Source: the human T2T-CHM13v2.0 reference genome, Homo sapiens. Taken from it: 64,000 nt of DNA. Positions 1 to 64,000 of this stretch are shown piece after piece. The stretch lies in the NCBI RefSeq assembly GCF_009914755.1, contig NC_060932.1. The stretch is one strand, 5' to 3'. Position 1 is the stretch's first letter. The number at the start of each line of letters is the position of its first letter. A program made the translations under genes and the position numbers. The notes beneath the pieces are model-generated. The model was given only the letters and a program-made list of their open reading frames with translations, was not told the DNA's origin and did no database searches.

Positions 1-530
1 GAAAAGCGGCCCGAAATGAGTTGAGTTATTCATCCCCACCGCGGAGTCAGGGACAAGGAGCAGTTGAGTGGCCGAGGAGTGAGAGAGAATCGAATCCACT
101 CGGGTCCTCCAAGCTGTTGGTTACCCACTTGGGCTTTCACAGCAAAGCTGCCAAATCCCAGAATTGAGGCCTCGGTGAAAAGCGCGCTGAGACTTGGGTA
201 GGAGGCCCGGTGGGACCCGCGAGCTTTCTCTCCCAGCCCGATGCAGCAGTTCATTAAGCGGCTGTGTTTCCTCCTAACTGGCGAAGGACTCAGGTGGGCG
301 GAGCAGAGCTCAGCTTGGGAGGAGGCGGACGCGAGTAGCTCGGCAGGGGGACTCGCTTGGCTTTCGTGCCATCCGTGGACACAGTCGCGCGGGTAGGTGA
401 CCGGGTTGGATTTCAAAGTCCAGCAGGAAATCCTGCCCTCTGGGTTGCACTTCCTGGATGAGCCTCTGACGTCTCAAGCAGCATTGTTTTAATGCTTTGA
501 TGAAGCTCAGCACGCTGCCGAAATCTCGGC
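1..530. promoter_or_regulatory. Edge of CpG-rich ASAH1 promoter / 5' region
   Basis: High GC and many CpGs (gcgcgc, cgcgcg, gggcgg GC-box at ~296-301) contrast with the CpG-depleted remainder; the region contains the ASAH1 first exon. Confidence 0.75.
129..254 (-). CDS. ASAH1: Acid ceramidase, alternative upstream first coding exon (42 codons); the gene continues left, outside the window
   Basis: ATG at 254-252 opens MNCCIGLGEKARGSHRASYPSLSALFTEASILGFGSFAVKAQ, which I recognise as the N-terminus of the alternative ASAH1 isoform. It is followed directly by a phase-0 donor CAA|GTGGGT at 128. Confidence 0.9.
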
Positions 531-809
531 AGTATTTTTTCTTTTCTTTTTGCATGTGAGAGAAAGGACAACAAATTGCAGTTTTATCCATTTGTATTAT
601 TTCTTTAGAAAACTCAACACTCTTTTTGTTGGAGGTGGGGAAATGAGAAGGTGATGTTTTGTTTTGCTTTTTTTCCTATTTTTTTTTTTTAAAGGAGGAG
701 AAGATGACAGTGTTCTCCCTAAGGATGAAGTTTGACTTTTGAAACATATCACATGCTTAAAGCACATTTGAGCTCCTGCATGAACAGTAAGCTAGCAGAT
801 GGTAGAAAT

Positions 810-1340
810 ATTCTTTATTAATTCAAAAAATATTTACTGCGGACCTACAATGTGCCAAGCATGTCTCCTGACACTGGGGATAAGCAGTGAACAACAACAA
901 AAAGACAAACTTCTTCCACCCTGAGGCGTATGTTCTCGGTGAGAAATGGGCAATAAACATAATACCTAAGAAAATTATACGGGATGTTAGTGACAAATGC
1001 AGTGGAGGAAAAGGGAGGCCAGGGGCATCAAGTGTGGAGATCAGAAGTGGTAGAGTTACAATTTTAAATAAGAGGGACAGATAGACATGATTAAGGAGGT
1101 GAAGTTTGAGCAGACAGTTGAGGGAGACCAGGAAGCTAGTTTTGTGTGTGCCCAAGTAAGAGTATTCTAGGCAGAGACAGCAGCTGTTAAAAGGCTTTAA
1201 ATGGAGAATGTGCCTGGCATGTTCAATTACAGCAGACGTGTGTGGGTCTGGCACAGAAAGAACAAGGGGAAAAGAAGAAAGAAGTATTAATAGACAAAGT
1301 ATTTAGTTAAGGAGAGCAGGGCAAATTCTGTAAGGCATTC
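810..1340 (-). mobile_element. L2 3' fragment
   Basis: Reverse complement of the L2 3' terminus (attcaaaaaatatttactg...ctacaatgtgccaagc). Confidence 0.7.
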
Positions 1341-2335
1341 AGAGCCATTTCACTCCGGAAAAAAAATGTGTAATATTGAATATACGTGTTAAATGTTGAA
1401 TCTATGGAATTACCTTGGAGCTTAAAATGAGTGTGCGAAGAAGAGGATTCCCATCTTTTAGTTGTTATTACTAAATCAAATAGCTACTTGATTGGAAGAT
1501 CATTCATCTTCAGTACTCTTGAGAGCGATTTAAACATGTCACCAAGCATATTTTTTTCCCTACTGGAGGATGTTAATTGGTGATTAGGTAGTCTAGCAAA
1601 ATCAGATTCTTTATGGAAAAAATTTGTCAATTGACATACTATTCTTAGGCACCACTTTCGCAGAACTATGCGTCTAACTTTCAAAGGTCTATTATATATT
1701 ATTAATACTCTTTTCAGATAAAATATAAATCTAGTTCCCTAAAATTAAACCATTTCATGCATGTCTTTTTTTTCTTACACATATATCTTTATTTTGCCTA
1801 CACCATTCTTTAATACTAGAAATGTACAGAAAGTCAAGGCAAGGTGTGTGTAGGAGACTTTGCAGTGGTTTTTGGCATACTGATCTGTTCATAGAAAATG
1901 GTATTTAAATGTGCAAATGCATGATTATGTCCACGGAAAGGGTGGTTCATACTGCACAAAAGCATCAAGTTTAAGACTTGGATAACCTGTTTCGTGTGCA
2001 AGAGTCGGGATATGTAATCAGATTGTTTATGGAATAGCTGAAGTTCTTGGCAAGCTGTGGACTTCCTCATCTCCTACCTAACATTCCTAGGTTCCTGAGG
2101 TGGAGCCTTGATTTAAAAGGGTTGCAACTTAGCCACCCCACCCTAAATGAAACCTATCATGTATAACATCACATTACCTGGAACAGGTTTGACTTGATTT
2201 AGTAAAACCGAATATACAAAAACGTGTACTAAAAGGTCAAGAGATAGAGAAATAATGTTTCAGTTTGAGAAATAAACATTTTTTTAACTTTAAATATTGA
2301 CTTTTTTATGAATAAGGAAGCTTTTTATTTTACAG

Positions 2336-2554
2336 GTCTTTGTGGGAAGAAACAAATCACAAAAGCAATTAAGAGAGCTCAAACAATGGGTAAGAAAGAG
2401 CACCTCAACAACTGTATTGAGCTAGCTGAAATTTTGCTCATTATGCTTTGTCAAGAACTTTAATTATCTCTTTACAGGGTTTATGCCAGTTACATACAAG
2501 GATCCTGCATATTTCAGGGACCCTAAAGTTTATAACATCAGATATCCGGAATAA
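2336..2554 (+). pseudogene. MRPS18CP3: MRPS18C last two exons plus 88-nt intron, carried antisense inside the ABRAXAS1 retrocopy 3'UTR (probably MRPS18CP3, name from recall)
   Basis: ag|2336-2389 encodes LCGKKQITKAIKRAQTM; intron gtaag...tttacag 2390-2477; exon 2478-2554 encodes [24 protein letters not shown]. Confidence 0.85.
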
Positions 2555-3211
2555 ATTCCATCACATTACCACCAGTAAACTTATTTTATAGTAAGTGGTT
2601 GTATGACGCCAATACTGACTCAAACCAACCTTTGGATAGAAAAGTGTTTCAGGAGTGAGGTAAAGAATGACACTTCCCCTTCATACCAATCAGTGTTCAT
2701 TAAGCAGATCGCTTATTTAAAATGTTAACACTCATCACATTTTACATATGTTGAATGAAAGTGGTTCTGGGTGATAGTCATTTATATCTGGTCCACAAAT
2801 AGCTCATACAATGTAGTACACCATTCAACTGAATGGAGTTAAAACTGCTCAGAATGGTTTTCTAACTAGCAAATGTAAGTATGCCTGGTTAAGAGATCTT
2901 CCCTTTGTAGGAATGTTACACTGGGATGCATAGTGATGCTGTCACAGCAGGACAAAACATTCCTAGACAACTCTATCCTCAAACCAGTAGTGTCTTTTAC
3001 ATAAAAAGATGATTTACACCTAATAGACAGTGAATGTGATAGACATGTATGTATATATGTATCAGTTCTGAGTTCCACCAGCCTATCCCAAACACACTGG
3101 ATTACCAGGCTTGTACTGTACTCAAAATTAAGGATTTGCTAAATTTCGTGCAAAGGACTCTAAACTAGGGGAGAGATTATTGTTTGTGTTGCGTTATAGT
3201 TGTGTAATAAT

Positions 3212-3317
3212 TAAGGCTGCCAGATTTAGCAAGTACAAATGTAGGACAAATTTAAATTTTAGATCATGTTTTGCAAAGGTACTGCGTGAGATCCAGCATT
3301 TTATCTGGCAACACTAG
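3212..3317. mobile_element. MER53-like palindromic hAT MITE inside the retrocopied 3'UTR
   Basis: Inverted termini ggctgccagatttagc ... ttatctggcaacacta. Confidence 0.6.
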
Positions 3318-3431
3318 CTGTAATGTACTTCTAAAAAATTATCACCTAAGGATAATTTTAATGACTCAGATAAATTTCATATAAATTTCTTTCCACATTG
3401 TGAAAATAAGGCTATTCTAGCTTTTCTAATA

Positions 3432-3564
3432 CTTTTTTTTTTTTTTTTAATAGAGATGGGTCTCACTGTGTTGCCCAGGCTGGTCTCTAACTCCTGGCCT
3501 CAATCATTCCTGCCTTGTCTTCCCTAAGTGCTGGGATTACAGCTGTGAGCCACTGTGCCTGGCC
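3432..3564 (-). mobile_element. FLAM / Alu left monomer
   Basis: T-tail plus a monomeric Alu body. Confidence 0.85.
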
Positions 3565-3967
3565 TCACTTTTCCAATTCTAAAGAATGTGTGTAAGCCTT
3601 TCCCTCAACAACTTATTGAAAGGCGAAAAAAGGTTTGGAAATAAAAGGATCTGATGTTTGAAAAAGTACTTTGTAAAATAAATGCACTAAGACTTATCTG
3701 TGGATTACTGCAAAGAGGTGAATATAGTAAAAACAAATGAACTTACCTGTATTACTGCAAGTGGCTCAACCTAGTAAAAACAATGGAAATGTTTGACTTT
3801 ACCCATCAGCCAAATTAAAAAAATCTCCTTTTAAGGTTAAAAGGATCAAAATGTAGGTGACCGTGAATATTCACCAAAACCTTCATCTTTTCAATCTCTT
3901 CATCTGTTTCTGGGCTGCTCATTTTGGATGCTTTGTTATTGGTTACTACTATCAGTATCTGTTTTAG

Positions 3968-4386
<419 letters not shown>

Positions 4387-4694
4387 GTCATCTCTTGAAC
4401 TGCCATCTGTCAGCTAAGTCTAAGGTTTTATGCTTAACCATTTGTGGTGTACTAGCTGGACTAGCTTCAGGAATGTCAGTGTTTTCTACCATTAAGGTCA
4501 GATTGTCTACTACATCGAGATGGTGGTGGTTGTTAGAGCTACCTTTAGAAACATGTCTGTTTTTTTAAAGACATAACACATGCATGAAGAATTCAGAATC
4601 TGGAAAAAAGGTCCATAATGTTTGACAAAGAAAAATGTTCTCCTGAGGGTCTTTTTTGGATGCTCTTCTCTCGTTCTGCTGGAATCTGGGCTCA

Positions 4695-4799
<105 letters not shown>

Positions 4800-4802
4800 T
4801 TA

Positions 4803-5063
<261 letters not shown>

Positions 5064-5066
5064 TCA

Positions 5067-5222
<156 letters not shown>

Positions 5223-5300
5223 TTATTTACTTCACCTGAAGAATTATAAAAACTAAAAAACTGATAGCATGGAATATATTTCTGAATGTCAATTGTATAA

Positions 5301-5945
<645 letters not shown>

Positions 5946-7111
5946 ACATGAAAATAGACATTTCTCCTTTGTTGAGAAGGATGTACAACAAATCTATGAA
6001 GTTTAAGTTTTAGTACCTTCACTTGCTCATGCCCCTTCCCAACCTTTTACTAAATTTTATGCTTGTAATTTTGTATTCTTTTCCTTAAGGAGGACCACTT
6101 AAATTGCATAAGATTCAGGTGTCACCAAACCTGGATCTAGCATCAGATGTTGTTGGAAGAAAATGTCCACCTTTCTCTGCCGTCTCCTCCATTCATGTCT
6201 CCCTAGGGAAGGAGAGATGTATGATGTATCTAATCAGTAAATAGTTGAAAAGGTCACAGAACGTGCGTGGCCTGGCCTCTCTTCTGGCGCTTTCATTCAG
6301 ATCTGCCTCCCCACAGTAGTAGATATGCCTGCCCACACTGGTAATTCTACTGCAGCAAGCCTTGAATGACAACAGTGGACGTGAAAGTAGTTGCTGCCTT
6401 TGACCACATCTTCCCAAAGTGGCACGTCACCAACAGACTTTAAAATCATGACGTTATAACGTAATGGCTGTGAAGATTTGGAAGAAAGCACTCTAAAATG
6501 AGAGCTCTGAGAGATGTAGAGAGAAGGCAGTCAAGGAATAGCGCCTATAAGCACCTCCTGCACATCCGGTCCCTGCGCCTCCATCCTCACCCTGCCCTCA
6601 GCTCACTCCCCTCCTGTTAGAAATTGGCTGTGCCCCTGAAAAGTCATTTGCATTTGCCTAAAGACTGAGTACACAAGCTCATTCCAAAGTAGAAGGTGTT
6701 GAAGTTCCATTTTGGCCTCAGGTCAAAATTGTTTTCTCTATTTCAGCTTAGTGAGCAAGAAAGCAGAATCTAATATGTGTATATTTCTAACGCCTGTGTA
6801 TATTTCTCAACTGTTTCCCAGCTCAGAAAGGTGAGGAGTATGACAGTCACCCTGAAATGACAACAGAAGCCAACAATAACAATTATAGTAATAATGTGTG
6901 TATAGAAAGTACTAAATGACCATTAAATGAAGAGCAGATTACTAGGTGCTATGGAAGATACACATGCAGTGAAATACAAATTCCAGATCTCAGGGAGTTT
7001 GCAACCGAAAAAGAATATAACACTAATATATATACAAGGGGACTTCAAAACGTTCACCTGCACCCTCCACCTCCCAGGTTCAAAGATGGAGTTAAAGGAT
7101 AAAAAGTATAA

Positions 7112-7312
<201 letters not shown>

Positions 7313-7652
7313 TAAAAAAAGAGGGTCCTGGGAATTTAACCATGTCAATGAGTCTTTATTAACTGAAGAAAAATGGGTGCCCTTTACAGATTTTTTAAGA
7401 TTAGGAAACAAAAAGAAGTCAGAAAGATTTCCTGTGGAAGCTCTTGCAAAATTGCCCTTGTTTGATGAGAGGAATGGGCAGGAGCATTGTCATGGTGAAG
7501 AAGGACTCTCTGGTGAATCTCCTGGGCATTTTTCTGATAAGGCTTTGGCTTTCTCAAAATACTCTAATAATAAGGAGATGTTGTCATTTTTTGGCCCTCC
7601 AGAAAATCAACAAGCGAAATGCCTTGAGCATCAAAAAGAAATGTTGCCATGA

Positions 7653-8306
<654 letters not shown>

Positions 8307-9195
8307 GGTCTGCTTTTGCTTTGACTGGACCATTTGCAATTCTTGGAAGCCATTGCTTTAATCGTGCCTTGTGTTCAGGATCCTACTGGTAAAGCCATCC
8401 TGTTACAGTTCTTCAAATAAATGCTTCAGCATCCTGATCTCACTTGTTTAAAATGTTCATTTAAAAGGTCTACTCTTGACTGCAGCTGATCTGGATGTAA
8501 TGGTTTTGGCATTCATTGAGGGGAAGGTTTGCTCAACTATAATTTTTCACTTGTAATTGTGTAAGCTGAACAAGTTGAGATGTCTATGCTGTTGGCTGTT
8601 ATTTGTGCTGTTGTTAGTCCTCTTCAATTAGGGCATGAAGATGATGAATTTTTTTCTCACAACTTGATGTAATGATCTGGCACTGTGGGTTTCATCTTCA
8701 ACGTTGTCTCATCCTTTTTAAATTGACTTGTTTGTTTGTAAACTGCTGATTTCTTTGGGGCATTGTCCCCATAAACTTTTTGTAAAGCATTAGTGATTTC
8801 ATTGTTCTTCTACCCAAGCTTTACCATAAACTTGATATTCTTGCTTCAATTTTACAGAATTTGTGTTGCTTATATAGGGGCTTTTTTCTGACTGACGATT
8901 TATCCTTCCTATTACCTCCAGCTAGATCCTTTGAGACATACTACAGTAAGATAGTATGAGTTTATTTTGGTGCAAACAAATTTTGAAATCATACGTAGTT
9001 ATTTTATAGCATGCATTTTCCATGGACTTTTTGAAGTCCCCTTATATATATAGACTTATAAAGGCAGCTTTAACTGAAGCATATTTTACACATGTTCTAT
9101 TTGGTTGAAGATATGAAATTACCATTTTTGTAGATAAAATGTATTTGAATATTAACACTTTCATATAGCCAACCTAATTGTTACCAACACCCGAA

Positions 9196-9420
9196 ACATT
9201 CACAATTACTTGACTTGGAAACTTCAACATTCCAGAACATTCACAATTACTTAACTTGGAAACTTCAAATTCCAGAACATTCACAGTTACTTGACTTGGA
9301 AACTCCAACATTCCAGAACATTCAGAATTACTTGGCTTGGAAACTTCAACATTCCAGAGCATTCACAATTACTTGACTTAGAAATTTCAACATTCCAGAA
9401 CATTCACAGTTACTTGACTT
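9196..9420 (+). repeat. 41-bp minisatellite, ~5.5 copies
   Basis: Unit acattcacaattacttgacttggaaacttcaacattccaga starts at 9196, 9237, 9277, 9318, 9359 and 9400. Confidence 0.95.
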
Positions 9421-9886
9421 GCCATCACACTGTAGTTATCTGTAGACCTCTGGGGTCCCCTGCTTCTCCTCACTCTTTGAAGGTTTTGACACCTGACTCA
9501 CTGTCACTCTTTTAAACCTGACTCTTGGCAACATTCTTGGTGATTTCAACATCCACAAAGACAATCTTTCCAATATTCTGGTTTCCTGACTTCTGAAAAT
9601 GTTCTTGGATGCCATTTTACCTCAAATACCCAGTTCCATGGTCATATCTTAGACATTGGAATATTTACATCATTTTGCTTCGGGGGTACCATTCTCTTGA
9701 TTCTTCCGTTACTCACTGGCCACATTTTGAATAGCATCTGTTGGTTTCTCCTCATCAACTGATCTCTATATGTAGGAGTACCCTAGGGCCTGGTCATCAG
9801 ACGTTGTTTCTTATTTATCTATGCTTACCACTTAATGTGACCTCATTCACTCTCATGACTTTAGTTCCATCTGAATATTGATGACA

Positions 9887-10911
<1,025 letters not shown>

Positions 10912-11441
10912 AGTGACTCCCAAATTTATGTCACTAGCTCAGACCTGTCCCCTGAATTTAGATTCTTATATGTAGTTGCTTCTCAGCCTCATCTACTTTG
11001 GATACCTAATAGGTATCTTAATATGTCATGTCTAAAAAGGAACTTATGTTTTCTCCGTCCCAATATACACTGTCCCTTTCCCAAATCTTCCCCATCTCAG
11101 TAAATGGCAATCCCATCTTTCTAGTTTGCTTAGGCCAAAGAATCTTACAGTCAATTTGATTTTTCTCTTTCTTACCACAAACTCAATGCACCAGCAAATC
11201 CTATTAGCTTTACGTTCAAAATATACGATACCCCGAATCTGACCACTTCTCACCACTTTCCACTTCTGCTTTCTTCCAGGTTACTCTCATCTGGATTATT
11301 GTAGTCACCTTGTCACTGGTATCTCTGCTTTCTCCTAACCCCCATCTAATCTCCAAAAAATCAGAACATGTCACTCCTGGCCCCCAAATCCCCCCAGTGA
11401 CTCCGCCCTCCCCACCCCGCTCAGAATTAAAGTCAATGATC

Positions 11442-11888
<447 letters not shown>

Positions 11889-12699
11889 TGAGGGACATAG
11901 CACTTACTGCTACCTTTGTTTGGAATGTTCTTTCCCAGATACCCATGTGGCACACCCAAATGCTTGAGTGGCCCCTTATTAGTGAGGCCTTCCTATAGCA
12001 TTATATATAAGATGGATATAAGGTAGGACTCAGAACATACTCCCTATCCTCCTTACTCTACTTCACCTGACTCCAAACACTGTCACCACCTGACGTAGTA
12101 CATATTTTATTTTTTATTTGTTTAGCATCTGTCTGCCTCTAACTAGAATGCAAGCTCCATGAGGACAGAGATTTTTGTTTTGTTTACCGCCATATTGTCA
12201 GCAGCTAGAGCAATGTCTGGCATGTAGTAGCACTCAATGAATATTAATTGAATAAATGAGCTACCTAAAAAATAACTGCATTGATATCATAACCCAAGTA
12301 GTGTCTGAAATAATGTAATGAATTACCAGAATGCAAATGAATTATTTTCCAGATGTCTTTAAGTTGGGTGTTGGAAAGTCAATATGCATTTTTCCTACAA
12401 ATATAAAGTAAGTGCTGTTATTATCCCCATCTTATGGATAAGACATCTGATATTTAGCTTATGCAACTATGCCTGTTTTCTGATTTTGAGGCATGTACCT
12501 CACCACTTATACTAAATTTCCAGGTCAGATCATAAAACCTTACGTAAGCCATAAAATTCAGATATAAAGTAGTCTAAAAAAAGGAAGGACCAGAATGGAA
12601 GATACCTATCTTACACACAAACAGCTGTATCTAGAGTATAGGCTTCTTAGCTTTCTAGATGTTTCACCCAGTTATAGCTGTTCTTTGATAGTGATACAG

Positions 12700-13645
12700 T
12701 GATAGAGGCAGGAGGCAGAGAAATTCTAGGCAGATGGGAAGATCCCTGGCAAAGCACCACCCTAAAGCTGAAAAGCTTGAAACCACTGCCTAAAGTGAGA
12801 ACTTATATTCCCGTTTTCCTGCTTGAATGTTGTCTTTTCCTAAACTACCCATAGCCTGCCCCACCCTATCTTGTGCCTATAAAGACCCCAGACTCAGCCA
12901 GCAGAGGGGAGAAACAGCTGGACATCAGAGAGAAGCAGCCGGACTTCAGAGGGACAGCTTGATGACATAACTTTGGAGAAGAATGCAGCCAGAGATGGGT
13001 GGACTCCAGGGAAAGATTACCTGCCGCCCCACCCTCTTTTCAGCTCCCCTTCCTGCTGAGAGCCACTTTCATCGGCAATAAAATTCACTGCATTTGCTAT
13101 CCTTCGATTTGTTTGTATGACCTTATTTCTCCTGGACGCCGGTCAAGAGCTCAGGAACCATCAGTGCGATACAAAAGGCTGTCACACTGGCCCTTTGCCC
13201 TCACCGGAGGAGGGCAGCCACCTCATGCAAAAGAGCAGAAGGCTCACTGAGCTTTTAACACTCAAGCTGTCCACGGGTGGAAGAGCTGAAAGAGCACTGT
13301 AACACACCCTCTGGGACTTCAGGAGTTGCAGGCACCCTGCAGGGATGTTGCTGTGGGGTCTGTATGGAGTTTGCTCCTGCTGGTGCCCCAGAGTGCTTGC
13401 TCTAGCTCCTGTACCTACTCACCTGTGTGTTCCCTCCTGTGGGGTGGAACACAGTGGGTCCAAGTGAGTGGAGATTGATCCCGCTGGTGCCAAAGTAGCT
13501 GGCTGGTTCCAGTGCTTGTGCACTCCAGTTCCTGCCTTGTTTGCTGGTGCGCTGCCTCCCATGAGGAGTTGAGAATGGCAGGCAGAGTAAATGAGGCGCC
13601 CCTGTCGTGAGTCCTGCAAAGGGGTCAGGGAAATATTCTCCTCTG
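12700..13645 (+). mobile_element. Solo ERV1 LTR (LTR1/LTR27/LTR28-like)
   Basis: Starts tgatagaggcaggaggcagagaaattctaggcag; TATA-like cctataaaga at ~12877; AATAAA at ~13077. Confidence 0.75.
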
Positions 13646-14739
13646 GTAGGTTTTTCTGTTTTCATCAACTTATCTGCTTTCTTCCTCTCCTCTCCTCTGC
13701 AGCTTAGGTTCCATGGGCCACCATTTTAACCACTTACTTGCCAATATATTAAACTTTCTCCCTTTTTGTTCTTTCATTGCCCATTCTGTAAAACCCCAAC
13801 CCTGGATGAATACAACTATCTATATCCTCTATATACGTACACCTGGACTATTGACTTCTACTCAGCAGACTTGATGTCATTATAAATTTATGGCAGACAA
13901 TCTACTGGGCCCTCAATACTATGCAGCAAATCTGTGATTCTCAGGCATGTTATCTCTCTTAACTCTTTGAAATCTTCTCAAAACTTTGTCTATTATTTCT
14001 TCTGTTGCTCTTAGATTACCATGTCTTCTTCTTCATGGAGAAAATGTTAATTTCAGAAGGGAATTGCCTCAATTTTCTGCCATCAAGTCTGCATATGGTC
14101 TACATCTATCTCTATACTTTTCTACTTCTCTTCTGCTACAATGGAGAGGTTGCCCCTTCTGTTTTAGCCCAATCTCTTCTTCCTTTTATGGAACACCATG
14201 CCATAAATTATGACTTCTCTCTCTTGCATCTTCAGCCTCTTCTTTTCTATTGGCTTCTTGATATTAACATTTACATATACTCAAGTCTCTCCTATGTTAA
14301 GAAAAAGTCTTCCTTGGATCCTGTTACTAACCTCACTCTCCCTCATTCATAGCCAAAGTTCTCAAAAGAAAACTACACTGGAAATTCCCAAATACTGATC
14401 CATGGACTATAAGACCACTGGGAGATATTTTTAGGTGTCTGTGGCAAAATAAGAAACAAATAAGCTAATGTAGTCCATGTTTACTCATATAGCAAGTTAC
14501 AGATATGAGTCAGATTAAGGTTACTGTTTTCTCCCGAAGAGTGTTCATTATTCTTTTATATCCTTCTTATTTTTCTGAAATTGAATGCTTTTTAATAAAA
14601 TAATGGCACTAGTAGGTAGAATTAAAAAAATTCTGCTTGGCAAAATAAAAACTTACCCTGTCTATATAATACAAAAATATTTTGCATTTATTACTGTTGC
14701 TTTAAGTTTAAAAGTGTTGAATTGACTTTATTATATTTA

Positions 14740-16110
14740 TTTCCTCACCTCTAACTCACCCACCAATACTTCTCCATCTGGATATTGCACCAACAACCTC
14801 TGCCAAAAATGCTCTTGCTGAGGTACCCAGTGAGCTCTGTAAGGCAAAAGATAATTTTCATTTTGTTAGATCCTTCAGTACATTGGATAAAATTGACAAC
14901 TTCCTCTTCCTTAAAAAGCCTCCCTTTTATGGCTTCCATTATGCCCCAGCTACTGGTTTTCTGCAACCTTCCTTGACTTCATTTCCACAGTCTTTCATCA
15001 CCTCCTCCTCTACTACATCACACTAGTGTTGGAAATCCTTGGTCTCTGTCCTATCTAACTTGTATTAGTCTACATTGTCTCCCAGAGTGATTTCATTCCC
15101 TCCCAAGGCTTCTGTGTCCAGATTCTGTGTCTGATTTATGTGGCATTTGATAGGTGACTTGAGACAAGTCAGAAACTGAGTTCATCAGTTTTCCCTCCTT
15201 TCAAATCTGCTCATCCTCCATCTCAGTAGATAACATTACCATCTACTTTCATGCTCAAGCCTGAAATTTAGAAGTTGCCTTGACTTCCTTCTTTCCTTTA
15301 TCACCTACATTTAATTCTAATCATTAAGACAGTTAATTGTTTTAAACAACTCTCAAATCTCTCATCTTCTTTCCACCCTCCCTGCCGGCATCCTAGTCTA
15401 GCCTACCATCATTTCTTTCCTCTACCACTGCAGTAAATTCCTACGTGGACTCTCTCACTGTTCAAAACGTCCTCTAAACTGCAACCAGAATGATCTTCTA
15501 GAAATGCAAATCTGATAATATCACTTCCCTGCTTAATGCCTTTTAATGATATCCCCTTACTCTTATGGGCTTCTCAACCTGGCTCCAAAGGCTCTGCTCA
15601 GAAGCCAGATTAGGTCTGACTTCCTCTCTGGCTTTTGTTTTTTTAATCACTCTTCATCATTCATTCCCTTCCAGCCAAAAAGCAGTTCCTCCAAGACACC
15701 CTGCTGTCTCCTATCTCAATGTTCCTGCTCACAGGATTCCAATGCATGGAATATTTTCTCCTATGTGAGTCTTCACACTTATAACTCCTACTCATCCCTC
15801 AGAGTTGAGCTTAACTCCTGTCCTCCTTAGGGAAGCCTTCCCTGGCCTACATCTCTTCAAACCAAGTTTTTCACCCTATTAATCAATTCTCAAATATCCT
15901 GTAATTTTCCTTTTCAGTACTTCGCACACTTATAATTATTTGATTGATCATTTATGAATTGTTTAATATCTGACTTCCTTAATAACCTGTAAACTCTATC
16001 AAGACAGAGATCATGTCTATGTCATTTATCACCACATTCGCAATATCTAGCACAATGCCTGACATCGCTTAGGTGCATAATAAACATGTTGATGATTGAT
16101 TTATTGACTA
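14740..16110 (+). mobile_element. Degenerate L2
   Basis: Pyrimidine-rich L2 ORF2/3' motifs ending ...cacaatgcctgacat...taataaacatgttgatgattga. Confidence 0.65.
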
Positions 16111-16799
16111 TTTTTAGAACTGAGAAACTAACCTGTCTAAATAACAGTGCTTTGTGGAAACATGCATTCACGTTCTAACAAGACTTTTCTTTTCTTTCCT
16201 CAACCACACTTCTTTCATTTTTTTCTTTCTCTCTCTTGCTCTCTTTATATACATAGAAATGGTACTCTCACTCTCCGGCCTATATTTAAAAAGTCTCTAA
16301 TGTGATGGGCGTTGGAAAAAGTGTGGGTTCTGGAATAAGGGTTAGGTCAAAGACCTAAGGGTGAGATACCTTGGGGATTAGGTTTTTATCTCAGACTATG
16401 TCTGAGTTAGGTTTTCTCTCTATTCTCCAGGCTCTAAAGTTTCTGGATTTTTGTTTTTGCTCTAGTAAAGATACAGGAAGCACAGCTAAGCCAACCACAA
16501 CCCTTTACTGTCTTTTACCAGAATCATGTAGGAAAGATAAAATCTACTCTTGGATACCAACATTGAGTCCATGACTTAAATGCAAAAGTCCAAAAAAGTG
16601 GAATCTACAACTTGTGGAATATTCAGATAATCAACCAAAGTGATGACTCCCACTTACTACCACAAACAATGGATGAGAGTTCCCATTGTTTCCTATTCTT
16701 GCCAACTCTGGTTTTAACTGACTTTTAAATTTTTACCAGTTTGGTGACTGCAAATGCTGTCTCATTGAAGCTTTATTTTGCAGTTCCCTAGTTATTAAA

Positions 16800-16940
16800 G
16801 TATTGGGTATTGAAGTTGGCTCTTGACACTAGTAACTTGAAAAGTCTATGATATTTACTACACAGAAATAAGCAAATACTACAAGCCAGGGCTTTCCTCA
16901 CATTGGAGGACTGGTTGTTAAATATTACCAGTCCACAGCT
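16800..16940 (+). mobile_element. MER63-like hAT fragment within old L1M
   Basis: cacagaaataagcaaatactacaagccagggc...ggttgttaaatattaccag. Confidence 0.5.
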
Positions 16941-17485
16941 GTTGATAAGGCTGAATATTTACTTATATCTTTATGGGCTTTCATGTTTTGTCTTGTTAAA
17001 ACACCTGTTTCTATTGGCCTATTTATTTAAATTAAGCTCTTTTTTTCTTTGTAACTCATGCAGAGTTGCTCTTCATGTATCATAAATACTAACCCTTTAC
17101 TAGTTAAATGTATTGCCAATATCTTCTCCCAGAATGCAGCTTGTATTTTCAATGCCTCCTCATGTCATTTAAAAAATAATCCTTAAAAAGTTATTTTGGA
17201 CATGTGAAAATCTTTACATTATTAATGTATATAACTTGGTGAGTTCAGAGATTAGCATATATCCATGGCACAATCACTATAATCTATGCCATAAGCCTAT
17301 CTGTCACCTCCAAAAGTTTCCTCCTGACCTCTTATTTAGTAGTATTATTTTTGTGATGACTTCATATAAGATCTACCGTTTTAGCAAAATTTTAAGCATA
17401 CAATATAGTATTGTTTCTATGGGCACTATGCTGTACAGGAGATCTCTAGGACTTATTTATCTTGTATGGACAACATTTTGTACCT

Positions 17486-17844
17486 GTATTAGTCCATTTT
17501 CATGCTGCTAATAAAGAAATACCTTTATTGTCTCCAAATAAAGGAAAGAGGTTTATTTGACTCACAGTTCCACATGCCTGGGGAGGCCTCAGAATCACGG
17601 CAGAAGGCAAAGAGGAGCAAGTCATATCCTACATGGTGGCAAGCAAGAGAGTGTGTGCAGGGGAACTCCTCTTTATAAAACCATCAGATCTCGTGAGACT
17701 TATTCACTATCACGAGAATAGCATGGAAAAGACCTGTCCCTATGATTCAGTTACCTCCCACTGGGGCCCTCATATGACATGTGGGAATTGTGGGAGCTAT
17801 AATTCAAGATGAGATTTGTGTGCGGACACAGCCAAACCGTATCA
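17486..17844 (-). mobile_element. THE1 solo LTR
   Basis: tgtattagtccatttt ... ggacacagccaaaccgtatca; 5-bp TSD gtacc. Confidence 0.88.
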
Positions 17845-17951
17845 GTACCCTTTGACTAACACCTTTCCATTTCCCCTTCTCCCAGCCTTTGGCAACCACC
17901 ATTCTACTCACCTTCTATAAATCGGATTGTTTTAGATTCATCATATAAATG

Positions 17952-20397
17952 TGATATGGTTTGGATGTCCTGCCCAAATCTCATGTTGAATTGTAATCCC
18001 CAGTGCCGGAGGTGGGACCTGTGGGAAGTGTTTAGATCATGGGGCCAGATCCCTCACGGCATGGTGCTTTTTGTGATAGTGAGTTCTCATGATATCTGGT
18101 CATGTAAAACTGTGTTGCACACCCTCCCCCCTTTCTTTCCCTCTCGCTATTGCTTTCACTATATGAGATCCCTACTCCCCCTTTGCCTTCTGCCATTATT
18201 GTAAGCCTCATAAGGCCTCCCCAGAAGCTGCTGCAGGTGCTATGCTTCCTCTACAGCCTGCAGAACCATGAGCCAACTAAACCTCTTTTCTTATAAATTA
18301 CCTAGTCTCAGGCATTTCCTTATAGCAACGCAAAAATGGCCTGATACATAAAATTGGTATCAAGGAGTGAGGCATTGATATAAAGATACCATACCTGAAA
18401 TTCTGGAAGCGACTTTGGAATTGGGTAATAAGCAGAGGTTGGAAGAGTTTGGAGGGTTCAGAAAAAGACAGGAAGATGAGGGAAAGTTTACAACTTCTTA
18501 TAGATTGGTTAAATGGTTGTGACCAAAATGCTCGATAGTGATAAGGACAGTAAAGTCCATGCTGATGAGGTCTCAGATGGAAATAAGGAATTTATTGGGA
18601 ACTGGAGCAAAGGTCATGCATGTTGTGCCTTAGCAAAGAACTTGGCTGTATTCTGTTCATGCCCTAGGGATCTGTGGAATTTTGAACTAAAGGATGATGA
18701 TTTAGGATATCTGGGGGAAGAAATTTCTAAGCAACAAAGTATTCAAAATGTGGTCTGGCTGCTTCTTACAGCCTATGCTCAGATGCAGGAGCATAGAAAT
18801 GATTTAAAGTTGGAATTTAAATTTTAAAAGGGAAGCACAGTGTAGAAGTTTGGAAAATTTGCAGCCTGGACATGTGGCACAGAAAGAAAAAGCTTTTTCT
18901 CAGGAGAGAAATTCAAGCAGGCTGTGAAGTAACCGCTTGCTAGAGAAATTTACCAAGAGAAAGGGAGCCAAGTGCTAATAGCCAAGATAATGCAGAAAAG
19001 GCCTTGAAGGCATTTCAGAGACTTTCATGGCAGTCCCTCCCATCACAGGCCTAGAAACCAAGGAGCAAAGAATGGTTTCATAGGCCAGGCCCAGGGTCCC
19101 ACTTCCCTGCTCAGTCTGAAGACACTGTTCCCCACATTCCCACTGTTCTGGCTCCAGCCTTGGTTCAAAGGAGCCCAAATATAGCTCAGGCCATAGCTCC
19201 AGGGGGTGCAAGCTCTAAGCCTTGGCAGCTTCCACATAGTATTAAACTTGTAGGTGCACAGAATGCAATAATAAAAGAGATATGGCAGCCTCTGCCTACA
19301 TTTCAAAGGATGTATGGAAAAGCCTGGGCGCCCAGGCAGAAGTCTGCTGCAGGGGCAGAGCCCTCACAGAGAGCTTTCTACTAGGGCAGTGCCAAGGGGA
19401 AACATGAGGCTGAAGCCTCCACAGAGTGTCCAGTGGGGCACTACCTAGTGGAGCTCTTAGAAAGGGGTTACTGTCCTCTAGACCCCAGAGCGGTAGAGCC
19501 ACTGGAAGCTTATACCCTGCACCTGGAAAATCCACAGGTACTCAACAAACCATGAGAGCAGCTGTGGAGGCTGAACCCTGCAAACCACAGGGGCAGAGCT
19601 TCCCAAGGCCTTAGGAGTCCACCCCTTTCATCGGTGTGCCCTAGATGTGGGATATGGAGTCAAAATAGATTATTGTGGAGCTTTAAGATTTATTGAGTCT
19701 CCTGCTGGGTATAGAACTTGCATGGGGCCTGTACTCCCTTTCTTTTGACTAGTTTCTCCTTTTTGGAATGGAAATGTTGACCCAGTGCCGATATTTCCAT
19801 TGTATCTTGGAAGTAAATGACTTGTCTTTGATTTTACAGTCTCATAGGTAAAATGGACTTGCTTTGTCTCAGATGAGACTTTGGACTTTTGAGTTAATGC
19901 TGAAATGAGTTAAGACTTTGGGGGACTATTGGGATGGCATGATTCTATTTTGCAATGAATGTGAGAAGGACATTTGGGAGGGGCCAGGGAAGAAATAATA
20001 TAGTTTGGATGCCCTGCCCACATCTCATGTTGAATTGTAATCTCCATTGCTGGAGGTGGGACCTGGTGGGAGGTGCTTAGATCACAGGTTGGATCCCTCG
20101 TGGCTTGGTGCTGTCTTCATGACACTGTGTTCTTGTGAGATATGGTCATTTAACAGTGTGTGGTACTTCCCCCAACTTTCTCTCCTTTTTGCTCCTGCTT
20201 TCACCATATGAGATGCCTGCTCTCCCTTTCCTTCTGCCATGACTGTAAGCTTCCTGAGGCCTCCCTAGAAGCCAAGCAGATGCCCGCACCATGCTTCCTG
20301 TATAGCCCATAGAACTGTGAGTCAATTAAACTTCTTTTCTTATGAATTACCCAGTCTCGGGCATTTCTTTATAGCCATGCAAAAACAGCCTAATACA
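17952..20397 (+). mobile_element. Full-length MST (MaLR) element: LTR-internal-LTR
   Basis: Paired LTRs at ~17952-18349 and ~19997-20397; internal MaLR ORF remnant EVSDGNKEFIGNWSKGHACCALAKNL. Confidence 0.88.
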
Positions 20398-21790
<1,393 letters not shown>

Positions 21791-21797
21791 ATCTCCC

Positions 21798-22086
21798 AGC
21801 TTCTTTAAAGGAACTTGTGCTTTTTTTCTCTCAGTGAATGGAATTGTTTTTCAGAGAGAAAAAACTGTAATCAGGTGTTTGGAACATACTTTCGAAGGAT
21901 GTTTCTTACCTTTGTTTTTAAGACCTAATTTTGATGGGTTTCCATATATACATTTAAAAGCTAAATCTAAAAATGCTTCTTTGGAGATGCATTATGTACT
22001 ATTTTCTTTCAATGAATAGAACTATCTCCCAAGGAGAACTCTCTAAGCAAGTGTTTAAAACATGCTTTTGAGGGATGTTTCTTACC
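21798..22086. repeat. Fragment (~1.6 copies) of a diverged ~177-bp tandem repeat
   Basis: gcttcttt...tttctc/ttca.tgaat.gaa...gtgttt..aacat.cttt.ga.ggatgtttcttacc occurs at ~21798-21910 and again at ~21975-22086. Confidence 0.7.
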
Positions 22087-24752
22087 ATTGTTTTGTAGGT
22101 CTCAATCTTAACTTCCAGTTTAATGGAATCTTTGTTGTGTCTGCTGGTGGCAGCATTCCTTCCTCTGGAACTAAGACCTCTAGGCCAGCAGAACCTAATG
22201 TGGGAGCAAGATGCAAAAATTTTGCTAGTGGATCACCAGGGGTGATGGTGAGTGGTGCCACTTCCATTTCCACCCCTCGATTCCTGTACCTGTGAATCCT
22301 GGCTATGGGAGAAACAGTATCATATATTGGATGCTGATTCAGAGCTCACATGACCTTCTGGAGAACTTTGCCCCAGCCCTACAAAATATTGTCACCTAGT
22401 GGGCATTGTAATTGTGACTTCAAAAGGCCATTTCACTGTTCTATTAACCCAGCTGCTTCAGGATGATGGGGAACATAGTAAGACCAGTGAATTTTATGAG
22501 CATAAGCCCCTGCTACACTTCTTTAGCCATAAAATCAGTGCCTTGGTCAGAGGCAATGCTGTGTGTAATACCATGACAGTGGACAAGGCATTCCATGAGT
22601 CCACAGATGTCAATCTTGACAGAAGCACTGCGTGCAGGATAAGGAAACCCATATCCAAAGTAAGCTTCTATTCCAGTGAGGACAAACCTCTGCCCTTTCC
22701 ATGGTGGAAGAGGTTCAGTATAATCAATGTGCCACCAGGTAGCTGGCTGATTACCTTGAGGAATGGTGCCATATCGAGGGCTCAGTGTTAGTCTCTGCTG
22801 CTGGCAAACTGGGCACTCAGCAATGGCTGTAGCCAGGTCAGCCTTGGTGAGTGGAAGTCCATGTTGCTGAGCCCATGCATAACCTCCATCCCTGCCACTG
22901 TGGCCACTTTGTTCATGGGCCCATTGGATGATGACAGGGGTGGCTGGGAAAAGAGGTTGAGCGGTGTCCACAGAACAGGTCATTGTATCCACTTGATTAC
23001 AATCTTTCTCTGCTGAGGTCACCCATTAGTGAGCACTCACATGGGATGCAAATATCTTCACAGTTTTTGGCAACTCAGAGAGGTACATCCACATACCTTT
23101 TCCCCACATTTCTTTGTCACCAATTTTCCAATCATGTTTCTTCCAAGTCCCTGAACACCCAGCCAAGCCATTGGCTACAGCCCATGAGTCAGTATATAAT
23201 CATACACTTGGCCATTGCTCCTTCCACGCAAAGTGCACAACCAGGTGCACGGCTCAAAGTTCTGCCCACTGGGAAGATTTCCCTTCACTGCTGTCCTTCA
23301 GGGATATCCTAGAAAGTGACTGCAGTGCTGCAACTGTCCACTCTCGGGTGGTGCCTGCATATCGTGCAGAACCATTTGTGAACCAGGCCCTAGTCTTCTC
23401 TTCCTCTGTCAACTGATCACAGGGAACTCCCCATGAGGCCATCGGTGCAGGCTGGGGGAGAGGGGGCAGGGTGGCAGGAGGGGAGACCATGGGCACCACT
23501 TGATGAGGAGTGGAGTCACTTCCTCGTGTAACTTACTTGTGCCTTCGGGACCTTCTCGAGCCCGATCACATATATACCACTTCCATTTGATGATGGAATG
23601 CTGCTGTGCATGACCCACTTTATGGCTAGATGGGTCAGAAAGCACACAGTTCATGATAGGCAATTCAGGTCGCACGGTGACTTGATGACCCATAGTCAAA
23701 TGTTCAGTTTCCACCAAGTAACAGGCCAAGAGCTGTCTCTCAAAAGGAGATAGTTATCTGCAGAAGATGGCAGGGCCCTGCTCCAAAATCCAAGAGGCCT
23801 CTGCTGTGATTCACCTATGTGGGCCTGCCAAAGGCTCCAAACAGCATTCCTATCTGCCCCTTACACCTCAAGCACCATTGGATCTGCTGGGTTATATGAC
23901 CCAAGTGGCAGAGCAGCTTGCACAATAGCCTGGACCTGTTGCAGAGCCTTCTTCTGATCTGCCCCACTCAAAACTGGCAGCCTTTCAGGTCACTCAATAA
24001 ATGGGCCAGAGTCACACACCCAAATGAGGACAGTGTTGCCTCTAACCCACTAAGCATTGTGCCTCTTTCTTGGTTGTAAGAAGGGCCAAATGCAGCAACT
24101 TATCCTTCACCTCAGAAGGAATATCTTGACAGGTCCCATACAACTGGACCCCCAGAAATTTTACTGAGGTAGAAGATCCCTGAATTTTAGCTGGATTTAT
24201 TTCCCATCCTCTAGCACACAAATGTCTCACCAATAAGTCCAGTGTGTTTGCTACTTCTTGCTCACTGGATGCAATCAGCATAATGTCATCAATGTAATGG
24301 ACCAGTGTGATATCTTGTGGAAGCAAAACGTGATCAAGTTCTCTTCAAATAAGATTACGACACAAAGCCGGAAAGTTGATATACCCCTGAGGTAAGACAG
24401 CCAAGGTATATTGCTGGCCTTGCCAGCTGAAGGCAAATTGCTTCTGGTGGGCCTTATGGACAGGAATGGAGAAAAAGGCATTTGCCAAGTCAATGGCTGC
24501 GTACAAGGTACAAGGATATGCATTAATTCGCTCAAGCAATGAAACCGCATCTGGTACAGCAGCTGCAATTGGAGTAACCCCTTGATTAAGCTTACAATAA
24601 TCTACTGCCATTTTCCAAGATCCATCTGTCTTCTGCACAGGCCAAATAGGAGAGTTGAACGGAGATGTGGTGGGAACCACCACCCCCGCATCTTTTAAAT
24701 CCTTGATGGTGGCACTAATCTCCACAATCCCTTCAGGGATGTGATATTGTTT
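22087..24752 (-). mobile_element. HERV-L (ERV-L) pol/dUTPase relic, frameshifted
   Basis: RT motifs SPFNSPIWPVQKTDGSW, AIDLANAFFSIP and YIDD; RNase H AWFTNGSA; integrase H-x3-H...CPVC and WHIDY; dUTPase-like PEEGMLPPADTTKIPLNWKL. Confidence 0.92.
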
Positions 24753-25246
24753 TGGTACCAGTAGAGTGGGGCACTGCTGAAAAGATCCCCAAAAATGTGG
24801 CAGTGACTTTGGAACTGGGTAACAGGCAGAAGTTGGAACAGTTTGGAGGGCTCAGAAGAAGCCAAGAAAATGTGGGAAAGTTTGGAACTCCCTGGAGACT
24901 TGCTGAATGGCTTTGACCAAAATGCTGATAATGATATGGACAATGAAATCCAGGCCGAGGTGTTCTCAGATGGAGATGAAGAACTTGTTGGGAACTGGAG
25001 CAAAGGTGACTCTTGTTATGTTTTAGCAAAGAGACTGATGGCATTTTGCCCCTGCCCTAGAGACTTGTGAAACTTTAAACTTGAGAGAGATGATTTAGGG
25101 TATCTGGCAGAAGAAATTTCCAGGCAACAAAGCATTCAAGCGGTGACTTGGGTGCTGTTAAAGGTATTCAGTTTCAAAAGGGAAACAGAGCATAAAAGTT
25201 TGGAAAATTTGCAGCCTGACAATGCAATAGAAAAGAAAATCTCATT

Positions 25247-25247
<1 letters not shown>
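24751..25247 (+). mobile_element. THE1-internal 5' fragment without LTR
   Basis: ttggtaccagtagagtggggc...; ORF EVFSDGDEELVGNWSKGDSCYVLAKRL. Confidence 0.85.
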
Positions 25248-30180
<4,933 letters not shown>

Positions 30181-30216
30181 ACAGAATTTGAAAAACGTAT
30201 GCAAATCAAATTTCAT

Positions 30217-30420
30217 CTTTTGTTTTTTGAGACAGGGTCGGTCTTGCTCTGTTGCCCAGGCTGGAGTGTGTGGCATGATTATAGCCCACTGCAGCGTCCA
30301 CTTTCTGGGCTCAAGCAATCCTCCCACCTCAGCCTCCCAGGTGGCTGAGACTACAGGAGTGTGCCACCACGCCTGGCTAATTTTTGTAGAGATGAGGTTT
30401 TGCTATGTTGCCCAGGCTGG
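30217..30420 (-). mobile_element. AluJ, partial
   Basis: Alu body with J diagnostics (gggctcaagcaatcctccc). Confidence 0.85.
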
Positions 30421-31377
30421 ATATTTCATCTTTAACTTGTGAGGCTTTTGTTGTTTTCTCAGCAGATCAAATATTTATTTGCTGATTCCCCCTACAGGCA
30501 CATTGAGTTGCCCAAAGATTAGACTGGGTCGCCCATGAGGTCTCAGTCATATTCTTCATTAGAAATTGTTTTTTTTTTTTTTTGGCCTCTAACAGAGAAA
30601 TGTGGGAGGAATGAGTTCCTAAATTGAATGTCAAAGTTCTTAGGTAACCCCTATACCCCCAATTCCCAAAAATAGTGTCTTGACAGCTGATGCATTAGAA
30701 GTTACAGTGTTTATTTTGTTTTCTTTCTTCCTTGTTTTCCCTTGAATATAGATGCCTAATGGTTCAGATGACACTTGGTCCCCCAAATTGTACAACACAC
30801 ATGAATCTAGTTCATGTTGTTTCATTGAAACACATGCTCAAAACTCTGTCCTGTGTATCATACACTCACCAAAGACAGACATGTAAAAGATATTTCTTAG
30901 AGTGGCCGTTGCAAATAGTAATCATGGTTTTGTTATTTCAATGGAATGCTATGTTCACCTTTCTTCACCTTTCTGTTCTGTATGTTATAAACTCTCCAAA
31001 CACAAAGGTATAAAATAAGTTTCTAAGCATGTTACTTGTGGGTATGAATCAAGACAGTGTTGTTTCAATAAAATACTGTGTTGACTCTGCTGCCTGTTTC
31101 ACACTGTCGAAATACACATGTATAAAAGATATTTCTAAGAATGCTAATTGGAGGAATACATTTTTTAGACATTAATATTTTATACAGCCCTTCCCATTGA
31201 TTTTTGCACCCCCCGCCCAGCCATCCATCCCAACCAGAATATTGCCCCTGACAGCGACAAAAGAAGACAGTACCTGATGGGGGGGCTTTGGTAGATGGGA
31301 CATCTACTCTACCAAAGGGTGGTCAAAGTAGGTTTGGCAGGAGAAGAAGGCACTTCCATGGTTTGACAGTCACCTGA

Positions 31378-33735
<2,358 letters not shown>

Positions 33736-34580
33736 TAAGGTTTCCTTTTACATGAACCAATCAAGACACCGTTCTTTCTGTATAATACTGGGTTCACCAC
33801 TCTGCTGTATGATATACACTCCCTAAAGAGACATGAGCAAAAGACGTTTATAAGAATGTTGGCTCCCGAATGAGTCAAGATAGTGTCACTTGTGTGAATC
33901 ACTCTCTTTAGCACTCAGAGGTGCATGTTATATGTTCTGTAAACAGACATGTTTAAAATATATTTCTAACAGTGTTTAGTAACACTACTCTAAAATCAGG
34001 ATAGTTTTATTCCTGTTACTTGTATAAATGAATCAGATAAATCAAGATAGTGTTATTTGTGTGAAACACAATGTTTACCACCTGTGATGTATGTTTTACA
34101 TGCACATATTAAAAATACATGTTTTTCTGTAAAGAAACATGTATAACATATGTTTGTAAGAATTCTTTTTCCTTAATGAATCAGGATACTGTTCTGTGTA
34201 ATACTGAGGACATTCTGTGCTTAGAGAGAGAGATATATAAAAGTTGTTTCTAAGATTGCTAGTTATGTGAACGAATCAGGATAGTGGTATTTTCGTGAAA
34301 CCCTACATTCACCGATTTGTACTTCAAATGTAAAAGATGATTGTAAGAAGGCTACTGGCCTGAATGAATCAGATTAGTCTCATTTCCTAGAATTGCTATG
34401 TCCAGCACCCTGAGTTGCATGTTATTCCTTCTTTAAAAAGATGTTTATAAGAATGCTTGCTCTGTGGATGAATGAGGACAGGGTTATTTCTGTGAAACAC
34501 TGTGTTCAACACATCAGTGCTGCAGACCCCGCCTCCAACACTGGGGATTATAATTCGACATGAGATTTGGTGGAGACACT

Positions 34581-35507
34581 GATATGGTTTGGCTCTGTGT
34601 CCCCACCGAAATCTCATCTCGATTTATAATCCCCATATGTCAAGGGAGGATCCTGGTGGGAGGTGATTCAGTCATGAGGATTGTTTCTGCCATGCTGTTC
34701 TTGTGACAGAGTTCTCACGAGATCAGGCTGATAAGTGGCACCTCTCCCTTCTCACTCTCTCTCCTGCCACCACGTAAGACATGCCTTGCTTTACCTTCAC
34801 CTTCCGCCGTGATTGTAAGTTTCCTGAGACCTCTAGAGCCATACAGAACTGTGTGTCCATTAAGCCTCCTTTCTTTTCTTTTTTTTAAGCCAATGAAACC
34901 ATTTTATTACTGTTAATCAGTTACTTAGAAATCACTTTTACCAGAGTTTAGATTACTAACACCTTAGGAAGACCATTCTCTCCTTTTTCATTATTATTTC
35001 TCAAAAGAGAGAATGTTTCTGGTATTCCAGAAATGAATATGTTGAGAAAATCTTTCCATTATCAGTATCATTTAAACAATGTTGAAGTCTGGGGAAAAAT
35101 AAATTTTTTCCAAGGCTACACACATATCTATTCTTTGAATACAGGAAACTGAATGTGCAAATCCAGACAGTTGCAGAATTTTCACTGAGAGTCTAAGAAG
35201 GGATGAGTGTGTTATTGTGAATGGACTCTATAGACAGTATTAATTCCTTCACTTTCAGGCACCATCTCTCAGTGTGAAATCTCAGAGTCCCAGAAATCCA
35301 GTGCTGTTTCTTTGGGCTTTGTTCCTTGCTTCTTTCTTGCTTTTTTTTTTTTTTTTTAATTATTATACTTTAAATTCTGGGATACACGTACAGAACGTGC
35401 AGGTTTGTTACAAAGGTATACACAGGCCATGGTGTAAACCTCCTTTCTTTTTAAATTACTCAGTCTCAGGTAGTATCTTTATAGCAGTGTAAGAATGGAC
35501 TAATACA
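34581..35507 (+). mobile_element. THE1D/MSTA-type LTR (TSD gacac/gacat), inserted in an MST LTR remnant and interrupted by an L1 transduction
   Basis: tgatatggtttggctctgtgtcccc ... aatggactaataca. Confidence 0.82.
34874..35434 (-). mobile_element. 5'-truncated L1PA 3' end with ~450-bp 3' transduction
   Basis: TSD taa(g/a)cctcctttc at 34861 and 35435; two T-tails; minus-strand AATAAA at 34908-34903. Confidence 0.85.
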
Positions 35508-36309
35508 GACATAGATCCAAAGCATATCAAGCACTCTGTGCTATATGCCCTCTAAAAGCCATGTATAAAAGCTATTTCTAAGAGCGCTAGTGGCATGAAT
35601 GAATCAAGATAGTGTTACTGTGGTATTTCTTTGAACACATTGTCCACCACTCTGCCCTACATGTTATAGACTCTCTATATACATAGCGTGAATATGATTT
35701 TAAAAGCTCTTCTTACCTGAATAAATTAGGATAATGTTTCTTCTGTCTATCCTTGGGTTCACCAGTCTATGCAGCATGTTACATGCTCTCCAAAGAGACA
35801 CGTACGTACAAAATATAAGAAAACTTGTGTGAATGAATCACAATTGTGTTTTTAGTGAATTGCTTTGTTCAGCAGTCTATACCATAGGTTATCCAATATC
35901 TATTGAGTCATTTAAAAGATTTTTCAAAGTGTTCTGTTTGCATTAATGAATGAGGATAATCTGTGAAGCACTCTGTTCAGCACGCTGTTCTGCACATTAT
36001 ATTCTCTCCATAGACATAAGTGTGAATGATGATTCTAAGAGCTCTTTTTCCCGGAGTCAGTCAGAATATACTGTTTTGTCTGCCTAACACTGGGTTTCCT
36101 AGTCTGTGCTGCATTTATACACTCTTGTTAAAAAAAATGTTTCTAAAGCTGCTGATTGCATGAAAGAATTAAGGTAGTTATATATGTGAAACACTGTGTT
36201 CAGCACCTGCCACATGTCACACACGCTTTAAAGACACATATATAAGCATATTTCTAACAATGCTATTTGCTTAAATTAATGAGGATAATATTATTTCTGC
36301 AAAACACCA

Positions 36310-39039
<2,730 letters not shown>

Positions 39040-39165
39040 CACTGTATTTCCATCTGTTGTGCCTGTTATGTACTCTAAAGAGACATGCATAAATCACGTT
39101 TATGAGAATGCTTGCTGTGGGGACCAAACATGAATCAAGTGTTTTGATGTGACACACTCTGTTCA

Positions 39166-39818
<653 letters not shown>

Positions 39819-40274
39819 TGATGGCATTTCTAAGAGCGCTAGTTGTATGAATGAATCAGTACCGTGAAGTGTCTGGAAGACTCTTTGCTACATGTGATAC
39901 ATTCTCTAAACAAACATGTTTAAAAGATGTTTCTAAGATTTCTACTTACCTGAATGAATCAGATACTGTAATGTGTTTGAACCACTGTGTTCACCACTCC
40001 GTGCTGCCTGCTATACATTCTTTAAAGAGCCATGTGTTCAGTATTTTCTAAAGTACTCATTTTAAGTAAATCAGGGCCATTTTACATCTGAAATACTGTA
40101 TTCGATAATCTGTGCTTCATGTTATATATGCGAGGGCACATGTATGAAAGACACTTAGAGTGCCGGTGGTAGGAATGGATTAGTATGCTGGTATTACTGT
40201 GAAGCACGGCATTCAGTATTCCATGCTGCAGGCTATACATTCGCAACAGATAGATGCGTAAAAATATTTTGAAG

Positions 40275-40380
40275 ATGTAACAAACCTGCACGTTGTGCAC
40301 ATGTACCCTAAAACTTAAAGTATAATAATAATAAAATTTAAAAAAAGACACTAGTGGATAAACTGCGGAGATCCCAAAAA
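40275..40380 (+). mobile_element. Young L1PA extreme 3' end plus ~29-bp extra segment
   Basis: aacctgcacgttgtgcacatgtaccctaaaacttaaagtataat; TSD aaaaatattttgaag. Confidence 0.85.
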
Positions 40381-40400
40381 AAAAATATTTTGAAGTGTAC

Positions 40401-40470
40401 TGTGCTAGGCCATTTTGGCACTACTATAAAGAAATACCTGACGCTGGGTAATTTATAAAGCAAAGAGAGT

Positions 40471-40503
<33 letters not shown>

Positions 40504-41053
40504 CTTTTGAGACAGAGTCTTGTTCTGTCGCCCAGGCTGGAGTTCAGTGGCTCAATCTCTGCTCACTGCAAACTCTGCCTCCTAAGTTCCAGTGAATCTT
40601 CTGCCTCAACCTCCCAAGTAGTTAGGATTACAGGCGTGCGCCACCATGCCCAGCTAGTTTTTATATTTTTAGTAGAGACGGGGTTTCGCCAGGCAAAGAG
40701 GTTTAACAGGCTCACGGTTCTGCAGGCTGTGCAAGCATGGCACTAACATCTATTCAGTTTCTGGTGAGGGGCCTCAGGAAGCTTACAGTCATGGCCAGAG
40801 ATGAAGGGGGAACAGCACATCCCAAGGTGAGGGTGGGAGCAGGAGAGAGAGGGAGAAGGGGCCAGGCTCTTTTAAACAACCAGATCTCATGTGACCGCAA
40901 CACAAGGACTCAGTCATTTATCATGAGGATAGCACCAAGCCACTCATGAGGCATCTGCCCCCGTGACCCAGACACTCCCCATCAGGCCCGACCTCCAACA
41001 TTGGGGATCCCATTTCAACATGAGATTTGGAGGAGACAAATATCCAAACCATA
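40401..41053 (-). mobile_element. MSTB-type LTR with truncated Alu (40470-40692)
   Basis: tgtgctaggccattttgg ... gacaaatatccaaaccata. Confidence 0.8.
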
Positions 41054-41134
41054 AGAAATATAGTTATGTGACTGAATCAGAAGAATTTTATTTCATAGAA
41101 TCATGCATTCAGCACTCTTCTGCCCATTACACAC

Positions 41135-41445
41135 TTTTTTTTTTTTTTTTTTTGAGATGGATTCTGTCTCTGTTGCTCAGGCTGGAGTGCAGTGGTGACG
41201 TCTTGGTTCACTGCAAACTCTGCCTCCCAGGTTCAAGCAATTCTCCTGCCTCAGTCTCCTGAGTAGCTGGGACTATAGGTGCCCGCCGCCATACCACGCC
41301 TGGCTAATTTTTTATTTTTATTTTTAGTAGAGACAGGGTTTCACCATGTTGGCCAGGCTGGTCTCGAACTCCTGATCTCAGGTGACCCGCCCGCCTTGGC
41401 CTCCCAAAGTGCTAGGATTACAGGTGTGAGCCACCATGCCTGGCC
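41135..41445 (-). mobile_element. AluS
   Basis: TSD ccatta(c/t)acac. Confidence 0.9.
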
Positions 41446-42234
41446 CCATTATACACTTTTTAAGGAGCTGTGTAAATGTGTTTCTAAGAGTGTCAATTGA
41501 ATAAATAAATAAGTCCCATGTTACTTAACGAAGCATTTTGTTCCGTTCCCTGTGCCGCATGTTTTACACTCTCCAAAGACACATGTGTAAAGGAATTTCT
41601 AACAGGTCAACTTGTGTGCATGAATCAGTTTTATTTCTATGAAGCACTGAGTTCAGCACTCGCTGCACGGTATGCATTCTTTATGACACACGTGTAAAAG
41701 ATGTTGCTAAGACTGCTATTTGTGTGCATAAACCAGCATAACGTTGTTTCTGTAAACCTCATTGTTCAGGACTATTGCTGAACGTTCTACACTTCATAAC
41801 ATTTTATGGGTAAAAGATGTTTCTAAGCGTGCTGGTTGTGTGAATGAATCAATATACTGTCATATCTATGAAACACTATTCGCAGCATTCTGAACTGTAT
41901 TGTATAATCTCTGTAAAGAGACACATGTAAATTGTGTTTTGTTAAGAGATAATTGTGTAATGAACCAATGTTATTTTCATGAAACCATATGTACTGCTCT
42001 CTCTGTGCCATGTTATACACTGGAAATACAAATACATAAATGACATTTGTAACAATCTTATGTGGCTCAATAAATCAGTATAGTGTAATTTCTATGGCCT
42101 ACATTGTATGTAAATATGCTTGTAGTAGCTCTGGTTGGGTGAATGAATAAGGATAGTGTTATTTCGATGAAACATTGTTCAGCACTTTATTGTTTATTGT
42201 ACACTCTAAATACAACTGTATAAAAGATATTTAA

Positions 42235-42678
42235 CGTGGCCTTAAACTGCACGAGCACACTTACATGTGGATTTTCTTCTGTCTCTGCCACCCCTAGACA
42301 GCAAGACCCCCCGCAAGACAGCAAGACCCAACTCTCTTCTTTCTCTTCCTCCTCATCCTACTCAACATGAAGATGACAAGGATGAAGACCTTCATGATGG
42401 TCCACTTCACTTAATGAATAGTAAATAGTAAATTTTCTCTTCCTCATGATGTTTGAAATAATATTTTCTTTTCTCTAGCTTATTTTATTGTAACAATACA
42501 GTATACTATACACACACAAAATATGTGTTAATCAACTGTTTATGTTATTGGTAAGGCTTATGGTTAACAGTGGGCTCTTAATAGCTACACTGTGGTGGAG
42601 TCAAAAGTTATATACAGGGTCTCGACTGTCTGGGGGTTTGGTGCCCCTAATCTCTGCATTGTTCAAGGGACAACCACA
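42235..42678 (+). mobile_element. Tigger2a/MER28-type DNA transposon
   Basis: ctcaacatgaagatgacaaggatgaagacc... and TIR remnant ttgttcaagggacaac. Confidence 0.75.
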
Positions 42679-43664
42679 GTGTTATTTCTGTTAGACATGT
42701 GTCAGCACCCTATGCTGTTACTGTGACTTGCTATTTTTTTAAATCTCCCTTGTAACTGTAGGATAACTCTCTGTATAACTCTAGTGAATCCCCAGTAAGT
42801 GCAAATTAAAATGGTGACCTGTATCTTTAAAGAAAATTAAATCTTTATACATGCTCATGACATCTTGTGTTTTTCATAAACCATTAAGTATATCAGAAGG
42901 TTAGTCACATATTTGATGGCTTATGTATTAAATCTCTCAATCAGTAACCAGCAGAACAGGTTCTAGTCCTCACTCTGCCACTAACTAGCTGTTTCACCAG
43001 GAGTAAGTCACTCTGCTTGTTTGGATCTTCGTGTGTGAAGTGGGGAGTGTTAGGCAATAGAGCACTGCTGTGCCTTTCAGTGCCAACTTTCTCCAACTCA
43101 TTATGCATAAGCTACATCAGTATGTAGGTTTTATTTCTGTTCTGGAAACTACAGCCTTTATCTCTGTATTTATACCAATCGCTTAGGTTACAAGTTAATC
43201 AGAGCCACCACTGAATGAACGTGGTCTATACATTTGCCTAGTAGTCAGTTTATGCTTTTATTTACCTTTTGCCTGGAGCCCAGCTCATATGTGACGACAG
43301 AAAAAATTATGGCTGTTAGATGGAGGCTTCTCTGTGAGGAATAAGGAAAAGCAAAGGAAGAGATGAGGCCAGAAAGCAACTCGTGGCATTCACAAGGCAT
43401 TCGATGTTGCGCATCAGGACAGAGGCTTGCCAATAGACACTGGACGGGTTAAAAGAAAGTCCTAAAATGACATGTGTTTTCCTGTGTAGGGAGGTGTTTA
43501 CGCATGCATGTATAAGCAGGCACTTTCAAGAGCATATGTGCATGTCCAACTATTTTTCAAAGATATCTGTAATCCAGAAAATGTTTGGAGCCACTGACAT
43601 AATGGAATATACCATTGTTTTTCTTTCAGTCAATGAATTAACAGTCACAAATATGCTCTTTGGA

Positions 43665-48932
<5,268 letters not shown>

Positions 48933-48936
48933 GCTT

Positions 48937-49141
48937 CTTTTCTATCTGCTGGCTGAGCCTGGGGTTTTTATGGGCACAGGATTGGGGGCAGGGCCGGCCA
49001 AGGATGGTTGTGGAAAAGGTAACATTTGAGCAGGAAACCAGGGATGTAAGTTCTCACTTTGTGCTGCAGTTTCAGGCTCGAGGGTGGGACCCTCATCGGG
49101 GACCTGCCCTCCCAGAATTTCTCTCCCTCTTGTCCCTATCA
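48937..49141 (-). mobile_element. Partial LTR1/LTR27-like LTR (5' part)
   Basis: Reverse complement resembles the start of the LTR at 12700 and ends in tca. Confidence 0.7.
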
Positions 49142-50090
49142 TTTAGAGAACTCCTATAAGCAACAACAATATAAAACAACCTGATTCAAAAATGAGCAAT
49201 GGATTTGAACAGTTATTTCTGCAGATGATATACAAACTGTCAACAAGCACATGAAAAGATGCTAAGCATCACTAATCATCAGGGAAATGCAAATCAAAAC
49301 CACAAAAAGATAAAACTACAAAAAGATAAAAAAAGATAGATGGCTATTATCAAAAACAGAAAATAACAAATATTCATAAAGACATAGAGAAAGTGGGACC
49401 CTGTGCGGTGTTGGTGGGGATAGAGAATGGTGAAGTCACTGTGGAAAACAGTATTGCAGTTCCTAAAACATAGATATTTTTATATAATTACCATAGGATT
49501 CAGCAATTCCACTTCTGTGTATAAATAAAAAAGACTTGAAAGCAGGATTTTTGAAGTGATACTATTACACCTATGTTTATAACAGCACTATTCACAATAA
49601 CCAAGAGGTGAAAACAACCAAAGTGTCTGTAGATGAGTGAATGGATAAGCAAAATGTGGTACATAGATAAAATGAAAGGAAATTCTGATATGGATAAACT
49701 TTGAAGATCTGACATGGATAAAGCAAGCAATGACTCCTGGCAGCCTTCAAGATGTGGTGCATAATGAAGACATTATGGTAAGTGAAAATATGCCAGGCAC
49801 AAAAGGACAAATATTGTATAATTCCACTTCTATAAGGTACCTAGAGCAGTCAAGTTTATAGAGGCAGACGATAGAATAGTAGTTTCCAGGGGCTGGGGGG
49901 CTGGGAAGAATGGCAGGAGTTGTTTTTCAATGGGTACGAGTTTCATTTGGGGAAGATGAAAAAGTTCTGGAGATGGAAAGTGATGATGGTTGCTTAACAA
50001 TGTGAATGTTCTTAGTGTCACTGAACCGTAGACTAAAAATAGTTAAAATGGTAAACTGTATGTTATGTATAATTTACCACAATAAAAAAG
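49142..50090 (+). mobile_element. L1MB 3' end
   Basis: agggaaatgcaaatcaaaaccac ... atgttatgtataatttaccacaataaaaaa. Confidence 0.8.
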
Positions 50091-50389
50091 TGTATATGAG
50101 ATACAGTCAAGGGAACCTAGTTTTCTCCAGGGGAAAAAGGAGGTGTAGAAGGGTGGAGGGGTGTACATGTGACTGTTGAAACATTAAAAGTACTCTTTAA
50201 GTAAGAGAGAGAGTAACCAGCTGTACCACTTATCAGTTATCTGACTTTTTGCAAGTAGGTAAACTTCTCCATGCTTTAGTTTCTTAAACAATACAAATAA
50301 AAAGGGTCATATTTTTCCATCATTGTTACTCTTGTCTTTTCCCCCTTATTCCCTCAAATGATTGCACAGTTAGTGGTTTGGGAGCATGG

Positions 50390-50766
50390 TGATAGGGTTT
50401 GGCTGTGTCCCCACCCAAATCGCAACTTAAATTTTAGTTTGCATAATCCCCACGTGTTGTGGGAGGAGAGCCAGTGGGAGGTAATTTAGTCATGGGTGGG
50501 TTACCTTGATGCTGTTCTCATGATAGTGAGTGAGTTCTCATGAGATCTGATGGCTTTATAAGGGGCTTTTACCCCTTTTGCTCGGCACTTCCCCTTGCTG
50601 CCACCATGCGAAGAAGGACATGTTTGCTTCCCCTTCTGCCATGATTGTAAGTTTCCTGAGGCCACTCTAGTCATGCTGAACTGTGAGTCCGTTAAACCTC
50701 CCTCCTTTATAAATTACCCAGGCTTGGGCGTGTCTTTATTTGCAGCATGAGAACGGACTAATACAG
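50390..50766 (+). mobile_element. THE1-type solo LTR
   Basis: tgatagggtttggctgtgtcccc ... ggactaataca; TSD (c/g)atgg. Confidence 0.88.
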
Positions 50767-51094
50767 ATGGTTAACACTACACTTCCCTAAAGCAGGAACC
50801 CTCCTCTTATACCTGTCTATTTCCATTCATTCCACAATAGAATGAATAAACAAATTCATCCTGTAGACTGTTTTGTTTCTATCTCATGCTGTCCATCTAC
50901 CCAGTCCATGAGCACACACACACACAGAAACACACACACACATACACACAAACATGCAAATTTTGTAAATCTGCTTTCCTCCTACTCTAAGAATCACCAG
51001 ATCTATTTTATTGACTCTCTTTCATGGCCAATTTTCTTCCTAGCATTTATATCTTTTTTGGCAGCTCCCTGAAGGAGAAGGAAGTATGCATTTT

Positions 51095-51107
51095 GTTGCT
51101 AGGCAAC
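51095..51107. promoter_or_regulatory. Candidate RFX X-box
   Basis: Near-palindromic GTTGCTAGGCAAC in non-repeat sequence; motif match only. Confidence 0.35.
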
Positions 51108-51678
51108 GAGTATCTCCAGAATGCACATTCCTTTTTTTAGATGGAAAAGGGAGTGTTTAATTTTTGTAAATGGGGTTTAATTTCAGTTCTTGAAAGGTCA
51201 CTCGAATAATTCAGAGTTATGAAGAGTTGCTCAGCACAAATTGTAAGCCTAGTCTTTCCCTTAGTCCCCGGACATAGGACAAGGAACTTTCAGCCAAGTT
51301 GTCCCTGGTCGAGGTCTCCCAATGTACTGTGAGATATTTCTGTTTACAAATGCCAACAGGCCCAACTGAAGAAGGACATGTTTGCTTCCCCTTCTGCCGT
51401 GATTGTAAGTTTCCTGAGGCCACTCTAGTCATGCTGAACTGTGAGTCCACTAAACCTCTTTCCTTTATAAATTACCCAGGCTTGGGCAAAATGGCAGACT
51501 TTACCTAGCCTGAGAGACAGGAGTAAATAGTTAAAAAGAGGTAATTTAGGTAGATATGCATAAGAGAAAATTCATGGCAATAAAAACAATATAAATATGT
51601 ATCTTTTATAGGGGGAGAGAGTTTTGGGGTGACTGCAGGTAGGAAAATGTTGTTTCAAGATAAGAATGGAGCAGTGAG

Positions 51679-52628
<950 letters not shown>

Positions 52629-53335
52629 TATGTCATTCTTAAACAGATATGATCTTACATGCCATCCTCCAAGATGTCCTCCAGTTCCCAATTATTATTT
52701 TTCCCTCTGTAGTCTACATGTCTTGTTCCTTTATGTTTGACTCACGATAACTGACAGAAAAGTGAATTAGTTAAAAGGTGAGACTGCCCAAATAGTTTAT
52801 AAATAACTAAATAACAAGGTTTGATTCATTTCTATGTGCCCCTCATGTTTAACGTATAAGTGCATACTCACTGGTTACATAAATGAGCCACAAACTAGCA
52901 AGTATATCAACAGAGACTCGCAGTATTCTTAAAGTACAGCACACTCTCTTTCTCTCATACGAAAGTTCAGAGTCATCATTCAAAAACATATGGCAAGATC
53001 TTCAAGAATCTCCTAAAAGAGAAAACATATCCAACAGTTTTCTTGTTTAATGTATCTCCTAATCCTTTGAAAATCAGTAACCTCTATGGAGTTAAAAAAG
53101 CAAATAACCAGTCAATAAAAACGTTAAATTAACCAGAGCACCTGAAAATAAAGCTGTACTGAGCCACGGGTGAAGGAAAAGGAGTACTAGATGTATGATA
53201 AGCACAATGACAAGAAGCTTCATTTTTGCCCTTGCCCATCCAGTGCTAGATGCTATGATGCCTTCCTCAGATAGGCAAAAAATCCACTTTCTAAAATAGA
53301 ACATACTCACTCTGGTTCTTTAAATAGTAAAGGGT

Positions 53336-53352
53336 AGCTGCCATCTAGTGAC
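53336..53352 (-). promoter_or_regulatory. Candidate CTCF site
   Basis: Minus strand reads gtCACTAGATGGCAGCT, close to the CTCF core CCACYAGRKGGCRS; motif match only. Confidence 0.4.
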
Positions 53353-54007
53353 TTGTTGCTTAGTAATACTGCTGTACACCTTCTCTCCTCTCTGAGGCAG
53401 GGAACCCTTCCCATTCTCTGTTGGAATTGCAACCTTTTCATTTTTCTGGAAAACCATTTCTCTAGCCTTCTGTTTTTAAAGCTATTACCAGATCAAGTGG
53501 AGTGATTAATGAATTCTGAGTTTTCAAGCCCAGGCAAATGAAAGGGCAAAGTGAGAGCTCACAGATGCAGAGAGGCTTCCATGTATAAACCAGAAACCAC
53601 CTAGTGGCACAGAGGAGGTGAGAGAAACTTTTTGTTTTTTTTTTTTGTTGTTCAAAGCAACCAGTGACTACTGGTAGCCTTCAAGATCTGGTACAAAAGA
53701 GAAGAAAAACCAACGAAAAATATTCAGGAAGACAGTAATGCAGTTTCAGCCTTTTTTTTCTGTTGTTATGTTTTAAGTTTTTCTTTCTTTTCTTTTTAGT
53801 TGAAGTACAATTACTACACATAACTGCTAAAAGTTAGGGAAAAATCTTTTGAGGGATAATTGACCATAGTTCTTTCTTGATAACCTTTAAAAGCTTGCAG
53901 ATTGGTAATACTAAAGGCTTTCAAATGAAAGCCAGGAACAAGCTAAATACATCCACTGTGTGACTGCAGAAACACTCCACAAGTGATGGGAAATCAATTA
54001 CTCTGTG

Positions 54008-54366
54008 CAGGAATACCTCGGCGATATTTCAGGTTCGGTTCTAGAACACTGCAATAAAGTGAATACTGCAATAAAGCAAATCAGACAATTTTTTTTTGTT
54101 TTCCCAGTGCATATACATTTATGTTTACAGTGTATGGTAGTCTATGAAGTGTCCAAGAGCACTATATCTAAAAAAATACATACCTTAATTTAAAAATACC
54201 TTATTGCTAAAAAAAATCCTGAAACAGAGACACAGAATGAGCATGCGCTATTGGAAAAATGGTGCTGATAGACTTGCTCATCATAGGGTTGCCACGTACC
54301 TTCAATTTGTAAAAAAATGCAGTATCTGTGAAGTGCAATAAAGTGCAGTAAAACAAGGTATGCCTG
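54008..54366 (-). mobile_element. Internally deleted Tigger1
   Basis: TIRs caggaatacctcg ... aaggtatgcctg. Confidence 0.78.
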
Positions 54367-54789
54367 TACTCACAGAGAAGGATATTCTAATTAACTGCAA
54401 GCCCACCTGAGGATATGAAAACCCCAGAGCATAAAATATTGCGTAGGTTTTAGCATGTCACAACTTGCCCATTCCAATGTCTTCCTTTGACTAACATTCA
54501 GAAGTAAGAAAGGTGATTTTTTTCCACTCTTGTATTCTTGGGTGGTGAAGGAGGCAGCGTGGTGCAGCAGAGGGGGATGTGAGGCAGGGTCTTGCCTCCA
54601 GTCTGCTGAATGAGCTGGGATAAGACACTTATATTTTCTCGGTCCAGGTTTTCTCATCAGTCAGACTAACCAAAAAATTTTTCTTCTGGTTTAAATTTCT
54701 TATTCTGAGGTTGGTCTTATCAGCTGTGAATTCTGAGAAAGCCACAACCTTTCTTATCCTCTGCCTCCACCAGTGCAAAAAAGGACAGG

Positions 54790-56890
54790 GTATAAACCAA
54801 AAATACAATCCTGTGTCACCCAGCTGCCTGAACAGACCCCTTCCTGGCCAAGGGAACACCAGAAAAACCTGAAAATGGAATTCCTAGCCATGATGGGAAG
54901 GGAGGTCAGATATGCCTTGTCATACCCCCTCGTTTTTGGAGTTTAGGCATGAGTGACCAGCATTAAAGTTAACATAAAGATCCTAATGTCACCGGAAAGG
55001 GCTCCCAATCCTGTCCCCGAGAGATGGTTCTTGGATCTTGCACAAGAAAGAATTTAAGGTGAATCCATATGGTAAAGTGAAAGCAAGTTCATTAGGAAAG
55101 TAAAGGAATAAAAGAATGGCTACTCCATAGACAGAGCCGCCCTGAGGGCTGCTGGTTGCTCATTTTTGTGGTTATTTGTTGATTACATGCTAAACAAGGG
55201 GTGGATTATTCATGCCTCCCCTTTTAGACCATATAGGGTAATTTCCTGATGTTGCCATGGCATTTGTAAACTGTCATGGCGCTGGTGGGAGTGTAGCAGT
55301 AGGGACGACTAGAAGTCACTCTCATCACCATCTTGGTTTTGATGGGCTTTGGCCAGCTTCTTTCCTGCAACCTATTTTATTAGCAAGGTCTTTATGACCT
55401 GTATCTTGTGCTGACCTCCTATCTCATCCTGGGACTTAGAACACCTTAACCATCTGGGAATGTAGCTCAATAGGTCTCAGTCTCATTTTACCCAGCTCCT
55501 ATTCAAGATGGAGTTGCTCTGGTTTAAACGCCTCTGACAATAAGACTCACAAAACAGAATCTGTGTGGCAAATGGATACCAAATTAAAAACAAGGCCTAA
55601 GGCCATGCAAAGCCAAAGTCAAGTCATACCCTACTAACCGTAAAATCTTGTTAAATGGCTTTTTATTATCGTGATATAATATGGCTTACTTTCCAACCTG
55701 ACTCTGGTATAACATCACATGACAGATAGCGAACTCTGAAGGAAATAAAAATATTTTACCCCAAAATGTATTTCTTTGATATATTTTGAAATGACCCTGC
55801 AAAGTTCTCTTTTATGGGGGAAATCTGCATCTGTACAGAAGGGCCATTAATGCAGCCAGGCCTTCCCTTTCTAGGTCATTCCATGATCTAGGATCTAGGA
55901 GAGATTAGCTTAGAACCCGACACATTTAAAGGCTTGAAAAGAGATATTTATAGTCTATTCTCTCTAACGACTACCACCTAAGAGTCTTCCTCCACATAAC
56001 AAGGGCCTTGCCCCCCACAACCACCTTATCTTAACCCAATTATTCCTTTCTACTAACTTCAAGTCTTTAGACAATAGCCTAACTTTCTCAACAGGCTGTC
56101 AACTCAAGAATCCCTAAAATCCACCTGTAAGATACAATGAATCAGTTTCTCTTCAAAGGTTTAGCCTGTTAACTTCCTTGTCCTTTGTTCTCGAACTCAA
56201 CTTTCTTGTTCTACATGCCTCCTTGCCCCTAGTTACTGTAAACAGCCTACCTGCTTCCCATCAGCTCTAATCAATAACTCACATCTGTTGCCTTGATTAC
56301 CTGCACCCATTGTTCCCCCGAAACTTCACCACTGTACCTCATGTCCCCCTTCCCTTCCATATTTAGAAAAATATTTGCAAGTAGTCAATCGGCTCAGCTC
56401 AAATTGTGCAGTCCGACCCCAGTCCATGGGGGAATGACACAGAGGTAAGGACTACACGTTAGAGATAAACACACCCTGCTCTCCTTTGTTCAGTGTGCTC
56501 TTGCGATCTTGATTGACATGAGTGGCACCTTTCTGCAGAAAAAAACTACCTTGCTGAGAAAACTTTTGCCTGAGTGCTGGTTTCACTTTGCGGCACCAAG
56601 CATTTATCCCTAGAACATTTTTATATTCAACACACCTATGACTTTTAAGACCCCTGGTTTGAGATGTTCTGCCATTTCAGGCTGAACCAATGTATCCCTT
56701 CTATGTACTGGTTTATGTCATTGCCTGCAACTCCCGTCTCCCAAAATGTATAGAACCAAACTGTAACCCCACCTCTTCGGGACCACTTACTCAAGGATTC
56801 TTGGGTTTGTGTTTTCCCTGGGCTGCAGTCATGCATTGGCTCAGAATAAACCTCTTTAAAATATTTTTACAGAGTTTGATTTTTCCACTA
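54790..56890 (+). mobile_element. MER4-group LTR with nested MER41A (54987-55539, minus) and LTR10-like LTR (56127-56631, TSD cacc)
   Basis: MER4-type start tataaaccaaaaata...; MER41 terminus in reverse (...gttgctctggtttaaacgcctctgaca); MER4 end tcagaataaacctctttaaaatattttt. Confidence 0.75.
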
Positions 56891-58114
56891 ATGAGGGGAA
56901 CTGGACACCATGATTCTAAACTCTTTCTAGTTCTATATTTCAGTGATTTCTTGTCCCTTCACTAAAGAGATAACAGAATGAAAAGGACTCATATTTGAAT
57001 GAACAATGCCACATAAATCAGAAGGAGGCTGTGGGAAAAAGAAGGATAACATGTGCTACCTGAGATCATCGACACTGGAAAACTAAGCTTGAAGTGTATT
57101 CAAAAGGGAATTCTTCATCAGCAAAACAAATCAAGGCACAATATCACTGCTTTCTCTAAATCCTTTTGTCAGACGTTATTTACAAAACAGAGAAAGGCAA
57201 ATAGAACAAGGATAACTTTCACCCAGTGTAAACAAGTGTAGAGAAATCTGGGTAATGGAAAGCTGATACTCACAATGTCATTTCATGGGTAAGTGTTTAA
57301 TACCCAGCTCTCCAGTGCAGATTTCCTAGATATGTACCTGCAACCAACTAAGCATAACACTAGATGTCAGTAGATATAGTTGAAAAAAACGAAGCCTCAT
57401 CCAGCAGTTTGAAAATCAGAGGAAATAATCTGCATTTACAGAACAGCTTATTCCAACAATCTTGTTGGACCAATTATTCTGTTTCCCAGCAGCCATCCAT
57501 CTTTTTTAACTCAAGTGTTATATGACGTTGGAAATCATGGTTTTTACAGATGTTTGAGTTATGCCTTATGAAGTTATCTTGATGGTTTCCAGATGATAAT
57601 AAGTTTATAAAGCATTTTAGTACTGGGTTGATGGGTCCTGAAGACGTCACATTTTCTTGTGAATGTTGTCTTGCTTATCTTTCTCCTTTGAATACTTGTA
57701 TTTATCCATTTACAAGTACATAAGTATTTCTGTAAACATATGTAAACAACACAGTGGTTCTGGCTGCTTGATATAGTGGGGAGAGCACCAGACTAAGAGT
57801 ATTCAATGTTATTCACATCATATTACTCCTTCATTTGGGTTCTTACTTTTTAGAAACGTTAAATTAGGGAGTGAGATCATAGTACCCTTAACTAAAGTCT
57901 CTTTTAACTCTTATTTCCTAATTTTGTATTTCTTCTAAGAACAATTTTAAACCACCTTAGACAAAGAAGACAACACCCCAGTGCTACAGACATCAGAAAT
58001 ATTTTATCTTAGTTATCTAATTATCTTTTCTTCTGATAGCCTCTTGGAGAGGGAGAGAAGTTAAAACTAAACTGCCAGGGGAGAGGATCAGATCCTTATT
58101 AGTAGTTCTAATTT

Positions 58115-59250
<1,136 letters not shown>

Positions 59251-59441
59251 ATTTTATGACTATGACCCTTGCTTACTTGTTACCAGAACCAAACTCAACA
59301 ATTAGATGAGATACCCTCACGTAACACTAGGGGGAATATGCTTATGTGGTGTCTGTGGCCACGCTGTAAGTGCCACTTACCCAGGAGTCATTTGGAGAAT
59401 CAGATAACGATGAGGAACCACATGTAAAGGTTCTTCAATAC

Positions 59442-60444
59442 TGTAACCAGCAGCTTAGCAGCTAAGCCTCAAACTGCATTTTAAACTATTTTTTCTTCTT
59501 TCCTTTTTCCTCTTCCTCCTCCCGGTCTCAAGATATAACTTTGAGACAAACTGCATGTATGTTACCGCTCATCTTAAAGTACAGCCTCAGAATGGGCTGT
59601 GAACCTCTACTCCCTTTCCTTTCTCATGCTATACTCCCTTGCCTTATGCACATTTATTCACCTACGTGCTTGCTAAGCACATACCATGCCCTCTCTCTCT
59701 CTCTCTCTCTCTTTTTTTTTTTTTTTGAGATGGAGTCTCGCTCTGTTGTCCAGGCACAATCTCAGCTCACTGCAACCTCCGCCACCCAGGTTCAAGCGAT
59801 TTTTCTGCCTCAGTCTCCTGACTAGCTGGGATTACAGGTGCACAACACCACACCCAGATAAATTTTTATATTTTTAGTAGAGATGGGGTTTCACCATGTT
59901 AACCATGCTGGTCTCAAACTCCTGATCTTAAGTGATCCGTCTGCCTTGGCCTCCAAAAGTGTTGGGATTACAGGCGTGAGCCACCACGCCCGGCCCGGCC
60001 CATGTTCTCTTACCTGCTCATATATTTCCTTAGAAGCTCAGCAGTCAGATTCGGATAGGGATCAGTCGCCTCTGGAATTCTTTCTTCAACAAAAGATTAC
60101 TTTGAGGATGGAACCCACACCTGGCTGAAGAGTGACTAATTTATAACCTGGCAGAATCCATGATGGTGCCAGCCCCTTCATCAATTGCGACAATAATTTA
60201 AGAGGACCACAGAGCAAGTCATGCCACCTGGCACCCTCTGCCCACTTTCCTTCTTCTGCATTTCAAACCCTGTCTTTAAAAACTCATGTTCCCTCCACAA
60301 ATTGGAGAGTGGAACTTTTTTCTGCTCTTCCCCTGCTAGCATGAATAATAAAATCTTTCTTGCTCTTACTACAACTCATTGTTATTTCTGACTTCTCTCT
60401 GCAAACAGTAGACAGCTGGACCCTTTTTCCGGTTACTTACAACA
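59442..60444 (+). mobile_element. ERV1 (MER4-group-like) LTR with Alu (59712-59998, minus)
   Basis: tgtaaccagcagcttagc...aactgcattttaaac; AATAAA at ~60347; ends near ccggttac...aca. Confidence 0.55.
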
Positions 60445-60738
60445 CAACCTCTACAAAAAAAGAGCAACAGTTTAAAGTAATAGTCCTTTTTCTCATCAGG
60501 GAACAAACAAAACACTTGAGAGTAACAAATGCTTTTTCTGGTAACAGTACCTAACGGTGGGTTGTTTGAATTTTTGGCAAGAAAAAAGAGAAGAACACTG
60601 AGATAAACAGCACTCGAATTCTTTTGTTTAGCCATCAAGAAGTAATTACCTTTCAGTTTTCCCGATACCGGCTAGAAAAATTTATCATAGTGTTTAAACT
60701 ATCCACAGAAACAGACCCAAGGGGAACCTAGACCCTAG

Positions 60739-61317
<579 letters not shown>

Positions 61318-64000
61318 TGGGGCGTCATTTTCTCTGTGGCATCTAGCAGATTGACGACCTTGAGAAATGGAAACTGTGAGAGACAAAGGAGTGTATGGGA
61401 GAAATTGTGGGCTGTAGCCTCATAGACAGAAATCTCTTCTGCAATATTCCTAGCTACTTCAGACTCTCTGGTTTGCAGACCCTCCAACATCCCTAACAAC
61501 TTTACATAGTGATCACATGTACTGCTTAAGACATGTTTGGAAGAACTAAGCGTCAATTACCTGTCTGAACGGCTAGGATGCCAGGCTGCTGTGTGCAGAC
61601 ATCAGGTCCCTGAAAGAGGAAGATGAGCGGAGAGGTGGATTTTACCCTGGGCTTATTTTCTCTGCACCTGCCAGACTTCTTAGTTGCAACCACCTATATT
61701 AACTCTGCTTATTTAAACAGATAAGTAATTTATTATAAGGAGATCCAAAAATTTTAAAATTGATAGGGAGGTTTGGCAACAAGGCAACCATACAAAGAGA
61801 CAAAATTTACTAAAAGTCATACCACAGAAAGAGCTTGATAGGGTCACTGGACACTCAGAACTGCTGCTGCTGGGCTGTGCCCCTCCCCACACTTTCAGCC
61901 ACATTGTAGAACCCTAGATCCATCACAGTCACCACAAGAAGACACCCCTATTCTTTGTGTTACTCTTCAAGACTCAAAGTCCATAATGTAGCATCAGATT
62001 GGCTGAGTCTAGGTCTCATGTCCACCTTCCTAGCTGCCACATGATCGTCAAGACAGAACAGCTGCCCAGACTTCAGCTTCCAGTGTAGAATGTTGGACGT
62101 GCTTCTCCATCTTGAAATTCATTCCAGATAGGAATGATTGGATGCTGAGAAGTCCAAAGCAATTGTCCAATGTTTTAGCTACAATGGAACCAAGAGACTG
62201 TAGATGAAATATGCATAAGATAGGTCGTTCTTTGGTTCTGTCTTATTTCATGACATCAGACACGAAACATAGTTCTGTATTATTTCTTTCCACTACAGAT
62301 GAAGAACAGGAATTAAAAAAAATTCTCTAAAAACAAAGACCTTGAATTACCTGGGGAAGAGATGTTGGAATTTAATAGGCTTTTACATTTATCCTTACTT
62401 GTCTCCTAAAGTTTAGGATCAATATTCTAACAGCCTCATCCAAGGTTTCTTTATTCTTTTCACTTTGAAGAAACCAATTTTAACTAAGCCCACAGACTGT
62501 GAAGAGGAAAGGTGAGAAGCCAGAGGCAGCTTGTCATTCTGGGCTTAAATAAGGAAGAAACTTGAACCCAGTCACCTTGAATCTGAATGATGAACAAACT
62601 GACTAATTTTCTGGGTTGATTGAAACTCAAAGCTGAATACTCCCACTATCTAACCTGGAATTTTGCCTTCATATAGGCATACTGGGAATTCTGACAGGAG
62701 TGAGTGACAGCCCTAATCCCTGTCTCTCTGTATGTCAGTGACCTTTTGGAGGGGGCAAACTCAAATATGCTTGAGTTTGCAACCCTGTACAGCTTGAAGA
62801 GAGCTAAGGGAAATGTGGGAATTAAGGACATAAAAAGGAAAAAATGATTTCACCTAAACAGACATGTTCTCTAACTATGGTGGAGTAATACATTTTGAAA
62901 TATATCCCATTTTTTCCCCTTTTGAGTCCCTTAGAGATTCTCCACCCCCTCAATTCCCAGCAATCCTTAAACCATTGAAACTAGAGTAAGAGACTGAGGC
63001 TTTTACCCCTGGAAAATGGCAAAAAATTTTTTCCAAGAAGCGGGAAAATGTAATGATAAAATAGAATCACCTAAATATATTTGGTTGAGAGGAGGTTTTA
63101 GAACAACAAAATTGGTGCTCCATTTCTCCAGAGTGTGTCATTATGAACCAACATGGTACTAGATGAGCCACAGGTGGCTGATGGAGGTCCCCATTTGTGT
63201 GGACATTAGGGTGGCATCTTAAGGCTCAAGTGGAGTCAAATAAACAGTTGAGAGTTAAACTAATTGTGAGATGGAACTGGAAGTGCTGAAAAATGTAGTC
63301 AACTGGGAGATATACCTGGGGTCAAAATGTCAAGGCTGCAAGGTGCAGGAACCTCAGAACTGGAGGTAACCGCAAAGTACATGATCATCATCAGCAGACG
63401 CCAGCATTATGCCTAAAACACCAGGAAGGACCACCTATATTTTAAGAGATTATAGCACAGGATTCCAAAGACCAGTGGATGCTGAAATAAAGAGACTGTG
63501 CTCAAAGATCAAACGATGTCAGACTTTAGAACGGAAGTCAACAGCAGTATATATACAGACCACACACCCTTCCTGATCACCTAGGATGTTAAATGTAAGT
63601 TTGCCACTGCTTCCAAATGCCATCTTATGGAGAAAGAGGCAAAGGGAAAGAGAAGAATAGCCCAAATAAGGAGTTAATACTTCAAATGGATAGTTTGAGT
63701 CATTTTGTTGTGAAGCTGGCTAAATATTGACACAAATGATACCAATTTTAAGGCGAAGATGAATATAATAACTTGAAGAAGAAAAATCATTGCCACTGGT
63801 AATAAGAGTTGCAGGAAAAATTGAGTTCAGAAATAGGCAACTTTTTAGAAAGGTATTTCTCTGTGTCTCAGTTGAAGTATGTACATTTTACCAACTACAA
63901 AGGAAGCAGTTTGGAATAATTGGCAACCAGAAAACATATGGGACTTTCTGTAATTTGCATGGCTTTCTGTTGGCACTACTTGGAGGCACCAAGAACAATT

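What the first reader, a model, noticed from the sequence alone, without database searches (positions are those of the whole stretch)
9196..9420. Minisatellite built from heat-shock elements ~9 kb upstream of ASAH1
Each 41-bp unit junction contains aTTCc-aGAAc-aTTCa, a perfect three-pentamer HSE (nTTCnnGAAnnTTCn). There are four perfect copies (~9229, 9269, 9310, 9392) and one GAG variant (~9351), plus an extra gGAAa-cTTCa pair per unit. The 41-bp period is about four helical turns, so the sites lie roughly on one face of the helix. Inference: a multimeric HSF1/HSF2 platform and possible VNTR-tuned stress enhancer for ASAH1.
Basis: partly seen in the sequence, partly recalled or inferred. Interest (0 to 1): 0.7.

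Follow-up and report, generated by a model that had tools for sequence, protein, structure and literature searches.

The report
Minisatellite that binds heat-shock factor
A short 41-letter DNA repeat inside the ASAH1 antisense gene carries five heat-shock elements and lies under published HSF1 binding peaks in stressed human cells, but it shows no enhancer RNA and is likely a docking site with little effect on ASAH1 rather than a length-variable stress switch.

Summary
A 41-bp minisatellite (9195-9421, 5.6 copies) carries four perfect three-pentamer HSEs and one GAG variant, the only perfect HSEs in the window. It lies in an ASAH1-AS1 intron, between a mariner relic and a LINE relic. The enhancer reading is weaker. 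No enhancer RNA is called there in five PRO-seq lists, and the site is missing from two smaller HSF1 lists. ASAH1 and ASAH1-AS1 are induced in only 1 of those 4 conditions (K562 heat; 1.35- and 3.2-fold in a second K562 study). VNTR tuning is unsupported: hg19 and CHM13 spans differ by 2 bp, and the units are about 4% diverged. The sites share one helical face only at nucleosomal pitch. Best reading: an old tandem amplification of one chance HSE gave a real HSF1 docking site with little output. A K562-type enhancer role for the HSE-less ASAH1/AS1 promoter stays open (about 25%). Several similar HSE minisatellites exist elsewhere in CHM13.

The parts
9195..9421 (+). 41-bp minisatellite, 5.6 copies (unit starts 9195, 9236, 9276, 9317, 9358, 9399; unit 2 is 40 bp)
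   Evidence: single locus in CHM13
9229..9243 (.). perfect three-pentamer HSE 1 (aTTCc-aGAAc-aTTCa)
9269..9283 (.). perfect HSE 2
9310..9324 (.). perfect HSE 3
9351..9365 (.). HSE 4, middle pentamer GAG instead of GAA
9392..9406 (.). perfect HSE 5
9217..9389 (.). two-pentamer nGAAn-nTTCn pairs at 9217, 9258, 9339 and 9380 (broken at 9298), out of register with the triples
8940..9677 (.). span of published HSF1 ChIP-seq peaks mapped from hg19: MCF7 heat 9035-9651, MCF7 arsenite 9058-9493, K562 heat 8940-9677, K562 arsenite 8974-9624
   Evidence: PMC10654513 supplementary file 7; mapping from the NR_125429 span
7027..9052 (-). left neighbour: mariner-type DNA transposon relic with 30-nt terminal inverted repeats, interrupted by Alu-like inserts (the name HSMAR2 is recalled, from no call)
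   Evidence: inverted arms 7027-7056 and 9023-9052, 90%; Pfam HTH_48 at E 0.11, below cut-off; broken transposase-like frame
9425..9700 (+). right neighbour: LINE endonuclease relic reading LGDFNIH (the name L2 is recalled)
   Evidence: frame; dispersed homologues at 73-93%; no Pfam hit for the 30-aa piece
321..13106 (+). host lncRNA ASAH1-AS1 (LOC101929066); its 5' end overlaps the ASAH1 5' end head to head
   Evidence: hub gene table; hg19 span

Best explanation
This 41-bp minisatellite holds five heat-shock elements and is bound by HSF1 in stressed human cells; it likely arose by old tandem amplification of one chance element and likely acts as a closed-chromatin docking site with little or no control over ASAH1. 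Shown: the array, the five HSEs, ChIP-seq peaks centred on them, and no called enhancer RNA. Inferred: after heat or arsenite, HSF1 trimers read each three-pentamer HSE directly, one trimer per unit and up to five per allele. The trimers sit about 26 bp apart, too far for the contacts seen on continuous pentamer runs, so five separate sites would mainly raise the chance of occupancy. Inferred: as at other untranscribed HSF1 targets, binding would open or acetylate local chromatin a little without starting transcription, and the copy number is largely fixed.
For: Peaks in 4 of 4 lists (18,138; 16,373; 31,813; 12,891 rows), centres at window 9343, 9276, 9309 and 9299 against an array centre of 9308. 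The HSEs fit the definition and the preferred pyrimidine-purine spacer in PMC8379338 (passages). No dTRE at the site in 4 of 4 lists of PMC10654513 or among 30,727 K562 dTREs of PMC5557961. ASAH1/AS1 are absent from 3 of 4 up-lists although HSF1 is bound in all 4. Both papers describe HSE-rich, bound, untranscribed sites as a large ordinary class (40% of targets). No sign of selection on HSE bases: 1 change in 50 core positions against 9 in 178 others, Fisher p 0.70. There are 76,189 perfect HSEs genome-wide, about 1 per 1,000 stretches of 41 bp, so some minisatellites carry one by chance.
Against: ASAH1 and AS1 are both heat-induced in K562 in two studies; in PMC5557961 only 778 genes go up against 6,122 down. 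The shared promoter has no three-pentamer HSE within one mismatch in 2 kb, yet shows an HSF1 peak in K562 heat only, as a loop from the array could give. dTRE calling inside a transcribed intron and a 90%-identical repeat may miss weak signals. The selection test has little power. Only two cancer lines were examined.
Confidence: 0.62

Rival explanations
1. The array is a cell-type-limited heat-shock enhancer. HSF1 bound at the five HSEs contacts the HSE-less head-to-head ASAH1/ASAH1-AS1 promoter 8.8 kb away and releases paused polymerase, in cells such as K562.
For: K562 heat: AS1 gene body 7.6 to 24.0 RPK (3.16-fold) and ASAH1 137 to 185 (1.35-fold), both called up; both are also on the K562 heat list of PMC10654513. 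A promoter HSF1 peak without an HSE appears in exactly that condition. In the MCF7 heat list the array peak was the only chr8 peak found over the window's hg19 span, except 17,953,000-17,959,999, which the output did not reach. Mouse muscle raises ASAH1 protein after heat in obese but not normal mice (PMC11749596, passages; no promoter or ChIP data).
Against: No eRNA in five lists. No induction under K562 arsenite or in either MCF7 condition despite binding. The site is not among the 1,295 HSF1 sites of the K562 study that saw the induction. Motif-free HSF1 peaks at active promoters are common. The ASAH1 effect is small.
Confidence: 0.25
2. HSF1 on the array acts locally on its host transcript, starting weak intronic sense transcription or easing passage through the intron, so the AS1 gene-body rise is local. 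Alternatively the rise is heat read-through from PCM1 and has nothing to do with the array.
For: AS1 rises more than ASAH1 (3.16 against 1.35), and its promoter-proximal rise (1.7-fold) matches that of unregulated NAT1 (1.7-fold). PCM1 lies on the same strand and ends 55 kb before the window (hub table); heat read-through is recalled knowledge.
Against: No initiation site is called at the array; AS1 is not up in 3 of 4 conditions.
Confidence: 0.08
3. The array is a length-variable VNTR whose unit number sets HSF1 dose and so ASAH1 stress output between people.
For: One HSE per unit makes dose follow copy number by design. The unit length is in the minisatellite range.
Against: NR_125429 spans 12,784 bp in hg19 and 12,786 in CHM13, so there is no 41-bp step between these two (hub table). 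Every full unit but the first has private changes, 10 of 228 positions, unlike actively turning-over arrays (recalled rule). No ASAH1 or matching coordinate in the two uncut eVNTR lists of PMC8275641 (2,510 and 6,342 rows) or in 4 supplement files of PMC11701250. Whether the locus was genotyped in either study is unknown.
Confidence: 0.05

Closest known systems
Untranscribed HSF1 target regions (PMC5557961) and remote HSF1 peaks (PMC10654513)
   Same: HSE-containing, HSF1-bound under stress, no called initiation, loose link to nearby gene activation
   Different: five HSEs in a tandem array rather than one; not in the 1,295-site list of PMC5557961; chromatin state not seen
HSF1-bound transcribed enhancers (446 dTREs in K562, PMC5557961)
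   Same: distal HSF1 binding near heat-induced genes
   Different: no divergent eRNA called here in five lists
Helitron-acquired HSE clusters of Caenorhabditis (PMC6927752)
   Same: repeat-multiplied HSEs bound by HSF-1 near genes
   Different: not carried by a mobile family: the unit occurs at one locus; 5 sites rather than up to more than 100
Human Satellite 3 as an HSF1/TEAD platform (PMC11526998)
   Same: tandem repeat binding HSF1; 8 of 15 similar HSE pairs lie in chr9 CATTC-type satellite
   Different: 227 bp in euchromatin, 41-bp unit, perfect inverted HSEs
VNTR enhancers such as the INS 5' VNTR (as cited in PMC3762855)
   Same: minisatellite near a gene with repeated factor sites
   Different: no length variation or expression link found here

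Membership tests
canonical HSE | at least three alternating inverted nGAAn pentamers (PMC8379338) | tested here: met
   4 perfect and 1 one-mismatch
canonical HSE | pyrimidine-purine step between TTC and GAA (preferred) | tested here: met
   CA in all five
extended HSE for neighbouring trimers | four or more good pentamers in unbroken 5-bp register | tested here: not met
   the in-phase fourth pentamer lacks the G (tCAAc); the extra pair is 1-2 bp off register
HSF1-bound site | ChIP-seq peak under stress | tested here: met
   4 of 4 lists in PMC10654513; absent from 1,295 K562 sites and from 3,716 oestrogen-treated MCF7 peaks
HSF2-bound site | HSF2 ChIP-seq peak | not tested
   PMC3767495 not held; no HSF2 list was seen
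transcribed HSF1 enhancer (dTRE) | divergent unstable transcription | tested here: not met
transcribed HSF1 enhancer (dTRE) | target gene needs the element | not testable with these tools
   no perturbation data found
untranscribed HSF1 target region | HSE present, HSF1 bound, no initiation | tested here: met
   (binding and initiation in the same study, PMC10654513)
untranscribed HSF1 target region | closed chromatin before stress, H4 acetylation after | not testable with these tools
   no tracks available; the hub lists no RefSeq functional element here
VNTR | tandem unit of minisatellite size | tested here: met
VNTR | copy number varies between haplotypes | tested here: inconclusive
   same span within 2 bp in hg19 and CHM13, two haplotypes only; catalogue held only up to chr5
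transposon-borne HSE family | dispersed copies of the HSE-bearing unit | tested here: not met
   1 locus by DNA search; 24-mer with up to 3 mismatches: 4 hits here, 4 elsewhere at 3 mismatches, control 2

The most novel reading that the evidence does not exclude
The human genome holds a small, undescribed class of euchromatic heat-shock minisatellites (this one on chr8; others on chr2 with 15 HSEs, chr16 with 6 and chr19 with 3) that recruit genes into the heat-shock response by tandem amplification alone. This one is the missing HSE for the ASAH1/ASAH1-AS1 promoter and links HSF1 to ceramide breakdown in some cell types.
Probability: 0.2. Interest if true: 0.62.

Novelty: new member of a known kind. 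Interest (0 to 1): 0.33.

Why it matters
If inert, it is a tidy example of how tandem duplication makes real transcription-factor binding without function, and a natural test of why most HSF1 binding does not activate genes: five perfect sites, one locus, easy to delete. If it does drive the ASAH1/AS1 promoter, it would supply a direct route from HSF1 to acid ceramidase, an enzyme tied to lysosomal disease, cancer and metabolism (recalled), through a young repeat. It would also point to a handful of similar arrays, some more likely to vary in length.

Tried and rejected
Unit derived from the neighbouring LINE relic: rejected. The unit matches the LGDFN stretch at 19 of 24 columns, but 79 of 500 shuffled units and 21 of 118 window tiles score as well, and 7 homologous loci show no match upstream. 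Unit as part of a dispersed family: rejected. Structured RNA: 4 Rfam matches in 8600-10100, all far below gathering score; the one over the array is SCARNA7 at E 0.2. Selection on HSE bases: no signal, low power. Coding role: the plus-strand frames carry stops within or near the array; minus-strand frames over the array were not read. NAT1 as target: unregulated in K562 heat (1.11-fold). Prior description: none seen in the listings of searches ASAH1+HSF1 (30 of 31 listed), HSF1+tandem repeat+heat shock element+ChIP-seq (3), VNTR+ASAH1 (7 of 8), ASAH1-AS1 (5 of 6), HSF1/VNTR/minisatellite/heat shock element (6) and acid ceramidase/heat shock/enhancer (15 of 86). PMC12864986 does not mention ASAH1 in its main text. 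The genome-wide VNTR table of PMC8275641 was cut before chr8. A direct genome-wide count of three-HSE clusters was not obtained; the pair searches cover same-strand pairs with gaps of 3-30 bases only.

Full report
Observation. The array is real: 9195-9421, period 41, 5.6 copies, 90% matches. Each unit junction reads aTTCc-aGAAc-aTTCa. It is perfect at 9229, 9269, 9310 and 9392 and has GAG at 9351. These are all 4 perfect three-pentamer HSEs in the window; shuffles give 1.0 on average, with 1 of 100 reaching 4. That test overstates the surprise, because one HSE was copied by the repeat. A shuffled unit holds a perfect HSE in 95 of 200,000 trials, and the genome rate is about 1 per 1,000 stretches of 41 bp (76,189 sites). 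With more than 55,000 catalogued tandem repeats in the part of one table that I could see, a few HSE-bearing minisatellites are expected without selection.

Anatomy. PMC8379338 (passages) defines an HSE as three or more alternating nGAAn pentamers, one trimer per three, often with a pyrimidine-purine step after TTC. All five sites fit, with CA at that step. The in-phase fourth pentamer lacks its G, and the extra GAA-TTC pair is 1-2 bp off register and broken in unit 3. So each unit offers one trimer site, not a continuous run (inferred). The units differ from their majority at 10 of 228 positions, nearly all private; at a recalled neutral rate of 1-2 per billion per year that is roughly 20-45 million years (inferred). 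Core HSE bases changed at 1 of 50 and others at 9 of 178 (p 0.70).

Surroundings. The array lies in an ASAH1-AS1 intron, 8.8 kb from the ASAH1 5' end (hub table). On the left is a mariner-type relic with 30-nt inverted ends at 7027-7056 and 9023-9052 (HTH_48 at E 0.11). On the right is a LINE endonuclease relic with dispersed homologues. The names HSMAR2 and L2 are recalled. The unit itself is single-locus, and its likeness to the LINE motif is not above chance.

Mapping to published data. NR_125429 spans hg19 17,942,376-17,955,160 (PMC5557961 supplement) and window 321-13106. Offsets at the two ends agree within 2 bp, so the array is hg19 chr8:17,951,250-17,951,476. The same comparison shows no 41-bp step between hg19 and CHM13, barring a compensating indel.

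HSF1 binding. In supplementary file 7 of PMC10654513 (searched by coordinate) a peak covers the array in 4 of 4 lists: MCF7 heat 17951090-17951706, MCF7 arsenite 17951113-17951548, K562 heat 17950995-17951732 and K562 arsenite 17951029-17951679. Their centres lie within 35 bp of the array centre, in lists of 12,891 to 31,813 rows. It is the widest of the rows shown in three lists (of 5, 11 and 6) and third of 8 in the fourth; those rows were picked by my search terms, and width also reflects motif spread. Against: it is absent from the 1,295 K562 heat sites of PMC5557961 (coordinate search; 30 of 40 chr8 rows viewed) and from 3,716 oestrogen-treated MCF7 peaks of PMC8709578. So it is a reproducible but probably not top-rank site. 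That binding depends on stress is inferred, as no unstressed list from the same study was seen. HSF2 was not tested.

Output. No dTRE is listed at the site in 4 of 4 lists of PMC10654513 or among 30,727 in PMC5557961. ASAH1 and LOC101929066 (ASAH1-AS1) appear in 1 of 4 up-lists, K562 heat. In PMC5557961, K562 heat gives gene-body changes of 3.16 for AS1 and 1.35 for ASAH1, both called up, and 1.11 for NAT1, unregulated; 778 genes rose and 6,122 fell. K562 heat also has an HSF1 peak on the ASAH1 promoter side (17941323-17942021), where 2 kb hold no HSE within one mismatch. That fits a loop from the array, but motif-free peaks at active promoters are common (sections 9 and 11 of PMC10654513). 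Binding in four conditions with induction in one fits the class of untranscribed HSF1 targets, 40% of sites in PMC5557961 (section 15).

Variation. Besides the two-assembly match, ASAH1 and the estimated hg38 coordinates were not found in the uncut eVNTR lists of PMC8275641 or in 4 supplement files of PMC11701250. The full catalogue was cut before chr8, three files of PMC8275641 were too large to read, and the hg38 offset is recalled. These unseen files bear on the VNTR claim, which stays unproven rather than excluded.

How rare. Same-strand pairs of perfect HSEs 26-30 bases apart give 15 matches in CHM13 (control 7): 8 in chr9 CATTC-type satellite, 2 here and 5 elsewhere. Gaps of 3-25 give 68 (control 41). 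These include a 30-bp array on chr2 with 15 HSEs, a 31-bp array on chr16 with 6 and a 20-bp array on chr19 with 3, plus three continuous pentamer runs (5 of the loci were fetched). The window's array is one of a handful, not unique.

Mechanism and odds. Most likely (0.62): an old duplication multiplied a chance HSE; stress-activated HSF1 trimers dock on up to five separate sites; little follows for nearby genes. Next (0.25): a cell-type-limited enhancer for the HSE-less ASAH1/AS1 promoter. Less likely: local or read-through effects on AS1 (0.08) and copy-number tuning (0.05). It works like Helitron HSE clusters (PMC6927752, passages) and HSat3 (PMC11526998, passages) in multiplying HSF1 sites by repetition, but is a member of neither. 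It is a member of HSF1-bound HSE sites and fails the dTRE test.

Papers seen. Passages, sections and supplements as cited: PMC10654513, PMC5557961. Passages and supplement searches: PMC8709578. Supplement searches only: PMC8275641, PMC11701250. Passages only: PMC11749596, PMC8379338, PMC6927752, PMC11526998, PMC3762855, PMC12864986. PMC3767495 was not held. No description of this array appeared in the listings; subscription papers are largely outside that library.

Verdict. The motif reading and HSF1 binding are right; enhancer function is open and VNTR tuning unlikely. New member of a known kind, interest 0.33.

Noticed in passing
L035:184-868 (G000:C2, about 37,524,780-37,525,470): AT-rich 30-bp minisatellite, 16-24 copies, with 15 perfect HSEs; 11 successive HSE pairs are letter-identical, so it is a better candidate for a length-variable HSF1 platform than the window's array. 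Binding not checked.
   Followed up: partly
L036:528-713 (G000:C16, about 95,241,330-95,241,510): 31-bp minisatellite, 6 copies, 85% matches, with a perfect HSE in each of the 6 units.
   Followed up: partly
L015:1501-1553 (G000:C19:7,116,066-7,116,118): 20-bp repeat with 3 perfect HSEs and further near matches.
   Followed up: partly
L037:419-466, L038:378-420, L039:380-417: Continuous pentamer runs giving 8, 7 and 6 overlapping perfect HSEs (about 10, 9 and 8 pentamers) on C19, C23 and C19.
   Followed up: partly
window 7027-9052: Mariner relic with both 30-nt terminal inverted repeats intact and TA-rich ends, interrupted by several Alu-like inserts.
   Followed up: partly
L040:469-1167 (just before the window start): K562 heat-only HSF1 peak on the GC-rich (69%) ASAH1 promoter side, with no HSE within one mismatch.
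   Followed up: partly
window 9216-9396: The unit also holds CATTCC (TEAD-like, 4 copies) and TGGAAA (NFAT-like, 4 copies); the motifs are recalled and binding was not checked.
   Followed up: no
window 9099-9178: 20-nt inverted repeat, 80% complementary, 40 nt apart, just left of the array; unexplained, possibly chance.
   Followed up: no
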